From: Nitrospiria bacterium | Lineage (GTDB): Bacteria > Nitrospirota > Nitrospiria > JACQBZ01 | NCBI GenBank assembly: GCA_035498035.1 | Contig: DATKAN010000025.1 | Span: 17,190 to 81,189, forward strand | Direction of reading: 5' to 3' | DNA: 64,000 bases | Part shown: piece after piece, positions 1-64,000 of the stretch | How positions within the stretch are numbered: the first letter of the stretch is position 1 | How the letters are laid out: every line of letters begins with the position of its first letter | Position numbers and translations under genes: made by a program | Notes under the pieces: generated by a model | Database searches by the model: none | Told to the model about the DNA's origin: nothing | The model's input: only the letters and a program-made list of their open reading frames with translations

Positions 1-444
1 CGTCGGCCCCAGAAATTGGTTGATGTTCTCCTGGGCCCGCTTGGCGAAGTCCTCGCGGATCTCATAGGAAATCACAAAACCTTTCTCCCCCACGGACCGA
101 AGCAGCGCCATCGTGAGCGCGCCGGAGCCGATTCCGGCCTCCAAAACCTTCGCGCCGGGGTAGATATCGGCCCACATCAGGATCAGTCCGAGGTCTTTGG
201 GGTAGATCACCTGTGCGCCGCGCGGCATTTTAAGGACATACTCGGCGAGCGTCGGTCGGAGGGCGATGAAAGGCGTCCCGCGGGAGGTTCGGACCGAAAC
301 GCCCTCCGGCCGGCCGATCAGATCGTCATGCGAAAACCGCTCGCCGCTGAACTGGAAGACGCCGCCCTTTTGCAGCACCACGCTGTACCGCCGGCCTTTG
401 TTACTGACGAGATGGATGCGATCCCCGGGGCGCAGGGCTGTCAT
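1..444 (-). CDS. trmI: tRNA (adenine-N1)-methyltransferase TrmI/GCD14 family, 3' portion missing (runs off window start)
   Basis: Minus-strand translation from ATG (RC at 442-444): MTALRPGDRIHLVSNKGRRYSVVLQKGG...LEAGIGSGALTMALLRSVG, GCD14/TrmI-like SAM MTase N-terminus. The 16..480 plus-strand ORF is the antisense shadow. 4-nt overlap with the upstream ttuA stop. Confidence 0.7.
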   Translation of the reverse strand, partial: MTALRPGDRIHLVSNKGRRYSVVLQKGGVFQFSGERFSHDDLIGRPEGVSVRTSRGTPFIALRPTLAEYVLKMPRGAQVIYPKDLGLILMWADIYPGAKVLEAGIGSGALTMALLRSVGEKGFVISYEIREDFAKRAQENINQFLGPT

Positions 445-1343
445 GTCGCGGCCTTTACCTTTTCCAAAATCCGGCAGTAGGAGCAGATCGCTCCCGTGGT
501 CGGTTGGCCGCAGCGGGTGCAGGATTGAATCTTTTCGTCTTCGCGAAACAGGTCTTCCCCTCTGCGTCGCTCCAGAAAACCGAAGTAGAAGGCCTGCTTC
601 GTCCCGGGGGCGTCCGCCTCGAGCCGGTTCAAGACCTCCTTGTTCACGAGCATCTTGGACCCGACGCTCATCGGGCATTCCTCGATCACGTAGTCGATCT
701 TGTTGACGACCGCATAGGCCGTGATCTCGCGCTCGGCCAGGCGGTAGAGCGGCTTGACTTTTTTTACCAACTTTTCATGGGTGGAGGGAAGCGCCGGCGA
801 CTGCTTGGCGAGATAATCCTCCTGCCACCGAAGGAGATTGCCCAAGAGACGGGACGCCTCGTCGTCCAAATTGTGGCCCGTCGCCAGGACGTCGAATCCA
901 CGGTCGCGAGCAATCCGGTTGAAATTGTACCGCTTCATCACCCCGCAGGCGGAACAGGGACTCCGGTCGGTCAGGTCGGCGAGTTCCAGCACCCCGGCTC
1001 CCTCTTCCTCTTTGAGAGAATGAACGATCAGCTCGACGGAGCGGGACCGGGCGAAGTCGGCCGTTTTCCGGTGGGAGGCCTCGGAATAATCTCCGATGCC
1101 CTGCTGGATATGCAGACCGGCCGTGTCATAGCCCAGGCGAATCAGAATGTCCCACAGCGTGAGGCTGTCTTTTCCACCCGAAACGGCCACCAGAATCCGG
1201 TCGGCGCGTTCGAACATCTTCTGGTCATGGATCGCCCGCCGGACCTGCTCGAGGACGTAATCGTTCAGGCAAGCGGCGCAAACCGAGGTGTTATGCCGCG
1301 GCATTTTCAGAACGGCCTTCCCGCCGCATCGTCGGCAGCGCAA
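441..1343 (-). CDS. ttuA: tRNA 2-thiolation PP-loop ATPase, TtuA/NcsA-like, with N- and C-terminal Zn fingers
   Basis: SGGKDS PP-loop motif. CxxC...CxxC at the N-terminus and CxxC...CxxC at the C-terminus. TTG start at 1343 with GAGGAG SD 9 nt upstream. Confidence 0.75.
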   Translation of the reverse strand: MRCRRCGGKAVLKMPRHNTSVCAACLNDYVLEQVRRAIHDQKMFERADRILVAVSGGKDSLTLWDILIRLGYDTAGLHIQQGIGDYSEASHRKTADFARSRSVELIVHSLKEEEGAGVLELADLTDRSPCSACGVMKRYNFNRIARDRGFDVLATGHNLDDEASRLLGNLLRWQEDYLAKQSPALPSTHEKLVKKVKPLYRLAEREITAYAVVNKIDYVIEECPMSVGSKMLVNKEVLNRLEADAPGTKQAFYFGFLERRRGEDLFREDEKIQSCTRCGQPTTGAICSYCRILEKVKAAT

Positions 1344-1377
1344 GCTACGGATCTCCTCTATTCACAGGCAAAAGCGG

Positions 1378-1474
1378 GTCCTGTCCTTCAGCAGCCCCAC
1401 CGTGCTCGCCACCCCGCCCGGTGTAGGGACCCCGGCTGCGCTCGGTGGGGCGCCCCGCTTCGGCCACCCGCTTT
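1378..1474. repeat. Repeat family A, copy 1 (~95 nt, GC-rich, nested hairpins), intergenic between ttuB and ttuA
   Basis: About 90% identical to 54176..54271. Contains CCCCACCG...CGGTGGGG and GCCCGG...CCGG(G)C inverted repeats. Confidence 0.6.
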
Positions 1475-1479
1475 TGCAG

Positions 1480-1674
1480 TTATCCCCCCGATATCACCGG
1501 CCGTATCTCGATCATATCGTCCTCCCGCAGCGCTTCGTCTTCCGTGACCAGCTCATCGCCCCGGAGGACCAACACGGCCTCCGGCAGAAGATCCAGTCTC
1601 TTCAACAGCTGGCCGACGGTCTTGGGCCCCTTGATCTCGGTTTCCCGTTTCGGATGCTGCAAGAGGATACGCAT
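1480..1674 (-). CDS. ttuB: ThiS/MoaD-like ubiquitin-fold sulfur carrier (TtuB-like), 64 aa ending in Gly-Gly
   Basis: C-terminal ...IRPVISGG. Size and composition fit ThiS/MoaD. Sits next to ttuA as in the Thermus TtuA/TtuB system. The longer 187-aa ORF is an unsupported N-terminal extension. Confidence 0.6.
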   Translation of the reverse strand: MRILLQHPKRETEIKGPKTVGQLLKRLDLLPEAVLVLRGDELVTEDEALREDDMIEIRPVISGG

Positions 1675-1749
1675 GCGGGCATCATACTCCCAAGTCCACC
1701 CCGTTTTCAACGGTTGACAGAAAAAAAGGTTAATGGCACAATTTGTTCG

Positions 1750-2823
1750 ATGCTCGACCGAGAGACCGTTCTCGCCATCCTGAAAACAAAGCTGGACATC
1801 GCCCCTGCAAACGTCGCCATCCGCGCGCTTCCAGGGGACGCCTCCAACCGGTCCTACTACCGTCTTCATTACACAAATCGGGATGGTCCGGCCACGCTGA
1901 TCCTCATGGAGCTGGCCGAACCGGAGGCGTTCAAGAAATCGGAAGAGGCCGTATCGGCCTCGACGGTCCGGGTCGACGAAATCCCGTATGTCAACATTCT
2001 CCGCCATCTGGCCCGATCGGACGTCGCCGTCCCGAAACTCCATTATTATGATCCCAAGGCCGGTCTACTTTTTCTGGAAGACCTGGGAGACCAAACGCTG
2101 GAAAAGGAGTTGAAGGCCCGCACGGCCGAGGAAATCCGACGGTACTACCGGCTCGCCATCGATGAACTGTTGAAGATCCAGGGACCGGCGACCCACGATC
2201 GAAACACGAACTGCATCGCCTTCGGCCGCGCCTTCGACATGCCTCTTTTCATGTGGGAATTCGATCATTTTCTCGAGTACGGGATCGAGGCCCGGACCGG
2301 GGCTTCGATCAACCCGGGCGACCGGGAAACCATTCGCGGGGAATTTTTAAAGATCAGCGAAACATTGGCCAGGGAACCCCGGGTCCTTACGCACCGGGAC
2401 TACCACAGCCGCAATTTGATGGTCCATGGGGAGCGTATCTGGCTGCTGGATTTTCAGGATGCCCTGATGGGCCCGTGTGTCTACGATCTGGCCTCCCTGC
2501 TGAGAGATTCTTATGCCGTTCTTCCGGAACCGGTGGTGGACGACCTGATCAATTATTTCCTGGATCGGCGGTCGGAATGGAACAACAAGGGTTTGCAAAG
2601 ACCGGAGCGGGCTCCCTTTCGCAAGCTGTTCGATCTCATGAGCCTCCAGCGGAACCTGAAAGCGGCCGGACGGTTTGTCTATATTGATATCGTGAAAAAA
2701 AGGCCTCATCTTCTTCCCTATATACCCCAGACGCTGGGATATGTTTGGCGCAATCTGAATCGATACGAGGAGTTGAAGAAGCTGAGGGATGTCCTTCAAC
2801 CTTATGTGGCGGAATTTCAATAA
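1750..2823 (+). CDS. amgK: Aminoglycoside-phosphotransferase-fold kinase, AmgK-like (MurNAc/GlcNAc anomeric kinase)
   Basis: APH/kinase fold motifs (HRDYHSRNLMV, DFQD). Immediately followed by a MurU-like nucleotidyltransferase. ATG at 1750, downstream of a TTGACA-17-CACAAT promoter-like site. Confidence 0.65.
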   Translation: MLDRETVLAILKTKLDIAPANVAIRALPGDASNRSYYRLHYTNRDGPATLILMELAEPEAFKKSEEAVSASTVRVDEIPYVNILRHLARSDVAVPKLHYYDPKAGLLFLEDLGDQTLEKELKARTAEEIRRYYRLAIDELLKIQGPATHDRNTNCIAFGRAFDMPLFMWEFDHFLEYGIEARTGASINPGDRETIRGEFLKISETLAREPRVLTHRDYHSRNLMVHGERIWLLDFQDALMGPCVYDLASLLRDSYAVLPEPVVDDLINYFLDRRSEWNNKGLQRPERAPFRKLFDLMSLQRNLKAAGRFVYIDIVKKRPHLLPYIPQTLGYVWRNLNRYEELKKLRDVLQPYVAEFQ

Positions 2824-3561
2824 ATGAAAGCGATGATCCTGGCCGCCGGCCTGGGGACCCGCCTCAGGCCCTTAACGGACAATCTGCCGAAACCGCTCCT
2901 CCCGCTCGAGGATAGACCTTTGATCGAGTATACGCTGCGGCTGCTTCGAAAATACGGGCTGAGGGAGGTCGTCATCAACCTGCACTACCAGGGGGAAAAA
3001 ATCGTGCAGGCCCTGGGAGACGGATCCCGATGGGGAATGAAGATCCGGTATTCGGAAGAACCCCAGATCCTGGGAACCGGCGGCGGAATCAAAAAAATGG
3101 CCCGCTTCTTCTCCGACGAACCTTTTCTGGTGATCAACAGCGACATCTTGGTGGAGATCCGCTTGGACCGGCTCGTCGAATTTCATCAGCGCCAAAATGG
3201 CACGGCCACCCTGGTCCTGAGGGAAGATCCGGAGGTCGATTCATGGGGAGCGGTCGGCATCGACCCGCAGCGCCGGATCCGCCAATTTCTGGGCCGACCG
3301 GATTGGACGGGAAAGGCCCTTGCCAAAAGGATGTTCGCCGGCATCCACGTGATGGATCCCCGCGTCCTCTCCTATATCCCCGATCAAGGTTTCTCCACCA
3401 TCATCGATGCCTATCTGGAGATGCTTCAAAAGGGGGAGCGGCTTCTCGGTCACGAGTTCGGGGATTATTGGATGGACATCGGTACACCGGAACGCTATCG
3501 TAAAGCGCAGGAGGATTTAAAAGGGAAAAGGGTGCGGCTGTCCTACATGCAGGGGGGCTAA
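2824..3561 (+). CDS. murU: Sugar-1-phosphate nucleotidyltransferase, MurU-like
   Basis: MKAMILAAGLGTRLRPLT N-terminal nucleotidyltransferase signature. ATG abuts the amgK stop. Confidence 0.7.
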   Translation: MKAMILAAGLGTRLRPLTDNLPKPLLPLEDRPLIEYTLRLLRKYGLREVVINLHYQGEKIVQALGDGSRWGMKIRYSEEPQILGTGGGIKKMARFFSDEPFLVINSDILVEIRLDRLVEFHQRQNGTATLVLREDPEVDSWGAVGIDPQRRIRQFLGRPDWTGKALAKRMFAGIHVMDPRVLSYIPDQGFSTIIDAYLEMLQKGERLLGHEFGDYWMDIGTPERYRKAQEDLKGKRVRLSYMQGG

Positions 3562-4523
3562 ACCTTACCCTTGGTCAATTCCCCCCCGTCGCTCAACTCG
3601 ATGCGGTTTCTTCCCGCCCGTTTGGCTTTATACAGGGCGAAATCGGCGGATCGAATGAGATCCTCCTTGGAGGCGATCAAGGAATCGGGAAGCCCGGAAA
3701 TTCCGATGCTGATTGTGATGATCCGGTCCGGCGGAAACCCTGGAAAACGGAGCGAGGAAACGCTTTCAAGGATTCGGGTGGCGGGTTTAATCGCCTCGTT
3801 CGGGCGGGTCTTGGGGAGCAAGAGAACGAACTCCTCTCCTCCGTATCGAGCCGCCACCTCGATCAATCGCACGCTCTGTTTCAGAATCCCTGCGATTTCG
3901 ACCAGGACCTTGTCCCCGATCGGATGGCCGAAGGAATCGTTGATTTCCTTGAAATGGTCGATATCCATCATGAGACAGCTAAAGGGTTCGTTAAATCGCT
4001 TGGCGCGAGAGAACTCTCGATCCAGCAGTTCGAAGAAATGCCGTCGATTGTAAAGTCCGGTGCCGGCGTCCGTAATCGCCCTCTGTCTGACATCCAGCAA
4101 TTGATTTTCGAGTTGATCATTGGCGCCCCGAAGCTCGTCTTCCCGCATTTTTGTCCGCAGGCAAACCTGAATCCGTGCCAGCAACTCTTTATCGCTGAAC
4201 GGCTTGGGAACGTAATCATCCGCTCCGATCTGCAAACCGGCCACTTTGTCTTCCACCGAGCCCTTGGAGGTCAGCATAATGACGGGTACGGAACGGGTCG
4301 ACTCGTCCCGCTTCAACCACTGGCAGATCTGTGCTCCGGAAAAATCAGGAAGGACGACATCCAATAAAACAAGATCGATGGGTTGGGTCTTGGCCAATCG
4401 GAATCCGGTCCCTCCATTCTCGGCCAATATGACTTCATGGCCGCCCGCCTCCACGACAGCCTGGGTTTGTTTGGCTTGGAGGGGATTATCCTCGATTAAG
4501 AGTATTCTGGCCTTCGACATCAC
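3558..4523 (-). CDS. Response regulator with GGDEF diguanylate cyclase domain (PleD/WspR-like)
   Basis: REC domain (LLIEDN, D...LPDFSG...K) followed by a GGEEF active-site motif. Confidence 0.85.
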   Translation of the reverse strand: MMSKARILLIEDNPLQAKQTQAVVEAGGHEVILAENGGTGFRLAKTQPIDLVLLDVVLPDFSGAQICQWLKRDESTRSVPVIMLTSKGSVEDKVAGLQIGADDYVPKPFSDKELLARIQVCLRTKMREDELRGANDQLENQLLDVRQRAITDAGTGLYNRRHFFELLDREFSRAKRFNEPFSCLMMDIDHFKEINDSFGHPIGDKVLVEIAGILKQSVRLIEVAARYGGEEFVLLLPKTRPNEAIKPATRILESVSSLRFPGFPPDRIITISIGISGLPDSLIASKEDLIRSADFALYKAKRAGRNRIELSDGGELTKGKV

Positions 4524-4683
4524 ATGCCTCGGTGTATCACGGGAAATCGATCGGGAGGAAGTTTAACGGATCTTACGGGTTTTACATGGACAGTTCCATC
4601 CCAATCCTATTTTTAGTATAACAGAACTCCCCCTCCTGTCAAACCACAAAGGAAGCCTAACCAATTGAATTAAAATAAATTTC

Positions 4684-5082
4684 TTATAATGCCGCAACGA
4701 CTTTCTGGAGGCGGACCGATACTTCCTGGGCAATAGGTTCCAGCAGGGGGTTATCGATCCGGCTGAGCGCGACGATCGGATTGATCGCCGAGACCACGGT
4801 CTTTCCTATTTCGTTTTCATAAACAATCACGTTGCAGGGGAGAAACAATCCCAGTTCGGTTTCTTGACTCAGGGCCCGATAGGCGAGGTTCGGATTGCAT
4901 GCCCCCAAAATCTTGTATTTTTTGAAATCCACCCCCAGCTTTTTTTTGAGCGTTTCTTTGACGTCGATTTCGGTGAGCACCCCGAAACCTTCTTTTTTAA
5001 GCTCCTCCGCAATCTTCACCAAGGCTTCTTCGTAGGGAACGTTCACCGTTTTGGAATAGCCGTATTGATGTTCGGTCTTCAT
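4684..5082 (-). CDS. DUF302 domain protein
   Basis: 132 aa; sequence pattern typical of DUF302. 4-nt overlap with the upstream gene. Confidence 0.55.
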   Translation of the reverse strand: MKTEHQYGYSKTVNVPYEEALVKIAEELKKEGFGVLTEIDVKETLKKKLGVDFKKYKILGACNPNLAYRALSQETELGLFLPCNVIVYENEIGKTVVSAINPIVALSRIDNPLLEPIAQEVSVRLQKVVAAL

Positions 5083-5645
5083 GATTTTCTCCTCTGATTG
5101 AAGGATGGTTTTCGTTTCGCGGGTCGGGCGCGTCCTTGAACGGCCCGTTTATAGTCCTGCGCGTACCGGACATAGTTGCTTGCGGCTTTCAGAATATAGT
5201 CGCGTTGTTCGGGACGGATGGGCTGAATGGGCCGGCCGGGAATCCCCGTGACCAGGAAACCGGGAGGGATAACCGTATTTTCGGTCACCACCGCGCCGGC
5301 GCCGATCAGCGCGTTCTCGCCGATGACGGCACCGTTCAAGACGACCGCTCCGATCCCGATCATCGCTCCGTCCTTGACGGTGGCCCCATGCACCATCGCG
5401 CCGTGGCCGATCGTGACGCGGCTTCCGATCACACAGGGAAATCCGTGTCCGACATGAAGAACCGCCCCATCCTGGATGTTGGTCTCTTCCCCCACGCGAA
5501 TGGGGGCGATATCGCCGCGAACCACGGCCGAGAACCAGACGCTGGAGGACTTTCCGATCGAAACGTCGCCCACAACGGTGGCCGTTTCTGCGATGAAGAC
5601 CGAGGGATCGATCTTATTGCGAGACGGGCTGGAGGGGGAAGGCAT
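5079..5645 (-). CDS. Gamma-carbonic-anhydrase / hexapeptide-repeat (LbH) family protein
   Basis: Hexapeptide repeats, gamma-class carbonic anhydrase family (YrdA/PaaY-like); its N-terminus resembles the start at MPSPSS. Confidence 0.7.
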   Translation of the reverse strand: MPSPSSPSRNKIDPSVFIAETATVVGDVSIGKSSSVWFSAVVRGDIAPIRVGEETNIQDGAVLHVGHGFPCVIGSRVTIGHGAMVHGATVKDGAMIGIGAVVLNGAVIGENALIGAGAVVTENTVIPPGFLVTGIPGRPIQPIRPEQRDYILKAASNYVRYAQDYKRAVQGRARPAKRKPSFNQRRKS

Positions 5646-5655
5646 GCAACCTCTC

Positions 5656-6339
5656 TTATCGGACGGTCCGGTAGCACCGTGCCAATCGGGCCGGGGAGAC
5701 GCCCAGATAATAAAGCACCACATAGATCTGGTTGCGCAACGTGGTGTAACCCGCCCCTTCTTTGTCCCACCGTCGGGATGAAGTCACGATCGGTCGGGAC
5801 AGCAACTTGACTTTCCCCAGGCTCTTGAGTCGTCGGGCGAACTCGAGATCCTCCATGATCGGAATTTCAGGATACCCGCCCGACTGTTCAAAGACCGACC
5901 GGCGCACGAAGATTCCCTGGTCCCCGTATGGGATCCCGGTCAGGCGGGTCCGCCAATTGGCCGCCGCCGCCACAAGGCGCAGGATCCTTCGTGGGGAATC
6001 AATCCCCAGACGGAAAGCTCCCCACAAAACGTCGGGATCTTCAAGCGCCCGGATCAGTTCACGAAAAGCGTCATCCGATAAACAAGAATCCGCATGAAGA
6101 AACACAAACACCTCGCCGGCCGCCGCGCGGGCTCCGGCATTCATCTGCCGGCCCCGGCCGGCCTCCGTCAACAGAACCTTATCCGCATACGGTCCGGCCA
6201 ACGCCCGCGTGTCATCCGAACTGTGTCCGTCGACAACGATCCGTTCCAGACCATCCCGTTTCGACAAGGCCGCCATTGTCTTCTCGATGACCGTGGCTTC
6301 ATTGAGCGTCGGGATGATGACGGAGATACGCGGTACCAT
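5656..6339 (-). CDS. Family-2 glycosyltransferase
   Basis: ISVIIPTLNE...DGHSSDDT...ED GT2 signatures. Confidence 0.75.
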   Translation of the reverse strand: MVPRISVIIPTLNEATVIEKTMAALSKRDGLERIVVDGHSSDDTRALAGPYADKVLLTEAGRGRQMNAGARAAAGEVFVFLHADSCLSDDAFRELIRALEDPDVLWGAFRLGIDSPRRILRLVAAAANWRTRLTGIPYGDQGIFVRRSVFEQSGGYPEIPIMEDLEFARRLKSLGKVKLLSRPIVTSSRRWDKEGAGYTTLRNQIYVVLYYLGVSPARLARCYRTVR

Positions 6340-6359
6340 GGCGTTGGCCTCGGGGCGAT

Positions 6360-6575
6360 TTACTTCAGCGCCAGGTAATGTTCCGGATTCTTGTCGAACT
6401 TCTCCTTGCAGCTCTTCGCGCAGAAATAATACGTCGTGCCTTTATAAACGGAATTCCCCGCCGCCTTTTTCTCGTCGATCATCATCCCGCAGACCGGATC
6501 CTTTTCCACGATGGCTCCTTTTCTAATAAGATTAGAACGGATGAATTCATCTTGCTCTTTGTGTGCATCCCGCAT
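6360..6575 (-). CDS. YHS/TRASH-domain metal-binding protein
   Basis: VCGMMIDEK...YYFCAKSCKEKFDKNPEHY. Confidence 0.6.
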   Translation of the reverse strand: MRDAHKEQDEFIRSNLIRKGAIVEKDPVCGMMIDEKKAAGNSVYKGTTYYFCAKSCKEKFDKNPEHYLALK

Positions 6576-6613
6576 CCCGGGAGAAAGTTACACGGATCAG
6601 GGGGAAGACATCC

Positions 6614-7927
6614 TCAAAACTTGTTCAGCACCAACCCCGTCAGCGGCTTGGGATAGAAATAAGTGGATTTCTGCGGCATGCGGTCTCCGACCAGGACCAC
6701 GTCCCGCACCTGTCGGATCTTGGTCGGATTGAGGAAGAAGGCCAGACCGGCCGAACGGCTTTGGACCGCCTTGATCGCCTTCTCTTCGTCTTTGACAAAC
6801 TGGACCTGACCTTCCTTCTTGGCCGCGGGGTCGGTAATCCCCAATGCGCCTTCCAGGATGTTTTTTTGAAAGATCGAAACATCCAACCCCTCCAGAGCCT
6901 TGGAGGTCTTGGGCGCAAACTCCGGTTTCAGCTTCAATAAATGAAAAGAGGGCTCGCTCCCGGCGTACAGGCCGAAGACGGTCGCGGATTGGCCCGCCTT
7001 CGACATCTCCTCGAAAAGTTTTTTCCGAACCCGGGATTCCGTGGTGTTATTGAAGTCCATATGGGTCACGTCAAACGACTGCGCCAACCGATGCTTCAGG
7101 GTTTTTAGATCGCAGGGCAGCGGGTTCAGGATGACTCGGTGAATCGGCAGCAGCGAGATGCCGGCGTCATCCATGTTGGAGCAGAAAATAAAAACGGCCT
7201 CGTACGGTTTTGGCCCCGGGGAGGGATCCTTGGCCCTCATTTCGCCCATGAAGGTCAGGGCCGTCTCATAGCGATGATGGCCGTCCGCAATAAACAGGGG
7301 ATGATCCTTCATGGAGTCGCACAGGGTATCCACCACAGACGGCGTTGAAATCTTCCAGAGCCGGTGGCGGATCTCCTCTTCGCCGACGATATTGATCAGC
7401 GGATGGGCTTCATCGACCGAACGTTCCAACCCGGCGATCCGATCACCGCCCGGGTCGGAATAAAGCATGAAAATGGGACTGGTGTTGGCTTGGCAGGCTC
7501 GCATCAGCCGGAGGCGATCCTGTTTGGCCTTTGGAAAGGTAAACTCGTGCGGAAAAATCTTTCCTTTTCCGATTTCCTCCAGTTGAACCAGAGAAAAGAA
7601 ACCCTTCAGTGTTTTCTTCTCCTGGGTCGGCAAAAGGTAATCGAGTTTGTATAAATACAGGGACGGCTCGGAATCCCTTTCGAGCACTCCCTGTTTAACC
7701 CAATCTTTCAAATACGCCGCGGCCCGGGTGTAGCGGTTGTTTGTCGGACTGTCGTCGGGGTTCTCCTTGCCCAATTCCACCCGAATGATGTTGTACTCGT
7801 GGGCGTGATAATAGCGGTCCTGTGCCGGGCCATCGATGACGTCGTACGGCGGGCAGACCGCCTTGCGAAGATCTTTGACCTTATTGGCATTGAAACGAAG
7901 GCCTTGAAACGGTAAGAGAACAGCCAT
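6614..7927 (-). CDS. DUF1015 family protein
   Basis: N-terminus MAVLLPFQGLRFNANKV and length (437 aa) typical of DUF1015. Confidence 0.6.
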   Translation of the reverse strand: MAVLLPFQGLRFNANKVKDLRKAVCPPYDVIDGPAQDRYYHAHEYNIIRVELGKENPDDSPTNNRYTRAAAYLKDWVKQGVLERDSEPSLYLYKLDYLLPTQEKKTLKGFFSLVQLEEIGKGKIFPHEFTFPKAKQDRLRLMRACQANTSPIFMLYSDPGGDRIAGLERSVDEAHPLINIVGEEEIRHRLWKISTPSVVDTLCDSMKDHPLFIADGHHRYETALTFMGEMRAKDPSPGPKPYEAVFIFCSNMDDAGISLLPIHRVILNPLPCDLKTLKHRLAQSFDVTHMDFNNTTESRVRKKLFEEMSKAGQSATVFGLYAGSEPSFHLLKLKPEFAPKTSKALEGLDVSIFQKNILEGALGITDPAAKKEGQVQFVKDEEKAIKAVQSRSAGLAFFLNPTKIRQVRDVVLVGDRMPQKSTYFYPKPLTGLVLNKF

Positions 7928-8065
7928 CGGAACCCTCCGAAACGATGATCGAAGCTCCCACCCGGTAAAACGGCGTGGAACCTCCGCCGGGAAAGGGACT
8001 AAACCTAAGATTTTATTTCGGCCTCTCCCCGGCCCGAACGGACCGGGAACGCGGCCGATGCGCCA

Positions 8066-8584
8066 TCAGCGGAACCGCTGCACGGTAAAAGAGTAAAGCT
8101 CGACCGCCTCATCGGTCATGATGCCGGCCTTCTGCTTCGCCTCCCGGATCTGTTGCTCTGCCGTCTGGATACCGTCCAGATCCGGCAGCAACAAGCCGCG
8201 CCTCGGACCCTGTACAACCAAGATCCCCAATCGCCGGGGATCCAAGTCCTGCGCGGCGGTTGGGACCGGAATCGAAAGAATGTCCACCGAACAGTCGATC
8301 TCCTTCAACTCCGGCAAGATCACGGGACTAAAACGGGGGTCGCGGGTGGCCGAGGCAATCGCGTTATGAACCACCTCTTCGGCCACCGTAGCCCGCGCGG
8401 GCTCATAGGTACCCACACAACCGCGCAATTGGCCGTTTTTCTTCAGGCAAACAAACGTGCCCGCGGGCCGGGAAAAAGCCCCGGCCAGGGAAACGGGTGG
8501 CGGCATCACGATCCGCCGGCTCAGATATTCATGGATGGCTTCTTGGGCTAATTCAACCAACGGATGGGGTTTGGGTGCTTGCAT
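8066..8584 (-). CDS. AMMECR1 domain protein
   Basis: ...LRGCVGT... AMMECR1 core motif. ATG at 8584 gives an N-terminus matching family starts. The ORF-track start at 8605 is a TTG. Confidence 0.7.
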   Translation of the reverse strand: MQAPKPHPLVELAQEAIHEYLSRRIVMPPPVSLAGAFSRPAGTFVCLKKNGQLRGCVGTYEPARATVAEEVVHNAIASATRDPRFSPVILPELKEIDCSVDILSIPVPTAAQDLDPRRLGILVVQGPRRGLLLPDLDGIQTAEQQIREAKQKAGIMTDEAVELYSFTVQRFR

Positions 8585-8601
8585 CGGAGTCGATCGCGGA
8601 A

Positions 8602-9606
8602 TCAATGATCGCGGGAGACGACATAATCCGCGACCACTTCCATCGCCGCTTTGTGGACGGAAGGGCCGAACGATTCCAAGATACCGGCGGACTTTTGGAT
8701 GTATCCCCGGGCCACGGAAAACGCGTACTCGATGGATCCATGACGGTGCATCAGGTCCAGGATCTCATCAAATTGTTTATCGGACGATTCGTTCACCCCG
8801 AAGGTATGAGTGACCCGATCCTTCTCTTCATCCGAACAATTCCGCAGCAGATGAATCAGGGGGAGCGTGACTTTGCCTTCCCGGAGATCCGCCCCGAGCG
8901 TCTTACCCAGCCGCTGCGTCTGGGCGATATAATCCAACGTGTCATCCGCAACCTGGAAGGCCATTCCGAGGTTTTGTCCGAATTGATACAGGGCCTCTTT
9001 CTGTTCGGGTGATCCGCCGCTCACAACCCCTCCCAGATGACAGGATACGGCGATCAGGCTGGCCGTTTTATGTTGGATGATTCGAAGGTAGTCCGACTCG
9101 GTAATCGCCAAGTCGCTGTTGTAGGCATGCTGGACCATCTCTCCCTCAATCATCTGGGAACACGCCCTTTGCAGATTGAGGTTCACTTCCTGGTTGTTCA
9201 GGCTCAGGCCGTTGGCCACGGCCGTGGCATAAAGGTAATCCCCGACCAGAATGCTCGCGTGGTTTCCCCACAGCGTTCGCACCGTTTTTTTCCCCCGCCG
9301 AAGGTTCCCTTCATCGATCACGTCGTCGTGAAGCAGCGTGGCGGTGTGAATGAATTCCACGACGGCCGCCAGCAAAATATGGTCTTCGCCCGGTGACGGA
9401 CAGAGCTTGGACGACAGGATCATCAGAAGCGGCCGGATTCGTTTGCCGCCGCTGTTGAGGATATACTGCGCCACCTGATTGATGAGCGGAACTTCCGACG
9501 AAAGGTTTTTTTGGATCTGCGCCTCCACCTTCAGCAGGTCCGGACGGTATCGCTCCCAGATGTCTTGAATGGTTGGAAAAGACGAGGTTTTCTTGGATGG
9601 AAGCAT
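8602..9606 (-). CDS. ispB: Polyprenyl-diphosphate synthase (octaprenyl/heptaprenyl, IspB-like)
   Basis: DDVIDEGNLRRG and ADDTLDY aspartate-rich motifs. True ATG at 9606. The upstream 320 aa of the 653-aa ORF have no homology and are antisense to a real plus-strand gene. Confidence 0.8.
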   Translation of the reverse strand: MLPSKKTSSFPTIQDIWERYRPDLLKVEAQIQKNLSSEVPLINQVAQYILNSGGKRIRPLLMILSSKLCPSPGEDHILLAAVVEFIHTATLLHDDVIDEGNLRRGKKTVRTLWGNHASILVGDYLYATAVANGLSLNNQEVNLNLQRACSQMIEGEMVQHAYNSDLAITESDYLRIIQHKTASLIAVSCHLGGVVSGGSPEQKEALYQFGQNLGMAFQVADDTLDYIAQTQRLGKTLGADLREGKVTLPLIHLLRNCSDEEKDRVTHTFGVNESSDKQFDEILDLMHRHGSIEYAFSVARGYIQKSAGILESFGPSVHKAAMEVVADYVVSRDH

Positions 9607-9705
9607 ACGCAGATAGTAGGCCAGGGGTAATGATTTGTCAAGACAAAACTGGCAAGCTCCGCCGCTTTCCTTGACACCCATCCGGCGGCTGCGTATGATG
9701 CGTTT

Positions 9706-10749
9706 ATGGAAAACGGGCGACAGGAAATGGCCCTGAAAGGCCGTTGTGTCACTTTCCTGGTGGGTCAGACCGGATTGAATCTGGAGGCCACGGCGATCGT
9801 CGAAAGCCGCGTGCTCAAAAGTTCTCCCAACTATCCCGACGTCATTCCGAAGCAGGCGATCATCCGCACACAAAAGGGCGAGATCCGCGACCGGGAAGCC
9901 ACTTTTGTCGTCAAGGCCTATGTCCCCGACACCGTCATCGTCGAAGCCACGTTCGAGTTTCAGGATCTCGCGGCGGAGCCGCTGTTCGAGCTCAACCGGG
10001 ACCTGCTGCTGGAGAGCCGTCGCTTCCTGAACGAGTTTCAGTGCAACCCGGAATTCGACGAAGAATACAGCGTCTACTGCATTTCGGATTATCAAGGAGA
10101 TCCCGAGATGTTCCTGGCGCTTCACGGCGAAAAGATCGCCGCGTTGCTTAAAAAGGAGCAGATCCTCCTGGACGAGGAAGAAATCAAAGCGACCCTCCGG
10201 TCGAATCTCAAATACGGCAAGGACGATCTGACGGTGGTAGACTGGGACGGGGCCTTCATTTTCGACCCTCATGGAGACTTTGATGCGAATATCGAACTGT
10301 TCGAAATCACCAACCTTCAGCTCTTGAAATCCCGCATGCTGGACGAGGAGCTGGATGGACGGCTGAAAACCACCCTCCAGTTGCTCCGCCGGCGTCCGGA
10401 ACAGTCCTGGCTCCGGTCCAAGCAGGTACGGTCCGTGCTGCGGGAGATCATCCAGACCCGGACCACCTCCATCCTGGAATCCCAGGCGATCGAACACAGC
10501 ATCAAATTGATCGGGGACTGGTACACGGCCCGGCTGTATGCCCTCATCTCGAAAAAATTCCACCTCGAGGAGTGGCGGAAGAATATCAACGAGAAACTGG
10601 ACATCCTCGAAGACGTCTACACCATGGCCGCCGAAAACTTCTCCATTTCATTCAACACCACGCTGGAGTTCATCCTGATCGGCGGCTGGTTCATCCTCCA
10701 AATCGGCTGGTTTGCGCTGCTCTTCATCGAATTCTATCTCGCAAGATAA
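9706..10749 (+). CDS. Hypothetical protein with C-terminal transmembrane anchor
   Basis: Balanced composition. C-terminal hydrophobic helix (LEFILIGGWFILQIGWFALLFIEFYL). No family recognised. Confidence 0.45.
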   Translation: MENGRQEMALKGRCVTFLVGQTGLNLEATAIVESRVLKSSPNYPDVIPKQAIIRTQKGEIRDREATFVVKAYVPDTVIVEATFEFQDLAAEPLFELNRDLLLESRRFLNEFQCNPEFDEEYSVYCISDYQGDPEMFLALHGEKIAALLKKEQILLDEEEIKATLRSNLKYGKDDLTVVDWDGAFIFDPHGDFDANIELFEITNLQLLKSRMLDEELDGRLKTTLQLLRRRPEQSWLRSKQVRSVLREIIQTRTTSILESQAIEHSIKLIGDWYTARLYALISKKFHLEEWRKNINEKLDILEDVYTMAAENFSISFNTTLEFILIGGWFILQIGWFALLFIEFYLAR

Positions 10750-10782
10750 TCCGCCCGGCCTTTTTTCGATTCACAAATCTGC

Positions 10783-10831
10783 TTGACAAACGGGCCGCCG
10801 CTCCTGTATTTTGAGAATCAGAATCAATTTC
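10783..10831 (+). promoter_or_regulatory. Putative sigma70 promoter (TTGACA-18-TATTTT) with overlapping Fur-box-like site upstream of fur
   Basis: TTGACA at 10783-10788, TATTTT at 10807-10812. GAGAATCAGAATCAATTTC (10813-10831) matches the GATAATGATAATCATTATC Fur box at about 13/19 positions. Confidence 0.35.
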
Positions 10832-10853
10832 AACGAACACCCGGGGGTGTGAA

Positions 10854-11330
10854 ATGACCAAGGCACTGCCCTTGAACAAAGAAGTCGCTCGATTAAAAGA
10901 CTACCTGGCCGAGAAGCAACTCAAACTGACTCAACAGCGGGAAACGATCCTGGAAGCCTTTCTCAAGGTGGATCATATCACGGCCGAAGAACTGCATCGT
11001 CAGATCTCCCGGAAGGGACGCCAACGAATGGGCCTGGCCACCATCTACCGGACCTTGAACCTTTTGTGCGAAGTCGGCATCGGACAGCAACGGCACTTTG
11101 ACGATACCCGGACGATTTACGACAATGTGATCAACAAAAAGCACCACGATCACCTGATCTGTGATAAATGCGACAAGATTATCGAGTTTGAATCTCCCGC
11201 CATCGAACGGCTTCAGGAAAAAATGGCCGCCCGGCACGGCTTCACACTCAGCCATCACCGGCTGGAGCTCTTCGGACATTGCATCGATTGGGAAAAGTGT
11301 CGGGATTGGCAGAAGGCGGCCCCCCGTTGA
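10854..11330 (+). CDS. fur: Fur-family metalloregulator
   Basis: Fur DNA-binding helix and HHDHLIC...C..C metal-site motifs. Confidence 0.8.
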   Translation: MTKALPLNKEVARLKDYLAEKQLKLTQQRETILEAFLKVDHITAEELHRQISRKGRQRMGLATIYRTLNLLCEVGIGQQRHFDDTRTIYDNVINKKHHDHLICDKCDKIIEFESPAIERLQEKMAARHGFTLSHHRLELFGHCIDWEKCRDWQKAAPR

Positions 11331-11398
11331 TCATCCCCCAAAAACCCACTGACATGAAACGACGAACCGTTTTTCCCGATACGAACCGGCGAACAAGG

Positions 11399-11737
11399 AT
11401 GAAGAGGGGCGCGGCCTTGCATTTTGGTCTCCTACTCGGGCTCGGGCTATGGCTCCTCGGCACGGCGGACGCGGAGGATGGGATCCGCATTCTCATCAAG
11501 GATCATCGCTTCTCCCCCTCCGAGGTCAGGGTGAAGGCCAATACGAAGGTGAAATTACTCGTGAGCAATGAGGATGAAACCGCCGAGGAATTCGAAAGCT
11601 TCAGTCTCAACCGGGAAAGGGTCGTGCGCGGCGGCCAATCCATCACGATCTTCCTTCCCCCGCTTAAACCGGGCAGCTATGACTTCTTCGGGGACTTCCA
11701 TCCGGACACGGCCCAGGGAAAGGTCATTGCCGAGTAG
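11399..11737 (+). CDS. Secreted cupredoxin-like domain protein (Cupredoxin_1/EfeO-N/FtrB-like, no type-1 Cu ligands)
   Basis: Signal peptide MKRGAALHFGLLLGLGLWLLGTADA. Cupredoxin_1-type strand pattern (IKDHRFSPSEVRVKANTKVKLLVSNED). Immediately upstream of the FTR1 permease. Confidence 0.55.
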   Translation: MKRGAALHFGLLLGLGLWLLGTADAEDGIRILIKDHRFSPSEVRVKANTKVKLLVSNEDETAEEFESFSLNRERVVRGGQSITIFLPPLKPGSYDFFGDFHPDTAQGKVIAE

Positions 11738-11808
11738 AGGCCCGCGTGCAGAGTCTCAGGAAATCTTCCCAGCGAGACCCTATAAATAATAGATAGGAAA
11801 CCCTCGGA

Positions 11809-12630
11809 ATGCTTGGAACGTTTATCATTACATGGAGAGAAACCATCGAGGCCGCCCTGATCGTGGGTATTTTGTTAACCTACCTGAACAAGATCGGCCA
11901 GTCCAAACAGTTTCGCTTTGTGTATTGGGGCGCGCTCTGGGCGGTTTTGGCCAGCCTGATCTTCGCGGGAATGTCCGATTACCTGTCCGTGTTCTTCAAG
12001 GACATCGGCGAGGATATATTTGAAGCGGCCATCCTGTTCCTCGCGACCGGCGTTTTGACTCACATGGTGATCTGGATGCATCACAACGCCCGGGAGATCA
12101 AAGGGGCGCTTCAACACGAGGCGGAACTGGCGATTTCCAAGAACCGGCTGTGGGCCCTGGCCACGTTGGCTTTTGTGGGTGTGTTTCGTGAAGGCATGGA
12201 GACGGTCCTTTTTCTCTGGGGTTTCTTCTTGCAAGGAGGAGGGATAACTTCGGTCGCCCCTCCGGTGATGGGCGGACTTCTGGGGGTCGGGCTCGGCGTC
12301 CTGATGACCTGGCTCTTTTTCAAGGGCTTCGGCCACCTCGACCTGAGACCGTTTTTCCGGGTGAGCGGGTTCATCCTCCTTTTTATGGCGGCCGGCATGC
12401 TCTCCTCGGGAATCGGAAAGCTGGTCTCGGTGGGACTGGTTCCTCCGTTGATGGAACCGATCTGGAACACTTCCTGGTTTTTGAGCGAGCGTTCGCTTTT
12501 GGGGTCTCTGGTCGCGGGTATTTTTGGGTATCGTTCCAGCCCTTCGCTGATCCAGGCCCTCTTCTATCTCTTTTACTTTCCCATCACCCTGATTTGGCTC
12601 CGGCGGCAACGCCACGATCTGGCACAGTAA
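11809..12630 (+). CDS. FTR1/EfeU-family high-affinity iron permease
   Basis: Two REXXE motifs (RETIE, REGME) in TM helices; about 7 TM segments. Confidence 0.8.
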   Translation: MLGTFIITWRETIEAALIVGILLTYLNKIGQSKQFRFVYWGALWAVLASLIFAGMSDYLSVFFKDIGEDIFEAAILFLATGVLTHMVIWMHHNAREIKGALQHEAELAISKNRLWALATLAFVGVFREGMETVLFLWGFFLQGGGITSVAPPVMGGLLGVGLGVLMTWLFFKGFGHLDLRPFFRVSGFILLFMAAGMLSSGIGKLVSVGLVPPLMEPIWNTSWFLSERSLLGSLVAGIFGYRSSPSLIQALFYLFYFPITLIWLRRQRHDLAQ

Positions 12631-12638
12631 GGATGGAC

Positions 12639-12833
12639 ATGGAAACCAACGGGAAACACAAAGCGGCCTCGGATCAACCGAACTCACATGAAGTTCGGTG
12701 CGAATGCGGCAGTCTGGTCGCAAAGCTGGTGGGCTCCGCGATCGAACTTAAATGCAGGCGCTGTAAACGACTGGCGCTGATCCCGCTGTCTAATTTCAAT
12801 GGAGGATCGAAAACAGTAACGGTTCGACTGTAA
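12639..12833 (+). CDS. Com-like zinc-finger small protein (Mu Com family)
   Basis: VRCECGSLVAKLVGSAIELKCRRCKRLALIP parallels the Mu Com RCxxC...IEIRCPRCKR zinc finger. SD AAGGA 6 nt upstream. Confidence 0.5.
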   Translation: METNGKHKAASDQPNSHEVRCECGSLVAKLVGSAIELKCRRCKRLALIPLSNFNGGSKTVTVRL

Positions 12834-12865
12834 TCCCCGGAAGCGGCCAGCGGTTTCAACCCAGA

Positions 12866-12911
12866 GCCCACGTCCATGTCACGCCGAAGGACGCGGGCTT
12901 TTTTATTTTGG
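12866..12911 (+). terminator. Rho-independent terminator candidate after the Com-like gene
   Basis: Stem CCCACGTCC/GGACGCGGG (one mismatch) followed by CTTTTTTTATTTT. Confidence 0.45.
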
Positions 12912-13023
12912 ATTGACACCGTTTATTTAAGCGTAAACGATCAAGAACCACCTACGGCCCGAGGTCAATCGAGAACCCAGAGCCCCAACCACCCCGAAGA
13001 CGGGGCTCATAAGGAGGTTTTCG

Positions 13024-14202
13024 ATGAAACAACGATTGATTCTTCTTTCGATGGTGGTTTGTCTGGGTGTGGGTCTCGGCCGGGATGAAATGGCCGCGGC
13101 CGAATCCGAAGAAGGCACAAAGATCAGTTTTTACGGCTACGGCGAAATGCACTACAACAGCCCGTTTGTGAATTCAGACCGCGGAGGGTTTCCATCGACG
13201 GATGACCGGACAACCATGGACTTCCATCGGTTGGTTCTCGGCTGGGGCGTGCCGTTCAACGACCGGATCCGATTTCAGGGTGAGGTGGAATGGGAACACG
13301 CCGGGCAGGAAATAGAACTGGAGTTCGGCTACCTGGAGTTCGACCTGACCCCCGGACTCCAGGCTCGAGTGGGCAGCCTACTCATGCCGGTCGGGGATCT
13401 CAACGAGTTTCATGAACCCACGCAGTTCTACAGTGTCGAGCGTCCGTATGTTCAGCGTTTCCTGATTCCAACCACTTGGCAGGAAGGCGGCGCGGGGCTG
13501 GTCGGCAGCCTGTCCTCTGGACTCAACGCGCGGGTTTACTATGTGACGGGGTTGGACGCGAGTCAATTCAGTGCCAATAACGGACTCGGCGAGATCGTCC
13601 CGTTGTCCGAGGATCTAAAAGGGGCGGATCAGATGGCGGTCGTGGGCCGGATCGAATATGTCGGGCTGCCCGGGATTCAAGTGGGAGGTTCTTACTATAC
13701 CGGAGGGGCAAGCCAGCGAACCGAGAACTCCTGCATCGCGCCGTGCTCCTCGGTCGTGCCGAAAGGCGTCGCCGTGTCCCTTTGGGATCTGGACCTTCAT
13801 GCCCGCCGTGGGCCTTTCGAGGCGCGCGGAACCTACATCATGACCCATGTCAGCGGAACCGAGGACCTTTCGACCGCGCTGGATCAAACCATTGGAGAGG
13901 AGATGACCGGCGGAATGGCCGAGATCGCCCTTCACACCTTGCCCCTCCTCCTTCCGGGCACCGAACAGGACCTCGTCTTATTCGGTCGGATCGAGCATTT
14001 TAACACCCAGGCCAAGGTTGCGGGCGGGGCCGCGGCCGCGACCGGCCCGGCCGATGAGGCCAACGACCGCCGGGTGATCACCTACGGCATCACCTACTTT
14101 CCCCACCGAGATGTCGCGCTGAAGATCGACCAGGAGCGCTGGCGCGATGGGGCCGATCAAACCGGGCATCGCACAAACCTAGGGATGGCGTTCATGTTCT
14201 AA
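13024..14202 (+). CDS. Outer-membrane beta-barrel porin (OprO/P-like pattern)
   Basis: Signal peptide, alternating beta-strand composition, C-terminal Phe (...MAFMF). AAGGAGG SD. Confidence 0.6.
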   Translation: MKQRLILLSMVVCLGVGLGRDEMAAAESEEGTKISFYGYGEMHYNSPFVNSDRGGFPSTDDRTTMDFHRLVLGWGVPFNDRIRFQGEVEWEHAGQEIELEFGYLEFDLTPGLQARVGSLLMPVGDLNEFHEPTQFYSVERPYVQRFLIPTTWQEGGAGLVGSLSSGLNARVYYVTGLDASQFSANNGLGEIVPLSEDLKGADQMAVVGRIEYVGLPGIQVGGSYYTGGASQRTENSCIAPCSSVVPKGVAVSLWDLDLHARRGPFEARGTYIMTHVSGTEDLSTALDQTIGEEMTGGMAEIALHTLPLLLPGTEQDLVLFGRIEHFNTQAKVAGGAAAATGPADEANDRRVITYGITYFPHRDVALKIDQERWRDGADQTGHRTNLGMAFMF

Positions 14203-14204
14203 CG

Positions 14205-15716
14205 ATGCTGCAATTGAAACGGATTCATATGGGAACCCCTTGGGAGATCAGGGCCCATGGAACTCCCCCCGATGAGCGTCGGGCGGTCGAGGCGGCCGAT
14301 CAGGAGATCGAGAGGGTTGAATCGCTCCTGTCCCGCTTCCGACCCGGCAGCGAAATCTCCCGGATCAACCGCTGCAACGGCCCGTGCAGAATAAGGATCA
14401 ATCCCGAGGTCGGCCGGGTCATCGCCGAGGCGTTGCGGTATGCCGTCTTGACGGAAGGGGCCTTCGATCCGACGGCCGGAGCGCTGAGCCGGCTGTGGGG
14501 ATTCGGACCGGAAGGGCCGCGTACGGTTCCGCCCGACGAGGAACGGATTCAGGCGACGATCGAGCGTCTCGGTTATCGGCAGGTCTGTATCGACGAAGTC
14601 CGTTTTGAATTGACTCTCCGTCGACCCGGGATGGAAATCGACCTGGGCGGGATGGGAAAAGGTTATGCGGTGGACCGGGCCGTCGCCGTCCTGAAAGAAA
14701 ACGGGATCAACCGTGCATGGGTCAGCTGCGGGAGCACGGCCTTTGCCTTGGGCCCTTCAAAACATCACGATGCCTGGAGGGTCGGAATCCGGGATCCGAG
14801 CGGTTCCGGCAGGATCATCCAGACCGTTCAAATACGTGATCGGGCCATTGCAACCTCCGGGGCCTATGAACAGTTCTTCAACTACGAAGGAAGACGGTAC
14901 GGCCACATCTGCGATCCGCGCACAGGCTACCCTGCAGCCGGATCGGCCGGCGTCACCGTGATCGCGCCCACGGCGACCGAGGCCGACGCGTTATCAACGG
15001 CCGCTTTTGTCTTGGGAGCCCGATCCGGAAGGGCCCTGCTGGATTTGCAGGAGGAAGTAGAAGCCTGCTTCTTTGAAGTCCGGGCCGGGAGCTTTTCGAT
15101 TAAGACCACCCGGAATTGGAAACGGGTTTGCTCGGGAGGATTGAACCGGCGACGGTTTCTCGTCGGCTTGATGGCCGCGGCGGGACTTCTGGTTCTGAAA
15201 CCGCCCGCCGTGTCCGGAACGGTCTACCTGACGGACGAAGAAGCCCTTCGCCTGATGATGCCGGAAGGCCGGGAGTTTAAGAAGGAAACGGTGACCCTCA
15301 CCGATCCACAGGCGGCCGAAATCAGCCAGCGGCTGGAAAAACGGATCGAGGAGAATGTTTACACGTTCTATCGAGGGACCGGTTCGGATTCCGCGGTGAC
15401 GATCGGGTACGCGGTCGTCCTCAACGTCATCGGAAAGGAGAGGCCGATCACCTTCATGGTCGGGGTCGATCCTCAAGGCCGGCTCATCGGGATCGAGGTC
15501 CTGACCTACCGTGAATCGCGCGGCTCGGAGATCCGGTCCAAACGTTTCATCAATCAATTTATCGGAAAGACCCTGGACGCGCCTTTGAAGCTGGGCCGGG
15601 ACATTGACGGCATCAGCGGCGCGACTCTTTCCTCCCGCTCCACGGCCTACGCGGTGAAAAAAGCCCTGGCCCTCGCTCACGTTGTTTATGGCATCCACGC
15701 GGAGAGTTCCCCATGA
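14205..15716 (+). CDS. ApbE-family FAD:protein FMN transferase fused via a Tat-like internal anchor to a C-terminal FMN-binding domain
   Basis: ApbE motifs GGMGKGYAVD and HICDPRTG. Then NRRRFLVGLMAAAGLLVL. Then an FMN_bind domain with the flavinylation motif DGISGATLSS. Single continuous ORF. Confidence 0.75.
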   Translation: MLQLKRIHMGTPWEIRAHGTPPDERRAVEAADQEIERVESLLSRFRPGSEISRINRCNGPCRIRINPEVGRVIAEALRYAVLTEGAFDPTAGALSRLWGFGPEGPRTVPPDEERIQATIERLGYRQVCIDEVRFELTLRRPGMEIDLGGMGKGYAVDRAVAVLKENGINRAWVSCGSTAFALGPSKHHDAWRVGIRDPSGSGRIIQTVQIRDRAIATSGAYEQFFNYEGRRYGHICDPRTGYPAAGSAGVTVIAPTATEADALSTAAFVLGARSGRALLDLQEEVEACFFEVRAGSFSIKTTRNWKRVCSGGLNRRRFLVGLMAAAGLLVLKPPAVSGTVYLTDEEALRLMMPEGREFKKETVTLTDPQAAEISQRLEKRIEENVYTFYRGTGSDSAVTIGYAVVLNVIGKERPITFMVGVDPQGRLIGIEVLTYRESRGSEIRSKRFINQFIGKTLDAPLKLGRDIDGISGATLSSRSTAYAVKKALALAHVVYGIHAESSP

Positions 15717-16210
15717 AGGATTTCAGCAAAAAGGGATTCCGGATCGCGAACAGTTCTCCGGAGATCAAAATCATCTATACCGGATTTCTGATCTTCGCGT
15801 TCATCGGCTATTTTACGATTGCGTTGCTTGGATGTCTCCGGGTCGGGCCGAATTACAACGCCATCGTGTCCCATTACCGGGGCTCCGACCTCGATGAAGA
15901 GGCCTTCGGCCAGCCCATCGGCCAGATGTTGGAAGACGCCCATTCTCACGCCTTTATCGAGGGACTGATCCTGCTGGTCCTGACGCATCTGTTCATCGGC
16001 GCCGCCGTCCCGAAACGATGGAAGTTCGCCGTGGTCCTGCTGGCCTTCGGCAGCACGCTGGCCGATCTGGCCAGCCCCTGGCTGATCAAATATGTCGCCC
16101 CCGGTTTTGCCCATCTTCAGATGGCCAGCTGGGCCGGCATGGAAACGAGCGCGCTGCTTCTGATCGGGTGGCCGCTGTATGAAATGTGGTTCAAAGGAGA
16201 AGGAGAATGA
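15713..16210 (+). CDS. 4-TM integral membrane protein, His-rich (uncharacterised)
   Basis: Four hydrophobic helices with several conserved-looking His (SHAFIEG, THLFIG, FAHLQ). ATGA overlaps on both sides (operonic). Confidence 0.5.
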   Translation: MKDFSKKGFRIANSSPEIKIIYTGFLIFAFIGYFTIALLGCLRVGPNYNAIVSHYRGSDLDEEAFGQPIGQMLEDAHSHAFIEGLILLVLTHLFIGAAVPKRWKFAVVLLAFGSTLADLASPWLIKYVAPGFAHLQMASWAGMETSALLLIGWPLYEMWFKGEGE

Positions 16211-16632
16211 AGCGAATCGGATGGATCTGGGTCGCGGGACTGATTCTGATCGGGGCCGGGCCGGCATGGCCGGACGCGAAAAAATCCGACGGAGACCTCC
16301 GGCGAATCACGGTCCGGCTTCAGGAATATCATTTCGAACCGGCCGAGATCCGGCTGAAGGTCGGCGAGGAGGTTGAGCTCACCCTGATCAATGACGGAAC
16401 GGTCATGCACGAGTTTATTACCGAGGCGCTGCAGACGCTGACCGTGGATGTGGAAAACAACGGGATTATCACCGGCACGCTCGGCGTGACCGAGCTTGAG
16501 ATTCCTCCCAAGGCCCGCGCCGTGCTTCGTTTTACCCCGGAGAAACCGGGAGAGTTTTCTATCGCCTGCCATGCCAAAGCACCGAAGGATCACTATCAAG
16601 AAGGAATGAGAGGGCGTCTTCAGATCCGGTGA
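16207..16632 (+). CDS. Periplasmic type-1 copper cupredoxin (Cupredoxin_1 family)
   Basis: Signal/anchor MKRIGWIWVAGLILIGAGPAWP. Ligand set H (VMHEF), C-H (IACHAK), M (EGM). Confidence 0.65.
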   Translation: MKRIGWIWVAGLILIGAGPAWPDAKKSDGDLRRITVRLQEYHFEPAEIRLKVGEEVELTLINDGTVMHEFITEALQTLTVDVENNGIITGTLGVTELEIPPKARAVLRFTPEKPGEFSIACHAKAPKDHYQEGMRGRLQIR

Positions 16633-16723
16633 GCTTCGATCCAGTCTTGGAGAATTTTTGCGAAGATTGACAAACGGACTGAAGTTTGCCAATGTAGCGC
16701 GAATCTGTTCATTGGGACCCCGG

Positions 16724-17137
16724 ATGAAATCGTTCTTGAAAAAATTGGCGGCCGTTGTGCTCGCATTGGGGTGGGCACTGCTCGGATCAGGTTTGGCCCA
16801 GCAACCCTGGCAAACGGTCGAGATTAAGGCGGAAGAGTACAGCTTTACTCCCCGTCGGATTGAGGCCAAGGCGAATCGACCCCTCGAACTGGTGATCGAG
16901 AACGAAGGCCACGAACCTCATCAGTTCCGGTCCGAGCTTCTCAAGGATCAGATGGTCGAGGTCGAAATCGGTCAAAACACGGTCCGGGGCCGCAATATCG
17001 AGGTGGTCGACGTCGCCCCCGGCAAGACGGCCCGGATCAAACTCCTTTCCCCGCCCGCGGGAGAGTTTGACTTCCAGTGCCGCATTCCCAGTCATCATGG
17101 AATGGACGGGATGATCCTGATCGAGGCTGATCCATAA
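16724..17137 (+). CDS. Periplasmic type-1 copper cupredoxin (Cupredoxin_1 family), paralog
   Basis: Signal peptide MKSFLKKLAAVVLALGWALLGSGLA. Ligands H (GHEPHQF), C (FQCRIP), HH, M (GMDGM). Confidence 0.65.
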   Translation: MKSFLKKLAAVVLALGWALLGSGLAQQPWQTVEIKAEEYSFTPRRIEAKANRPLELVIENEGHEPHQFRSELLKDQMVEVEIGQNTVRGRNIEVVDVAPGKTARIKLLSPPAGEFDFQCRIPSHHGMDGMILIEADP

Positions 17138-17231
17138 ATAAACCAGCTCGCAAAGCGTGCGGGATGGGGAGGCTCCATCCGGCTTTGCCGATGGAGGGGG
17201 CGACGCGAGCCCCTATGAAAGGAGAGACCGG

Positions 17232-18008
17232 ATGTTCAGAATGAAGCTTGGCCTCATCCTGGCCGTATGGCTCGTCTTGGCGTTCTCGACCCAAACCCAT
17301 GCGATCGAATTCAAAGTTTATTTCTATTCAACGCCGGGCGAAGGAGAGACGGAGCTCGCCTATTGGTGGACTTATACCGCCAAATCGGAACATTCCTACG
17401 ATTACTTCGGGGAGCTCTTGGACAAACAGGGCCTTCAACAGCATTCGCTGGAGGTCGAATACGGACTGACGGACCACTGGACCATCGGGGGTTACGCCGA
17501 TTTTCAACAACCGAAAGACGGGGATTTCAGATACGTCCAGGCGCGGGCGGTCGTTTCGCGGTATCGCTTTTTTGAGCAGGGCGAGCGCTTTCTCGACGGG
17601 GCGATCGAAGTCGAGTACAACCTTCCCCGCGAGAAGTACAGCGCAAACGAAGAGCTCGAGGCACGGGTTATTCTTGAAAAAGACCTGGGCCAATTCTCCA
17701 TCGTGGTCAATCCAATATTTGAAAAAGACGTCAGCGGACCCGAGGTCGACCAAGGGATGGAATTCCAGTACGCCACGGGTCTGTACTACAGGGCGTCTCC
17801 CCGCCTGACGCCTGGCGTCGAATTCTACGGCGATATGGGTCCGTTGGGCCATCTGGACCCCAAAAGCCAGCAGCAGCATTATATCTTCCCGCGTCTGGGA
17901 CTCAAATTTTCCCGCAGCGTCAATCTGGACATCGGATACGGTTTCGGACTGACCAAGGGCAGCGACGATCAGGTGATCAAAGCCATTTTGGAGTTTGAGT
18001 TCCTATAA
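17232..18008 (+). CDS. Putative outer-membrane beta-barrel protein
   Basis: Signal peptide MFRMKLGLILAVWLVLAFSTQTHA. Alternating aromatic/polar strands. C-terminal ...EFEFL. GGAGAG SD. Confidence 0.5.
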   Translation: MFRMKLGLILAVWLVLAFSTQTHAIEFKVYFYSTPGEGETELAYWWTYTAKSEHSYDYFGELLDKQGLQQHSLEVEYGLTDHWTIGGYADFQQPKDGDFRYVQARAVVSRYRFFEQGERFLDGAIEVEYNLPREKYSANEELEARVILEKDLGQFSIVVNPIFEKDVSGPEVDQGMEFQYATGLYYRASPRLTPGVEFYGDMGPLGHLDPKSQQQHYIFPRLGLKFSRSVNLDIGYGFGLTKGSDDQVIKAILEFEFL

Positions 18009-18013
18009 ATACG

Positions 18014-19195
18014 ATGTCACCGCTCCCCATCCTCGTAATCAAAGCCCATGCCGTTAAGCGATTGAAGACCGGCCATCCCTGGATTTTTTCGAATGAATTG
18101 ACCCGGCTGCCGAAGGAACTGGAACCCGGGCAAGCGGTGGATATCCAAAACCATCGTGGAGAATGGATCGGCCGCGGGTACTTCAACCCCCGATCGCTCA
18201 TCGCGGTCCGGCTCTTGAATCGGGAGCGGACGGAGATCAACGAGGATTTCCTGGAACAAAAAATATCTCAGGCGCAGGCGCTCCGCGGCCAGTGGCTCGG
18301 CGGCGAAGAAGCCTGCCGGGTCGTCTACGGGGAGGCCGACGGCCTCCCGGGCTTGATCATCGACCGATACGGTCCCGTCTGGGTGGTCCAGTTCCTGACC
18401 GCCGGGATGGACCGTTTGACCGAGCCGGTGCTTCGGATCTTGATCAAACGGTTTCGGCCGGCCGCCGTGGTGGCGCGCAACGACACCGCAAGCCGGGCGC
18501 TCGAAGGCCTTGTCCAAGATAAACGGCTTCTCTACGGGGCGCTACCGTCCCCTCTCGTCATACGGAAAAACGACCTTTCGTTTGAGGTGGATGTCTGGGA
18601 AGGGCAGAAGACCGGTTTCTTTCTGGATCAATCCGAGAATTACCGTTGCCTCGATGGGATGGTACGAGGCGCACGCGTGCTGGATGCCTTCTGTTACACC
18701 GGCGCATGGGGACTCCATGCCGCACGGTACGGCGCAGGAGAGGTGATCGGTCTGGACAGTTCGGAAAAGGCCGTCTCTGAGGCTCAGGCCAACGCCCGAC
18801 GAAACGGCCTGGCCTCCGCCAGCACGTATCTTCAAGAGGACGTTTTTGACGGGCTCCGTCGGCTATACAAAGCGAAGAAGCGCTTCGATTGTGTCATCCT
18901 TGATCCGCCGGCCTTCGCCAAAAGCCGTCAAAAAGTCAAGGAAGCCGTGCGTGGATACAAAGAAATCAACCGGCTGGCGATGATGCTGCTGTCGCCGGGC
19001 GGGGTTCTGGTAACCTGTTCCTGTTCGCATTTGATCGGCCAATCCTTGTTTCGAGAGATTCTCGTTTCGGCCGCCGCCGATGCCGAACGATCCTTTTATA
19101 TCACGGCCTGGCGCACCCAGGGCCGGGACCATCCGATCGATCTGGCCATTCCGGAGACGCAATATTTGAAATGCGTTTTCCTTCAAGCCAAATAA
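18014..19195 (+). CDS. rlmI: 23S rRNA m5C1962 methyltransferase RlmI (PUA + SAM MTase)
   Basis: N-terminal PUA-like region. SAM-binding and catalytic motifs (VLDAFCYTGAWG, ILDPPAF). Confidence 0.8.
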   Translation: MSPLPILVIKAHAVKRLKTGHPWIFSNELTRLPKELEPGQAVDIQNHRGEWIGRGYFNPRSLIAVRLLNRERTEINEDFLEQKISQAQALRGQWLGGEEACRVVYGEADGLPGLIIDRYGPVWVVQFLTAGMDRLTEPVLRILIKRFRPAAVVARNDTASRALEGLVQDKRLLYGALPSPLVIRKNDLSFEVDVWEGQKTGFFLDQSENYRCLDGMVRGARVLDAFCYTGAWGLHAARYGAGEVIGLDSSEKAVSEAQANARRNGLASASTYLQEDVFDGLRRLYKAKKRFDCVILDPPAFAKSRQKVKEAVRGYKEINRLAMMLLSPGGVLVTCSCSHLIGQSLFREILVSAAADAERSFYITAWRTQGRDHPIDLAIPETQYLKCVFLQAK

Positions 19196-19205
19196 GCCCG
19201 TCTTC

Positions 19206-20225
19206 CTAGCGATTCGCGGCCGGCGGGGTATGAGGGGATTTTGGCAATCGGGCTTCGGAATGAACAGATCCACCCGGAGTCAAGGTATCAACGAGATGGC
19301 CGATGAGATAAGGGGTCAGAACCATCCCCCGATCTTCCGTCGTCAACTCAAGGCTTCGCAGGAGCGGGGCATAGTTATTTAAGGGAAAATAGAAATAGCC
19401 GAGGGCTGAAGTCAAGGCGAGAAACAACGCCAGCATCAGAAAAACCTTTATCTGAGGAAGGACGCCTCGGGCCAGCCCCTTGATCCGGATCCGATTGATG
19501 GCGTACCCGAACCGGTTGCGCAAGGACTCCTTCTTGACCGGATCCAGACCGACCTTCACCGCATCGTAGAGGCCGATCATCCACATCAAAAAAAAGAGGG
19601 GGGAAATTCCCGCGGCCGCGACGACCATCCACTCGACCGCGATTCGGTCGTCAATCGTCGCCAGCATCGGCCAGATGAAAAAGATTGAAACCGGCGCCGT
19701 CACGGCGGCGAAGCCGGCGGCGGCGAAGATCAGAAAGAAAAAGGCCTTCTTCGGTTGACCGTTGAGAAGCTGCCCCCAACCGGGAAGCAGGAAGGAGCAG
19801 AGCGCAACCAGCATGGGATGTTTGATGCCCTCAAAGGGCCTGGTCCGCTTTTTTTCGGCGCCGTAATAGGCATGGAGAACGTTGAATATCCAAACCATCA
19901 GACCCGTCAGCCAGAAGGCTCCGGTTCCCATCAAGGCATTGGACCGGGTGATATGAAAGGTTTCCAAATAAGGGGCAAGAATAGGCCAGTAGACGATGAC
20001 CAGACACGGGACCCCGTAGAAATTCGCCATCAGGAGAATAAAGAGGAGGCCCCATTTCCATTCCCGGTTGTAAACCTGGCCCGTTCCCCAGACCCAAAGC
20101 GATAGTGTGGCCGCAAGAGCGGGGTTTTTACCCGACTCCGTCGGTCCCGGCACCTTCGCGGGGCTTCCATCTTTTTTATCCGATTTTATTGTCGGGTTTT
20201 CGAGAACCCACACCTTTTCAGGCAT
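19206..20225 (-). CDS. Multi-pass membrane protein with duplicated GxGQ motif (uncharacterised)
   Basis: Repeated WGTGQVYN / PGWGQLLNGQ motifs each followed by TM helices. Confidence 0.5.
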   Translation of the reverse strand: MPEKVWVLENPTIKSDKKDGSPAKVPGPTESGKNPALAATLSLWVWGTGQVYNREWKWGLLFILLMANFYGVPCLVIVYWPILAPYLETFHITRSNALMGTGAFWLTGLMVWIFNVLHAYYGAEKKRTRPFEGIKHPMLVALCSFLLPGWGQLLNGQPKKAFFFLIFAAAGFAAVTAPVSIFFIWPMLATIDDRIAVEWMVVAAAGISPLFFLMWMIGLYDAVKVGLDPVKKESLRNRFGYAINRIRIKGLARGVLPQIKVFLMLALFLALTSALGYFYFPLNNYAPLLRSLELTTEDRGMVLTPYLIGHLVDTLTPGGSVHSEARLPKSPHTPPAANR

Positions 20226-20391
20226 TTCCCAACCTCGGGACGGATTATAAAAAAATATAGCATCCAGGCGCGGACTTGTCTATATTCCAATCCCTTGAAT
20301 TAGCGGATCTAAATTGCATTACCGAGCCCTAAAATGGGATACTTGATCCCTGCCGTGACGCAGGCTAAGAAATTGACCGGGAAGAATCGAA

Positions 20392-20751
20392 ATGACAGGC
20401 CATGAGATCGGATTGTTAAAAGGATATATGTTGGACCTCGTCGAACAGGCCCGACAGGAATCGATGACTTATCAAACGGCCGGATATCAGGAACAACCCT
20501 ACACCCCCGATCAGGCCCTCATGGATCTTCTGGCGATCCTGGACGACCGGCTGGAATCCGAAGGCATCCAGGTCGGACTATCGGAGGAATTCCGGCACCG
20601 GATGTGGGAAATCTGCAAACGGTCGCTCAATTACGTAAAGGAAGAGTCCTGGCTTGAGGCCAACCTCAGCACGAGCCGGCCAAGCAAAGCGGAGGTACGA
20701 TCCATCGCCTATCGCTCGCTGCTGGAATTCATTGAGGGTCACGAAAATTAA
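20392..20751 (+). CDS. Hypothetical protein
   Basis: 119-aa ORF with coding-like composition. No family recognised. Confidence 0.4.
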   Translation: MTGHEIGLLKGYMLDLVEQARQESMTYQTAGYQEQPYTPDQALMDLLAILDDRLESEGIQVGLSEEFRHRMWEICKRSLNYVKEESWLEANLSTSRPSKAEVRSIAYRSLLEFIEGHEN

Positions 20752-20775
20752 GTACGCGGTCCGCGGGGGGGCGGT

Positions 20776-21402
20776 TTAGAGTTTCAGGCTGATCGAAACT
20801 CCGTCGCGCAGCGGGAGGATCGTCGTGAAGAGTTGCGGGTCCGTGGAAATGAGTCGGTTGAAGGTTTGGATCCCGAGGGTTGACGGCTCTTCCGATGGCT
20901 TGACGACCGAACCGGACCAGAGCACGTTGTCCGCGATCAGCAAGCCGCCTTTTCGAATTCGCGGCACGGCCTTTTCAAACGCCGCGGGGTAACGGGCCTT
21001 TTCGCAATCGATCAGGATGATATCGAACGAACCGTGTTGACGATCGATGATCTCCAGGGCGTCCCCCACCTCGATCTGAAGGCGGGAGAGCAGCCCGGCT
21101 CGTTTAAAGAAATCGCGGGCCAGGCGTACGTTTTCTTCTTCGTCATCCGTGTAAACGACCTGACCCCGGCCGTCCATCCCCTTTAAAAACCAGTAGGCCG
21201 AGTACCCGAACCCGGAGCCAAATTCGAACACCCGCCCGGCGCCGATCATGCGGGCCATCTGGCTCAGAACCCTCCCGACCAGCGGTCCGACGATGGGAAA
21301 CCGCATCTTCTCGGCGGACCGCTCCATCTCCGACAGGACCTCATCCCGAGTCGGAAGGAGTCGCATCAGATAGCTCTCAAGGTCCGGATGGAGGATGTCC
21401 AT
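20776..21402 (-). CDS. Class I SAM-dependent O-methyltransferase (family 3, caffeoyl-CoA OMT-like)
   Basis: VFEFGSGFGYSAYW SAM motif and DCEK / DNVLW motifs. Confidence 0.75.
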   Translation of the reverse strand: MDILHPDLESYLMRLLPTRDEVLSEMERSAEKMRFPIVGPLVGRVLSQMARMIGAGRVFEFGSGFGYSAYWFLKGMDGRGQVVYTDDEEENVRLARDFFKRAGLLSRLQIEVGDALEIIDRQHGSFDIILIDCEKARYPAAFEKAVPRIRKGGLLIADNVLWSGSVVKPSEEPSTLGIQTFNRLISTDPQLFTTILPLRDGVSISLKL

Positions 21403-21448
21403 TGGATGGCCCTTCCTTAGTGCAATTTTTATCTGAAGAACCCCGGCT

Positions 21449-22060
21449 TCACGGCCGGGGATTGCGATCGCTATTCGGATTCAAACCCGTCATCAGGGTC
21501 CGAACCCGCGGATCCAGCGGCATCGCCAGGGCCATTTGACGGGCGGCCGTGCTCATTTTAGTCCAGGTGCCTTCCAGGATCCGACGGACCTTCGCCTCAT
21601 CCCATCGGGCCAGATAATCCTTCAGTTTGATCTCAAGAAAGGCAAGTACATCAGCATCCTCCAGGAGTTGCGTGTCCGGATCGCTCGGATGGCGATGTCC
21701 GTTTATGATCCGCTTGACCTCCCGTATGACCGCGTCCGAAAAACCGACCCGCTTTAAGATCTCGTCCGCGACATCGGCCGCATGAGCCGCCGTCGCCGCA
21801 CGCCATTGATGATACCCGCCGACGTCCATGCGATACCGGTCGCGGGGAATCTCCCAACGCCTTAAGGTGTGCGAACGCGCCGCCAGGCGCACCGCTTCGG
21901 ATGCGGAGACATCGAGCCGTTCGACACAGGCATAAACCGTCTTGGCAAAGATAAGTTCGCGAGGATGTGACTTCCCGCCGAACCGCTGCCGCCGGGGATC
22001 CTGACGGTTGATCCGGTCGAATTCTTTTAGGGCTTTTTCAAGAAGTGTCTGCGTCTTCAT
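21449..22060 (-). CDS. DUF4202 domain protein
   Basis: N-terminal pattern LEKALKEFDRINRQDP typical of DUF4202. Confidence 0.55.
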   Translation of the reverse strand: MKTQTLLEKALKEFDRINRQDPRRQRFGGKSHPRELIFAKTVYACVERLDVSASEAVRLAARSHTLRRWEIPRDRYRMDVGGYHQWRAATAAHAADVADEILKRVGFSDAVIREVKRIINGHRHPSDPDTQLLEDADVLAFLEIKLKDYLARWDEAKVRRILEGTWTKMSTAARQMALAMPLDPRVRTLMTGLNPNSDRNPRP

Positions 22061-22085
22061 GGGAATGCGTTAAGATACCGGTGAG

Positions 22086-22631
22086 ACAAAAATGCGCACT
22101 GAAGCGGTTCGTAAGCCGAGTTCTGTGCCCCTTTGGATCGCTCCGCCGGGGTGGCGATCATTTCTCTGGGATCCCGATTACTCGGGACCTCAAGCAACCA
22201 ACCCGTTCCGCCTATTATATTCGGGAGCCCGTGCGGCAAAGAAGGACCGAAGGTCCACCGATGCCCCCGCCCCCCGCGCTCGCGCCGGCGAAGCCGGCCG
22301 CTCGCTTATAATTTCGAACGGGCCGTTCTATGGCCCTCACGGACCAGACGGAACCTATTTGGTCTTGCTCCGGATGGGGTTTGCCGTGCCCCCGTCATCA
22401 CTGACGGGGCGGTGAGCTCTTACCTCGCCGTTTCACCCTTGCCCGTATGCGTCCGAGATGGCTGGAGCTCCCTGCCACCTCTTTCGCACCGTCGGCGGTC
22501 TGTTCTCTGTGGCACTTTCCGTCCCCTCGCGAGGCCTGGGCGTTACCCAGCATCCCGCCCTCTGGAGCTCGGACTTTCCTCACCCCGCGTGCTCGTGCGG
22601 GGCGCGATCACCTGAACCACTTCAGTGCGCA
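22086..22631 (-). ncRNA. rnpB: RNase P RNA (bacterial type A), unusually long (~545 nt)
   Basis: Minus-strand conserved blocks: AGGAAAGTCCGAGCTCC (RC of 22568-22584), GGGTAACGCCCAGG (RC of ~22540), ACAGAACTCGGCTTAC (RC of ~22110). P1 pairing between the 5' GTGCGCACTGAAGTGGTTC and the 3' GAACCGCTTCAGTGCGCA. Confidence 0.75.
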
Positions 22632-22690
22632 CCTCTACTATACAGGGTCTGAAGGCTATACTGCAAGCATCCTTTGTTTTCAGGGGCTCA

Positions 22691-22858
22691 CATCCGGATC
22701 TCTTCCGAGAACCTCAATTCCGACTCGTCGGCGATTTCTTCCAGGCAGGTGAAGCAGGTGAATGGAAAGGCATCGACCGGCAGGGTGCAGGCCTCCGCGG
22801 TCAGGGTGTCGGTTTCGACGGCCGGGCCGCTGCAGGATTTATGAATGAGCACGATCAT
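22691..22858 (-). CDS. Small cysteine-rich protein (56 aa)
   Basis: MIVLIHKSCSGP...EACTLP...FTCFTCLEE, directly downstream of the DUF4124 gene. No SD evaluated. Weak. Confidence 0.3.
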
Positions 22859-22881
22859 GGTTTCGGCCCTTTTCCGGTAGC

Positions 22882-23496
22882 TTACTTTTGGTTTACGGTA
22901 TCCTCGATCACCTTGAGGCGGTCGGTCTCGTCCTTTTTCAAATCCTCGGCCCTCTGCCGGGGCGATGAAACGGTCTCGGTTTCCACCGAAATCGTGCCGC
23001 CTAACCGTTCGGCCTGAACCCGGAGATAAATAAAATAGCAGAGATAGGCCGTGGAGATCACGATCGCCAGCATCCCCAGCCGGAGAAATATTTTCACGAA
23101 AGCGACATCGGTAAGTTTCTGTAAGAATTTTAAGACCCACAAGCTTAAAAGGGCCGTGGGCAGAATCGCGAGGATCATCACCCGGTAGGCCGCGGGCTGG
23201 CTTTCAACCCATTTTCGGAGACGGGTCGTGAAGGATGGCCGCACGGTTATCGTTGGCGGAGACGACGCTGGCATCCTGACGGCCGGCGGCAGTTCGACCA
23301 CCTTCGCGGACGATCGGTATTTAGCCGGGATGCGTGAAAGATCGTCCGTGAAGACCTCCACGCCGTTTCGATCCACGTAGCGGTAGAACGGCCGATCGGT
23401 GCTCTTCCCGGAATCCTGCGCGACGGCCGTCGCCATACCGGACACGACGAACGACAAGAGGCCGACGGTTAGTAGGATGATCGGGGTCCGTTTCAA
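22882..23496 (-). CDS. DUF4124-domain membrane protein
   Basis: Signal peptide then FYRYVDRNGVEVFTDD (DUF4124 core), followed by TM helices. Confidence 0.55.
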   Translation of the reverse strand: MKRTPIILLTVGLLSFVVSGMATAVAQDSGKSTDRPFYRYVDRNGVEVFTDDLSRIPAKYRSSAKVVELPPAVRMPASSPPTITVRPSFTTRLRKWVESQPAAYRVMILAILPTALLSLWVLKFLQKLTDVAFVKIFLRLGMLAIVISTAYLCYFIYLRVQAERLGGTISVETETVSSPRQRAEDLKKDETDRLKVIEDTVNQK

Positions 23497-23538
23497 GCAG
23501 TCTCCGTGGGAGGCATGATCAAGGGTCCTGCAATCGGG

Positions 23539-24945
23539 TTACAAATTGGTCGTGCTGCTGGGAGACTCCGTGCCCAGGACGCGTTCGGCGGCCCGGGCCA
23601 ACTCGGCGTCGTGATCATGATTCAGCGTAAAGATCCGGCACTGGACGATCTTGGCCGGAATGAAATCAAAATACTCCCGCAGGATCTCCTTCGATACGTT
23701 TTTCGTGGAAGGATCGTAAACATATATCTGGAACTCCCCCATGCTCAGGGGATTGAGCGGCCTCGGATCCTGGTTGGCCATGTCGACTTTGAACGGCAGT
23801 TTCCTTAAGGCCGCCGGGAGTTGCTCGCGGATTCTCCGCTCCACCGTCTCCTGATCGAGAAAGGTCCTCCCGCGCTCGCCGCCGCGGGTGGGGAGGGTGA
23901 TGTCGTAGGCCATCTTCCACTTCACATCCCGGTGGAAGATGAGCTGCCATTCGTCGTACAGTTTCCGTTTTTTGGGGTCGGAAGACCGCTTCCACCGGCG
24001 GATTTCCTCCAGCAGCGACCACTCGGTCAGTTGAAGGTATTCCGAGCGATCCTTGACCGGATGATGGGGGAAGATTCTCTGGATCGTATCGTGGAAGATG
24101 TCGCGCAGGTGCAGATCGATCGCCCGCGTCGTCCGGTGGTAATACACGTTCGAATAGAGGTACAGCCGTGTGTTCAAAAACATCTGAAGGGCCGAGAGCC
24201 CCGTCTTGTGAAGGGTGAGGCCCTTGCCCGTGAAAAAGGTGTAGTGGATCAGCCGCCGGATGTCGACGGGACCGACCGCCACGCCGCACATGTACGAATC
24301 CCGGAGGACGTAGTCCATGTTGTCGGCCGTATAGATTCCCCCCAGGATCGGCTGGAGGAATACCAGCCAGCGGGGATACTTGGCGCTGTTCTTTTGCGGA
24401 TCCTTGAGGATCAGAAAGGCAACATGGTCCGGATTGATCTCCTCCCCGCGCCCGAACGGCCCGGAGGGGCTGCGTCGAATCTTTCGGATCAGGCTTCCCA
24501 GTTCCTCCCGGATGATATGCTGCCCCAGAACCTCGTGCGTGATCCCGAATTGGGCCAGGAAATTGTCGTCGAAGAAATGGCCGAAAGGACCGTGGCCGAT
24601 GTCGTGAACGAGGGCCGTGACACGGAGCAGCTCCTCGATGAAATTCTCCGACGGGCAGTCCGGAACGATCTCGGTCAACGAGGCATGGAGGTGGCGGGCG
24701 AACCGCCCGGCGACATGCATCGCGCCGATCGAATGCTGGAACCGGCTGTGCTCGGCGGAAGGATAGACCCAGCGGGCGCTTTGGAGCTGGTAGATATACC
24801 GGAGCCTTTGCATCCACGGAGAGTCGATAAGGTGTTTCTCGGTGATTTCCGGCGGCGCATCCGGATAGGGAACCGTAAACGTGATGTACTCATGGATGGG
24901 ATCGGCGATCAGCGCGTGGCCTTCGTACAGGGAGCCCTTATACAT
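23539..24945 (-). CDS. HD-domain phosphohydrolase (COG1078 / dNTP triphosphohydrolase-like)
   Basis: H...HD motif (HSIGAMHVAG, LVHDIGHGPFGH). Start at MYKGSLYEGHALIADPIHEYI. Confidence 0.75.
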   Translation of the reverse strand: MYKGSLYEGHALIADPIHEYITFTVPYPDAPPEITEKHLIDSPWMQRLRYIYQLQSARWVYPSAEHSRFQHSIGAMHVAGRFARHLHASLTEIVPDCPSENFIEELLRVTALVHDIGHGPFGHFFDDNFLAQFGITHEVLGQHIIREELGSLIRKIRRSPSGPFGRGEEINPDHVAFLILKDPQKNSAKYPRWLVFLQPILGGIYTADNMDYVLRDSYMCGVAVGPVDIRRLIHYTFFTGKGLTLHKTGLSALQMFLNTRLYLYSNVYYHRTTRAIDLHLRDIFHDTIQRIFPHHPVKDRSEYLQLTEWSLLEEIRRWKRSSDPKKRKLYDEWQLIFHRDVKWKMAYDITLPTRGGERGRTFLDQETVERRIREQLPAALRKLPFKVDMANQDPRPLNPLSMGEFQIYVYDPSTKNVSKEILREYFDFIPAKIVQCRIFTLNHDHDAELARAAERVLGTESPSSTTNL

Positions 24946-25411
24946 GGGAGGTCTCCTGCGCCCGGTGGCGGAGATAACGGTACTCCTTGATAAAGTAATA
25001 GGCGCAGGGATAGGCAATCAGGCTCGTGATGATGCCCAACAAGGTCGTTCCGAGAAGAAACGGCTTGAGGTAAGGCTCGAGTTGAGGAATGGCGTTCACG
25101 ATGGTGAGATCCTGCCAATGGATCGGATGCAGGAGCTCGTGCCTCCCGTAGATTTTGACGCCGATCCAGAGGCCGGCCCCGAAGATCGGGGCAAAGGTCC
25201 AGGGGTTGTTTAACAGCGTTCCGAGGACGACCGCGAGCGGATTCAGCCGGAGGACCCAGGCGAGAAAGAAGGCGCTGATGATATGGAGCCCGATAAACGG
25301 CGAACAGGAGATAAATACCCCCAAGGAGAAGGCGGCGGCGATCCGGTGAGGGTTGTCATCCAGATGCAGAACGGACTTGATCTTGTCGCGCCAGTAGGAA
25401 ATCGTGATCAT
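24938..25411 (-). CDS. DUF2062 membrane protein
   Basis: N-terminus KSVLHLDDNPHRIAAAFSLGVFI typical of DUF2062; 3-4 TM helices. Confidence 0.6.
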   Translation of the reverse strand: MITISYWRDKIKSVLHLDDNPHRIAAAFSLGVFISCSPFIGLHIISAFFLAWVLRLNPLAVVLGTLLNNPWTFAPIFGAGLWIGVKIYGRHELLHPIHWQDLTIVNAIPQLEPYLKPFLLGTTLLGIITSLIAYPCAYYFIKEYRYLRHRAQETSHV

Positions 25412-26421
25412 GAATGTTTAAAGTGCTCGTAGCCTTTCACGGTAAGAGGAATCTCGCGATTCCCCTTTCCAACCCAGGTCATCCCTCGCCCCTTGGACAC
25501 GATCTCGCCGATCGGGGTGACCGCCAGGGCCATCCGCTTCGCCGCGGCCTCTGTGGCCGCGGCCTTCGTCCGGTTCACCGTAAAAAGCAGCTCGAAATCC
25601 TCGCCGCCCCGCAGGGCGTAGTCCGCGGCGGACCGATTCAAACGGCGGGCATAGGCGGCCAAGGCGGCTGAAACCGGCAAACGGTCCCGTTCGATCCGGG
25701 CCCCCACACCGCTGGCTTCGCAAAGATGGCGTAGGTCGGAAGCCAGGCCGTCCGAGAGGTCTATCATCGCCGTGGCCCAACCCCGACGGCACAACAGGCG
25801 GCCGAACTCGACACGGGGGTCGGGAAAAAAATGACGACGGACCAGGCGGGAATCCATCCCGGAAGGATTCGGGCGCCTCTTCGTCTTTAATATTTCCAGG
25901 CCCGCCCGGGAGTCCCCCAAGGTGCCGGTGACGTAGATCCGGTCGCCGAACTTGGCCCCGGATCGGGTCACGGCGCTTCCGTGCTCGACCGTCCCAAGAA
26001 CCATAACATTGATCATGAGGCCTTGGCGGGCCGCGGAAACATCTCCGCCGATCAGGGCGACCCGATACCGGCGGGCCAGGGTCAGCATCCCTTGATAGAT
26101 TTCGTCCACGGCCCGAACCGGGGTCCGGCCCGGAACGGCCAGGCTGACCAGAAAAGCGACCGGCCGACCGCCCATCGCGGCGATGTCGCTGAGATTGACG
26201 GCTAACGCTTTGTATCCGATCTGGGGATAAGAGCTGTAGGATCGATCAAAATCGACCGTCTCCACCAGCAGGTCCGTCGTGACGACCCAATCCCAACGGG
26301 ATGAGCTCCGCAGAACCGCCGCGTCATCCCCCGGACCGATTAAGACGGTTCGAGAAGGGGATGGAATCCGGCGAAAGAGGCGTTGAAGCAGCCCGAACTC
26401 CCCCAGTTGACTTAAATTCAT
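25408..26421 (-). CDS. thiL: Thiamine-monophosphate kinase
   Basis: AIR-synthase-related fold: GDDAAVL, DLLVETVDF, GGDVS motifs. Start at MNLSQLGEFGLL. Confidence 0.8.
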   Translation of the reverse strand: MNLSQLGEFGLLQRLFRRIPSPSRTVLIGPGDDAAVLRSSSRWDWVVTTDLLVETVDFDRSYSSYPQIGYKALAVNLSDIAAMGGRPVAFLVSLAVPGRTPVRAVDEIYQGMLTLARRYRVALIGGDVSAARQGLMINVMVLGTVEHGSAVTRSGAKFGDRIYVTGTLGDSRAGLEILKTKRRPNPSGMDSRLVRRHFFPDPRVEFGRLLCRRGWATAMIDLSDGLASDLRHLCEASGVGARIERDRLPVSAALAAYARRLNRSAADYALRGGEDFELLFTVNRTKAAATEAAAKRMALAVTPIGEIVSKGRGMTWVGKGNREIPLTVKGYEHFKHS

Positions 26422-26551
26422 GGGATGCCAGCGAGCATCCGGCTCCATCGCCGGAAGCGCGGGGACGCAGGGGGCATGTAAGGACTCATCTCCTTCTCTT
26501 CCGCAGCGGCCCCCCGATACCGTTTTCGTCCCACCCGATGACCACCCCGGC

Positions 26552-28993
26552 TCATCCCCTCCGGCGAGCCGAGATGGCCGGGGCCAGAACCTTTTCACGG
26601 CGGACCTTTTGCGCGACCGGACGGTGAACTTTGGAGCCGGGCGACTGCCGGAGGGCCGCCGGGAGGACATCGTCCATGGTCTCGGCAAAGACGAACTCCA
26701 TCCCGCGACGCACGTGCTTCGGGACTTCCTCAAGGTCCTTTTCGTTGCGCTTCGGAACTATCACGGTCTTGATCCCGGCCCGCCGCGCGGCCAGAATTTT
26801 TTCTTTCAATCCGCCGATGGGCAGCACGCGTCCCCGGAGGGTCACCTCCCCGGTCATGGCCACATCCCGACGGACCGGCACGTTGATAAAAACGGAGGCG
26901 AGAGCCGTCGCCATCGTGATTCCGGCCGAAGGCCCGTCCTTGGGGATCGCGCCGGCCGGCACATGGATATGGATATCGTTTTTCGCGAACAGATCCGGCC
27001 GGATGCCCAGGGTCTTCTCCCGGGACCGGATGTAACTCAGCGCCGCCTGGGCCGACTCTTTCATGACATCGCCAAGGTGTCCGGTCAGCAACACGCCTCC
27101 CTTGCCCTTCATGAAGGTGGCTTCGATGTAGATGATGTCCCCGCCGGTCTCGGTCCAGGCCAGTCCGGTCGCCACACCGACCTCGTCCTTTTCCTGCTCC
27201 GCCTCGGGAAGATGTTTCGGAACCCCGAGAAGTTTGTGGATATTGGCCGGCGTGACCGTGAAATGCTTTTCTTTTCCCTCCGCGATCTGTCGCGCAATTT
27301 TGCGGAGGACGTTGGCCAATTCCCGCTCAAGGTTCCGAACGCCGGCCTCGCGGGTGTATTGCTGAATGACCGTCCGGATGGCGGCGTCCGTGAGGGTCAC
27401 GTTCTTCTCCGTGATGCCGTGCTCCGTCAGCTGCCGCGGCATGAGAAAATTGCGCGCGATGCCGAGTTTCTCCTCTTCGGTATATCCGGAAAGTTCGATC
27501 ACCTCCATCCGGTCCCGAAGCGGCGGCAGGATGGTGTCGGTGATATTGGCCGTGGTGACGAACATCACGTTGGACAGATCGAACGGCACGCCCAGGTAAT
27601 GATCACTGAAGGCGTTGTTCTGTTCCGGGTCCAACACCTCCAGCAGGGCGGCGGAGGGATCGCCGCGGAAATCCGCGCCGACCTTGTCGATCTCATCCAT
27701 CATGAAAACCGGATTGTTGGTTCCGGCCTGCTTGATTCCCTGAATGATCCGGCCGGGCAGGGCCCCGACATAGGTCCGGCGATGCCCCCGGATCTCGGCC
27801 TCGTCACGAATCCCCCCCAGGGAGATCCGCACGAACTCGCGTCCAAGCGAACGCGCGATCGATTTCCCAAGCGAGGTCTTCCCCACCCCCGGCGGACCGA
27901 CAAAACAGAGAATCGGGCCCTTCATCTTGTCCTTCATCTTCCGGACGGCCAGGTATTCCAGAATCCGCTCCTTGACCTTCTCCAGGTCGTAATGATCCGT
28001 GTCGAGCACCTTGGAGGCCGCCTTGATGTCCAAATTATCCTTGGTCTTCTTGCTCCACGGCAACTCCACCAGCCATTCCAGGTAACTGCGGACCGTGGAG
28101 GCCTCGGCCGAGTCGGGGTGCATGTGCTCCAATCGCTTGAGCTGCTTGTCGGCCTCCTTCGACACCTTGTCCGGCATCTTGGCTTCCTTGATCCGCTTCC
28201 GGAATTCGGTGACCTCCTCGGCGCGCTCGTCCACGTCGCCCAGTTCCTTCTGGATCGCCTTGAGCTGCTCCCGGAGAAAATATTCCCGTTGGGTCTTGTC
28301 CATTTCCCCCTTGGCCTCGGCCTGGATTTTCTGCTGCATGTTCAGGACGCCGAGCTCCTTGGCCAGTATCTCGCTCACCTTCTTGAGGCGCTCGCTGGGA
28401 TCGAGGATCTCCAGGACCTCCTGGGCCTCTTCCACTTTGAGGCCGAGGTTCGAGACGATCATGTCGCTCAGGCGGCCGGGGTCGTCCAGATTCTCGATCA
28501 CCACCAAAACCTCGGGCAGCACGAGTTTCCCGAAACTGCTGACCTTCTCGAGCTGCTCCTTGACGGTGCGGATCAGCGCCTCCAGCTCCAGCGGCCGTTC
28601 TTCGACCTTGGGCTCGATGATTTTTTGAATCCGGACCTGATAATACGGCTCCGATTGGACGAAATTCAGGACGCGGGCCCGGGAAAGGCCCTGCACAAGG
28701 ATCTTGATCCGGCCGTCCGGAAGTTTCAACATCCGCATGATCATTCCGACGGTCCCGATGGTGTGGATGTCCTTCGGCTCGGGGTTTTCGACATCCAGCA
28801 CTTTCTGGGTCGCCATCAGAATCATGCGGTTTCCCGCCAGGGCCTCGTTGATGGCGCGAATCGACATTTCGCGGCCGACGAACAAGGGAAGAACCATGTA
28901 GGGAAAGACCACGATATCCCGCACCGGCAGGAGCGGAAGGGCCTCCGGAATTTCGATCGGTTGCTGCATGCCTTCTTTGTCCTGTTCTGCCAC
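26552..28993 (-). CDS. lon: ATP-dependent Lon protease
   Basis: LON N-domain ([13 protein letters not shown]), AAA+ Walker A (GPPGVGKTS), S-K catalytic dyad region ([15 protein letters not shown]). Confidence 0.9.
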
Positions 28994-29096
28994 GTGAATG
29001 ACCCCCTTTGTTTGGAGGGGCTCGCGTCGCCCCCTCCGCTGGCGATCGCTCGCCGTACTCGCTGGAAGGAAAAAAATCAGTTCGGTCCCGGTGGAC

Positions 29097-29537
29097 CTAC
29101 TTGATCTCGATCTTGATGGTTCGTTTGCGCCGGTCTTCGATTTTCGGGAAACGGAGGATCAGAACCCCCTGCCGATAGCGGGCCTCGGCCTTCTGCGGAT
29201 CCACGGCAAAAGGAAGCTGGATGATGCGCCGGAAATCTTCAAAACAGCGTTCCATCCGCAGATAATGTCCGGCCTCCTGTCCCTCCCCCCTTTGACCCCT
29301 CTGCCCTTCAATGGTCACCTGATCGTCCGCCAGACGGACCGCCACCTCTCCCGGTTCAATCCCCGGAAGATCGGCCTCGATCACCAGGGCATCCGATTGT
29401 TCATAGATGTCCACCAAGGGGCTCGGCGTCTCGCCAACCATATTCTTGCCCTCGCTTTCCTCCGTTCGATACACTTCCTGAAACGGTCCCAACGGGCTCT
29501 GAATGATCTTCATGTGGATGAACGGATCCCTCGCCAC
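29097..29537 (-). CDS. Hsp20/alpha-crystallin small heat-shock protein
   Basis: Alpha-crystallin domain ([18 protein letters not shown]...). Adjacent to lon. Confidence 0.8.
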
Positions 29538-29560
29538 AGGGAGGCCCTCCCGAATACGGC

Positions 29561-30433
29561 CTACAACTTCAAACTCTTAAGGTACTGGAGGAACGGCTTT
29601 CCCAAATCCGGACGTTTCAACCCGAATTCCACGGTCGCCTTCAGAAAACCCAGCTTGTCACCGGCGTCGTAACGCATGCCTTCAAGTTGCTTGCCGTACA
29701 TCACTTTTTGCTGGGCCAGGATCCGAAGCGCATCGGTCAACTGAATCTCTCCGTTTTTTCCCGGCGGCGTTTTTTCCAAGACCTTGAAGATCTCCGGCGT
29801 CAGGATATAACGTCCGATGACGGCGAGATTGGACGGGGCCTTTTCAGGCAGGGGCTTTTCGACCAGGTCTTCGATCCGGAAAAGATCCGGTTCGACCGGC
29901 GACGCCTTGATCACGCCGTATTGATGAACCTCGGATTTGGGCACGGGTTGGACGCCCACCACCGGAGATTGGAAACGACGATAGACCTGGATCATCTGTT
30001 GAATCCCCGGCTGCGGTCCGTCCAGAATGTCGTCCCCCAAAATGACGGCAAAGGGTTCATCGCCGATCAGAGGTTGGGCGCACAGTATGGCATGACCCAG
30101 CCCGCGCGCGTGACGCTGCCGGACGTAGCAAAAATCCGCCATCTCCGCGATGGCCTGGATTTCTTTTAGGAGTCCTTTTTTTCCGTTCTCGCGGAGGTTC
30201 TCTTCCAGTTCAATGGAGACGTCGAAATGATCCTCGATCGCCCGCTTCCCCCGACCGGTGATGATGATGATCTCACGAATCCCGGCCGCCACCGCTTCTT
30301 CCACGACGTACTGGATCAGCGGCTTGTCCACCAGCGGAAGCATCTCTTTCGGGGACGCTTTGGTCGCCGGCAGGAACCGGGTTCCCAGCCCCGCCGCCGG
30401 GATGACGGCCTTGACCACGTTGGATGAAAGCAT
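29561..30433 (-). CDS. galU: UTP--glucose-1-phosphate uridylyltransferase
   Basis: KAVIPAAGLGTRFLPATK...PKEMLPLVDKPLIQY GalU N-terminal signature. Confidence 0.85.
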   Translation of the reverse strand: MLSSNVVKAVIPAAGLGTRFLPATKASPKEMLPLVDKPLIQYVVEEAVAAGIREIIIITGRGKRAIEDHFDVSIELEENLRENGKKGLLKEIQAIAEMADFCYVRQRHARGLGHAILCAQPLIGDEPFAVILGDDILDGPQPGIQQMIQVYRRFQSPVVGVQPVPKSEVHQYGVIKASPVEPDLFRIEDLVEKPLPEKAPSNLAVIGRYILTPEIFKVLEKTPPGKNGEIQLTDALRILAQQKVMYGKQLEGMRYDAGDKLGFLKATVEFGLKRPDLGKPFLQYLKSLKL

Positions 30434-30568
30434 GGACCCATTCTACCGAGAGGATCGACGAAAAGTCAAATTCAGCTCGAGCCGAACCGGTCCCCGGAAA
30501 TTATGTCGAAGTCGGGAGCCCTTCCAAATCGATGGACCCGGCGATGGAGACGAGCCCCGCCCGAATAT

Positions 30569-31171
30569 TCAGGCCAGCGGCTTGAGCTCCTCATAGATCC
30601 TGCGCACCTGTTCCTCGACCGCCTTCGGGGACTGCCCGCCGTCGATAATGTAATCGGCCTTGCTTTTCTTTTTGGCCTGGGGCATCTGAGCCCCGATGCG
30701 CTTGACGGCTTCCTCCCGACTCAGCCCATCCCGTCTCATGATGCGGCTGATCTGTTTTCGGCGGTCAATCGTCACCAAAATCACCTTGTCCATGAGCTGA
30801 TACGACCCGGTCTCGATGAGTAACGCGGCGTCAAACAAAACGATCGCCTTTGGATCCTTTTGCGCGATTTCCCTTTGTTGCCGCTCTTCCTCCATAAAGA
30901 CATAGGGATGAACGATCGAATTTAGCAGTTCCCTTTTTTCGGGGTGATCGAACACCAAGCGGCCCAGCGTGGCCCGGTTGAGGGTCCGGTCGGGATTCAG
31001 GATTTCCGGTCCGAAGGCCTCCACGATCCGATTTAAAACCGGATGGCCGGGCTCAACCGCCTTATGGGCCAGCTCATCCGCGTCGATCAGGTAAGCGCCC
31101 AGCTGCTTGAACATCTGCGCCACCAACGATTTTCCGCTTCCGATACCGCCGGTCAACCCGACAAGAAGCAT
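30569..31171 (-). CDS. coaE: Dephospho-CoA kinase
   Basis: MLLVGLTGGIGSGKS P-loop, CoaE size and motifs. Confidence 0.85.
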   Translation of the reverse strand: MLLVGLTGGIGSGKSLVAQMFKQLGAYLIDADELAHKAVEPGHPVLNRIVEAFGPEILNPDRTLNRATLGRLVFDHPEKRELLNSIVHPYVFMEEERQQREIAQKDPKAIVLFDAALLIETGSYQLMDKVILVTIDRRKQISRIMRRDGLSREEAVKRIGAQMPQAKKKSKADYIIDGGQSPKAVEEQVRRIYEELKPLA

Positions 31172-31308
31172 CCTATATCATCCAGGGTTATTTGTTGGGC
31201 CGCCCCGGGCTTTCCAAGGCGAATTTTCGAAGCCGGGATTGTACCATAAATCAAGGGGCCGCCTCCAGTCGCGTTGACTATTCGCAACCCCTCTGTTAAA
31301 CTTTCTTT

Positions 31309-32253
31309 ATGAATCATACCGCAAAGAAAGTCCGGATTCTTCAAGATAATATTGAACAGGTGATTAAGGGAAAAGCGGAGGTGGTCCGGTTGACGATCAC
31401 GGCGCTGCTGGCCCGCGGACACCTCCTGATCGAGGACGTCCCCGGAATCGGCAAGACCACGCTGGCCCACAGCCTGGCCCGGTCCCTGGACTGCAGCTTC
31501 CGGCGCATCCAGTTCACCAGCGACCTCCTTCCGTCCGATATCCTGGGGGTGACCATTTATAATCAACACACCCAGGCCTTTGAATTCAAGCTCGGCCCGA
31601 TCTTCGCGAATATTATCCTGGCGGACGAGATCAACCGGACCACGCCCAAGACTCAGTCCAGTCTTCTGGAAGCCATGAACGATATCCAGGTCTCGGTGGA
31701 CAGTCATACCTATCCGCTTCCCAAGCCTTTCATGGTCATGGCCACACAGAACCCTCTGGAACACCACGGAACTTATCCCTTGCCCGAATCGCAACTGGAT
31801 CGCTTTCTGATGAGGATACGGATCGGTTATCCCGATCTTGCGGATGAGAAGGTCATCCTGACCACTCAGCGTCTTTTTCAGCCGGCCAACGACCTCAAGC
31901 CCGTGTTGACGATCCAGGACGTGCTGGAACTTCAAGAGGCCGTCGATCGTGTCCGCATGGACGAAGGGCTGGTGGACTATCTCCTGGCCCTGACCCGGGC
32001 CACGCGGAGCAGCGAGCTGTTCGGGCTGGGGGTCAGCCCCCGCGGGGCCATGGCGCTCCACAAAGCCGCGCAGGCCTACGCCCTGGTCAACGGACGGAAT
32101 TATTGCGTTCCCGACGACATCAAACGGTTGGCCCCCCTGGTCTTCGCCCACCGCGTGATTCTTAATACTCGGTTTGAAACCGACGGCCCCCGGAGCGAGG
32201 AGGCCGAACGCATCCTTCAGGAATTAATGGACCAGGTCGCCGTTCCGCTGTAG
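31309..32253 (+). CDS. MoxR-family AAA+ ATPase
   Basis: GHLLIEDVPGIGKT Walker A, Walker B, ...PESQLDRF motifs. TTGACT-17-TAAACT promoter-like site just upstream. Confidence 0.85.
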   Translation: MNHTAKKVRILQDNIEQVIKGKAEVVRLTITALLARGHLLIEDVPGIGKTTLAHSLARSLDCSFRRIQFTSDLLPSDILGVTIYNQHTQAFEFKLGPIFANIILADEINRTTPKTQSSLLEAMNDIQVSVDSHTYPLPKPFMVMATQNPLEHHGTYPLPESQLDRFLMRIRIGYPDLADEKVILTTQRLFQPANDLKPVLTIQDVLELQEAVDRVRMDEGLVDYLLALTRATRSSELFGLGVSPRGAMALHKAAQAYALVNGRNYCVPDDIKRLAPLVFAHRVILNTRFETDGPRSEEAERILQELMDQVAVPL

Positions 32254-32335
32254 GGGCAGGATACGCCATGCCAAAAATAATTTCAATAGGCCGGGACGCC
32301 CCTACAAACAAACGGCCCGCCGATGAAAATGGTTT

Positions 32336-33490
32336 ATGTCCGCCTTTCTCATCAGACTGCAGAGACTGATTTACCGAAACCGCTCCGTCACCTTTACGCC
32401 GACGGGCACCCGTTTTGTCCTCCTCACATTGGCCGTCGGCGTGGCCGCGGTGAACACCGGAAACAATCTCCTGTACCTCATTCTCGGAATGATGCTGAGT
32501 CTGATCATCGTCTCCGGCATCCTCTCCGAGCAGTCGCTCCGCAAGATTTCCGTTGAATGGGCTTTCCCCGTCCGGATCTTCGCGCAACAACCGGCCCCGG
32601 TGGAGCTCCGAATCACCAACGACAAAAGGCTCCTTCCTTCTTTTTCGTTCCGGATGGACGCGGGGACCGAAGCGGTTCAATCCGTTTACATGTTCAAACT
32701 GTCCGCCCGGCAGACCGCCGTTTTTCCGCAGACAATCCGTTTTGAAAAAAGAGGGATTCAACCCTTGCCGTCGCTTCGATTTCACACCACCTTTCCGTTC
32801 GGTTTTTTTCACAAAAGCCTGATTCGTCCCCAGATCCGGACGGTGCTGGTATATCCCCGGGTCCTTCCGGTTCCGCCGAGCATCGAAAGGGTATCCTCGC
32901 GTCCCGGCCAGGACCATGAATACCGTCAACGGGGCAGCGGCGCGACGCTTCACAATCTTCGGGATTACACCCCGCTGGATGACGCGCGCGGGATCCATTG
33001 GAAGGCTTCGGCCCGCGAGTTGAAACTCCTCCTGAAAGAATACGAGCGCGAAGAGGACGATGACATCCATCTGTTCTTCACCAATCACCTTTCGGCTCGA
33101 TCCGAAGAACACCTTCAAAATTTCGAGAGGGCCGTTGAGTTGGCCGCTTCGCTCGCCTACGCGCTCGGGCGGCGCGGCTATGCCGTCGCCCTGCAAACGC
33201 TCTCTGAAACCGAATCGGGCCCGGAAGCGTCAACGGATCTTGATCCCGTCCTGAAAAGGCTTGCGCTGATCCAGCCCCTCTACGATTCCACGGATCCGGC
33301 CGATCGGGACAGGATCAGCCAAAGAATCGCGGCCCTCAGCCGCACCGCGGCTCTTGAAGGGCGCCGGATCCTGATTCTCCCTTGCACCGACCCGCTTTGG
33401 GACCCTCTGCGCGGACGTTTTTCGGAGGTCTTGGTGGCCAGCGAGCCCCGGTTCAAGACCTGGTCCAGGTCGGGAGGAAAACGAACGTGA
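32336..33490 (+). CDS. DUF58 protein (MoxR partner, vWA-like)
   Basis: N-terminal TM with NTGNNLLYLI. HNLRDYTPLDDARGIHWKASAR DUF58 core. Confidence 0.75.
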   Translation: MSAFLIRLQRLIYRNRSVTFTPTGTRFVLLTLAVGVAAVNTGNNLLYLILGMMLSLIIVSGILSEQSLRKISVEWAFPVRIFAQQPAPVELRITNDKRLLPSFSFRMDAGTEAVQSVYMFKLSARQTAVFPQTIRFEKRGIQPLPSLRFHTTFPFGFFHKSLIRPQIRTVLVYPRVLPVPPSIERVSSRPGQDHEYRQRGSGATLHNLRDYTPLDDARGIHWKASARELKLLLKEYEREEDDDIHLFFTNHLSARSEEHLQNFERAVELAASLAYALGRRGYAVALQTLSETESGPEASTDLDPVLKRLALIQPLYDSTDPADRDRISQRIAALSRTAALEGRRILILPCTDPLWDPLRGRFSEVLVASEPRFKTWSRSGGKRT

Positions 33491-35616
33491 CCTTGGACCT
33501 GACCTTTCAGATCACCTCCCGCCTCCTGGCCCTGATCGGTTTGCTTTCCCTGATCCTGACCAACGAATTTTCTTTCCTGTTCGGGTTTGCGGCCGTCGCG
33601 GCCGTCGCGGCCAGCTTCATCCTGGTTCTGGGAGGCATGACGTTCAACCTGAGCCGTCAGATCTGGACCTCGGTCAATTTGGCCGTGCTGGCCTTTTTTA
33701 TCGTCGACCTCTCTTTATTTTCCCAATCCCTTCTGACGGCCTGCACCCATTTCGTCGTCTTCCTCATGATCAATAAACTCTTCAATCTCCGAACGCCCCA
33801 GGACCATTTCCAACTTTACCTGATCAGTTTCCTCCAGCTCCTGGCCGCCTCGACCTATACGATCGACGTCAGTTTCCTGATTTCCTTTGTGCTCTACCTC
33901 CTGACCGCGACCTGGGCCCTCCTTCTTCATCATCTCACGACCGAAAAATCGAAATCTCCCGGCCGGCCCTCGGGGGAGCAAGCGCCCGGCTGGTCGTCCG
34001 GGTTGACCTGGCCTTTCTTCATGAGCACGAATACCATCGCGGTCGCCGCGTTGGGATGCTCGCTCATCCTCTTCATCTTCATCCCCCGGGTCGGACTGGG
34101 CTTCTTTCATCGATCCCAATCCAGCCTGATCCGGACCTCCGGCTTTTCGAACGTAGTGGATCTGGGCGAGATCGGTTCGGTCAAAAAAGATCCGACGGTG
34201 ATCATGCGGGTCCAGCCTTCCCGCCCGCTTCCGGGGATCGAAGGGATGTACTGGCGCGGGATGGTGTATGATTTCTACGACGGCCGCAGCTGGCGCAACA
34301 GTTTCGGCAGCGGCCGCCTCGTGGCCTCCGAGGGAAACGGCATCTTCAATCTGGCCTATCGACAATACCCCGAACGGGCGATCTCCCAGGAGATCATCCT
34401 GGAGCCCCTGGACACCGCCGTCCTCTTCGGCGCGCCGTACGCAATCCAGATCGGCGGCCAGTTCTCAACCATCCGGGTGAACGCGATGAATTCCATCTCC
34501 CTCCCGACGGTCCCGGCCACACGGTTCGAATACACCCTCACCTCCGTGCTCCCCTCCCTGACGCAATCGGACACCGAGACCCAAACGATTCCGGCCGCAC
34601 GCCCCCAACTCCGGCCTTATCTCCAGATGCCGGAGGGATCGGACCGGATCGCGCAGCTGGCCGGGGATATTCTCCGGGCGAATCCGTCGGCCGACACCGT
34701 CCTCCAGAAAATCATGGCGACCGAAAAATACCTCCAGACCAATTACCGGTATACCCTGGATGTCCAACCGACGTCCTCCGGCATGCCCATCGAAGACTTC
34801 CTGTTCCGGCAGAAGGCCGGCTTTTGTGAACATTACGCCACCGCCATGACGCTCCTCCTCCGCAGCCTCGGAATTCCGGCGCGGTTTGTGACGGGCTTCC
34901 TGCCCGGCGAATGGAACGATTTCGGCAGATACTACACCGTTCGCCAGAGCAACGCGCACGCCTGGGTCGAGGTATGGTTCGAGCGGTCCGGATGGATCCC
35001 GTTCGACCCGACCCCGCCGGTCCCGTCGGATGACGCGGGAGGCCTTTTTGGGTTTCTCGGCCGCTCGGCCGACTCGATCCAGTGGTGGTGGAACCGGTAC
35101 GTGATCTACTTCAGCCTTCACGATCAGATCAGCCTGGCGAACGAGGTGAAGGAAGGAACGATGAAGGTTCGGATTCAGGTCATGAACCGGGTGAGCGGGG
35201 CCTTCGATGCCGCGTGGGACTTTCTTTCCTCCGCCCTCCTTCATCCCATCCTGATCATGCTCGCCGTTCTGTGCGGCGCCGGGGCCCTGTTCTGGGGGAT
35301 GCGTCATCTTGACTTTTCGAGAAGCGGAATCACCCGGCCATGGCGAAAGCGGCTTCGGAAGGTCCAACCCCACGCCTTCTACTATCAGATGCTCGACCTG
35401 CTCCGCGCCAAAGGCTATCCCAAACCGCCAACTCTCACTCCCCGGGAGTTTCTCCCCCGAATTCCGGCCGCGCCCCAGCCGCTCCGTCCCGTCGCGGCCG
35501 AGCTGACCGACCTTTACTACCGCGTCCGCTTCGCCGGCGACGCTCTGTCCGAGCCGGAGCAATCCCGCATCGCCGAATTGCTCCGGAACCTGAAATCCAA
35601 CCCGACAGAATCTTGA
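33486..35616 (+). CDS. Transglutaminase-like membrane protein (TgpA-like; DUF3488 + TGase core + DUF4129)
   Basis: TGase catalytic region GFCEHYATAMTLLLRSLGIPARFVTGF...AHAWVEVW...FDPT (Cys-His-Asp). Multiple N-terminal TM helices. GTG at 33486 overlaps the DUF58 stop (start uncertain). Confidence 0.7.
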
Positions 35617-35724
35617 GAGTCCTTCGGCCTTTTCCGAAAAACCCTTCTAAACCCTCCCGCGTTCAGAGACGGGCAGCACGGAATCGGACTTGATTCTACC
35701 TTACCAATCGGGTCATAATTTCAT

Positions 35725-37458
35725 TTGAGGGAGGAACTTTTCGTGTCCGTGTTCATCCGGGTACTGGCCGTTCTGGTTCTGTCGGGTCTGGCAAGCCTGT
35801 TTTCGCCATCGGCCTTCGCCGAGGAAGAATCCACCGAGCCCTATGGGACGGTGAGGCTTTCCCGCATCAGCCTCATCGATGGAGAGGCGCTTCTTCAGCG
35901 GGGCGATGACGAGGAGTGGGTGGCGGCCTCGATTAATATGCCGCTTCGCCCTCACGACAAGCTCTGGACGACCGACGACTCCCGGGCCGAGGTCCAATTC
36001 GACGACGGGACCGTGGTCCGGCTTGCGGAAAACACCAGCCTCGACCTCTTAAGCCTTGATCCGGGCTGGATCCACTTCCAGGTCACGTTGGGCGTGGCCA
36101 GCATCGAGGCCAAGGCCCCGTTTCGCACGGGCGCGCAGCAGCCCTTCATGGAGATCGACACGCCGCAGGCCACGGCCCAGATCACCCGTTCGGCGGAATT
36201 TCGGGTGGACGTGGCGGACGACGGGTCCACCGCGATGACGGTCCGCCAGGGAGAGCTGGAATTAAACCGCGACGAGGGGCCGGTCGTGATCGCGGCCGAT
36301 CAACGCGTCTCGATCGAGGGGGGCGACTCCCCGGACTACCTCGTGGATTCGGCCGGGGAGCCGGATGACTGGGATAAATGGAATAAAGACCGCGATGATC
36401 AAGAGACCGCGGCCGAGAGCCATGAACATCTCCCCTCGGACACGGAGATGGGGGTGTCGGAATTGAATACCTACGGGGGCTGGAGTCAGATCCAGCCCTA
36501 CGGCTGGGTCTGGGCCCCCCGAGTGGCCGTGGGATGGGCTCCGTATCATGTCGGCCGCTGGGTCTGGGTCGAGCCGTGGGGCTGGACCTGGGTTTCCTAC
36601 GAACCCTGGGGTTGGCTCCCCTATCACTACGGCCGGTGGATCGTGGTCGGAACCGTCGGTTGGGTCTGGGTGCCCGGTCCGGCCCTGGGAATCTGGACAC
36701 CCGGCTGCGTGCGGTTTTATTACGGGCCGACCTGGGTGAGTTGGGTGCCGCTCGGACCCCACGAGATCTATTATCACCACAAGCCCCCCGACCACAGGCA
36801 TTTCAATTCCAACCCGATCAATTCCCATGTCCCGGGGGCGACGACCGTGATATCCCGGCGTCAGTTCGTCACCGGCGCGCCGGAAGACGAGAGGTTCAAG
36901 CCGCCCAAGGATCCGATTCGGTCCGGCCGTGTGGCCGTCGGCCCGCCGCCGGTCGTGCCGACGCGCGCCAGTCTGCATCCCGCGCCGGATAAAGTGGTCA
37001 CGGCGGATTGGCTTCCGCCCCAAACGATCAATCGCCCGGTGGTCTACACCCGTCCTCCCTCGGCCCCGCCGCCCCTCTTCGAGCACCGGGTGAAGGAAAT
37101 TCACAGTGTCATCACAAAAGGCCTGCCCCCCGCCGCCGCGCCCTCGCTTCCGGCGAGACGCCCGCCGACCATCGAAGGGGGTCGCGCGGTTCATAGAGAC
37201 ATCATCGTCAGGGAAGTCGAACCCTCACAGCATTCCGTCCTTCCAAGGCCAACGCCACGCCTGCCGGAGCAGAGGGTCGAACCCGGGCGCATACCCAAGA
37301 CACGGCAACCGTCTCCCCCCAAGAGCATCAAGTTGCCGCGGCTTCCCTCGGCGCCCACCGCTCCGGGTCCTTCGGCGGGAGGAACCCGACAGGTCCGGCC
37401 CCTTTATAAGGTCCCCCCGCCATCCAGAATCCAAGCCCCGGCCGGTCCTTCGCGATAG
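35725..37458 (+). CDS. Secreted FecR-domain protein with Trp-rich repeat block and proline-rich C-terminal tail
   Basis: Signal peptide. FecR-like beta region (TVRLSRISLIDGEALL...VQFDDGTVVRLAENTSLDL). Then WxW repeats (YGWVWAPRVAVGWAPYHVGRWVWVEPWGWTWVSYEPWGWLPYHYGRWIVVGTVGWVWVPG). About 200 aa Pro-rich tail. Confidence 0.55.
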   Translation: MREELFVSVFIRVLAVLVLSGLASLFSPSAFAEEESTEPYGTVRLSRISLIDGEALLQRGDDEEWVAASINMPLRPHDKLWTTDDSRAEVQFDDGTVVRLAENTSLDLLSLDPGWIHFQVTLGVASIEAKAPFRTGAQQPFMEIDTPQATAQITRSAEFRVDVADDGSTAMTVRQGELELNRDEGPVVIAADQRVSIEGGDSPDYLVDSAGEPDDWDKWNKDRDDQETAAESHEHLPSDTEMGVSELNTYGGWSQIQPYGWVWAPRVAVGWAPYHVGRWVWVEPWGWTWVSYEPWGWLPYHYGRWIVVGTVGWVWVPGPALGIWTPGCVRFYYGPTWVSWVPLGPHEIYYHHKPPDHRHFNSNPINSHVPGATTVISRRQFVTGAPEDERFKPPKDPIRSGRVAVGPPPVVPTRASLHPAPDKVVTADWLPPQTINRPVVYTRPPSAPPPLFEHRVKEIHSVITKGLPPAAAPSLPARRPPTIEGGRAVHRDIIVREVEPSQHSVLPRPTPRLPEQRVEPGRIPKTRQPSPPKSIKLPRLPSAPTAPGPSAGGTRQVRPLYKVPPPSRIQAPAGPSR

Positions 37459-37648
37459 GACGCCGTATCACGCATCGACGCGAAGAACCTGCTTTCATCG
37501 AATACCAAATTGGAACCCGTCGCGGCCCGCACAAATCCCCATCCACTCTATATATAGTGATGCAGATCGAATATATTCGATTTCCTGCCCTGATAACAAC
37601 ATAGGTGACACCCTGATCAACTCGACCCTCCCTGCTCCGTGGCCGCAG

Positions 37649-37740
37649 TTCGACCGGACTAAGGCTCGTCCGCTCAATTTTCCGAAGGGGCTTGGCGGAA
37701 AATTGACCCTGAAGGGCCGCGTCCTTCGCCGAGTCCGGTG
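37649..37740. repeat. Repeat family B, copy 1 (~92 nt, terminal inverted repeats ACCGGACT / AGTCCGGT)
   Basis: Aligns at about 70% with 58450..58547. In copy 2 the terminal stem changes compensatorily to ACCCGACT / AGTCGGGT. Confidence 0.5.
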
Positions 37741-37828
37741 CCCGAACCTCGGCCAAGTCGCGACTCGGGCCGATGCTGATCAGTGTCACCCATATCTATT
37801 TTCATCAAAATAGATTCGATTTTCCCCC

Positions 37829-37878
37829 TTGACAAGCCCCGCCCGCTCGATTATAGTATAGGTGTCCATTTGGACACC
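37829..37878 (+). promoter_or_regulatory. lexA promoter (TTGACA-17-TATAGT) with 7-4-7 perfect palindrome GGTGTCC-ATTT-GGACACC at +1 (candidate LexA operator)
   Basis: -35 at 37829-37834, -10 at 37852-37857, palindrome at 37861-37878. lexA ATG at 37891. Confidence 0.5.
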
Positions 37879-37890
37879 CATTGAATCCCG

Positions 37891-38499
37891 ATGAAGAACC
37901 CGCTGACCGACAGGCAGGCCGAGGTCCTGAACTTCGTGAATCAATTCATCGCGAGGTCCGGATATCCGCCCACCGTCCGCGAGATCGCACGGCATCTCGG
38001 GATCCGCGGACACCACGCGGTCCGAAAGCATCTCCTGGCTTTGGAAAAAAACGGTCACCTCACCCGCGGGCGCGGCGCGCGATCGATCGGGATCGCCGAT
38101 CAACCTCAGGCCGTTTCCGTCCCGATCCTGGGCCAGGTGGCCGCGGGAAAGCCCATTCTCGCGGAAGAAAACATCCTCGGAACTTTGGCGTTGGACCGAT
38201 CCGTGACGCGCGGGGGTCCGGTCTTCCTTTTGAAGATCAAGGGCGACAGCATGATCGGAGCCGGAATTTTAGACGGCGATTACGTGCTGGTGAAAGCGCA
38301 GGCCCAGGCCGAGAACGGGGAGATCGCGGTGGTCCTGGCGGAGGACGAGGCCACCGTGAAGCGCGTCTTCCGCCGCGGCGACAAGATCGTTCTGCAACCC
38401 GAGAACCCCGCGCATCAACCCATGACATTCACCCCAAAAGACGCCCTTCGTATCCTCGGCAAGGTCCTGGGCGTGGTCCGGTTTCCCAATCTCAATTAG
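37891..38499 (+). CDS. lexA: LexA repressor (winged-helix DBD + S24 peptidase)
   Basis: LexA_DNA_bind N-terminus (TDRQAEVLNFV...GYPPTVREIA). AG cleavage site (QVAAGKPI). Ser-Lys dyad (KGDSMIGAGI...AVVLAEDEATVKR). Confidence 0.85.
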   Translation: MKNPLTDRQAEVLNFVNQFIARSGYPPTVREIARHLGIRGHHAVRKHLLALEKNGHLTRGRGARSIGIADQPQAVSVPILGQVAAGKPILAEENILGTLALDRSVTRGGPVFLLKIKGDSMIGAGILDGDYVLVKAQAQAENGEIAVVLAEDEATVKRVFRRGDKIVLQPENPAHQPMTFTPKDALRILGKVLGVVRFPNLN

Positions 38500-38517
38500 T
38501 CAAGAGGAGAGCTTCGA

Positions 38518-38747
38518 TGGCTGAGCAAAATTATTTTTACTGGAGATGCCCCGACTGCGTTCATGTGCGAGATCTGGATCTGGGAAAGATGACAAACCGC
38601 TGTCGGCTCATCGATCAGGGAGAATCGCCGGTGGATGGAACGCTCTGGGAAAACCAGGATCACGACCTCTGCCCGGTCTTCGAACCCAAAGCCGATCAAC
38701 ACGCAGCCGTACTGATGGCCCAAGGACGCACAACGCAAAGTCTCTAA
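38518..38747 (+). CDS. Small C4 zinc-ribbon protein (76 aa)
   Basis: CPDC...C...C. Strong SD AAGAGGAGAG 6 nt upstream. 18 nt after the lexA stop. Confidence 0.45.
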
Positions 38748-38783
38748 CGCGCTTCACAATTGAAAGGGCAAGGACCCTACTCG

Positions 38784-39494
38784 ATGGCCGATCCTTCTTC
38801 TCAATCGTCGTTGTTCGAAATCGAAGCGACCGATCTTTCCTGGCAGAAGATCGTCACGCCGGCCGCCTTGGAAGCCGTGGCGCGGGATCAGGGCCGGATC
38901 ATCGGGTTCATCGGACATCGCGGGGTGTTCGCGCTCGGCCATTATTTGATGGCCTGGCGACTGCTTCAGGACGAGTCGGTCGTCCTGGTCGACGGGGCCA
39001 ACATCATAGACCTCCCGCTGATCCTGAAGCTCACGGACGGTCCTAAAACGAATCGCCGGCGGCTCCTGGACCGTCTCCATCTATCACGGGCCTTCACCGC
39101 GCACCAGTTGGAGGCCGTCATTTGCGAGCGCTTGGAGAAAGCGCTCCAAAAATACAAAAGCCGTCTTTGCTTCGTCTCCGGATTGCTGGACACGTTCTAT
39201 GACGAGGAAGTTCCGGCGTGGGAAGCGACGCGCATCCTTCGCAAGACGACGGAAAAGCTCCGCGCCTTGGCGCATCAAGGCTGCCGACTGATCCTTCTGG
39301 CCCCCGACCCGCCTGCGCCGACAGCGCAGAGGAAAAACCTCGCGCCCTTCGTAATCAAATCCGCGAACCGGATTTTTGCGTTGGTCCATGAGAAGGATCG
39401 ATACCTGCTGATCGACGACGCCCAAACCGCACGAGATAAGCACTGGGTCCTTCCTTTGATGCCGTTCTCGATCAAGCGATCTTCTTCGAGGTGA
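38784..39494 (+). CDS. Degenerate RecA-fold protein, ImuA/SulA-like
   Basis: GRIIGFIGHRGVFALGHYLMAW...ESVVLVDGANIID aligns with the RecA/KaiC Walker A region (GKT lost). Later CRLILLAPD strand. About 237 aa as in ImuA. An alternative TTG start at 38760. Confidence 0.5.
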   Translation: MADPSSQSSLFEIEATDLSWQKIVTPAALEAVARDQGRIIGFIGHRGVFALGHYLMAWRLLQDESVVLVDGANIIDLPLILKLTDGPKTNRRRLLDRLHLSRAFTAHQLEAVICERLEKALQKYKSRLCFVSGLLDTFYDEEVPAWEATRILRKTTEKLRALAHQGCRLILLAPDPPAPTAQRKNLAPFVIKSANRIFALVHEKDRYLLIDDAQTARDKHWVLPLMPFSIKRSSSR

Positions 39495-39497
39495 TTC

Positions 39498-39770
39498 ATG
39501 GGCCGGACGCTGGCCACCTTCACGATGCAGGTCAATCAGGCCCTGGAGGAATGGGGAAAATTTAAACGGGCCCTGCGCAAAGAGGATCAGGCGATTATCG
39601 AGTTGCTTTTTGCCGATGCGCGCTATCATGCGCAGGCCGGGGCTTATCTCGCGCCGACCGATCCCTTCTCGGCCATGCTCCTTTCGATGCTGCTCGAGGA
39701 ACGCAAAGCGCGTCTGGCTTTGGAGAAACGGCTCCATGAACTCGAAACCGGATTCAAGGCGCAGGCTTAG
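39498..39770 (+). CDS. Small helical hypothetical protein (90 aa)
   Basis: ATG 4 nt after the preceding stop. Coding-like composition. No family recognised. Confidence 0.4.
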   Translation: MGRTLATFTMQVNQALEEWGKFKRALRKEDQAIIELLFADARYHAQAGAYLAPTDPFSAMLLSMLLEERKARLALEKRLHELETGFKAQA

Positions 39771-41970
39771 GGGCTGGTTGTTCGACGTCTACCCTGCCGC
39801 TGAAGGCATGGTCCTCTGGATCATCGCGGAGGACGGACGTCGGCTCCGGCTGACCGATCCGTTTCATCCTTCCTTTTATTTCGAGGGTCCGTCGATTGAA
39901 TCAAGAAACGCCGTTCTTCATCTGTCACGCGAAAAGACTCCCGTCACGGCCCGGCACGTCGAGCGCAGCGAGTTCTTCAGCGGCCGGGCGATCCCGGTGG
40001 TGCAGGTTACAGTCCACGATCCCACGGAATACGTCGGCATCGTAAAGAGGCTCGTCCGTATCGGCGACCGACTGCAATTCTATAATTGTGACATCGACCT
40101 CTCTCAGCTCTATTTCTATGAACGAAACCTATTCCCTTTGGCCTTGTGTTCCGTGGATCGCACCGAAACGGAAACGATCCAAACCATCCAAGCGCTCGAT
40201 TCGCCCTGGGATCCGGATTATTCCCTTCCCCCGCTCCGCTCCATGCATCTGCGGTTGGAAGGGGACCTCATCAATCCAAATCACGGAGGTCAAGGGAAGC
40301 TTGAGATCCGGGATGACCATGGCCGGTGTGTGCTTGAAGGGGATGATCCGGCCGAGGTGTTGACCGGGCTCAACAATCACCTCCGTAAAAACGATCCGGA
40401 CCTGATTTTCACCGATTGGGGAGACTCCTTCATCATCCCGCATGTTCAAATGCTTTCGGAGCGATGCAGGATTCCGGTCGCCTTCAATCGCGACAGGCGC
40501 ATGGCGATCGCCGGGAAAAAGATGCGTTCCTATGCCTCCTATGGACGGATGGTCCACAGCGCCGGGGCGCAGACCTTCTTCGGCCGTTGGCACATCGACC
40601 GGCAGAATTCGTTCATTCTCAACGAGGCGGGTCTCGAAGGACTGTTTGAACAGGCCCGGGTCACAAAGCTCCCGATTCAGCATATGGCCCGGACCTCGAC
40701 CGGAACGGGGATCACCTCCATGCAGCTTGAGACGGCTTACCGGGCGGGAATCCTCATTCCGTGGCGAAAGAGCGAGCCGGAGGAGTTCAAGTCCGGCTTC
40801 GAGCTGCTCACGATCGATAAAGGCGGCATGGTCTTTCTTCCGCCGGTGGGTTTTCAGGAAGAGGTCGCCGAGCTTGATTTCGCCTCGATGTATCCCGCCA
40901 TCATGGCCCGGTTCAACATCTCGCCCGAAACGGTCGGCTGTTCCTGCTGCCCCGGAAATCGCGTTCCGGAAACGGGCTATACGATCTGCACAAAACGAAA
41001 GGGACTTGTCCCGGAAACCCTCGAGCCGCTTCTTGCCAAGCGAGCGCAGTATAAACAACGACTCAAATCCACGACCGATCCGAAACGGCGTGAACGTTAC
41101 GATCAGCGCCAGAACGCGCTGAAATGGCTGCTCGTGGTCTCCTTCGGTTATCTGGGTTACAAGAATGCCCGTTTCGGGCGCATCGAAGCGCATGAGTGCG
41201 TGACGGCTTACAGTCGTGAGACGCTTCTTCAAGCCAAGGAGATTGCGGAAGGCCGTGGCTATCAACTCCTCCATGCCATCGTGGATTCCGTCTGGGTCAA
41301 GAAGGCCGGTGCGACGGAGCCCGACTATCGGAAGCTTGCGGATGCGATCACTCAGGGAACCGGCCTTCCGATCAACCTGGAAGGGATTTATCGTTGGATC
41401 GGGTTCCTTCCCTCGAAGACGCGGCCGAGCCTTTCGGTTCCGAACCGGTTTTTGGGCGTCTTTCGTACCGGAGCGATGAAGATACGGGGCCTGGAAGTGC
41501 GCCGCACCGACACGCCTTCCCTGGTCAAAGAAGCTCAAACCCGTATGATCGAGGTTTTAAATCAGGCCCAGGATCTTAAAGAATATGAGGCACAAATTCC
41601 TGAGGTCGTCAAAATCCTGGCCGAATACCGTCGGCGACTCGTTGAAGGACAGGTCAATCTAAGAGAGCTGGTCATCACGCGAACTCTTTCCCAGGACCCC
41701 CGGGAATACAAGAAGGCGACGCTTTCGGCCGTGGTTTCCCATGAACTGTTGGCCCGCGGGGTCAAACTCGCGCCGGGGGAAGCGATTCAGTACGTCATCA
41801 CCCATGACGCGGATAAAGATCCGGCCGGCCGGGCCCGGGCCTATGCGACCCTCACGGCGGATCATGCCTATGACGTCGAAAAGTACAGCGAGCTGCTTTT
41901 AAAAAGCGGTGAAAGCCTCCTCGCCCTGTTTGGCTACGATCTTAAAAGGCTGGAGCAATTGACCCGATAA
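39736..41970 (+). CDS. Family-B DNA polymerase, divergent: exonuclease motifs inactivated, polymerase motifs B/C and KKRY eroded
   Basis: PolB N-terminal domain (GWLFDVYP...). Motif A DFASMYPAIM intact. Motif B KWLLVVSFGYLG (N and Y lost). Motif C HAIVDS versus YGDTDS. Exo I RLE versus DIE. Exo II FTDWGDSFII (FD lost). KKRY replaced by NRFL. Start overlaps the upstream small ORF by 35 nt; alternative TTG at 39784. Confidence 0.8.
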   Translation: MNSKPDSRRRLRGWLFDVYPAAEGMVLWIIAEDGRRLRLTDPFHPSFYFEGPSIESRNAVLHLSREKTPVTARHVERSEFFSGRAIPVVQVTVHDPTEYVGIVKRLVRIGDRLQFYNCDIDLSQLYFYERNLFPLALCSVDRTETETIQTIQALDSPWDPDYSLPPLRSMHLRLEGDLINPNHGGQGKLEIRDDHGRCVLEGDDPAEVLTGLNNHLRKNDPDLIFTDWGDSFIIPHVQMLSERCRIPVAFNRDRRMAIAGKKMRSYASYGRMVHSAGAQTFFGRWHIDRQNSFILNEAGLEGLFEQARVTKLPIQHMARTSTGTGITSMQLETAYRAGILIPWRKSEPEEFKSGFELLTIDKGGMVFLPPVGFQEEVAELDFASMYPAIMARFNISPETVGCSCCPGNRVPETGYTICTKRKGLVPETLEPLLAKRAQYKQRLKSTTDPKRRERYDQRQNALKWLLVVSFGYLGYKNARFGRIEAHECVTAYSRETLLQAKEIAEGRGYQLLHAIVDSVWVKKAGATEPDYRKLADAITQGTGLPINLEGIYRWIGFLPSKTRPSLSVPNRFLGVFRTGAMKIRGLEVRRTDTPSLVKEAQTRMIEVLNQAQDLKEYEAQIPEVVKILAEYRRRLVEGQVNLRELVITRTLSQDPREYKKATLSAVVSHELLARGVKLAPGEAIQYVITHDADKDPAGRARAYATLTADHAYDVEKYSELLLKSGESLLALFGYDLKRLEQLTR

Positions 41971-42024
41971 ATATCCAGACAGTGACTTGATTCACCGCCC
42001 GGGCGAGGGCTATGATGAAGCCCT

Positions 42025-42717
42025 ATGTGCGCGAGATACACCCTTACGGAAGAGATCATCCTGATCCTGAAACGCCTGTTGATCAAGTCCCCGATGAGAG
42101 ACTTCCACCCGCGGTATAATATCGCGCCCTCCCAGAACGCGCCCGTCATCCTGAACGAAGAGGGAAGATCGGTTCAAGTCTTCCGCTGGGGGCTCATCCC
42201 CTCCTGGGCCAAGGATCCGTCCATCGGCTATAAGTTGATCAATGCCCGCGCCGAGTCGGTCGCCGAGAAACCCAGTTTCAGAAATGCATTTAAAAAAAGA
42301 AGATGCCTCATTCCGGCCGACGGGTTTTATGAATGGCGTTTGGAATCGGACGGCCGAACGAAGACCCCCATGCGAATCCGGCTCAAATCAAAGGAGCCGT
42401 TCACCTTCGCCGGGCTATGGGAAACATGGAAGGACCGGCAGGAAAAAGAGTTTCGGACCTTTACGATCATTACGACCGAGCCGAATGAAATCCTGCAACC
42501 GATACATAACCGGATCCCCGTGATCATGAAACCGGAGGATGAAGAAGCCTGGCTCGACCCGCAGGCCGACGTCAAGCATTTGGAAAAGATTTTAGCGCCC
42601 TATTCGTCAAACGAGATGGAAGCCTACGCGGTGTCTAAGTTGGTCAACAGTCCGAAACACGATTCGCCCGACTGCATCGAACCGGCCGTGGTCCCACCTC
42701 CTTCCACGCTATTTTAA
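42025..42717 (+). CDS. yedK: SOS-response-associated peptidase (SRAP/YedK/HMCES family), abasic-site DNA-protein crosslinking enzyme
   Basis: Starts MCARY (invariant Cys2 nucleophile). SRAP core motifs (PRYNIAPSQ, FRWGLIPSWAKD, INARAE, RCLIPADGFYEW). Confidence 0.8.
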   Translation: MCARYTLTEEIILILKRLLIKSPMRDFHPRYNIAPSQNAPVILNEEGRSVQVFRWGLIPSWAKDPSIGYKLINARAESVAEKPSFRNAFKKRRCLIPADGFYEWRLESDGRTKTPMRIRLKSKEPFTFAGLWETWKDRQEKEFRTFTIITTEPNEILQPIHNRIPVIMKPEDEEAWLDPQADVKHLEKILAPYSSNEMEAYAVSKLVNSPKHDSPDCIEPAVVPPPSTLF

Positions 42718-42838
42718 TGTTCCCTTGTGCCTCTCTAAGATGAAAACCTACTTTATAAAGGGACAGGGTGGGATACCCCCTCTTTTCCGCCCGACCTACC
42801 CATTAATCCTCATCGCATCCCAAATTCCGTTAGGAAGC

Positions 42839-42875
42839 GGCGCGGACCTCACAGGCCCGCGCCGAGGATTTTTAC
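42839..42875 (+). terminator. Rho-independent terminator candidate after yedK
   Basis: GGCGCGG/CCGCGCC 7-bp stem followed by GAGGATTTTTA. Confidence 0.45.
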
Positions 42876-42957
42876 GCAAATTAACCCGACATTGAACTGG
42901 ACGTAACCTGACCTCCGTATATTCGCCGTGTGAAATTAATGAAACGGAGGGGAGAAC

Positions 42958-43197
42958 ATGAACTGCCTGAAATGCAGCGGGATGATGAATTACGAGGCGT
43001 TCGTCAGCGGGGCGGCCGAGGGGACGTCCTGGGCCTACGAAGGCTGGCGGTGCATCTATTGCGGGGATATCGTCGATCCGGTCATCCTCCGGCACCGTCA
43101 AAAGATCCGGAATCGAGAGGCCGTTCCGGTCAGAAAAGACCCGGTCCGGAGCCCGGGCCAAAGCGGAATGGCGGCCCGGAAACAGGTTCCCGGGTGA
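42958..43197 (+). CDS. Small zinc-ribbon protein (79 aa)
   Basis: CxxC...CxxC (CLKCSG...CIYCGD). Strong SD GGAGGGGAG. Confidence 0.45.
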   Translation: MNCLKCSGMMNYEAFVSGAAEGTSWAYEGWRCIYCGDIVDPVILRHRQKIRNREAVPVRKDPVRSPGQSGMAARKQVPG

Positions 43198-43206
43198 CCG
43201 CCGCCG

Positions 43207-43485
43207 TCATCGCCGATGATGGCTGAGGAACTCGTCGATCTCTTGGAGGGTAAACTTGTTGAGTTGCACGATCTTCGCCTGGGATCGGTAAGCCACGGGC
43301 AAGATCGACCGGGCCTCATCTTTGCTTCCCATCTCCAAAGTGATCCAGGCCTTATGTTCCCCGTCCCAGCATCCCCAATCCGCATTCGTCAGAAAATGAG
43401 AGCCCGTTTCGAGCAAGACCTTGACGGCCTTGGCGCAAGCCACCGGCTCGGCCTCGTGCGGAACCTCGATGAGATATTTTGCCAT
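43207..43485 (-). CDS. Hypothetical protein (92 aa)
   Basis: AGGGAGAG SD 8 nt upstream of the ATG. No family recognised. Confidence 0.4.
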   Translation of the reverse strand: MAKYLIEVPHEAEPVACAKAVKVLLETGSHFLTNADWGCWDGEHKAWITLEMGSKDEARSILPVAYRSQAKIVQLNKFTLQEIDEFLSHHRR

Positions 43486-43721
43486 GGCACAAACTCTCCC
43501 TTTTTGGTTTTAATTGAGCCCCTGTTTGGATCCCATGCGCCAAAAGGCCCGACGCCATCGCGGTTCGATTGGACTGTCGAGCGCCGATCATCCGCGCAGG
43601 ATCGTAATTTACTCTCTTGCCGGATTTCTTTCAACTGTATGTTATGGGCATTGGAGGATCGGGGGAAAGATTGTTTCCCGCCTGTGACATGAGATATGAT
43701 AACTCGAATCGTGAGAATAAA

Positions 43722-44273
43722 ATGGGGAAGGACTTTTCACTTCGCGACGCGCGCGAGAGCGATCGCGAAGCGATCCGGACCGTGACGCTGGCCGCCTTCC
43801 AGGAGTACGCGGCCCGCATGCACGCGCACTGGGAAGGGTACCGCCAGGGAATCTTAAACGCGCTCGCCGACCCGACGTCCGCCGAGCGGATCGTGGCCGA
43901 ACAAGATGGCGCCGTCGTGGGCGCCGTTATGTTATACCCGCCCGGAACGGTTTTTCCCCGCCCGGACGGCTCCCGGGTCACGATCGAGCACCCGGAAGCC
44001 CGCCTGCTCGCCGTCGCGCGGGCCGCGCGGGGCCGCGGTATCGGTAAGGCGCTGCTGCGCGAATGCATCCGGCGGGCCCGCCGCTCCGGCGCCGCGGCCC
44101 TGACCTTGCACACGAGCGATTTCATGGAAGTCGGCAGGCGCATGTACGAGGGGATGGGATTCGTGCGCGCGCCCGGGCTCGATTTTCATCCCTCCAAGGA
44201 CCTGACGGTGATGGGCTACCGCCTCCCGCTCGGCGAGACGTCGCCCTCCGGACCCCCGCCGCCCGTTTCTTGA
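43722..44273 (+). CDS. GNAT-family N-acetyltransferase
   Basis: Acetyl-CoA binding motif RGRGIGKALL. Confidence 0.7.
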   Translation: MGKDFSLRDARESDREAIRTVTLAAFQEYAARMHAHWEGYRQGILNALADPTSAERIVAEQDGAVVGAVMLYPPGTVFPRPDGSRVTIEHPEARLLAVARAARGRGIGKALLRECIRRARRSGAAALTLHTSDFMEVGRRMYEGMGFVRAPGLDFHPSKDLTVMGYRLPLGETSPSGPPPPVS

Positions 44274-44326
44274 CAGTCCGCTTGGGAAAAGAATATGATA
44301 CTCGCTCACTTCTTCGAGGGTGAGCG

Positions 44327-45673
44327 ATGGCCCTATCCCGATGGATCCGATCGGTCGTCTTGACGCCGGTATTCGCGTTTTTGCCCGTCCTAATTACCAC
44401 GATTCTCCCCGCCGCCGATTCGTTCCCTCAGTCCCGTCCCGCTCCGGCCGCCGAACCGGCCGCGGTGACCGTGGCCGTGTACGACGGCGTGATCAATCCG
44501 GTCTCGGCCGAATACCTGACCCAGGCCATCGCGGACGCCGCGCAGGATCATGCCCAGGCGCTGGTGATCCAGCTCGACACGCCGGGAGGCCTCGACACTT
44601 CGATGCGCACGATCGTCAAGGAGATGAGCGCTTCCGAGGTGCCGATCATCGTGTATGTCTCGCCCACCGGCGCCCGCGCGGCCTCGGCCGGGGTCTTCAT
44701 CACGCTCGCGGCCCACATCGCGGCCATGGCCCCGGGGACGAACATCGGTGCGGCCCATCCCGTTTCGATGGGCGGCGGAGAGATGGACAAAGAGATGAAA
44801 AAGAAGGTCGAGAACGACGCGGCCGCCTATATCAAGTCGATCGCCGAGAAGCACGGCCGCAACGTCCAGTGGGCCGAGGACGCCGTGCGCCAGAGCGTCT
44901 CGGCCACCGAGACCGAGGCCCTGAAGCTCAAGATCGTCGACCTGATCGCGCCGGACCTGCCGGCCCTGCTGGCCGCCGTGGACGGCCGAACGGTTCAAAC
45001 GGCCGCGGGCCCGCGCATCCTTAAGACCAAATCGGCCGCGGTCAAGACGGTCGGAATGAGCGGCCGGATGAGAATCTTAAACGCGTTGAGCGATCCCAAC
45101 ATCGCCTACATCCTGATGCTTCTGGGCATTTACGGACTGATCTTCGAGCTGTCGAACCCGGGCGCGATCCTGCCCGGCGTGGTCGGCGCGATTTGCATCG
45201 TCCTGGCCTTCTATTCCTTCCAGACCCTCTCGATCAATTACGCCGGCCTGCTTCTGATCCTTCTGGCCATCGTGATGTTCATCGCCGAGATCAAAGTGCC
45301 TAGCTACGGGCTGCTGACCGTGGGCGGGGTGATCTCGATGGTTCTGGGCTCGTTGATGCTGGTCAAGACCGACCTGCCGTTCATGCAGATTTCCTTGTGG
45401 GTGATTTTCCCGACGGCCGTCGTGACGGCCGGATTCTTTTTGGGGGTGGTCGGAATGGCCTGGAAGACCCGTCATCAAAAATCGGTCGCCGGCATCGAGG
45501 TCTTCATCGGCGCTTCGGGAACCGCCCGGACCGAGATCAACCCCCGGGGTCAAATCCTGATCCAGGGAGAGTATTGGGACGCCGTCAGCTCCGAACCGAT
45601 CCATGAGGGCGAGACGGTCGAAGTGACCGGCATCGAGGGACTAAAACTGTTTATCAAACGGTCGAAAAAATAG
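44327..45673 (+). CDS. NfeD-like membrane-bound ClpP-class serine protease (stomatin operon partner)
   Basis: ClpP-fold N-domain (IQLDTPGG, Ser in SAG). Multi-TM middle. C-terminal OB-fold. Confidence 0.8.
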
Positions 45674-45687
45674 AGCGGGGGTCAATC

Positions 45688-46461
45688 ATGATTCAGTTAC
45701 TCGTCAGTCTTCCGGGCCTTATCCTGATCGTTCTCCTATTCCTGTTCATCTCCCTCAAGATCCTCAGGGAGTACGAGCGCGGCGTGATCTTTTTCCTGGG
45801 ACGCTTTCAGAAGGTAAAGGGGCCCGGCCTGATCATTGTCATCCCCGGCCTCCAGAGCATGGCGAAGGTGAGCCTGCGGACGATCGTGATGGACGTACCG
45901 CCCCAGGACGTAATCACGCGGGATAACGTATCGGTGAAAGTCAACGCCATCATCTATTTCCGTGTGATCGACCCTCAAAGAGCGATCATCCAGGTCGAGG
46001 ACTATCTCTATGCCACGTCCCAGCTTTCGCAGACCACGCTGCGCAGCGTCCTCGGCCAGGGCCAGTTGGACGACCTGCTGTCCAAGCGGGAGGAGATCAA
46101 TTCGAAACTCCAGCAGATCATCGACCAGCAGACCGAACCCTGGGGAATCAAGGTCTCGGCCGTCGAGGTGAAGAACGTGGACCTCCCCCAGGAAATGGTC
46201 CGCGCCATCGCCAAACAGGCCGAGGCCGAACGGGAAAGACGGGCGAAGGTGATCCACGCGGAGGGAGAATATCAGGCCGCCGAGAAACTGACCCAGGCGG
46301 GGGAGATCATCAGCCGGAACCCCACCACCCTCCAGTTGCGCTACCTGCAGACGCTGACCGAGATCGCGGCCGAAAAAAATTCCACGACGATCTTCCCGGT
46401 CCCGATCGACTTTCTCGAACCGTTCTTCAGGCGGCGGGAACCGGAAAAAAGATCATCCTAA
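45688..46461 (+). CDS. SPFH/band-7 stomatin-like protein
   Basis: N-terminal TM, PHB domain, coiled-coil [15 protein letters not shown]. Confidence 0.85.
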
Positions 46462-46517
46462 ATACCGCTTTGCTTTTGCAGGAAATGGGAGTAAGATAGG
46501 CACCGGGGTTATGCGCA

Positions 46518-47759
46518 ATGGACAAACCGCAGCACCAGAGTCACCGTAAGGAAAACCAGCATTTCAAGGCCGGCTCGAAGCCGACGACTCCCCCGTCCAT
46601 CCCCCCAATGGTTCCCGTTGATCCGTACGAAAAGATCGACGTCTTAAACACGATCTCGGCCACGATCAGCCAGTCCCCGCATCTCACGGCCGCGCTCGGT
46701 GCCACGCTGGAACGGCTCCTCACGTTGACCGAGGCCGACATCGGCTCGATTCACCTACTGGACTCCGCCAGCGGGGACCTGATCCTGTGTGCAAGTCGCG
46801 GCGTCACCCAGTCCTTCATTTACACCGAGCAACGGATCCCCATGGGGGCCTGCCTCTGCGGCCTGGCCATCCGGCTGGGGGAGGTCGTAGTTTCCGACGA
46901 CCTCTCCAAGGACGAACGGCTGATCCGCTCGGCCTGCCGCGATGAACGCTTCGGATCGATGATCAGCGTTCCGCTTCGCGCGCGGGAGAAGACACTGGGG
47001 ATCCTGACCCTTTATTCCAAACGACCCCGGGCTTTCGCTCACGCGGACCGGCCGCTCCTGATCGCCATCAGCCATCATATCGGCGTGGCGGTCGAGAATT
47101 CGCAGCTGGCCTCCAAGACCAAAGAGTCGGCCCTTCTGGAAGAACGCTGGTTGATCGCCCAGGAGCTTCACGACAACATCGCGCAGTCGCTGGCCTATCT
47201 GAATATGCAGACGAAGCTTCTCGAAGACCGCATTCAATCCGAGCCGAAGACCCCGGTCCTGGAAGATTTCCATCACATCCGCAAGGTCATCCAGGACACC
47301 TATCAGGACGTTCGGAGCATGCTGATCGACTTTCGAATTCCGATGAAAGAAAACGAGACGCTGGAGGTCGCGCTTCGAAGGTATTGCCTGGAATTCGGCT
47401 CGCGGACGGGGATTCAGACCGATTTCTTCAGCGATGCCGATCTGTCCCAATTTGAGCCTTCCGTCCACACCCAGATCTTCCGGATCATCCAGGAATCCCT
47501 GTCCAATGTCCGCAAGCATGCCCGCGCGAAAAAAGTGAGCGTCGCGGTCCATGGCGGCGGCTTCGGTCTCCGGATCACGGTTCAAGATGACGGCGACGGA
47601 TTCGACCCAAAAACCGTCGAAGATCCGGCCCGGCAACGGATGGGCCTCTCGATCATGAAAGAACGCGCCGCCTGCCTCCGCGGCACGGTGCGGATCGCCA
47701 CCGTCGTCGGTCAGGGAACTTCGATCCGGATCGAAATCCCCCCTGCTCCGTCCCCCTAG
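46518..47759 (+). CDS. GAF-sensor histidine kinase (HisKA_3/NarX-type)
   Basis: GAF domain. H-box ERWLIAQELHDNIAQSL. HATPase_c with DDGDGFD. Confidence 0.8.
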   Translation: MDKPQHQSHRKENQHFKAGSKPTTPPSIPPMVPVDPYEKIDVLNTISATISQSPHLTAALGATLERLLTLTEADIGSIHLLDSASGDLILCASRGVTQSFIYTEQRIPMGACLCGLAIRLGEVVVSDDLSKDERLIRSACRDERFGSMISVPLRAREKTLGILTLYSKRPRAFAHADRPLLIAISHHIGVAVENSQLASKTKESALLEERWLIAQELHDNIAQSLAYLNMQTKLLEDRIQSEPKTPVLEDFHHIRKVIQDTYQDVRSMLIDFRIPMKENETLEVALRRYCLEFGSRTGIQTDFFSDADLSQFEPSVHTQIFRIIQESLSNVRKHARAKKVSVAVHGGGFGLRITVQDDGDGFDPKTVEDPARQRMGLSIMKERAACLRGTVRIATVVGQGTSIRIEIPPAPSP

Positions 47760-47779
47760 AACGCAAAGGAAAGAGGACG

Positions 47780-48466
47780 ATGCCTCCCGTCAAAGTACTC
47801 GTCGTGGATGATCATACGCTGTTCCGCAAGGGGATCATCAATCTGCTTCAAGCGCAGAGCGGAATCGAGGTGGTGGGGGAGGCCAAAGACGGCCGGGAAG
47901 GCATCGCGCTGGCCAGGCAACTCCGCCCCGACGTCATCCTGATGGACGTGCAGATGCCCGGATGCAACGGCATCGAGGCGACCGGGGCGATCCGCCAGGA
48001 GCTCCCGGAAGCCCGGATCATCATGCTCACCGTTTCAGAACAGGATGAGGACCTTTTCTCGGCCATCAAGGCCGGCGCGCGCGGCTATCTTCTGAAAAGC
48101 GTCGAGCCGGACCACTTGCTGAAAGCGATCGATCTTTTAATGAAGGGAGAGGCCGTGATCCCGCACAACATGGCCTCGAAGCTCCTCACGGAATTTTCGT
48201 CGATCGCCAACAGGCCGGCCTCCAAGGCGGACGCCTCCGGCGATTACCAGCTCCTCACAAACCGCGAAAAAGAAATCCTCCAGACCTTGTCGAACGGCGC
48301 GAGCAACAAGGAGATCGCCAACGCGCTCAATATTTCCGAACACACCGTCAAGATTCATCTCAAAAATATTCTGAAAAAACTCCAGGTGAACAACCGCCTC
48401 CAGGCCGCGGTCTACGCCCACCGGCAGGGTCTCGTCTCCGGCGCCCCCAAGGGCCGCACCCAATAA
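47780..48466 (+). CDS. NarL/FixJ-family response regulator (REC + LuxR HTH)
   Basis: VLVVDDH...D...ILMDVQMPG. C-terminal LuxR-type HTH (LTNREKEILQTLSNGASNKEIA). Confidence 0.85.
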   Translation: MPPVKVLVVDDHTLFRKGIINLLQAQSGIEVVGEAKDGREGIALARQLRPDVILMDVQMPGCNGIEATGAIRQELPEARIIMLTVSEQDEDLFSAIKAGARGYLLKSVEPDHLLKAIDLLMKGEAVIPHNMASKLLTEFSSIANRPASKADASGDYQLLTNREKEILQTLSNGASNKEIANALNISEHTVKIHLKNILKKLQVNNRLQAAVYAHRQGLVSGAPKGRTQ

Positions 48467-48484
48467 GCGCCGCCGGGCGGGTCT

Positions 48485-50797
48485 TCAGCGCATCTTGAAA
48501 TATCGGAAGACGCCCACCTTCAAAAAATCCACCCCGATCAAGATTCCGGCCACCAGCGCCAGCAAGCCCGCGACCAAGGCGGACGGGATCGGAGCCATGA
48601 GAATGCCCCGCGTGGCGAAAATAGCGACAAGGATCATGTCCAGAAACGTGCTCAGCAGGAGCCAGGATCCGGGTCTCGAATGCCAGAAGCGGCGACGCTC
48701 GCGCACCAGGTACACCATGCCCTGGCCGGTAAACACCAGCATGACGAAGATCAGGGTTTGCAGTTGCGGCAAAGGCAGGCGGAGCCAATCGCGCGCCGCG
48801 AAGAACACGGCGAAAGAAAGGATCAGAACCGGCACGGCCAGCGTCCCGGCCGTGAGCATCAAGGTGGGAATGTCCCAGCGGTCCGGTCCGGGGGAATAGG
48901 ACACGCGATCGGCGGCGATGGCCATGGTCACGAAGTCGTTTGTGAAGAGCAGCAGGACCATTAGCAAGGGCGTGATCACCAGAACGCCGGTGAGCATCAC
49001 ACCCAGGCTCAGGAAAATCGCGAATTCCAGGGTCTTGACGATCTTGTTCAGCGTATAGGTCAGCATGCGCTGGTAGATGCGCCGGCTGGTCTCCACGGCC
49101 GCCACCACCTCGGAAAGCCCGGGCTGGGTGAGCACCAGACCGGCGGCCGACTTGGCCACATCCGTGGCCTCCGCGACGGCCACGCCCACCTCGGCCTGCT
49201 TGAGGGCGGGCGCGTCGTTGACCCCGTCCCCGGTCATGCCCGTCACATGGCCGGCCTGTTGCAGGGCGCGTACGAGACGGAACTTGTCCTCCGGAAAGAC
49301 GCGCGCAAACACATCGTAATCCAGCACCCGCACGCCGTCGTCGGCGCGCAGGGCCTCCGCCGGGCAGGCGCGATTCCCGATGCCGACCCGCGAAGCCACG
49401 GCCCGGGCGGTGTCCAGGTTGTCGCCGGTCACCATCAAAACGCGCACCCCCTGTTCCCGCAGTCGGTGGACAAGAGATGCGGAGTCCTCCCGCAGGGGAT
49501 CCTCCAAGGCCAACAGACCCGTGAATCGGAGGGCGCCGTCGACGCCGGCGGCCACGGCCATAACGCGGTAGCCCTCCCCGGCCAGCCGTTCCACTTCCGA
49601 ATTTATTTCGGGCGGCGATGGAACCTGCGCGGCGACCGCGCGCGGGGCCCCCTTGATAATTCGAAGCCTTTGTCCGTCCCGTTCGAAGACGGCCTCCGTG
49701 CGCCGCGTTTCCGGATCGAAGGGGAGAAACTCCGCACGTCGACCCGCGGAAAAAAGCGGGTCGCGCTCCCGGGCGGCGGCGAGGATCGCGAGATCGAGCG
49801 GATCCTGGCCCGCGTCGTCACAGGCCATCGAAGCCAGGCGCAGCAGTTCCTCCTCGGTATGCGGCGGATACGGGCGCAGGGCCGCAAGGCGCAGCCGGTT
49901 CCGGGTCAGGGTCCCGGTCTTATCGCTACAGAGGATGTCCATCCCGGCGGCCTCTTCGATCGCCGAAAGCCGCGTCACCAGCACGCCGCGCGTAATCAAC
50001 TCCTGTGCTCCCAGGGCGGTGGCCAGAGTAAACGTGGCCGGCAGCGCCGCCGGAACCGAGGCGACCAGGAGGATCAAGGCAAAGGGTACCACGTCCGAGA
50101 GGGGCATCCCCGTCGCCACGGAGTAAATCAGCAGCGCGACCACAAGGACCGAGTCCAAGGCGATCAGGTATTTGACGATGGTAAAGATCAGACTTTCGAG
50201 GTGGCTGACGGTTCTTGCGGTTTGAACCAGTTCGGCGGTCTTGCCGAAATAGGTTTGAGTCCCGGTGGCGACGACCTTGCCGGTCGCCTCTCCCCGCTTG
50301 ATCACCGCTCCCGCGTACGCGGTCACACCGGGACCGGCCTCGACCGGGAGCGACTCCCCGGTCAGCGCCGATTGATCGAGCAGCAGGGCGCCCTCGGACA
50401 AACGGATGTCCGCCGGCACCAGATCGCCCAGGCGCAGATACACCACGTCCTCCGGCACCAGTTCCTTGGCGGGGATGCGTTGCCAGCGGTCGTCACGCCT
50501 CACCCGCGCCCGGACGGCGAGCCGATTGCGCAGCAGGGCCAGCGCCTTGTTGGCGCGGTTTTCGTGAACGAAGCTGAGCCCGGCGTTGAAGACCAACAGG
50601 AGGGCGATGATGATCGCCTCATCGGGCTTGTCCAGAAAGAGTTGCAGTACGATGGCCGCTTCCAGCATCCACGGGACCGGCGCCCAGAACTTGCTCAGAA
50701 ATGTCAGCCACGGACGAGGCCGGGTCTCCGCCACCTCGTTCGGGCCGAACCGCTCTAATCGTTCCTTCGCCTGCTTGCTCGTCAATCCCGTCTCCAT
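48485..50797 (-). CDS. P-type ATPase, type IIIA (plasma-membrane H+-ATPase-like)
   Basis: DKTGTLT phosphorylation site, TGDGVNDAPAL hinge. N-terminus GLTSKQAKERLERFGPNEV as in PMA1-type pumps. True ATG at 50797. Confidence 0.8.
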   Translation of the reverse strand: METGLTSKQAKERLERFGPNEVAETRPRPWLTFLSKFWAPVPWMLEAAIVLQLFLDKPDEAIIIALLLVFNAGLSFVHENRANKALALLRNRLAVRARVRRDDRWQRIPAKELVPEDVVYLRLGDLVPADIRLSEGALLLDQSALTGESLPVEAGPGVTAYAGAVIKRGEATGKVVATGTQTYFGKTAELVQTARTVSHLESLIFTIVKYLIALDSVLVVALLIYSVATGMPLSDVVPFALILLVASVPAALPATFTLATALGAQELITRGVLVTRLSAIEEAAGMDILCSDKTGTLTRNRLRLAALRPYPPHTEEELLRLASMACDDAGQDPLDLAILAAARERDPLFSAGRRAEFLPFDPETRRTEAVFERDGQRLRIIKGAPRAVAAQVPSPPEINSEVERLAGEGYRVMAVAAGVDGALRFTGLLALEDPLREDSASLVHRLREQGVRVLMVTGDNLDTARAVASRVGIGNRACPAEALRADDGVRVLDYDVFARVFPEDKFRLVRALQQAGHVTGMTGDGVNDAPALKQAEVGVAVAEATDVAKSAAGLVLTQPGLSEVVAAVETSRRIYQRMLTYTLNKIVKTLEFAIFLSLGVMLTGVLVITPLLMVLLLFTNDFVTMAIAADRVSYSPGPDRWDIPTLMLTAGTLAVPVLILSFAVFFAARDWLRLPLPQLQTLIFVMLVFTGQGMVYLVRERRRFWHSRPGSWLLLSTFLDMILVAIFATRGILMAPIPSALVAGLLALVAGILIGVDFLKVGVFRYFKMR

Positions 50798-50885
50798 TAA
50801 TCGTTTCTCCCGGTCATTTGAAGCATTCCCTTTTTTACTGTTGGGGAGTGGGCTCGCAGTGCGGACCCCGGGGCGACATGGCGGG

Positions 50886-52076
50886 CTACCCCAGCGTCCT
50901 CCGGAACCGCAGGACACTCATGGAAAAGATCGCGACGGCTAGGACGGCCAGCGGGACGACCTGCGGCCAGAGGGTATCGATCCCCTCGCCCTTTAAGAAA
51001 ATACCGCGGATGATGACGAGAAAATACCGCACGGGGGAGAGATAAGAGAGATCCTGGAAAAAGACCGGCATGTTGGCGATCGGGAAGGCGAAACCGGAGA
51101 GGATCATCAGCGGCAGCATGATGAAAAAGATGGTCAGCTGGGCCTGGTTTTGCGTCCGGGAGATCGTCGAGACGAACAGGCCCAGACCCAGCGTGGTCAG
51201 GATATAGACCGCCGCCAGCGCGAACAATAGCGGGATGCTCCCCCGCACCGGGACGTCAAACCAGAAAATCCCGAATAACAATACGATGCCGATGTCGATG
51301 AACCCGATCGCCACAAACGGGAGAAGCTTTCCGATCATCAGCTCCGACCGGCGAAGCGGCGTGATGACCAGTTGTTCGAGCGTCCCGATCTCCTTTTCCT
51401 TTACGATGCCCAGCGCGGTCATCATGCTGGTGATGACGATGAGCAGGACGGCGATGACGCCCGGGATCATGTAATTCTTGCTCAGCAGCTCCGGGTTGTA
51501 CCACACGCGCAGGCGGTTGTCTATCGAGATGCGGGGGCCCGTGCGGATAGAGCCGACAGGGTTCTCCAATTCCCCCGCGCCCCGCTCCCGGTCCGGCAGG
51601 GCCGGTCCCTCGCTTGCCTGGACACGGGTGAGCTCAATGTTGGAGGAAAAAGCTTCCGTAATCCGGTTGATGTAATTGAGACCGATGAGCGCGGTGTTGG
51701 AGTTGCTGCCGTCCAGAATCGCCTGGACCGTGACGGGCCGCCCCCCCCGGAGGCGCCGGCCGAAGTCCGTGGGGAGGACGAGGACGATGACGGCCCGGCC
51801 GCGATCGATCCGCTCGGCCGCTTCGCGGTAGTTGTTCACGGGCTCCTTCACGACGAAGTACTCGGTCGGCGTGAAGGCCCGGATGTAGGCCCGGCTTTCG
51901 GCCGTCCGGCTTTGATCCCAGACCGCGATCGGGAGGTTCTTGATATCGAAGGTCGCTCCATATCCGAGAAGGGTCAACTGGAGGATCGGCGCGATGAACA
52001 GGATCGGGAACAACCGTGGATCCCGCTGAAGTTGCTTGGCCTCTTTCCAGGCCATGGTGAGAATCCGTTGGATCAT
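50886..52076 (-). CDS. ABC-2 family transporter permease (YbhS/YbhR-like)
   Basis: Large periplasmic loop plus 6 TM ABC-2 architecture. Confidence 0.75.
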   Translation of the reverse strand: MIQRILTMAWKEAKQLQRDPRLFPILFIAPILQLTLLGYGATFDIKNLPIAVWDQSRTAESRAYIRAFTPTEYFVVKEPVNNYREAAERIDRGRAVIVLVLPTDFGRRLRGGRPVTVQAILDGSNSNTALIGLNYINRITEAFSSNIELTRVQASEGPALPDRERGAGELENPVGSIRTGPRISIDNRLRVWYNPELLSKNYMIPGVIAVLLIVITSMMTALGIVKEKEIGTLEQLVITPLRRSELMIGKLLPFVAIGFIDIGIVLLFGIFWFDVPVRGSIPLLFALAAVYILTTLGLGLFVSTISRTQNQAQLTIFFIMLPLMILSGFAFPIANMPVFFQDLSYLSPVRYFLVIIRGIFLKGEGIDTLWPQVVPLAVLAVAIFSMSVLRFRRTLG

Positions 52077-53182
52077 CCGGTCTCATTCCCCGCGGCAACG
52101 CGGCGGATGCTGATCGTGATCACGGTCAGGCCGAATCCCAGGAGAATCAGCGTGTGCGGCCAAACCGCTTCGGGCCCGACCCCCTTCAACAGGATCGCGC
52201 GCAGGATGATCAGAAAATGCGTCGAGGGAATCAGGAAGCTCACCCCCTGAAGCGCCCACGGCATGCTTTCGACCGGGAAAATGAACCCGGAGAGGATGAA
52301 GGTCGGGAGGAGCGTGCTGAGCAGACTGATGAAAAAGGCCACGGCCCGCGTTTTGGCGATCGTGGAAATCAGGAGTCCCATACCGAGCGTGGCCAGGAGG
52401 AAGACCAGCGTCTGCCCGAACAACTGGATCGCGCTCCCGCGAAACGGGACCTCGAATACGACCGCCCCGGTCAGCACGGTCAGGAAGATCACGACGAGGC
52501 TGATGATCCCGTACGGAAGCATCTTCCCGAGAATCACCTCCCAGGGCCGGGCCGGGCTGGACAGAAGAATCTCCAGGTTGCCCAGCTCGCGCTCCCGCAC
52601 GACGGCCATGGCCGGAAGGGCGACGCCGATGATCATGATCAGCAACCCGACGATGCCGGGGGTGATGAAGATGGTGCTGTTCATGTCCGGATTGAACCAG
52701 ACACGGCTCTCGACCTCGATGGCCCGGGGGACGGCGGTCCCCCCAAACCGGTCGGGGGAATAAGCGCGGAGCACCTGCTCCACGTATCCTCCCGCCACGC
52801 TGGCGGTGTTGTTGTCCGATCCGTCGAGCAGGATCTGGATCGGAGCCGAAATTCCGGAACTCACGCGATCTCCGAACCGGGGCGGGATTTCAAGATAGAC
52901 GCTGGCTCTCCCCCGATCCAGCAGCTCCGCCTGTCTTCCGCAGGCCTCGGCATCGACGGATTGGAAGTAGCCGGAGCTTAAAAAGGCTCGGGTCAGGGCG
53001 CGGGATTCGGGGGTGCGGTCCCGATCGCAAACCGCCGTCCGGATCTGCTTGATGTCCAGGTTGATCGCGAACCCGAACAGGACCAGAAGCAGGACGGGCA
53101 TCAGGACGACCAGGCCCAGCGTCCGCGGATCCCGCCGGATCTCGATGAATTCCTTGACCATGATCGCCCAAACGGGACCCAT
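52073..53182 (-). CDS. ABC-2 family transporter permease (YbhR/YbhS-like), paralog
   Basis: Same architecture. 4-nt overlap with the downstream permease. Confidence 0.75.
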   Translation of the reverse strand: MGPVWAIMVKEFIEIRRDPRTLGLVVLMPVLLLVLFGFAINLDIKQIRTAVCDRDRTPESRALTRAFLSSGYFQSVDAEACGRQAELLDRGRASVYLEIPPRFGDRVSSGISAPIQILLDGSDNNTASVAGGYVEQVLRAYSPDRFGGTAVPRAIEVESRVWFNPDMNSTIFITPGIVGLLIMIIGVALPAMAVVRERELGNLEILLSSPARPWEVILGKMLPYGIISLVVIFLTVLTGAVVFEVPFRGSAIQLFGQTLVFLLATLGMGLLISTIAKTRAVAFFISLLSTLLPTFILSGFIFPVESMPWALQGVSFLIPSTHFLIILRAILLKGVGPEAVWPHTLILLGFGLTVITISIRRVAAGNETG

Positions 53183-53197
53183 TGTTACCCATTTTCC

Positions 53198-53225
53198 GTA
53201 GGGGCGTACGGCCGTACGCCCCTAC
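53198..53225. repeat. 28-bp perfect palindrome GTAGGGGCGTACGGCCGTACGCCCCTAC (palindrome family C, copy 1)
   Basis: Perfect dyad. Covers the ATPase stop codon. 16 nt upstream of the permease ATG. The other copy at 59738..59765 shares the 11-nt arms GTAGGGGCGTA / TACGCCCCTAC. Confidence 0.6.
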
Positions 53226-54139
53226 ACGGTTTTCGACAACGAGACAAACACGTCCTCGATCGAAGGCTGGATTCGCTCCAGGCGTTCGACCGGGATTCCC
53301 GCTTTCTCCAATGCGGCCCGGAGGGGAGGGATCGCCTCGTCGGCGCGGGGCACCGCCGCGTGAAGATCCTCTCCATAGATATTGACGTCGATGACGCCCG
53401 GAACCCGACGGATCAGGCGGTAGGCCTCGTTGATCCGCCCGGTCCGGACCGTCACTATTTCGTGGTCATGGAATTCGGTCCGGATCCGATAAGGGCTGTC
53501 CAGCGCCGCGAGCCGGCCCTTCCAGATGAAACCGATCCGGTGGCAGCGCTCGGCCTCCTCCATATAATGCGTCGTCACGAAAAGCGTCTTTCCCCTTTCG
53601 GCCAGGCCGTAGAAGTAGTCCCACATCGTCCGCCGGGAAACCGGATCGATCCCGGCCGTGGGCTCGTCCAGAAAAACGACTTCGGGATCATGGACGATGG
53701 CGCAGCCGAGCGCCAGCCGCTGCCGCCACCCGCCGGAGAGCTGAGCCGCCAGGGTTTTTCGGTAGGGTTCGAATTCGAGCGAGGCGATCACCTCCCGGGT
53801 TTTTTCGCGGACCGTCCCGGAATCAAGATACAGCCGCGAATAAAACCACAGGTTCTCCTCCACCGTCAAATCCGAATAGAGGCCGAAACTCTGGGACATG
53901 TAGCCGACCAGCGGTTTGATCCGCTCGTTCTCCCGGTTCACGTCGAAACCCAGGATCGTCGCGGCTCCCGAGGTCGGCCGGAGGATCCCGCAGAGCATCC
54001 GGATCGTCGTGGACTTGCCCGCCCCGTTCGGCCCGAGGAAGCCGAAGATCTCGCCCTTGCGGATTTGAAAACTGACATCGTCCACGGCCGGGACGCTTCC
54101 AAACCGCTTCACCAGGCGTTCGGCTTCGATTGCGTTCAT
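53222..54139 (-). CDS. ABC transporter ATP-binding protein (YbhF-like, single cassette)
   Basis: Walker A GPNGAGKST, signature LSGGWRQRL, Walker B FLDEPT. GGAGAG SD 6 nt upstream of the ATG at 54139. Confidence 0.85.
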   Translation of the reverse strand: MNAIEAERLVKRFGSVPAVDDVSFQIRKGEIFGFLGPNGAGKSTTIRMLCGILRPTSGAATILGFDVNRENERIKPLVGYMSQSFGLYSDLTVEENLWFYSRLYLDSGTVREKTREVIASLEFEPYRKTLAAQLSGGWRQRLALGCAIVHDPEVVFLDEPTAGIDPVSRRTMWDYFYGLAERGKTLFVTTHYMEEAERCHRIGFIWKGRLAALDSPYRIRTEFHDHEIVTVRTGRINEAYRLIRRVPGVIDVNIYGEDLHAAVPRADEAIPPLRAALEKAGIPVERLERIQPSIEDVFVSLSKTV

Positions 54140-54175
54140 GACAACCTCTCCTAAATGGGCTCGGTTCGTAAGGGG

Positions 54176-54271
54176 GTCCTGTCCTTCGGCAGCCCCACCG
54201 TGCTCGCCACCCCGCCCGGCGTAGGGACCCGGGCTCCGCTCGGTGGAGCGCCCCGCCTCGGCCACCCGCTT
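54176..54271. repeat. Repeat family A, copy 2, intergenic between the hlyD-family gene and the ABC ATPase
   Basis: About 90% identity to 1378..1474. Inner hairpin GCCCGG-N9-CCGGGC is perfect here. Confidence 0.6.
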
Positions 54272-54277
54272 ATCCAA

Positions 54278-55264
54278 TTACGGAGCAAGTTCCACGTCGG
54301 CCGGCATCCCGGGCTTCAGTTCGCCGTTCTGATTCTCGACCGCGACCTTCACCTCGAACACCAGCTTGACCCGCTCCTCCTTGGTCTGGATCGTCTTGGG
54401 CGTGAACTCGGCCTTGTTCGAGATATACGTCACCTTGCCGGGATAATTCTTTCCGGGGAAAGTATCGACGGAAACGCGGGCCTTCTGGCCCAGCGTTACG
54501 CGTCCGAGATCCGTTTCCTTGACGTAGATCGTCACCCAAAGATGGTCCAGATCCCCCAGCGTCACGACGGGCATTCCCACCGTCGCGACTTCGCCCGCCT
54601 CCCGGTTTTTAAGCAGCACGGTCGCGGTCAGCGGCGCCGTAAGATGCGTTTGATCGAGCTCCGCCTGGGCGAGCTCCAGTCCGGCCTGGGCCCGATCGAG
54701 GTCCCCGCGGGCCGCGTCGATCAGCTGCCTCCGCGTGCCGGCCTTCAGAAGGTCGAGATGCTCCTTGGCCTCCCGGTGCTTGGCCACCGCCGCGTCGGAG
54801 GCCGTCCGGGCGTGCTCCCACTCCTGATCCGAGGCCACCTTGTCTTTATGAAGACGGTCGAGCCGCTCCCAGTCGGCTTGGGACTTTTCCATGTTGGCCT
54901 GCGCTTCCTCCAGGGAGGCCTCGGCCTTTTTGATCTCCTGATCGCGCGAGCCGGCTTCCAGATTCTGAAGGTTCGCACGGGCCGCAACCCGTTGGGCCTC
55001 GGCCTCCCGAACCCGGGCCTCCAGCTCGCGGCGCTCGATCACGGCCAGGAGCTGGTCTTTTTGTACCCGGTCGCCTTCATCGACCGTGATCCGCTCGATC
55101 CGGCCGGTGACCTTCGGCGCGATCTCGACCTCGGTCGCCTCGATCGTCCCGCTGGCCGCGATCCGAGCCCCGTTCGGGGGGCGATCGAAATACCGGACCG
55201 CCGCGAACGACCCGAGGATCATGCCCGCGACAACCAAGATCGCGACGGCCCGGACCCTCGTCAT
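54278..55264 (-). CDS. HlyD-family membrane fusion protein (YbhG-like)
   Basis: N-terminal TM, coiled-coil hairpin, beta-barrel/lipoyl motifs. Confidence 0.8.
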   Translation of the reverse strand: MTRVRAVAILVVAGMILGSFAAVRYFDRPPNGARIAASGTIEATEVEIAPKVTGRIERITVDEGDRVQKDQLLAVIERRELEARVREAEAQRVAARANLQNLEAGSRDQEIKKAEASLEEAQANMEKSQADWERLDRLHKDKVASDQEWEHARTASDAAVAKHREAKEHLDLLKAGTRRQLIDAARGDLDRAQAGLELAQAELDQTHLTAPLTATVLLKNREAGEVATVGMPVVTLGDLDHLWVTIYVKETDLGRVTLGQKARVSVDTFPGKNYPGKVTYISNKAEFTPKTIQTKEERVKLVFEVKVAVENQNGELKPGMPADVELAP

Positions 55265-56697
55265 CGTTGTTTCTCCTCCCCCCCGCCCCCCGCAAGGACC
55301 TGCCGCCCCAGGGCGCGGTCCAATCGCGCCTTGGCCGACCGGAAATCGTAGACCGCGTTGGTCAGGTTCGCCTGGGCCGAGATCAACAGACTCTCGGCAT
55401 CGAGGACCTCGGTGTTCGTGGTCACGCCCGCCTTGAACCGCTCGTCGGTGATCCGAAAATTCTCCTGCGCCTGATCGACCGCCGTGCGGGCCACGGCGAT
55501 CTTCTCCTTCGCTTCGACCGCGCCCAGGTACTCCCCGCGGACCTCGAGGGCGATCCGGTCCTTCACCGCTTCAAGATCCAGCTCGCTCTGACGCAGCCGC
55601 AGCCGGGCGCGCTCCACCTCTTGCCCGGTTTTCCCCCATTCCCATAAATTCCAGCGCAGAACACCCAAAACCTCCCAGTTTTCCGGAATCACGTTCGTGG
55701 TCTCCTTGGCCCGGTCGTAACTCGCCACCGCGCTCAAGGTCGGATAATAACGGCTTTGTGCCATTCGCCGCCGGACATCCATCGATTGGACCTCGGTCCG
55801 GCCGGCCGCGAGTTCCGGGCGAAGCTCCACCGCGATTGTCACGGCCTCCTCGTAGGAGATCAACTCGGCCGGTTTCTGCTCATCCTCTCCGGACGCCAAG
55901 GTCAACGGCGTCGTGAGTTCCTGGCGAAGCAGATTGTTCATCGTCATCTTGGCGCGATCGGCGTTGTTCTTCGCCGTCAGAAGCCTCTGTTCGGCCTCGG
56001 CTTCGTTGACCGTCGTCTTCAGGACCTCGTTGTACGGAACGCTGCCGGCCTCGTACGACGCCTTCACCACGCGCAGATGCTCCGTCAGATCGCGGACCTG
56101 TTGCTCGGCCACCCCCTGAAGCCGCTCCGTCTTCAGAATATCCCAATAGGCCAGCTCCACCCCGAGGAGAAGATCCTGCAGGTTCTGCTGATGCTGCAAG
56201 TCCGCCAGGGTCGATCCCAATTTCGCGTCCTGATAACTGTAGTACACCGCGCCGCCCGTAAACAACGGCTGCTCGAGCGCCAGGTGCAGACCGTAGTTGG
56301 TCAGATCGCCGAGGGCCAGCTCGGATTGCGACGGCGGAAGCGGGGGGAATGCGTTGAAGGTCCCCGTCGGAACCTGAACCCGCTGGAGGTGCTCATCGCG
56401 GCTGTACCGGGCCTCGGCCGACAGTTTCGGGAAAAAATCGGCGTAGCGGCCCCGGGCCTCGGCCTTCGCGCCCAACACGCCGGCCTCGGAGGATTTCAGC
56501 CCGAGGTTCCGCTCCAGCGCCAGCCGCTTGAAATCCTCCAGCGCCATCGCCCGGGACTCCTCCGGTCCGGTGGACTGCGCGAGCGCCGACGGCACCCCGG
56601 ACAGGACCCCCAGCATAAAGACCCAAAGGATCAACCCGGATCGCGGGGATGTGCGGCCCTGCGCCACCGCATGGAACTTCCTCCAAAGCGTCTTCAT
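55261..56697 (-). CDS. TolC-family outer-membrane efflux channel
   Basis: Signal peptide and duplicated OEP repeats (...ANLLRQELTTPLTL...). ATG at 56697. Confidence 0.8.
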   Translation of the reverse strand: MKTLWRKFHAVAQGRTSPRSGLILWVFMLGVLSGVPSALAQSTGPEESRAMALEDFKRLALERNLGLKSSEAGVLGAKAEARGRYADFFPKLSAEARYSRDEHLQRVQVPTGTFNAFPPLPPSQSELALGDLTNYGLHLALEQPLFTGGAVYYSYQDAKLGSTLADLQHQQNLQDLLLGVELAYWDILKTERLQGVAEQQVRDLTEHLRVVKASYEAGSVPYNEVLKTTVNEAEAEQRLLTAKNNADRAKMTMNNLLRQELTTPLTLASGEDEQKPAELISYEEAVTIAVELRPELAAGRTEVQSMDVRRRMAQSRYYPTLSAVASYDRAKETTNVIPENWEVLGVLRWNLWEWGKTGQEVERARLRLRQSELDLEAVKDRIALEVRGEYLGAVEAKEKIAVARTAVDQAQENFRITDERFKAGVTTNTEVLDAESLLISAQANLTNAVYDFRSAKARLDRALGRQVLAGGGGEEKQR

Positions 56698-57716
56698 GGG
56701 ATCACCACCTTTTCCCCTTCCCGCAGGCCCTGTAGGACTTCGGCGTCCCATCGGTCCATCGCCCCCGGAACCACCCTTCGAATATCGGGCCCGCCTCCGC
56801 CCCGATCGTCCTTCACCACCCTCACGAAGGAACCGTTCTCATCCTGTTGAATCGCACGACGCGGGATCTTCAAGACATGGTCGCGCCGGACGACGTCGAT
56901 CTTGACATCCACGGTCATCCCCTGTTTCAGATCGGACTTCGCCGATTGCGGCAGCTCGATTTTCGCCTCCAAGACCTTGGTGTCGGTGATCCGTGACGGG
57001 TCCTCCAGCTTGATCGACCGCTTGCCGACGCGCTCCCCGATCTCGATCACTTTCCCGGTGAAGACGCGGCCCGGATAGGCGTCCGAGGTGATCGAGGCCT
57101 CCTGGCCGAGGGCCAGATGTCCCACGTCGTCTTCGTCGATCTCGGCCCGAACCCGGATGGCCGAGACATCCGCGATCGTGAGGATGGGCAAGCCCGCCTT
57201 GACCGACTCGCCCGCCTCCCGGTATTTCGCGATCACCAGGCCCGAAACGGGGGAGGCGATGTGCATATCCTTTAAAAGCGCTTCGGCCATTTCGAGACGG
57301 GCGCGGGCCAGGTCCCGCTTCGCATCGGCGTCATCAAACTGCGCCTTTGAAGCGGCGTTGGACTGAAGAAGGCGCCGGGCGCGTGAATAGGTGAGTTCCG
57401 CATCCTTGAGTTCGGCGCGGCCCTGGTCGACGGCGGCCCTGGCGTACGCATCGTCCATGGTAATGACGACCTGATCCTTCGCGACCTCCTCTCCTTCCTT
57501 CACGGCGATGGATTGGATCCGCCCATCGACCTTTCCGGCCAGATCCACGGTCGTCTTGGCCTCGACCCTCCCGCGGGCCGCGATGCGGTCCAGGATGTTG
57601 CCGTAGACCACCGCCGCCGTTGGCCCGGAGTCGGCCGGCCCGCGAAGCATCCGTACGCCGATGACGCCCAGACCCGCGGCCAGAATCAGGAGGACGATCC
57701 ACTTGGCGCGCTTCAT
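56694..57716 (-). CDS. Periplasmic adaptor (membrane fusion protein), MacA/DevB-like
   Basis: N-terminal TM, biotinyl/lipoyl-like halves, coiled coil. Confidence 0.8.
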   Translation of the reverse strand: MKRAKWIVLLILAAGLGVIGVRMLRGPADSGPTAAVVYGNILDRIAARGRVEAKTTVDLAGKVDGRIQSIAVKEGEEVAKDQVVITMDDAYARAAVDQGRAELKDAELTYSRARRLLQSNAASKAQFDDADAKRDLARARLEMAEALLKDMHIASPVSGLVIAKYREAGESVKAGLPILTIADVSAIRVRAEIDEDDVGHLALGQEASITSDAYPGRVFTGKVIEIGERVGKRSIKLEDPSRITDTKVLEAKIELPQSAKSDLKQGMTVDVKIDVVRRDHVLKIPRRAIQQDENGSFVRVVKDDRGGGGPDIRRVVPGAMDRWDAEVLQGLREGEKVVIP

Positions 57717-58387
57717 GATACCAGAACTCCGTCTTCCAATCGATAGACATGGTGAACCAGATCCATCATCCGCGTGTCGTGCGTCACGACCACGACGGAC
57801 CGGTTTTCCTTGACCACCAGGTCCCGCAGCAATTCAATGACGGCGTGCCCCGTTTTGGAATCCAAATTTCCGGTCGGCTCGTCCGCCAGGATCAGGGGCG
57901 GACGGTTCACCAGCGCCCGCGCGATCGAGACGCGCTGTTTCTGCCCGCCGCTCAGATCGCGCGGGAGAAAATCCGCTCGGTCGCCGAGTCCGACGGCCTC
58001 CATCATCTCCCGGGCCCGTCGCCTCGCCTCCGGTCCCCTGCGCCCCCGAAGGTCGAGGGCCACCTCAACATTTTCCAGCGCGGTCAGCGCCGAAAATAGA
58101 TTGAAGCTTTGAAACACGAACCCGATTGATTCCAGACGGACCCGCGAGAGGTCGTCCGCCTCCCAACGCACCGGACGTCCGTCGATGATCACCTCGCCTT
58201 GGGTCGGCCGGAGGATGCAGCCGATCATCGAGAGCAGGGTCGTCTTGCCGGACCCGGACGGCCCCATGATTGCGACGCTTTCCCCCGGCTTGACCCGAAG
58301 CGACACGTCGCGCACCGCCTCCACGGTCACGGGGCCTTCTTCGTAGACTTTGCGAAGCCCTTTGGCTTCCAATACATAATGGCTCAT
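57713..58387 (-). CDS. ABC transporter ATP-binding protein, MacB/LolD/DevA-type
   Basis: Walker A GPSGSGKTT, signature LSGGQKQR, Walker B LILADEPT. Confidence 0.85.
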   Translation of the reverse strand: MSHYVLEAKGLRKVYEEGPVTVEAVRDVSLRVKPGESVAIMGPSGSGKTTLLSMIGCILRPTQGEVIIDGRPVRWEADDLSRVRLESIGFVFQSFNLFSALTALENVEVALDLRGRRGPEARRRAREMMEAVGLGDRADFLPRDLSGGQKQRVSIARALVNRPPLILADEPTGNLDSKTGHAVIELLRDLVVKENRSVVVVTHDTRMMDLVHHVYRLEDGVLVS

Positions 58388-58449
58388 TGCAAACTCATCC
58401 TTTACACCAGAAGCGGCTGGCATGTCTCCTCTCGGCTTCGCGGCGCTGC

Positions 58450-58547
58450 TTTGACCCGACTAAGGCTGGGCCGCTGAATTTCACGAAGAATCTTGGCGCG
58501 AGATTTTCCCCGTTAGCACGGGGTCGCAGCCTTCGCCAAGTCGGGTA
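58450..58547. repeat. Repeat family B, copy 2, intergenic between the FtsX permease and the ATPase
   Basis: Terminal stem ACCCGACT / AGTCGGGT. Internal CCCCG-ttagca-CGGGG hairpin. Confidence 0.5.
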
Positions 58548-58594
58548 TCCCCAAAGCGGCGCCGAGGCCGCCGTTCGGAGCCGTGCCGGCCGCT

Positions 58595-59716
58595 TCATAC
58601 CCGGAACACCATCACGGGATCGAGCGTCCTCACCTTCCGGATCGACACGATCGAGGCCGAAAGACACATCGCCAGCGTGAGCAACGAGACGGCGCCCATC
58701 AACGGCGGAGGAATCAGCATGGCGATCCCCAGCGCGTCATAGCCCTTCTTGATCAGCAGCACCAGCCCCAGACCGACGATAAAACCGATGACCGCATTCA
58801 CGGCCGCCTGCTCCAGAATAATTTTATAGATCGTCCAGTTCGTCGCCCCGATGGCCTTGAGCGTCCCGAACTCCCGAATATGCTCGATGGTGGAGGAATA
58901 GATTGTCTGGCTGACCACCACCATGCCGACCACGAAACCCACGAAGGCCGTCAGCAGAAACCCCATTCCCATGCCCGTGGCGACGGTCCAGTACCGGCGG
59001 GTCTTGGCGCTCAACCCGGCCTGCGTGTAGACATCCACGTTCTGAACGTGCTCCCGGATGCGCCGAGCGACCTCCTCAACCGATTGCCCGGGATCCGTTT
59101 TGATCAGAAGGAAAACCGGCTCACGGAAGTAAGGATTAAACAGCGCGGCCGTGTCGTAGGATGTGATCACGTAGGGCGCGGTCGTGATCGACTTGAGCCC
59201 CCGCGTCAACCCGACCACCTTGACGCGGTAATCGTTGATCTCGCGGACATCCCCCACCTTGAGACGGCCCAGGCGCTTGACCGAGGACTGATCCACGATC
59301 ACGAACTCGCCCCCCTTCACGTCCGTCGGCCGGCCCTCCGCCAGACGCCAGGGAAAGCCGAAGGGTCCTTCGGGATCCAGTCCGAGGATCTCGACCTGCT
59401 CCGTCCCGCCGCTGAACAGCTTCATCACCCCCCAGGAGTGGATCATCTTTTCGACCTCGGCCACGCCCTTCACCTCTTTGACCTGCTCCAGCTTGCGCTC
59501 CGAGATCGGCCAGGCGAAATTGAAGTTCTGAAGATTTTTTGACGTGACCCAAATTTCGGCCGGGATCGACTGCACGATAAACGAGGCGTCCTGCATGAAG
59601 CCGAGATACACGCCGACGGTGGTGAAGATCAGGACGACCGAGAACGTGATGCCGATGAGGGTGATGGCGAAACGGGTCCGGTCGTGAAAAAGATTTTTTC
59701 GGGCGATCGAGGGCAT
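58595..59716 (-). CDS. FtsX-family ABC permease (MacB/DevC-like)
   Basis: N-terminal TM, large periplasmic MacB_PCD-like domain, C-terminal 3-TM FtsX module. Confidence 0.8.
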   Translation of the reverse strand: MPSIARKNLFHDRTRFAITLIGITFSVVLIFTTVGVYLGFMQDASFIVQSIPAEIWVTSKNLQNFNFAWPISERKLEQVKEVKGVAEVEKMIHSWGVMKLFSGGTEQVEILGLDPEGPFGFPWRLAEGRPTDVKGGEFVIVDQSSVKRLGRLKVGDVREINDYRVKVVGLTRGLKSITTAPYVITSYDTAALFNPYFREPVFLLIKTDPGQSVEEVARRIREHVQNVDVYTQAGLSAKTRRYWTVATGMGMGFLLTAFVGFVVGMVVVSQTIYSSTIEHIREFGTLKAIGATNWTIYKIILEQAAVNAVIGFIVGLGLVLLIKKGYDALGIAMLIPPPLMGAVSLLTLAMCLSASIVSIRKVRTLDPVMVFRV

Positions 59717-59737
59717 GGGTGATACCCCGTGCGTTAT

Positions 59738-59765
59738 GTAGGGGCGTATCGCGATACGCCCCTAC
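59738..59765. repeat. 28-bp perfect palindrome GTAGGGGCGTATCGCGATACGCCCCTAC (palindrome family C, copy 2)
   Basis: Between the tetR stop (59773) and the permease ATG (59716). Perfect dyad. Confidence 0.6.
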
Positions 59766-59772
59766 GATCCGA

Positions 59773-60483
59773 TTATTTTACGAAGAAACCGGTCGCAAAC
59801 AATTTCATCAGGGTCTCTTTCGCCTCTTCCAGGGTATAGGGTTTCTCTTTTTTGAACAGGTTCGGATGGGTCTTGCGCAAGAGCCAGCCGAGAACGATGT
59901 TCTCGACCGCGCCGAACAGCAGGCCGCGCGCGATCTTGGCGTTGATGTCGCTTCGAATCAGCCCCCGGTCGATTCCCTCTTTTAAGACGGCCTCGAGCAG
60001 GTCGAGAAATTCCAGGATCACCGACATCGGCCGGTTGGAAAAACATTTTCCGCTCTGGCGGAGTTCCACCAGGAAGACCTCGGCCAGCATGGGATCGGCC
60101 TCGAAGAGATCCAGCACCGTCGTCAGCACCACGGCCAATTTTTGTATCGGGTCCCCGATCGGGTCGAGCTTCGTCCGCAAGGCCCGGAGGAGGTCCCGCC
60201 AGGTCTGATCAAAAATGGTGAGGATCAGATCGTCTTTGCTCTTGAAGTAGTTGTAGATCGTGCCCTCGGCCACGCGGGCCTCGCGCGCGATCACGGCCGT
60301 GCGGGCGCGGGAAAATCCGTAGCGGGCGAACACCTTGATCGCGGCCTTGAGGATAAGATCCTTGCGGTTAAGCGGGCGGCCGGCTCGCCCCGCGCGGGCG
60401 CGGGACGGGGGGGTCTCGGAGGACCGTGCATTTTTATTCTCCGCACGGGCCCCCGCGTATAAGTTGACGGATGGCCGGGCCAT
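59773..60483 (-). CDS. TetR/AcrR-family transcriptional regulator
   Basis: N-terminal HTH (ILKAAIKVFARYGFSRARTAVIAREARVAEGTIYNYFKSKD). Confidence 0.8.
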   Translation of the reverse strand: MARPSVNLYAGARAENKNARSSETPPSRARAGRAGRPLNRKDLILKAAIKVFARYGFSRARTAVIAREARVAEGTIYNYFKSKDDLILTIFDQTWRDLLRALRTKLDPIGDPIQKLAVVLTTVLDLFEADPMLAEVFLVELRQSGKCFSNRPMSVILEFLDLLEAVLKEGIDRGLIRSDINAKIARGLLFGAVENIVLGWLLRKTHPNLFKKEKPYTLEEAKETLMKLFATGFFVK

Positions 60484-60584
60484 GGGAATCGGATCCGATG
60501 ATGAGTGAGTAATCACTCATCATATTAAAGGGGTGGCCCGCCGTTGTCAAGGCGAAGGCCAGCCGAGTTCCGGGCGGAATGGCG

Positions 60585-62702
60585 CTAGGACGGATTGCTA
60601 ACGGAGGTCGAGGATAAACCCCACGGCGATTCATGCAACCACCGCATGAGGTCGTCGGCAGGCATCGGTTTGCACATATAATAGCCCTGGGCGATATCAC
60701 AGCCCAAGGTCTCCAGGCGGTCCCAAAGGTCCTTGTTCTCCAGGCCCTCCGCGACCGCCCGGAGACCCAGGTTGTGCGCGAGATCGATCGTGGAACGGAC
60801 AATCACGGTATTATTCGGATTCCGGATCATGTTAACGATGAAGGACTTGTCGATCTTGATCGTGTCCACCGGAAGCTTTTGAAGATAGTCCAGCGAGGAG
60901 TAGCCGATTCCGAAGTCGTCAATCGAAAAATGAATGCCCATCCCGTGAAGCTTCATCAGCACGTCCAGGGCATGGACGGGATCGGACATGATGGCGCTCT
61001 CGGTGATCTCAAATTGCATCCAGTCGGGGTTCACCCCCGTCGATCGAAGTTGCTCGCCCACCTGAGTCGGCAGCTTCGGATCCAGCAGGTTTCTCGCCGA
61101 TAGATTGACGGAAACCGTGAGTTCCATTCCGGCCTCCCGCCAGGCTTTACACTGTCGCATGCCGGCGGCCACGACCCACCGGGTGAGGGGATGGATCAGA
61201 CCGGTCTGCTCCGCGGGCAGAATGAACTGATCCGGCGGGATCATCCCCCGGTGCGGATGGTTCCAGCGGACCAGGCCCTCGACCCCCATGATGTGTCGGG
61301 TCTTCATGTCGATCTTGGGCTGGTAGAACAGAGTAAGCTCGTTATGCTCGATGGCGAAATGCAGCTCGCCCATCAGGCCAAGACGCTGCGGGCTGTGTTT
61401 GTCCCGGGCGGGGTCGTATACGATGTAGGAGGCGCCGGTCTTCTTGGAGACATGCATCGCAACGTCCGCCCGCCGAAACAAAACCTCGGCCGACTCCCCG
61501 TGATCGGGATAAAGCGCAACCCCGATGCTCGCCTCGATCCGAACCGGAATGTTGTCAATCAAAAATGGATGATCCAACACGTTCAGTATTTTTTGAACCG
61601 CCAGGGCGATATCGCCCGAGTCCGCCAGATCGATCATCAAAACCGTAAATTCGTCCCCTCCCGGCCGCGCCACGATGTCACGGTCGTACATGGCGGTTCG
61701 CAACCTCTCACCGACCCGTTTTATGATCTCGTCGCCCCGGCCGTGTCCCAATGTATCATTGATCTCTCTAAAACGATTCAGGTTCATGACCAAAAGGGCT
61801 GTCCGTTTGTTTCCTTCGGCGCCGGTCCGTATCCTGCTGACCAAGCGATTGTAGAGCAGGCTGCGGTTTGGAAGACCGGTCAGCGTGTCATAATATGCCA
61901 CCCGCTGCGCCATTTCTTCCGCCGCCCGGCGCTCGGTGATGTCCCTGAAATACCAAACTCGGCCATAGTACCTGTCATCCGCGCCGAACATGGGTGCGGA
62001 ATGGCGGTCGACGACCCGCCCATCCGCCAGCGACAACTCCTCATGACTTCTTTCTTGCTTATGCTCGTACAGATACCTGACCCTCGCGAGAAAAGCTTCC
62101 GGATCCTTCATCTGACGAACGACAGACTGGAGCACGGGCTCATCGACTGCCGCCCGGACCATCTCCTCGGGGATGCCCCAAAGGTCGACAAATTGCTTGT
62201 TATAGGAAATGATTCTTGCCTCCTCGTCCACCACCAAGATCGCATCCGGTGAAGTCTCCTGCTGGGTCGAGAGAATGGCATTCCGGAATTTTAGTTCTTC
62301 CTCCGCCTGTCTGCGGGTCCGACGGATCTCCGCTTCCCGCAATTCCCGTTCCACCGCCGGCAGCAATCGTTGCAGATTGTATTTCATGACGCAGTCGTGC
62401 GCGCCGGCTTTCATGGCCTCCACCGCCACATCCTCGCCGATCACGCCGGACACGATGATGAACGGCAGGTCGAGCCCACTTTCTTGCAACAACTTCAAGG
62501 CCGCCGGTGCGCTGAACTGCGGAAGGTTATAATCACTGATCACGATATTCCACGCCTGTTCGGCGAGCGCCCCGCCCATGGTCTGCTCGGTGTCCACCCG
62601 CCGATAGACCGGTTCATACCCGCCGCGCCGAAGTTCATGAACCAACAACCCCGCGTCTTCTTCCGAATCTTCAACGATTAATACGCGAATGGATTTACTC
62701 AT
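60585..62702 (-). CDS. Response regulator with PAS, GGDEF and EAL domains (c-di-GMP turnover)
   Basis: REC (VLIVEDSEED...D...), PAS, GGDEF motif intact, EAL domain with EGLVRW, DDFGIGYSSL, KIDKSF. The 173 aa of the ORF upstream of the MSKSIRV start lack homology and are dropped. Confidence 0.85.
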   Translation of the reverse strand: MSKSIRVLIVEDSEEDAGLLVHELRRGGYEPVYRRVDTEQTMGGALAEQAWNIVISDYNLPQFSAPAALKLLQESGLDLPFIIVSGVIGEDVAVEAMKAGAHDCVMKYNLQRLLPAVERELREAEIRRTRRQAEEELKFRNAILSTQQETSPDAILVVDEEARIISYNKQFVDLWGIPEEMVRAAVDEPVLQSVVRQMKDPEAFLARVRYLYEHKQERSHEELSLADGRVVDRHSAPMFGADDRYYGRVWYFRDITERRAAEEMAQRVAYYDTLTGLPNRSLLYNRLVSRIRTGAEGNKRTALLVMNLNRFREINDTLGHGRGDEIIKRVGERLRTAMYDRDIVARPGGDEFTVLMIDLADSGDIALAVQKILNVLDHPFLIDNIPVRIEASIGVALYPDHGESAEVLFRRADVAMHVSKKTGASYIVYDPARDKHSPQRLGLMGELHFAIEHNELTLFYQPKIDMKTRHIMGVEGLVRWNHPHRGMIPPDQFILPAEQTGLIHPLTRWVVAAGMRQCKAWREAGMELTVSVNLSARNLLDPKLPTQVGEQLRSTGVNPDWMQFEITESAIMSDPVHALDVLMKLHGMGIHFSIDDFGIGYSSLDYLQKLPVDTIKIDKSFIVNMIRNPNNTVIVRSTIDLAHNLGLRAVAEGLENKDLWDRLETLGCDIAQGYYMCKPMPADDLMRWLHESPWGLSSTSVSNPS

Positions 62703-62823
62703 GGTTGTTTTTCCTGACCGTTTCTGAACGCCGCCCCCGGCGTTTTGCAGAGGGCGAGAAGGTCCGCCGATTTCGCCGCCAGGCAAAGGCGTGCCGCCGT
62801 GCGCGGCAAGAGGGTCGATCCAC

Positions 62824-64000
62824 CTAAAACCTCCACGCAATCTTTCCGTAGACGCTGCGCTGAATTTCCACCCGAGTCGGGCTTGGAGGACCAAATTCCG
62901 GATGATGGTCGTGCAGAAGGTTTTGTCCGACGACGGAGAGTTCGAGGCTGCTGATCGGACGCCAGCCGATGCGGACGTCCAATTCATGGTAGCTCGGCAC
63001 GGTTTCGGCCACCCCGGCATTGTTGACGTGCAATTCGTCCACCCAGCGCAGGCCGGCGTCGAGTTCCACGTTGTGTGGCAGATCCATGGAGGAACGCAGT
63101 GAGAACTGGTGTTCAGGGTCGCCCGTTTCATTGAGCGCATTATTGAAGTCCGTCTCGCCCGGCTTGACGCGAATGTGCTCCTTGAGAAGATTGTAACCGC
63201 CGTGCAACCGCCACCAATCAAGCACCTGGTAATTGGCGCTCAACTCGCCTCCGTACGTCTTGCCTTCGAGATTGTTTTCGAAGAAAAAGGGCAGGATCGT
63301 GACGGGAGTAAGGCTTGTGCTTCTTATTTGATCGTAATCGTTGTAGAAGGTCGATATGGAGGCGGAAACCTTCTGACCCAGTCGGGCCCGATAGCCCAGT
63401 TCATATGCGATCACCGTTTCGGAATCGAAGTCGGACCCCCCCTCCAGAAGGACGAGGTAAGGCGGCGCGGGCTCGGATAGGTCCCGGTCAATGCGGGAGG
63501 GCGTCCGAACCGCGCGGGATACGGCCGACCAGATCGTCTGTTGCTCGGTGGGTGTCCAAGCGAGCCGAACGTTGGGCTCCACTTCCAATCCGGTATAATC
63601 GTTGTGTTCGATCTTCGTCCCCAGCGTGAAGGACAGCTTCTCCAAAAGCGCAATTTCATCCTGCACAAATCCGCTGTATAGGTTGTGATCCAGAACCGAC
63701 GGGAAAAAAGCCAGTCCGGGCGAGTTTCCAACCACATCATGGGTAAAGCGGTAACCGAGACCCCACACGAACCGGTGTCGCCCCAATCGGAAATTGTGCT
63801 GAAAATCGATGTCGACGGTGTCGAGGTCGTCCTGGAAGAGGCCGGCGGGCGCGAACGGGGTTGAATTAATCACAAGGGGGGGGGTCGGGTCCGCAAGATG
63901 CGTCCGATCGTAGTACAATTGCAGGCTCATATCGGAATCGTTCGAAAAAACGTGCGACCAGCGGCCCAGAATATTTCCGCCGCTGACCCCGGCTTGGTCT
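62824..64000 (-). CDS. Outer-membrane beta-barrel protein, C-terminal part (possibly TonB-dependent-receptor barrel); N-terminus off window
   Basis: Reading frame stays open to the window edge. Beta-strand periodicity and C-terminal ...GKIAWRF. Confidence 0.5.
   Translation of the reverse strand, partial: DQAGVSGGNILGRWSHVFSNDSDMSLQLYYDRTHLADPTPPLVINSTPFAPAGLFQDDLDTVDIDFQHNFRLGRHRFVWGLGYRFTHDVVGNSPGLAFFPSVLDHNLYSGFVQDEIALLEKLSFTLGTKIEHNDYTGLEVEPNVRLAWTPTEQQTIWSAVSRAVRTPSRIDRDLSEPAPPYLVLLEGGSDFDSETVIAYELGYRARLGQKVSASISTFYNDYDQIRSTSLTPVTILPFFFENNLEGKTYGGELSANYQVLDWWRLHGGYNLLKEHIRVKPGETDFNNALNETGDPEHQFSLRSSMDLPHNVELDAGLRWVDELHVNNAGVAETVPSYHELDVRIGWRPISSLELSVVGQNLLHDHHPEFGPPSPTRVEIQRSVYGKIAWRF

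Follow-up and report, generated by a model that had tools for sequence, protein, structure and literature searches.

A family of intergenic hairpin repeats in Nitrospiria chromosomes

The 64-kb stretch of DNA analysed here (the window), whose organism is placed by LexA homologues as a ‘Nitrospiria bacterium’ MAG, carries two copies of a repeat that we call family B. The architecture of these copies, coupled with their distribution among relatives, indicates that family B is probably a non-coding, non-autonomous hairpin repeat of ~145-190 bp of Nitrospiria chromosomes, of the MITE/REPIN/ERIC kind, that is or was mobile and has been inserted and lost at intergenic sites. It is new as a family, and the kind of small mobile DNA is already familiar. 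If this reading is correct, a defined hairpin repeat family that can be searched for with a model is added to the Nitrospirota, together with a clean natural case in which one stop/start gene overlap records both gain and loss.

Extent, fold and covariation of the repeat

A sequence-only reading of the window had described a ~92-nt element, ~70% identical between its two copies and ending in an 8-bp stem with a compensatory double substitution. The quoted termini are present, displaced by 1-4 nt, and the identity estimate is borne out: the copies are homologous over ~142 nt and 68% identical in the model-aligned core, and a direct-repeat scan aligns 37627-37709 and 58428-58510 without gaps over 83 nt (71% identity). 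The G-to-C and C-to-G swap is likewise real; columns 25:114 of a seven-sequence alignment hold C-G in six sequences and G-C in copy 1. Internal hairpins said to differ in sequence are also kept (CCC-tgaa-GGG at 37707-37716 in copy 1; CCCCG-ttagca-CGGGG at 58508-58523 in copy 2). The proposed unit was too small, as homology covers ~142 nt and pairing extends out to 187-195 nt. Each whole locus folds as one hairpin (187-195 nt), which places the 8-bp stem inside a 145-190-nt hairpin, as an internal helix, and not at its terminus (Table 1).

A 15-nt signature, GACSSGACTAAGGCT, has three matches in the window when up to two mismatches are allowed, compared with 0.31 expected, and both copies match it with 0 mismatches. 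The third match (63301-63315) was rejected as a chance occurrence; it has one mismatch, lies in coding-looking sequence and receives no covariance-model score. The covariance models assign both copies 129-134 bits (E ~1e-22 to 1e-24), and the rest of the window scores at most 14 bits.

Table 1. Coordinates of family B copies and neighbouring features in the window
Feature	Position	Strand	Remarks
FecR/DUF6600 gene	35725-37458	+	context gene
Imperfect direct repeat of lexA promoter segment	37570-37596	+	partner 37809-37835 holds the lexA -35 box
Copy 1, whole hairpin	37601-37795	+	includes locus-specific outer arms 37601-37619 / 37777-37795; from inverted repeats and fold
LexA-box-like palindrome, left half TAGGTGACAC	37602-37611	+	right half GTGTCACCCA at 37783-37792; copy 1 lies between the halves
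Copy 1, conserved core	37632-37766	+	142 model positions; covariance-model scores 134 and 128.7 bits; in 5- and 7-sequence alignments
Copy 1, 8-bp helix (helix 2), 5′ side ACCGGACT	37653-37660	+	partner AGTCCGGT at 37732-37739
Copy 1, apical A+T-rich hairpin TCAATTTTCCG / CGGAAAATTGA	37674-37706	+	11-nt loop; inverted repeat, 100% complementary
Intact palindrome TAGGTGTCCATTTGGACACCCA	37859-37880	+	directly 3′ of the lexA -10 box; outside the repeat
lexA	37891-38499	+	context gene
ABC ATPase gene	57713-58387	-	likely start ATG at 58387, AAGGA 9 nt upstream; N-terminus MSHYVLEAKG aligns with orthologue starts
Copy 2, whole hairpin	58410-58596	+	fills the spacer from permease stop to ATPase; from inverted repeats and fold
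Copy 2, outermost arm GAAGCGGC	58410-58417	+	partner GCCGCTTC at 58589-58596
Copy 2, conserved core	58433-58576	+	covariance-model scores 133.9 and 130 bits
Copy 2, 8-bp helix ACCCGACT	58454-58461		pairs with AGTCGGGT at 58539-58546
Copy 2, apical hairpin GAATTTCACG / CGCGAGATTT	58476-58506	+	
FtsX/MacB-type ABC permease gene	58595-59716	-	stop 58595-58597; Pfam MacB_PCD and FtsX in orthologues

Whether taken as single-stranded DNA or as RNA from either strand, each copy can adopt a single long, imperfect hairpin, and the two strands fold about equally well. In copy 1, pairing joins 37640-37652 to 37743-37755 and also the outer arms listed in Table 1; in copy 2 it joins 58441-58453 to 58552-58564 and 58410-58436 to 58570-58596. 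The copy 1 fold (37560-37825) reaches -102.3 kcal/mol (z -5.1) and that of copy 2 -113.4 kcal/mol (z -7.3). Two copies found elsewhere, at the loci L007 and L010 described below, also lie within hairpins of ~190 nt (z -4.7 and -5.1), so that whole hairpins of the family fold at z -4.7 to -7.3. Six copies in all place their 142-nt cores inside hairpins of 175-195 nt. From the outside inwards, the layout comprises a 13-bp helix, a 3′ bulge, the 8-bp helix and a 4-bp helix (AAGG/CCUU) facing a conserved unpaired CGCCA, followed by a 5-bp helix and then an apical A+T-rich hairpin beside a variable hairpin.

Pairing in this hairpin is preserved by compensatory changes, and the alignment of the two window copies survives the addition of further members, which argues against the artefact that the earlier reading had considered. 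RNAalifold, applied to five sequences with their flanks (aligned by MAFFT), predicts 63 pairs, 24 of them with compensatory changes. The seven-sequence model alignment holds 41 core pairs, of which 94.4% of cells are paired compared with 84.8% after shuffling; displacing the partners by 1-3 columns lowers the figure to 30-45%. Because the alignment was fitted to the model, its counts lean towards structure. Double changes occur at 16 of the 41 pairs compared with 4.9 expected (0 of 500 shuffles as good), from seven sequences, a small set for covariation statistics that includes two variants of one locus. Both the displaced-partner controls and the independent MAFFT/RNAalifold analysis speak for a real covariation signal. 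Specifically, the 13-bp outer core helix has eight covarying pairs, and the apical A+T-rich hairpin (helix 5) exhibits double changes at 6 of its 11 pairs.

The conserved part of family B is its asymmetric centre of ~80 nt, unpaired bases included, and the helices drift by compensatory changes. Near-invariant unpaired segments are GACUAAGGCU, the CGCCA opposite the AAGG/CCUU helix and a GCU on the 5′ side of the apical hairpin. The conserved inverted arms are internal (helices 1 and 2, ~21 bp), and the outermost 8-27 bp differ at each locus, yet are always complementary.

Palindromic DNA can gain compensatory double changes by template-switch correction, and for this reason such changes alone are no proof of selection on RNA. 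Family B thus carries a general warning that compensatory substitutions in palindromic DNA are, by themselves, no evidence of RNA function. Wobble cells do not clearly favour RNA either: G-U pairs occur 16 times against 8 for A-C, and 11 against 8 once a single conserved U-G pair is left out. G-U is therefore not clearly above A-C, and the pairing offers no clear guidance as to whether a strand acts as RNA and, if so, which one. Protein coding was ruled out, as the copies differ by indels of 1, 2, 3 and 7 nt, of which those of 1, 2 and 7 nt break the reading frames.

Further members and their genomic settings

The search for additional copies that the sequence-only reading had proposed yielded four more independent ones in other Nitrospirota DNA. 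A two-ended pattern scan of JGI metagenomes returned three matches, all variants of one locus (L007 to L009), and a 5′-block pattern run against 185,579 species genomes (GTDB) returned one, L010, in a groundwater Nitrospirae MAG. These members, caught by part of the sequence, share the remaining core and the hairpin. A covariance model, also proposed earlier, was built and recovers both window copies plus two more; the latter came from ~180 kb of additional Nitrospiria DNA at orthologous lexA and permease loci, where the models R1 and R2 identified two copies, both in L020. The tally is thus six independent copies, at loci that are not homologous and from four or more organisms (two in the window, two in L020 and one each at L007, with its variants L008 and L009, and L010).

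All six are full length, are contained in 242 kb in total and score 127-157 bits, compared with 16-24 bits on the reverse strand. Copy number looks low at six in 242 kb, two of these in the 64-kb window. The genome and metagenome scans used exact-match patterns, which would catch only five of the seven known sequences (species genomes) and four of the seven (JGI), so that the low abundance of family B is a rough estimate. Identity among copies is 61-84% overall and 68-69% within one genome, values from which the copies would be judged old or diverse.

Only RNase P RNA passes the Rfam threshold in the window; the best Rfam score over copy 1 is 17-18 bits against gathering thresholds of 53-57, and no Rfam match was obtained over the L010 copy. 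Searches of PLSDB plasmids, GenBank phages and IMG/VR produced nothing resembling family B, and no report of such hairpin repeats in Nitrospirota surfaced in a literature search. Furthermore, the copies share no promoter or terminator: no promoter leads into either window copy, and of these two only copy 1 has a terminator-like match, a weak 5-bp stem. The reading of family B chiefly as an independent small RNA gene was accordingly rejected.

The gene contexts of the copies are diverse. Copy 1 lies between the FecR-like gene and lexA in the same orientation as both of these tandem genes, and copy 2 is antisense inside an efflux operon, between genes for an FtsX permease and an ABC ATPase. The L007 copy is located between divergent genes and that of L010 exactly where convergent RidA-like and SurA-like genes meet, between their stop codons, and L020 carries two copies in the same efflux gene cluster, inside the operon and in sense orientation. 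The loci (efflux operon, lexA upstream region, rsmD neighbourhood, RidA/SurA junction) have no common functional theme.

Upstream of lexA, copy 1 sits within a split LexA-box-like palindrome (Table 1), and the split pattern TAGGTGACA...TGTCACCYA occurs once in the window compared with 0.00 expected. Outside this palindrome, the copy is bracketed by a 27-nt direct repeat of 78% identity that no shuffled sequence equals (0 of 1000). Flanking direct repeats are significant at only two of the six copies, namely copy 1 and L020b (6 of 1000 shuffles), and they are 27 nt long and imperfect. Since these repeats are confined to copy 1 and L020b, target duplication is not established; the check for target-site duplications suggested by the earlier reading found no consistent one. 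A+T-rich palindromes, ATCGAATATATTCGAT and ATCTATTTT-catc-AAAATAGAT, lie on either side of copy 1 (37566-37581; 37796-37817).

The lexA promoter (TTGACA-17-TATAGT, 37829-37857) matches at 11 of 12 positions. The intact palindrome beside it is conserved upstream of lexA in L011, L012, L014 and L016, and from its position and conservation it is presumably the LexA operator, a candidate motif for this Nitrospiria clade. Its form TAGGTGnnCAtttGnnCACCTA occurs at 37859-37880 in the window, ~9970-9991 in L011, ~637-658 in L014 and 9980-10001 in L016. In relatives whose LexA proteins are 77-90% identical (L011, L012, L014, L015, L016 and L017), the repeat is absent upstream of lexA in six of six cases.

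Two further observations concern this neighbourhood. The long lexA upstream spacer of L012 (9300-9560) and L011 (9540-9620) contains degenerate tandem repeats resembling GGTTG(A/G)ATCGG-CGG that have no equivalent in the window. In addition, lexA is followed by a conserved run of genes (window 37891-42717; also L011, L012, L014, L015 and L016): a 76-aa ORF, one of 236-244 aa that matches nothing in Pfam or NCBIfam, DUF8156, a DNA polymerase of family B and then an SRAP peptidase. The run resembles a damage-tolerance cassette under LexA control, with PolB in the place of ImuB/DnaE2.

The 40 nt on each side of the 142-nt core are complementary to each other in six of six copies (z -2.7 to -7.1; 0-5 of 500 shuffles as stable). 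This flank duplex has z -5.6 at copy 1 (0 of 500 shuffles as stable) and z -7.1 at copy 2, and the outer arms have no sequence in common between loci. A host origin of the outer arms is suggested by two loci: the palindrome split by copy 1, and copy 2, where the arms equal a small hairpin in the relative L018. At L010 the outer stem takes in the stop codon of the RidA-like gene and ends just before that of the SurA-like gene, a placement that fits a pre-existing inter-gene stem-loop. Alternatively, the element may include the outer arms, with L018 as the product of a deletion.

The permease/ATPase junction is the decisive locus for comparing filled and empty sites. In L021, L022, L023 and L025, the two genes overlap by 4 nt (ATGA) and no repeat is present. 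In L018 the spacer is 43 nt long and contains a small hairpin, GAAGCGGCA-agccc-TGCCGCTTC; after it comes the AAGGA-containing tail that the window also has. The window junction has the same outer arms, GAAGCGGC and GCCGCTTC, and the same tail, with ~170 nt extra between the arms. L020 carries a full copy in the orientation opposite to that in the window, and its outer arms and tail are unrelated. Nucleotide distances over the permease and ATPase genes are 7.7-8.8% among the window, L018 and L022, and 15-17% from these three to L020. At least two gain or loss events are needed at this junction; the simplest account of the L020 copy is that it inserted there independently. The 43-nt spacer of L018 may be a true pre-insertion site or a remnant left by internal deletion of a full copy, the latter being possible because the ancestral junction had no spacer.

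At copy 2 and at L018, the insert has ATGA on either side, and the ATPase gene downstream of copy 2 retains its own AAGGA-N9-ATG start context. The tail at 58370-58409 (TCTGGTGTAAAGGATGAGTTTGCA-ATGAGC; compare L018 11146-11185) loosely resembles the ancestral permease 3′ end TGGTGTTTAGAGTATGAGC (L022 1180-1215) and repeats ATGAG, a likeness that is not statistically significant. This tail may be a degenerate long target duplication that kept the ribosome-binding context of the ATPase gene.

Copy 2 and both L020 copies must lie in operon transcripts as very stable stem-loops. In its mRNA, copy 2 is probably a merely passive stable stem-loop. RNA-level effects on the host operon are possible, and by analogy with ERIC and Correia repeats the operon-internal copies (copy 2 and L020) could affect mRNA decay.

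Nature of the element and comparison with known repeats

A mobile hairpin repeat of this kind would spread via a hairpin-shaped single-stranded intermediate. The conserved centre and the drifting paired arms suggest that an enzyme acting in trans would recognise the asymmetric centre. Most copies would insert, or persist, where a short intergenic spacer already had the apex of a palindrome or hairpin, and pairing would be maintained either because mobility needs the hairpin or because palindromes correct themselves by template switching.

A bolder and rather doubtful proposal is that family B is a structure-specific element that integrates at the apices of existing palindromes and hairpins (operators, inter-cistronic or terminator stem-loops), thereby building nested palindromes whose centre is read by a hairpin-binding enzyme. 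We infer such palindrome targeting from two loci. The nested-palindrome pattern is unusual in combining a split LexA-box-like site, apparent host arms at a core-less site and complementary flanks in every copy, and to our knowledge this apex-insertion logic has not been described for non-autonomous bacterial repeats. If true, apex targeting would be a novel means by which small mobile DNA reaches safe insertion sites in compact genomes. Of equal standing is the alternative that family B may represent structured RNAs of a new, rod-shaped class whose central domain is conserved.

The RNA alternative takes family B to be a small RNA gene family or a cis-acting mRNA stability or processing module, selected at the RNA level and spread through its usefulness. 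It draws on the strong covariation and the strict conservation of unpaired motifs (CGCC and GACUAAGGCU), on the clear orientation of the sequence (127-157 bits on one strand compared with 16-24 on the other), on one U-G pair (columns 44:77) kept in five of seven sequences and on the necessary transcription of copy 2 and both L020 copies within operons; moreover, ERIC and Correia repeats alter mRNA decay (PMC3184786). We nevertheless consider it unlikely, because orientation to neighbouring genes varies, with the window and L020 opposite at one gene junction, because promoter and terminator are not conserved and flanks outside the core are unrelated between copies, and because absence from orthologous sites in close relatives indicates that the repeat is not required there. 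The lack of an Rfam match and the G-U count, not clearly above that of A-C, point the same way. An RNA motif and a hairpin-ended MITE or REP had been left side by side in the sequence-only reading. The second half of that proposal gains from the unrelated intergenic sites, the occurrence in both orientations and the filled and empty sites, whereas a dedicated RNA motif loses from the same Rfam result, the absence of a common promoter or terminator, the independence of orientation from flanking genes and the wobble counts.

A host DNA element, acting in double-stranded or cruciform form as a platform bound by a nucleoid or regulatory protein or as a replication or recombination signal and copied by recombination instead of transposition, would account for an apex that is an A+T-rich inverted repeat in a 59% G+C genome, for pairing that is equally good on both strands and for the position of copy 1 between LexA-box-like half-sites beside lexA. 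It is nonetheless quite improbable, given that it has no known protein partner, that its sites are dispensable in close relatives and that the loci of the copies have no functional theme in common. Marginally less probable again is the view of the copies as mere pieces, either solo ends or internal parts, of some larger mobile element such as an insertion sequence, integrative element or phage. The ill-defined ends and the rarity of the family would suit fragments, but six of six copies are complete, with the same 142 model positions in symmetric hairpins, none adjoins mobile-element genes and the phage, plasmid and IMG/VR collections contain no match. Chance, or an alignment artefact between two G+C-rich hairpins, has nothing in its favour except the modest 68% identity of the window copies; E values of ~1e-22 compared with a best window background of 14 bits, together with the retrieval by partial-sequence patterns of members that share the remaining sequence and structure, reduce its probability almost to nothing.

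The preferred reading, a mobile non-autonomous hairpin repeat, can be compared with several known systems. The Chunjie MITE of Geobacter uraniireducens is 178-235 bp long, folds at about -98 to -130 kcal/mol and has 21-bp repeats and 9-bp duplications (PMC3184786). Like Chunjie and the cyanobacterial MITE Nezha, family B is non-coding, shorter than 200-250 bp and intergenic, lies also inside operons without destroying them, and shows filled and empty sites between relatives. Its fold (187-195 nt at -102 to -113 kcal/mol) is very stable, as is that of Chunjie. Family B departs from a classical MITE, however. In classical MITEs, the terminal inverted repeats are conserved and common to a parent insertion sequence, and target duplications are short and exact, whereas the apparent termini of family B are its least conserved part, its copies are few and divergent, no clean target duplication was found and no parent element is known.

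REPINs consist of inverted arms and a spacer, form a hairpin in single-stranded DNA or mRNA, are extragenic and replicate as whole hairpins (PMC3116915), and REP sequences are defined by a GTAG or CGTC tag (PMC3733652). Family B is likewise extragenic, and may resemble REPINs in forming a hairpin from two inverted arms (helices 1 and 2) and a spacer. In contrast to REPINs, which have hundreds of copies, RAYT transposases and a loosely conserved spacer, it has a handful of copies and a conserved asymmetric centre of ~80 nt. Neither GTAG/CTAC nor CGTC/GACG is conserved at the feet of the hairpins in the seven-sequence alignment, and no RAYT gene was found among the 56 scanned ORFs picked from the window. 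Family B is therefore not a REP or REPIN. None of the same 56 ORFs matched an integrase or transposase family in Pfam (Y1_Tnp included), and no mobile-element gene adjoins any copy.

ERIC and Correia repeats are imperfect palindromes that are co-transcribed with their neighbours, with possible effects on mRNA processing (PMC3184786). Family B shares with these elements (~100-160 bp) the imperfect palindrome and co-transcription in either orientation, and differs in showing neither conserved terminal repeats nor TA target duplications; ERIC and Correia repeats also occur in other host phyla and show no sequence similarity to it. Some insertion sequences target palindromes: IS1397 and ISKpn1 insert into REPs, and IS621 (IS110 family) next to them (PMC3184786). 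Family B is apparently associated in a similar manner with pre-existing palindromes (the split LexA-box-like site at copy 1 and, at copy 2, arms equal to the L018 hairpin), but these insertion sequences are autonomous and carry transposase genes, whereas family B is a non-coding hairpin of 145-190 bp.

Integron attC sites have conserved R″/R′ core sites at their ends and a variable centre, and are located between cassettes next to intI. An attC site was rejected as an identity for family B, in which conservation is high in the centre and low at the ends, the opposite arrangement, and none of the scanned window ORFs matched an integrase.

Family A and RNase P RNA in the window

A second repeat, family A, is represented by two 111-nt copies (1372-1482 and 54170-54280) that are 91% identical, lie in opposite orientations and have the terminal inverted repeats AAAAGCGGGT/ACCCGCTTTT. 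The copy at 54170 is located between HlyD-like and DrrA-like ATPase genes. At the HlyD/DrrA junction of L020, a family B copy is preceded by a family A-like end, AAGCGGGTCCTGTCC (L020 9027-9041), and L018 has two small G+C-rich hairpins there instead. A relation between the families was rejected, as family A has its own terminal repeats, a weaker fold and no sequence similarity to family B; the link between them is occurrence at the HlyD/DrrA junction in different relatives.

The class A RNase P RNA at 22097-22623 on the minus strand scores 260.9 bits and is 527 nt long, compared with 367 model positions. Two long insertions in its peripheral helices contribute ~30 and ~104 extra nt.

Follow-up and report, generated by a model that had tools for sequence, protein, structure and literature searches.

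The lexA promoter of a Nitrospiria bacterium carries a GC-rich 18-bp dyad that is very probably the operator by which LexA represses its own promoter and, with it, a presumably co-transcribed PolB2 translesion operon, which includes the gene for a damage-tolerance DNA polymerase. The dyad was found in a stretch of 64,000 nucleotides (hereafter the window), and its decisive non-random feature, as judged from sequence comparison, is that it is kept across orthologous promoters. A LexA dimer bound to the dyad would cover the transcription start and block either the binding or the escape of RNA polymerase, and DNA damage would release the operon through RecA-stimulated self-cleavage of LexA; LexA binding, repression, damage inducibility and co-transcription are all steps that we infer from the DNA and protein sequences. 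The most interesting aspect of the site is that operator and recognition helix covary stepwise within a narrow clade.

The gene concerned (37891-38499, + strand) encodes a protein of 202 aa, identical to GenBank HTN43070.1, with a winged-HTH and an S24 peptidase domain. Both were recovered by Pfam (PF01726, LexA_DNA_bind, 1e-18; PF00717, Peptidase_S24, 3.5e-34), and the protein scores 197 bits against the NCBIfam equivalog TIGR00498, for which the cut-off is 111. The Ala85-Gly86 cleavage site, Ser120 and Lys157 are invariant in 35 sequences of the clade and align with A84-G85, S119 and K156 of Escherichia coli LexA (structures 3jso and 7b5g; cleavage and catalytic residues as given in PMC3091678). 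Judged by its domains, score and residues, the ORF encodes a bona fide LexA, and the Ala-Gly site, Ser and Lys for the self-cleavage step proposed above are all present. Upstream of it, a promoter scan identified a near-consensus sigma-70-type promoter on the + strand, TTGACA-17-TATAGT, with 11 of 12 matches and a 17-nt spacer (-35 hexamer at 37829-37834, -10 hexamer at 37852-37857). TATAGT is conserved in all promoters of the clade that share this architecture (class A, below), and TTGAC stands at the corresponding place in 28 of the 29 promoters compared. The GC-rich dyad begins 3 nt past the -10 and spans roughly +1 to +18 of the predicted transcript; the proposal of an earlier note on this DNA that it is positioned as a repressor operator is supported by this placement and by its conservation in every promoter compared.

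The intergenic region holds three unstranded palindromes. The GC-rich dyad (37861-37878) can be written GGTGTCC-ATTT-GGACACC, in which the outermost spacer bases are also complementary, so that it forms an 8+2+8 palindrome, GGTGTCCA-TT-TGGACACC; the full 18-bp operator is GGTGTCCATTTGGACACC, with the core GTCC-ATTT-GGAC, and the adjacent A37860 is part of a conserved AGGTG...CACCT frame. On the other side of the promoter lies an AT-rich 22-bp dyad (37794-37815; ATCTATTTT-CATC-AAAATAGAT, 9+4+9), and further upstream a perfect 16-bp palindrome (37566-37581; ATCGAATATATTCGAT, 8+0+8). A sequence check thus upheld the flanking pair that the earlier note had reported; its third palindrome also exists, one base to the right of the 37565-37580 given there, and the 22-bp dyad is indeed upstream of the -35, ending 13 rather than 14 nt before it. 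Palindromes of these three forms each number four in the window, against 1.8 (8+2+8), 0.55 (9+4+9) and 1.95 (8+0+8) in dinucleotide shuffles, and counting every palindrome whose arms have 8 or more bases and whose loop has 0-6 gives 23 entries (about a dozen distinct) against 11 in shuffles. None of the three, taken by itself, is rarer than expected by chance in 64 kb. What is non-random is the occurrence of three inside 320 nt of one intergenic region. The AT-rich perfect dyads had been called conspicuous in a genome of >60% GC; they are real, but the window averages about 59% GC and each is within chance expectation. Since the palindromes are singly not rare, the functional case must rest on comparison.

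For this comparison, lexA upstream regions were gathered from metagenome contigs, from contigs encoding specific LexA homologues and from GTDB genomes, where a LexA pattern search gave a best identity of 66% to the window LexA among the matches listed. The dyad occupies an equivalent position in every one of the 29 lexA promoters compared (that of the window and 28 others), which represent 27 distinct sequences, mostly from Nitrospirota, and encode LexA proteins with 43-95% identity to that of the window; in all 29 it overlaps the -10 or the start site. The upstream regions become unalignable beyond about -50, while promoter and dyad are always present. All 27 distinct dyads fit GGTR-NN-CA-NN-TG-NN-YACC (as a pattern, GGT[GA]TCCANNTGGA[CT]ACC) with an identical 4-nt spacing. 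The outer GGT/ACC and inner CA/TG hardly vary, and the middle dinucleotide varies symmetrically in both arms. Across the eight arm positions of these 27 dyads complementarity is 92.6%, and sliding the register cuts it to 25-46%. Double-sided arm changes occupy 35 cells, compared with 12.8 ± 3.5 in shuffles, and none of 500 shuffles reached the observed value.

Next to the spelling of the window, the operator reads GGTGTCCATTTGGATACC in loci L007, L013, L290 and L291, GGTATCCATTTGGATACC in L006 and L292, GGTGAGCATGTGCTCACC in L294-L296, GGTGTACATTTGTACACC in L008, GGTGTACAAATGTACACC in L306, GGTGAACATATGTTCACC in L207, GGTGAACACTTGTTCACC in L010 and L011, GGTAGTCATATGACTACC in L215, GGTAGTCAAATGACTACC in L216 and GGTAGACAAATGTCTACC in L014, with near-identical variants in L015-L018 and L021; a Bacteroidota locus (L226) has GGTATACGTTTGTATACC, and the operator of L009 is asymmetric. 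Among these promoters only those of a small Nitrospiria sub-lineage have the half-site GTCC/GGAC.

The position of the dyad relative to the promoter falls into two classes. Class-A promoters, which include the window and all relatives of the GTCC and ATCC type, are built as -35, about 17 nt, TATAGT, 3 nt and dyad. In the seven class-B promoters (L008, L009, L012, L306 and L211-L213) the gap between -35 and dyad is only 13-14 nt, the -10 (TACATT, TACAAA or TACTTT) is inside the dyad itself, and the lexA mRNA probably has no leader or almost none. A GTCC dyad is unable to serve as a -10, as its TCCATT lacks the A at position 2, which fits the presence of an upstream TATAGT in every GTCC- or ATCC-type promoter.

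These two arrangements bear on whether the dyad might act mainly as RNA, that is, as a 5' hairpin of 7-8 bp that guards the lexA mRNA from 5'-end-dependent decay or modulates translation of a leader lacking a Shine-Dalgarno sequence. Such a hairpin (GGUGUCCAUUUGGACACC) has a folding energy of -11.4 kcal/mol (z = -3.7), the predicted start in class-A promoters, the window included, is at the left dyad edge, and compensatory changes in the arms are equally expected for RNA pairing. In the seven class-B promoters, however, the start comes after the left arm, which is hence untranscribed, so no hairpin is possible and the dyad must act as DNA. The invariant outer GGT/ACC and inner CA/TG around a variable middle dinucleotide form a pattern of protein recognition rather than of stem stability, and arms with G-T wobbles are rare in the dyads. 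Rfam returned only the RNase P RNA for the whole window and no match in the lexA intergenic region. A DNA operator over the -10 or the start explains both classes, whereas an RNA hairpin explains class A only, and we regard a primarily RNA role as very unlikely.

Taken as a DNA operator, the site can be placed among known LexA boxes. The earlier note had held that it matches none of the boxes from other phyla that it listed and may be lineage-specific. It is correct that GTCC/GGAC fails the GAAC/GTTC consensus, with two mismatches per half-site, and that this spelling belongs to one sub-lineage; the site is nevertheless not unrelated, because orthologous promoters carry GAAC-N4-GTTC or GTAC-N4-GTAC at the homologous place. 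Orthologues with 66-77% identical LexA have GGTGAACA-NN-TGTTCACC there, which contains the GAAC-N4-GTTC core of the Gram-positive box, and the GAAC/GTTC half-site consensus is found at the homologous position in L010, L011, L207 and L209. Intermediate orthologues carry GTAC-N4-GTAC, which is cyanobacteria-like, and others have mixed arms (GAAC with GTAC in L205, GTAC with GTTC in L012). The window site, which like the GAAC-N4-GTTC class consists of inverted tetranucleotide half-sites with a 4-nt spacer, falls by alignment into a gradation that runs from GAAC through GTAC to GTCC (and ATCC). Since its relatives have the GAAC/GTTC consensus at the homologous position, it is best read as a derived variant of the GAAC-N4-GTTC class, neither a consensus member nor a new class.

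The spelling of the operator also follows the recognition helix of LexA. Throughout the DNA-binding domain residue n of the window LexA aligns with residue n-1 of the E. coli protein, so that G40, H42, A43, R45 and K46 correspond to the DNA-contact residues Ser39, Asn41, Ala42, Glu44 and Glu45 (PMC3091678), among which Asn41 contacts a base (PMC5999292). Helices reading GHHAVRKH, GHHAARKH or GHRAVRKH at residues 40-47, the window type, go with the half-site [G/A]TCC (seven distinct lexA promoter loci, three distinct operator sequences); GLHAVKKH, GIHAVRKH and GLHAVRRH go with GTAC, some arms being GAAC; GLNAVKKH, GFSAIKKH and GFSAVKKH with GAAC; and GRNAVYKH, in L294-L296, with GAGC. Reduced to residues 41/42/45, H-H-R or H-R-R pairs with [G/A]TCC, L/I-H-K/R with GTAC, L/F-N/S-K with GAAC and R-N-Y with GAGC. 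Residue 42 (H vs S/N) thus tracks half-site base 5 (T vs A), and residue 41 (H, L/I/F or R) tracks base 6 (C, A or G). Arg45 was considered as the residue specifying C6 and rejected, as P0027 and P0037 combine R45 with GTAC; H41 is the better correlate. The inner two bases of the half-site would accordingly have moved from AA to TA to TC in step with residues 41 and 42, where the helix begins. This code applies within the clade and fails outside it, where L211-L213 combine N42 with GTAC, and the correlation is confounded because operator and helix codons, being about 150 bp apart, are co-inherited and because the lineages are related.

In a neighbour-joining tree of the LexA C-terminal domain only, built from a short alignment and unbootstrapped, GTCC-type LexAs do not group together but fall among the other types. 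This pattern would be explained equally well if the N-terminal domain had recombined together with the operator.

The same covariation argues against assigning the dyad to a regulator other than LexA, for instance another dimeric HTH protein or the 76-aa Cys-rich protein encoded in the operon. In favor of such a regulator, a conserved small Cys-rich ORF does sit in the lexA operon. The dyad, however, persists in lineages without that ORF (L211-L226), its spacing and core are those of the GAAC-N4-GTTC class of LexA boxes in close relatives, and its spelling tracks LexA's own recognition helix; autoregulation of lexA is, moreover, a common feature among described SOS systems (PMC8565304). We consider a non-LexA regulator highly improbable, and LexA remains the favored occupant of the dyad.

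Relative to L006 and L294-L296, the window contains about 239 nt of extra DNA upstream of the promoter (37584-37822, unstranded; delimited from repeats, blastn and alignments). Copies of the direct repeat AATA[T/G]ATTCGATTT flank it, and inside are imperfect inverted repeats of 19 nt (37601-37619 and 37777-37795) and a repeat of about 100 nt (37627-37739) with a second copy at 58428-58546. A further segment within it, GATAACAACATAGGTG-ACACC at 37592-37612, looks like a decayed copy of the promoter and operator. The right-hand copy of the bounding direct repeat (AATAGATTCGATTT) shares bases with the right arm of the 22-bp dyad. This dyad is present once in the window and forms a weak hairpin (-4.8 kcal/mol). 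Other than in contigs of this strain (L001-L004) it was not found: no orthologue has it, not even L013 and L290, despite their 90-95% identical LexA. The 16-bp palindrome, also a weak hairpin (-2.4 kcal/mol), is found again in L006 (imperfect) and L294-L296, where it follows (TA)n and ATGATGCAG and immediately precedes the -35. The other orthologues compared all lack it, these two being the only further lineages that keep it.

Both AT-rich dyads could in principle be functional sites for a second regulator or a nucleoid protein, at about -50 to -70 and about -290, that would provide additional input to the lexA promoter. The clustering of three perfect palindromes within 320 nt near lexA would suit this, as would the retention of the 16-bp palindrome and its (TA)n neighbor directly upstream of the -35 in L006 and L294-L296 and the location of the 22-bp dyad where UP elements and class-I activators act. 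Against it, the 22-bp dyad is missing from every orthologue, L013 and L290 included, and straddles a junction of the strain-specific extra DNA; neither dyad has a further copy in the window, and each is within chance expectation. We therefore find a role for a second regulator unlikely. The 22-bp dyad is probably strain-specific and incidental, possibly with an A/T-rich, UP-element-like contribution, and a conserved function of the 16-bp palindrome has a low prior. Most likely, the AT-rich palindromes are by-products of AT-rich promoter-upstream DNA and of a local insertion or duplication.

Downstream of lexA, five further genes follow on the + strand. The first, orf76 (38517-38747), encodes the 76-aa Cys-rich protein, to which no function is assigned; it was called in all contigs of the clade, its tblastn matches (54-100% identity) are within the clade only, and family searches gave no match. 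It is followed by a gene for a protein of 236 aa (38784-39494), presumed from gene order and adjacency to lexA to be iRadA, an inactivated RadA/Rad51 homologue, for which Pfam, NCBIfam and PDB sequence searches returned no match. PPB2 (90 aa, 39498-39770) carries DUF8156/PF26485 in the precomputed annotation and begins MGRTLATF, matching the N-terminal MGRT motif in the description of PPB2 in PMC11791011. The PolB2-type family-B DNA polymerase (39736-41970) was recognized by PF00136 (E = 2e-41), with matches below cut-offs to the NCBIfam type B polymerase models; searched against plasmids, it matched only haloarchaeal relatives, which fits the archaeal origin proposed in PMC11791011. The last gene of the operon (42025-42717) encodes an SRAP (YedK-like) abasic-site protection protein (PF02586, E = 3e-77) and has the same position in L006, L290 and L305.

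The iRadA-PPB2-PolB2 order on one strand is that of the bacterial PolB2 "mutasome" operon, for which the MGRT arm of PPB2 and a neighborhood enriched in lexA are also described (Timinskas et al. 2025, PMC11791011). By gene order and family content, lexA-orf76-iRadA-PPB2-PolB2-SRAP is this known, lexA-linked operon and as such already described. By tblastn, lexA adjoins iRadA-PPB2-PolB2 in every clade contig that is long enough, and the genes also occur together in MAGs of more distant Nitrospirota, Bacteroidota, Deltaproteobacteria and Thermodesulfobacteriota; one MAG, OFTM308, has two complete lexA-PolB2 cassettes (L214 and L215).

Few sites were found beyond the lexA promoter. In a weight-matrix scan of the 64-kb window the GC-rich motif occurs once, scoring 29.7 bits, with the next best position at 3.4 bits and no second operator site. 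None of the other large ORFs of the window scanned against Pfam is a DNA-repair gene, so the absence of a second site there says little. No second site was found either in about 41 kb from the GTCC- and ATCC-type relatives L006, L007, L013, L290, L291 and L292. The Nitrospiria MAG L216 does contain one: GGTAGTCATATGACAACC, with one mismatch to its own lexA operator, follows a second promoter with TTGACA and precedes tcmP (TIGR04474)-DUF5131. This second site indicates that the motif is a site for a trans-acting factor and not a peculiarity of the lexA leader. No site was seen upstream of the stand-alone SRAP gene P0171 from Nitrospiria, whose genome may carry another LexA type, or in the ruvCAB-yebC region of L205 (the uvrA start being outside the DNA covered), and recA is absent from all Nitrospirota loci collected. 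P0128, taken up as another stand-alone SRAP gene, was set aside as it is actually inside the PolB2 operon, with an IS110 element where lexA is expected. Among the matches listed, exact copies of GTGTCCANNTGGACAC in viral contigs were only chance matches or came from unrelated high-GC phages.

One tentative reading, which we consider possible though somewhat doubtful, is that this LexA serves a lexA-PolB2 module, self-contained and horizontally mobile, as a private repressor with its own promoter as sole target, that its specificity follows a two-residue, two-base code, and that the motif has turned over without gene duplication. There is a precedent in Pseudomonas putida, where LexA2 heads and regulates its own lexA2-imuABC translesion operon (PMC5261740). 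Without the constraint of a large regulon, repressor and operator could drift fast and in concert, and a private module would explain such fast drift given that a survey of 17 LexA motifs across bacteria, in a 2021 paper on Bacteroidetes LexA, stresses stability within large groups (PMC8565304). Were the reading right, the clade would offer a set of naturally occurring LexA-operator pairs that are orthogonal to one another (GAAC, GTAC, GTCC, GAGC, AGAC, AGTC and others) and a code in which helix residues 41/42 are matched with half-site positions 6/5. Such turnover would run against the published picture of LexA motifs as very stable in broad groups and altered mostly once the gene has duplicated (PMC8565304).

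No LexA-binding motif for Nitrospirota was described in the literature searched. The dyads compared here provide a candidate motif family for this phylum and for LexA proteins tied to PolB2 operons, and the operator would be the missing regulatory element of bacterial PolB2 mutasome operons. Among LexAs that are 66-100% identical, a specificity dinucleotide and two helix residues shift together stepwise, by which the question of how LexA motifs change becomes testable. If the operator prediction fails, the finding shrinks to an ordinary promoter-proximal palindrome.

Compared with known systems, the predicted operator is closest to the Gram-positive (Cheo box, CGAAC-N4-GTTCG) and cyanobacterial (AGTACWNWTGTACT / RGTACNNNDGTWCB) boxes, as defined in PMC3091678. 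These are likewise inverted half-sites of the form G..C-N4-G..C, with an A/T-rich center and an overlap with the lexA promoter as in the window. The window half-site GTCC/GGAC differs from GAAC at two of four core positions, its longer frame (A)GGTR...YACC(T) and fixed CA..TG center are outside the published consensus, and the motif is known from one site in the window. E. coli LexA (3jso) shares the fold and the recognition helix, with N41, A42, E44 and E45 in the places of H42, A43, R45 and K46, whereas the E. coli SOS box CTGT-N8-ACAG is unrelated both in spacing (N8 vs N4) and in half-site sequence. The lexA2-imuA-imuB-imuC (dnaE2) cassette of P. putida likewise has lexA as the first gene and regulator of a damage-inducible translesion operon (PMC5261740), but the module of the window would deploy iRadA-PPB2-PolB2, with a B-family polymerase of proposed archaeal origin, in place of ImuA-ImuB-ImuC. 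With the PolB2 mutasome operon of PMC11791011 the window shares the gene order, the MGRT of PPB2, the adjacent lexA and a nearby SRAP gene, and it adds the 76-aa ORF as an extra, clade-specific gene; the passages of that paper dealing with LexA, the operon and the SOS response give no operator, and the arrangement of promoter and operator, with its variants, comes from the present comparison.

Upstream of the lexA promoter, the window carries about 239 nt (37584-37822) that have no counterpart at the homologous place in the relatives L006 and L294. This extra DNA is bounded by a direct repeat matching at 13 of 14 positions, AATA[T/G]ATTCGATTT. Inside it are imperfect inverted repeats of 19 nt (at 37601-37619 and 37777-37795), and a stretch at 37592-37612 (...ATAGGTG-ACACC) resembles a decayed promoter-operator. 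The extra DNA could be either an insertion or a tandem duplication. The (TA)n tract that precedes the AT-rich 16-bp palindrome upstream of lexA varies in length among L294-L296: L294 and L295 have approximately five repeats each, and L296, where the tract lies at the contig end, has at least 13. All three contigs encode identical LexA, and the difference is either a true microsatellite polymorphism or an artefact of assembly.

An element of about 100 nt occurs in two intergenic copies (37627-37739 and 58428-58546) that are roughly 70% identical (E = 4e-6). Both copies fold into a long hairpin, and the closing stem shows a compensatory change between them, ACCGGACU/AGUCCGGU versus ACCCGACU/AGUCGGGU. 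A comparison with Rfam returned no match for the element, which may represent a small RNA or else a repeat of the REP/MITE type.

Between the operator and the lexA ATG (37879-37893) lies a 12-nt insertion, CATTGAATCCCG, which the window has in common with L005 and L013 and which is present in a diverged form in L290. The insertion allows CAUUG to pair with CGAUG, giving a 5-bp hairpin in the minimum free energy fold, and in this predicted structure the pairing would sequester the lexA start codon. The ATG follows the operator by one to three bases in 13 of the 17 other clade members, and these short leaders show no evident Shine-Dalgarno sequence.

Palindromes of other types were also encountered. 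Two related 24-bp perfect palindromes, AGGGGCGTA-CGGCCG-TACGCCCCT (53200-53223) and AGGGGCGTA-TCGCGA-TACGCCCCT (59740-59763), occupy short spacers separating consecutive minus-strand genes of ABC-transporter operons. A perfect 16-bp palindrome, GTGTCCACGTGGACAC, is found in several exact copies per contig in the IMG/VR contigs L095, L132 (for example at 5131, 5159, and 7856), and L162, with GC contents of 0.64-0.67; these are probably phage repressor operators and are unlikely to be related to the Nitrospiria motif. Elsewhere in the window, a bacterial RNase P RNA of class A was identified on the minus strand (22097-22623, 261 bits). The matched region is 527 nt long and the model has 367 positions, so the RNA has sizeable insertions. 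The ORF-like stretch that overlaps it on the plus strand (22133-22615) is probably spurious.

A second operator, GGTAGTCATATGACAACC, preceded by its own TTGACA promoter, was found at positions 561-606 of L216 (Nitrospiria MAG, JBHHXH010000030.1), upstream of tcmP (TIGR04474) and a DUF5131 gene, both of which lie immediately upstream of lexA; in L084, tcmP is just downstream of lexA.

In the window, lexA leads a conserved operon (38517-42717) encoding a 76-residue Cys-rich protein, a presumed iRadA (236 residues), PPB2/DUF8156 with an MGRT N-terminus, the family-B polymerase PolB2, and SRAP. The 76-residue ORF (38517-38747, between lexA and iRadA) has a zinc-ribbon-like CPDC...C...C pattern, matched no family, and is present, at 54-100% identity, only in the Nitrospiria clade with LexA at least 66% identical; the retrieved passages of PMC11791011 on the PolB2 operon do not mention it. 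The lexA-linked cassette is also found in MAGs of Bacteroidota (L226), Deltaproteobacteria (L251), and Thermodesulfobacteriota (L280), and one Nitrospirota MAG (OFTM308, JAJDBW01) has the complete lexA-iRadA-PPB2-PolB2 cassette twice, on separate contigs (L214 and L215), with slightly different operators, GGTAGGCATATGACTACT and GGTAGTCATATGACTACC. The cassette in L305 no longer has its repressor gene: an IS110-family transposase (292-1803) takes the expected place of lexA, directly upstream of the 76-residue ORF, iRadA, PPB2, PolB2, and SRAP. The operon in the window is the bacterial PolB2 "mutasome" operon described in PMC11791011.

Follow-up and report, generated by a model that had tools for sequence, protein, structure and literature searches.

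The window analysed here is a stretch of 64,000 nucleotides from a Nitrospiria bacterium (GCA_035498035.1 DATKAN010000025.1:17190-81189). It carries a cassette that reads, in order, promoter and palindrome, lexA, a 76-aa ORF, iRadA, PPB2, PolB2 and SRAP. PolB2 is the last core gene of this cassette, and its start is overlapped by the PPB2 gene over 35 nt. The features are listed with positions counted from the first nucleotide of the window:

37829-37857, plus strand: sigma-70-type promoter TTGACA-17 nt-TATAGT, upstream of lexA
37858-37881, no strand assigned: 24-bp palindrome ATAGGTGTCCATTTGGACACCCAT, putative LexA operator, immediately after the -10 hexamer
37891-38499, plus strand: lexA, 202 aa
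38517-38747, plus strand: Cys-rich ORF of 76 aa between lexA and iRadA, preceded by the Shine-Dalgarno sequence AAGAGGAG
38784-39494, plus strand: iRadA, 236 aa, RadA/Rad51 fold with a destroyed Walker A motif
38802-38816, plus strand: QSSLF, a candidate beta-clamp binding motif formed by the N-terminal residues 7-11 of iRadA
39498-39770, plus strand: PPB2 (arCOG07300/DUF8156 family), 90 aa, between iRadA and PolB2
39736-41970, plus strand: PolB2 (bacterial group G2), very probable catalytic subunit, one intact ORF of 744 aa
42025-42717, plus strand: SRAP, a YedK/HMCES-type abasic-site shielding protein

The upstream end of the cassette bears the hallmarks of SOS control. The LexA protein scores 197 bits against TIGR00498 (cut-off 111), matches the Pfam models LexA_DNA_bind and Peptidase_S24 and carries the cleavage-site sequence VAAGKP. 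The promoter agrees with the consensus at 11 of 12 positions and is the top promoter match within 37400-43300. Both the TTGACA and the -10 hexamer are kept in four of five aligned sequences (the window and loci L083, L085 and L002); in L082 the TTGACA alone is aligned, with a gap at the -10 region. The palindrome emerged from an inverted-repeat search. At the same position the relatives carry GTGTCCAAATGGACAC (L083, L085), GTGTACATTTGTACAC (L082) and GTAAACAAACGTTCAC (L002), recognised by position and symmetry only, and across all five sequences the half-sites co-vary with their symmetry maintained. This pattern suggests that LexA binds the 24-bp palindrome. No second copy of the exact operator sequence occurs in the 64,000-nt window, and the simplified form TGTCC-N4-GGACA was not found upstream of lexA in 80 genome loci.

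The genes between lexA and PolB2 are recognisable mainly through their relatives. Scanned singly against Pfam and NCBIfam, the 236/244-aa and 90-aa ORFs returned nothing usable; homology to RadA emerged only with a profile built from locus-derived homologues. The iRadA family profile matches Pyrococcus furiosus RadA with E 7.7e-9; the 52 listed matches (E <= 10), 41 of them at E <= 0.02, are all RadA, Rad51, DMC1 or RadB, and 14 of 28 family members match Pfam Rad51. A 100%-identical database protein of 236 aa backs the ATG at 38784, and GHRGVFAL stands in place of the Walker A sequence GEFGSGKT. PPB2 begins with MGRTLATFT, in agreement with the published MGRT arm (PMC11791011); nearly all of 65 loci with PPB2 share an MGR[TN] start, and orthologues carry a precomputed PF26485 match. 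The family has been described as helical and about 90 aa long, with iRadA-PPB2-PolB2 as the sole gene order in bacteria (PMC11791011). Downstream of PolB2, the SRAP protein starts with MCARY, has an N-terminal Cys2 and covers positions 1-214 of 214 of the Pfam SRAP model (E 3e-77); in L082, L083 and L019, too, a SRAP gene follows PolB2 immediately and in the same orientation. Among related loci from many phyla, iRadA and PPB2 are found upstream of PolB2 in 62 of 66; LexA is a near neighbour in 27 of 62 loci, SRAP in 5 of 64.

The 744-aa ORF matches Pfam DNA_pol_B with E 1.7e-41, and an exonuclease-domain Pfam model reaches 16 bits against a cut-off of 23. An AF2 model of the protein is of high quality (pLDDT 89.9, pTM 0.88), including a confidently modelled exonuclease domain (residues 137-310, pLDDT 84-96), and a fold search with this model retrieved archaeal PolBs as best PDB matches (E ~1e-43, TM up to 0.73). 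A PADLOC 'HEase' match was dismissed as spurious, since it derives from a model of an intein-containing PolB. Motifs were placed by hhalign of a 43-sequence family alignment against E. coli Pol II (probability 99.3, 24% identity) and by phmmer against KOD polymerase:

40252-40260, plus strand: Exo I equivalent R173-L-E175, by hhalign (Pol II D-I-E, canonical D-x-E)
40429-40434, plus strand: Exo II equivalent F232-I233, by hhalign and phmmer (canonical F-D)
40597-40602, plus strand: D288-R289, the D(K/R) motif specific to PolB2, in the loop that precedes the palm domain, by family alignment
40873-40905, plus strand: motif A LDFASMYPAIM with catalytic D381 and steric-gate Y386 (reference LDYKSLYPSII)
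40939-40989, plus strand: CxCC...C cluster C402, C404, C405 and C418, invariant in the bacterial family alignment
41122-41148, plus strand: motif B KWLLVVSFG (reference KIIMNAFYG), K463 kept, Asn replaced by V467 and Tyr by F470
41272-41289, plus strand: motif C H513-A-I-V-D517-S (reference YGDTDS), first Asp replaced by I515, catalytic second Asp D517 kept
41440-41451, plus strand: KxY-region equivalent P569-N-R-F572 (Pol II KKRY), Arg and an aromatic residue retained

These placements largely agree with a first-pass annotation, which had aligned the protein to Pol II by eye. Its readings of Exo I (DIE to RLE), Exo II (FD to FI), an intact motif A and a motif C without its first Asp (YGDTDS to HAIVDS) were all reproduced, and the profile alignment did not restore canonical residues at the substituted positions. 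For motif B the loss of the Asn stands, but the supposed loss of the Tyr is a conservative change to Phe; likewise, KKRY is indeed replaced, but its equivalent is PNRF rather than NRFL, a shift of one residue. The family alignment indicates that the substitutions are family traits and not chance. Residue 173 is S, R, K, A, T or L and in none of the 43 sequences Asp, residue 233 is either Ile (24 sequences) or Leu (19), and residue 515 is Ile, Leu or Val in all 43. A motif C with a single conserved Asp and a preceding conserved His is a published signature of PolB2 (PMC7544198). The position of Exo III is ambiguous, as phmmer sets YxxxD on I287..N291, while hhalign and MAFFT set it on F293..E297; the canonical Tyr/Asp pair is present in neither placement.

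Two further elements are characteristic of the family. D288 is invariant and followed by Arg in 36 of 43 sequences, and the H-I/V-D context around it is common to the bacterial family and the archaeal relatives. The D(K/R) motif has been reported for PolB2 (PMC7544198) and touches the PPB2 arm in published models (PMC11791011); D288-R289 probably corresponds to 253-DK-254 of the Sulfolobus enzyme. The CxCC...C cluster likewise occurs in the archaeal relatives named below. Two cysteines of KOD polymerase fall at the same place, a pair which we take to be the C428-C442 disulfide.

The protein has more than 5500 homologues, and 898 clusters at 50% identity were found with E <= 1e-30. The nearest full-length non-bacterial relatives are PolBs of Thermoplasmatota and Bathyarchaeia, which share the signature motifs H-x-I-x-D-S, KW.LV..FGY.GY, H-I-D and CxCC..C, in keeping with the likeness to archaeal PolB2 proposed in the first-pass annotation. 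These relatives score E 1e-125 to 1e-138, compared with 5e-50 for KOD-type PolB (polymerase domain only); the best-scoring Pol II family model, NCBIfam NF004421, reaches 7.5e-17. The ranking of NCBIfam models is identical for the window protein and its archaeal relatives. The protein falls below the curated cut-offs of NF004416 and NF004418 (415 vs 516 bits) and far below those of the Pol II models (35-61 bits vs 570-1435). By similarity, the protein would probably belong within archaeal PolB2 rather than with PolB1, PolB3 or Pol II. A LexA-linked B-family polymerase in a bacterium could still recall a diverged, single-subunit SOS polymerase of the E. coli Pol II type (group G1), which is likewise SOS-regulated and has an extender role. 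Pol II, however, is a distant relative that acts as a single subunit with an active exonuclease and the C-terminal clamp motif QLGLF. The window protein has a dead exonuclease site, a motif C other than DTD, no C-terminal QLxLF, archaeal proteins as its nearest folds and sequences, and dedicated iRadA and PPB2 partners, so that a Pol II-type assignment is extremely improbable. We consider it very likely that the ORF encodes the catalytic subunit of the bacterial PolB2 (G2) translesion mutasome, of archaeal origin and encoded in a single SOS cassette. The bacterial operon as such is already known from Makarova 2014 (PMC4104785), Kazlauskas 2020 (PMC7544198) and Timinskas 2025 (PMC11791011).

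The pattern of lost and retained residues bears directly on catalysis. D381, K463, D517, R436 and H513 are invariant in the 43 family sequences, and the steric-gate Y386 is kept in 42 of them. The three core genes are under purifying selection, with dN/dS values of 0.08-0.17 for PolB2, 0.14 for iRadA and 0.05-0.13 for PPB2. The exonuclease domain appears to be folded but without an active site, with at least two carboxylates missing (R173, I233), which supports the view that PolB2 is unable to proofread and agrees with the earlier verdict of a dead exonuclease. Since both metal-binding Asp, the motif B Lys, the finger Arg and the steric-gate Tyr are kept, PolB2 is most likely an active DNA polymerase. 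The loss of the motif B Asn and the first motif C Asp could lower its activity or alter its metal preference.

The first-pass annotation had gone further and proposed an inactive, ImuB-like scaffold. In such a scenario, a catalytically dead PolB would merely recruit another polymerase to lesions, as ImuB does for DnaE2, which performs catalysis. The missing carboxylates of the exonuclease, the missing motif B Asn and the missing first motif C Asp fit this idea, as does the presence in the cassette of an inactivated homologue of recombinases, in loose resemblance to imuA-imuB-dnaE2; moreover, PolB2 was predicted to be inactive between 2008 and 2014 (PMC4104785), a view since overturned (PMC7544198). 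Yet conserved catalytic residues would serve no purpose in a pure scaffold, and those that two-metal catalysis and dNTP binding strictly require are invariant here, in a gene under the purifying selection described above. A second polymerase gene, to which a scaffold might hand over, was not found within 37.8-42.8 kb. Furthermore, S. islandicus Dpo2, which has the same I-x-D arrangement, shows robust primer extension, lacks exonuclease activity and extends mismatches and lesion-paired termini (PMC8764526), and primer-independent PolBs are active although they lack the first motif C Asp (PMC7544198). We therefore regard a pure scaffold as improbable. The assignment of activity to the window protein is an extrapolation from Sulfolobus enzymes, which are more distant from it than the 34-36% identical archaeal relatives, and the literature searched contained no biochemical or genetic test of any bacterial PolB2.

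Unusual motifs, together with flanking genes that differ between genomes, might also be expected of a decaying pseudogene, a mobile-element polymerase (pipolin, casposon) or a viral PolB. However, 744 intact codons, the low dN/dS values and thousands of full-length homologues do not fit decay. Integrase, terminal-protein or capsid genes were not found nearby, the window also carries a chromosomal RNase P RNA, and the six-gene cassette is conserved while its flanks vary. An origin of this kind is thus highly improbable.

The operon context, which the first-pass annotation overlooked, is the decisive evidence, and the motif pattern of PolB2 is explained by the surrounding genes. The neighbouring lexA and SRAP genes fit a damage-response rather than a replicative role, as had been proposed before. 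The complex might nonetheless be active and serve mainly to restart or process stalled forks or to regulate replication, as proposed by Makarova 2014. The inactivated recombinase would be a plausible associate for such a task, and archaeal operons often adjoin orc1/cdc6 (PMC11791011, PMC4104785). The bacterial neighbours, however, are lexA and SRAP and not replication-initiation genes. Moreover, Sulfolobus genetics, as cited in PMC11791011, link PolB2 to damage-induced mutagenesis, and S. islandicus Dpo2 is needed for targeted mutagenesis. A main role outside lesion bypass therefore appears unlikely.

The bacterial PolB2 mutasome of the window closely resembles the published G2 operon, exemplified by Leptospirillum ferriphilum LFML04_0990-0993 (PMC4104785). 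This example from 2014 belongs to the same phylum, Nitrospirota. The published operon, which often includes lexA, has the same iRadA-PPB2-PolB2 order, with lexA upstream and SRAP nearby. Also in common are the motif C with one Asp and a His, the unconserved Exo I, the D(K/R) motif, the MGRT arm and the destroyed Walker A of iRadA. Unlike the published operon, the window has an extra 76-aa Cys-rich gene between lexA and iRadA, and the exonuclease domain of its PolB2, instead of being shortened, is complete with a confident fold. Dpo2 of Sulfolobus islandicus and S. solfataricus belongs to the same family (motif C IID, compared with IVD in the window), is damage-inducible, is devoid of exonuclease activity and has iRadA and PPB2 partners. 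It differs by a much shorter protein with a decayed exonuclease domain and by archaeal regulation rather than LexA; activity has been demonstrated for Dpo2 only.

The E. coli Pol V mutasome (UmuD'2C-RecA) and imuA-imuB-dnaE2 are likewise LexA-controlled, multi-subunit mutagenic polymerases, which combine a RecA/Rad51-fold partner with a small subunit bearing an N-terminal arm. The likeness lies in the working principle, as their polymerases belong to the Y and C families and not to family B, and the subunits are non-homologous. In the case of ImuB, the dead polymerase is the scaffold, whereas the B-family protein of the window keeps its catalytic residues. Eukaryotic Pol zeta (Rev3-Rev7-Pol31-Pol32) likewise belongs to the multi-subunit B-family extenders, and its exonuclease domain is inactivated; it differs by unrelated accessory subunits and a canonical DTD motif C.

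The first-pass annotation had also suggested a check for a beta-clamp binding motif. PolB2 itself has none in its last 30 residues, but a candidate is present at the N-terminus of iRadA, where the peptide MADPSSQSSLFEIE bears QSSLF (Q7, L10, F11). Of 67 homologues of iRadA, 36 have a Q-x-[SPL]-L-F motif within residues 3-11; almost all of these 36 belong to the clade at >=45% identity, and shuffled N-termini give a mean of 0.36 matches. The residues flanking QSSLF vary and the motif itself is retained; it may bind the beta clamp. The N-terminal QxSLF is restricted to the clade of the window and was not found in other phyla. In the last 30 residues the motif occurs in 0 of 67 homologues, and the iRadA tail ...HWVLPLMPFSIKRSSSR lacks Qxx[LM]F; the published G2 clamp motifs are C-terminal. 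Archaeal PolB2 complexes carry PCNA motifs instead of beta-clamp motifs. The survey by Timinskas 2025, which found a clamp motif in a fraction of operons, covered the last 30 residues only and was thus unable to detect an N-terminal motif in iRadA (PMC11791011).

Three other candidate clamp motifs were rejected: LPLMPF in iRadA is non-canonical and variable, SLLALF in PolB2 lies inside a modelled thumb helix (714-732) that aligns with the final helix of KOD polymerase, and QLALF of locus L066 forms a core strand before Walker A. The iRadAs of Chloroflexota instead appear to end in QPRLF or QLRLF.

The 76-aa ORF has a counterpart at the equivalent position in L082-L085 and L002, and none of the remaining 79 PolB2 loci contains one. 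Its homologues form 11 clusters (ten of 76 aa, one of 55 aa) at 62-97% identity, with C11, C14, H16, C29 and C52 invariant (C-x2-C-x-H...C...C). No family match was found, and the AF2 model is poor (pLDDT 53.7). The protein might join the complex as a sixth subunit or might regulate it. We tentatively suggest that the clade combines a beta-clamp tether at the iRadA N-terminus (QxSLF, residues 6-11) with the 76-aa protein as an additional subunit or regulator, two features that are absent from published surveys; this combined proposal is possible but less than even in our estimation.

Together, these elements outline how the PolB2 cassette may operate. LexA would repress it through the palindrome, which presumably overlaps the transcription start, and upon DNA damage the self-cleavage of LexA would de-repress the whole cassette. 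By analogy with Dpo2, PolB2 would then probably extend mismatched or lesion-paired primer ends. Published AlphaFold models predict a complex of PolB2 with one iRadA and a PPB2 trimer, in which the MGRT arm is inserted near the active site; such PolB2:iRadA:(PPB2)3 multimers have been modelled for 40 other operons (PMC11791011). In the clade of the window, QSSLF at the iRadA N-terminus may anchor the complex to the beta clamp. SRAP, whose gene is probably transcribed together with the others, would protect abasic sites in single-stranded DNA.

The polymerase is not new: bacterial PolB2 entered the catalogues in 2014, models of its complex followed in 2025, and the iRadA QSSLF motif, the extra small gene and the co-varying operator are minor additions to the published system. 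The main outcome is a correction: a B-family polymerase that appears dead upon inspection of its motifs is very probably a working, proofreading-free SOS polymerase, as judged from its conserved residues and the analogy to Dpo2. To the published model, the clamp-like motif at the iRadA N-terminus and the small additional protein contribute two testable elements. Compact and with a clear promoter and operator, the six-gene cassette is a convenient candidate for reconstitution, which could reveal how damage-induced mutagenesis proceeds in bacteria equipped with this archaeal system.

A B-family polymerase, most probably PolB2 of the bacterial group G2, is encoded by a single intact ORF of 744 codons (Pfam DNA_pol_B, E 1.7e-41), located in a same-strand gene series with the following features.

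Features of the PolB2 cassette (window positions)
37829-37857, + strand: sigma-70-like promoter TTGACA-17-TATAGT, the best-scoring site in the region
37858-37881, no strand: 24-bp palindrome ATAGGTGTCCATTTGGACACCCAT immediately after the promoter, putative LexA operator
37891-38499, + strand: lexA
38517-38747, + strand: 76-aa Cys-rich ORF preceded by a strong Shine-Dalgarno sequence, in the slot between lexA and iRadA
38784-39494, + strand: iRadA, an inactivated RadA/Rad51-fold protein (236-aa ORF, RadA profile match)
38802-38816, + strand: QSSLF, iRadA residues 7-11, N-terminal, resembling a beta-clamp binding motif
39498-39770, + strand: PPB2, 90-aa ORF, N-terminus MGRTLATFT
39736-41970, + strand: PolB2
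42025-42717, + strand: SRAP gene (Pfam E 3e-77), 54 nt downstream of PolB2

A PolB2 family alignment (43 sequences) was compared with E. coli Pol II (NC_000913) by hhalign (probability 99.3, 615 aligned columns), and a second alignment, by phmmer against KOD polymerase, agrees with it on the following motifs. R173-L-E175 lies opposite DIE of Exo I and F232-I233 opposite FD of Exo II, motif A is intact (LDFASMYPAIM, D381), and motif B changes from KIIMNAFYG to KWLLVVSFG, retaining the Lys and replacing Asn by Val and Tyr by Phe. In motif C, YGDTDS becomes HAIVDS, where the first Asp is replaced by Ile and the second is kept, and the KKRY counterpart is P569-N-R-F572. The by-eye alignment of the first-pass annotation was thus right except at KKRY, whose counterpart it placed one residue off. 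The dead exonuclease that it proposed is borne out by Exo I and Exo II. The exonuclease-domain model scores 16 bits, below the cut-off of 23; the placement of Exo III is inconsistent (I287..N291 by phmmer versus F293..E297 by hhalign and MAFFT). The substitutions are fixed traits of the family, not lineage-specific erosion.

The first-pass annotation had likened PolB2 to ImuB, an inactive Y-family scaffold. This reading is ruled against by the invariance of D381, K463, D517, H513 and R436 across the 43 sequences and by low pairwise dN/dS values versus two relatives (0.08-0.17 for PolB2, 0.14 for iRadA and 0.05-0.13 for PPB2; rough values, dS being saturated). Moreover, Dpo2, the PolB2 of Sulfolobus islandicus, with motif C IID, shows robust nucleotide incorporation without detectable exonuclease activity, and efficiently extends mismatched and lesion-paired termini (PMC8764526); targeted mutagenesis requires Dpo2 (cited in PMC11791011). 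The steric-gate Y386 occurs in 42/43 sequences. AlphaFold gave a confident model (pLDDT 89.9, pTM 0.88), which includes a complete exonuclease-domain fold and finds its best structural matches among archaeal PolBs (E about 1e-43, TM up to 0.73). Based on the invariant catalytic residues, the dN/dS values, the model and the behaviour of Dpo2, the best reading of PolB2 is a catalytically competent polymerase without proofreading that would act in translesion synthesis, the activity of the bacterial enzyme being predicted.

PolB2 residues 402-418 (40939-40989, + strand) form a cluster C-x-C-C-x12-C, all four cysteines of which are invariant in the bacterial alignment. The cluster is found in most, not all, archaeal relatives examined (P0261 retains only two of four) and is located at the site of two KOD cysteines, those of the C428-C442 disulfide. 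It could be a metal site, and no discussion of it was found in the PolB2 literature searched. In eight PolB2 representatives with lengths of 1237-1306 aa (P0135, P0156, P0172, P0176, P0188, P0191, P0199 and P0251), the match to the query falls into two stretches, split within motif B at residue 468/469 (KWLLVV|SFG). These proteins look like carriers of an intein within motif B, and an intein-containing PolB model probably caused the PADLOC “HEase” match of the window PolB2.

An exhaustive representative search yielded 898 clusters of PolB2 homologues at E <= 1e-30, and among the farthest full-length matches (34-36% identity) are named proteins of Thermoplasmatota and Bathyarchaeia. The archaeal relatives share H-x-I-x-D-S, KW.LV..FGY.GY[KR]NA, H-I/V-D and the CxCC...C cluster with PolB2, in line with the resemblance to archaeal PolB2 noted earlier. 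NF004416 and NF004418 are the top two NCBIfam models for the window PolB2 and the archaeal and bacterial relatives tested, in swapped order for P0205 and with all scores under the curated cut-offs. The probable membership of the PolB2/G2 clade is based on signatures and similarity. Bacterial G2 is nested inside archaeal B2 and is characterized by an unconserved Exo I, by a motif C that has only one Asp but conserves a His, and by a D(K/R) motif particular to the group (Kazlauskas et al. 2020, PMC7544198).

Scanning a single genome from each species gave 80 PolB2 loci, which belong to Nitrospirota, Armatimonadota, Chloroflexota, Acidobacteriota, Thermodesulfobacteriota, Bacteroidota/Ignavibacteria, Methylomirabilota and other phyla. 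Among the 66 loci that extend far enough upstream, 62 have iRadA and PPB2 ahead of PolB2 on the same strand; a LexA-like gene is found no more than 4.5 kb away in 27/62, SRAP follows in 5/64, and nearly all PPB2 orthologues start with MGR[TN]. The window cassette has the arrangement described before: archaea and some bacteria link PolB2, arCOG07300 (PPB2) and an inactivated radA, and in these bacteria the operon also takes in lexA, as in Leptospirillum ferriphilum, also of the Nitrospirota (Makarova et al. 2014, PMC4104785). According to Timinskas et al. 2025 (PMC11791011), iRadA-PPB2-PolB2 is the only gene order in bacteria, with an enrichment of lexA and SRAP in its vicinity; PPB2 carries a “MGRT” arm at its N-terminus, and the complex is modelled as a heteropentamer PolB2:iRadA:(PPB2)3. 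The damage-tolerance role proposed in the first-pass annotation agrees with the lexA and SRAP neighbours.

PPB2 starts 3 nt after the iRadA stop and overlaps the PolB2 start by 35 nt (39736-39770), which suggests that the three core subunits are translationally coupled; similar PPB2/PolB2 overlaps occur in the related loci L002 and L082. The iRadA ORF had no match as a single sequence, and a profile of homologues from related loci matches P. furiosus RadA (E 7.7e-9), with all matches to E 0.02 being RadA, Rad51, DMC1 or RadB. Pfam Rad51 recognises 14/28 family members. The Walker A motif is destroyed, because GHRGVFAL replaces GEFGSGKT.

A Qxx[LM]F clamp motif is absent from the last 30 residues of both PolB2 and iRadA, and “SLLALF” of PolB2 was rejected, as it is part of model helix 714-732. 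The beta-clamp pentapeptide consensus is QL[SD]LF, which QSSLF of iRadA fits as a candidate clamp-binding motif. Q-x-[SPL]-L-F occurs at residues 3-11 in 36 of 67 iRadA database homologues, a count that overstates independence because the sequences are related; nearly all of the 36 belong to the clade at >=45% identity. Shuffled N-termini gave a mean of 0.36 matches, and the residues beside the motif are variable. Timinskas et al. 2025 kept only motifs <=30 residues from the C-terminus (PMC11791011) and therefore would by design have missed an N-terminal one; in agreement with that survey, we read Chloroflexota iRadAs as ending in QPRLF or QLRLF.

Homologues of the 76-aa ORF form 11 clusters (ten of 76 aa, one of 55 aa; 62-97% identity), with C11, C14, H16, C29 and C52 invariant. 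They are confined to close Nitrospiria relatives and always occupy the same cassette slot, both in the six-gene cassettes of L082 and L083 and in L084 and L085, which are truncated contigs; L082, L083/L084 and the window have different genes around the cassette. L002 likewise has the gene, which the other 79 genome loci lack. No family match was found in Pfam, NCBIfam or PADLOC, and the structure model is too poor to use. Elsewhere in the window, a bacterial class A RNase P RNA (22097-22623, - strand; Rfam, 260.9 bits) spans 527 nt versus a 367-position model and therefore contains insertions of considerable size; the search for tRNA genes across the 64 kb found none.

The palindrome behind the lexA promoter recurs in the same position as GTGTCCAAATGGACAC in L083 and L085, GTGTACATTTGTACAC in L082, GTAAACAAACGTTCAC in L002 and GGTGAACAAATGATCACC in L014. 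Its half-sites co-change among relatives, as expected of an operator for a dimeric repressor, presumably LexA. The variants of the window, L002, L014, L016, L082 and L083 (GTCCA..TGGAC, GTACA..TGTAC, AAACA..CGTTC, GAACA..TGATC) are all palindromic and retain GGT...ACC flanks. Two more palindromes lie upstream of the lexA promoter: TCGAATATATTCGA (37567-37580), outside the aligned stretch of lexA-upstream regions, and ATCTATTTTCATCAAAATAGAT (37794-37815), just upstream of the -35 hexamer and not retained in the alignment of four relatives. The lexA-to-iRadA interval (38480-38780) and the PolB-to-SRAP gap yielded no further inverted repeat (seed 6, >=10 nt), and the cassette contains no promoter-like site stronger than that of lexA, so that one autoregulated transcript from lexA through SRAP is plausible.

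The window system belongs to the already described PolB2 operon type, to which it makes small additions: a clamp-like motif at the iRadA N-terminus, one more gene for a Cys-rich protein and a variant of the operator. The operator variation in Nitrospirota could serve for tracing the co-evolution of LexA and its operator.
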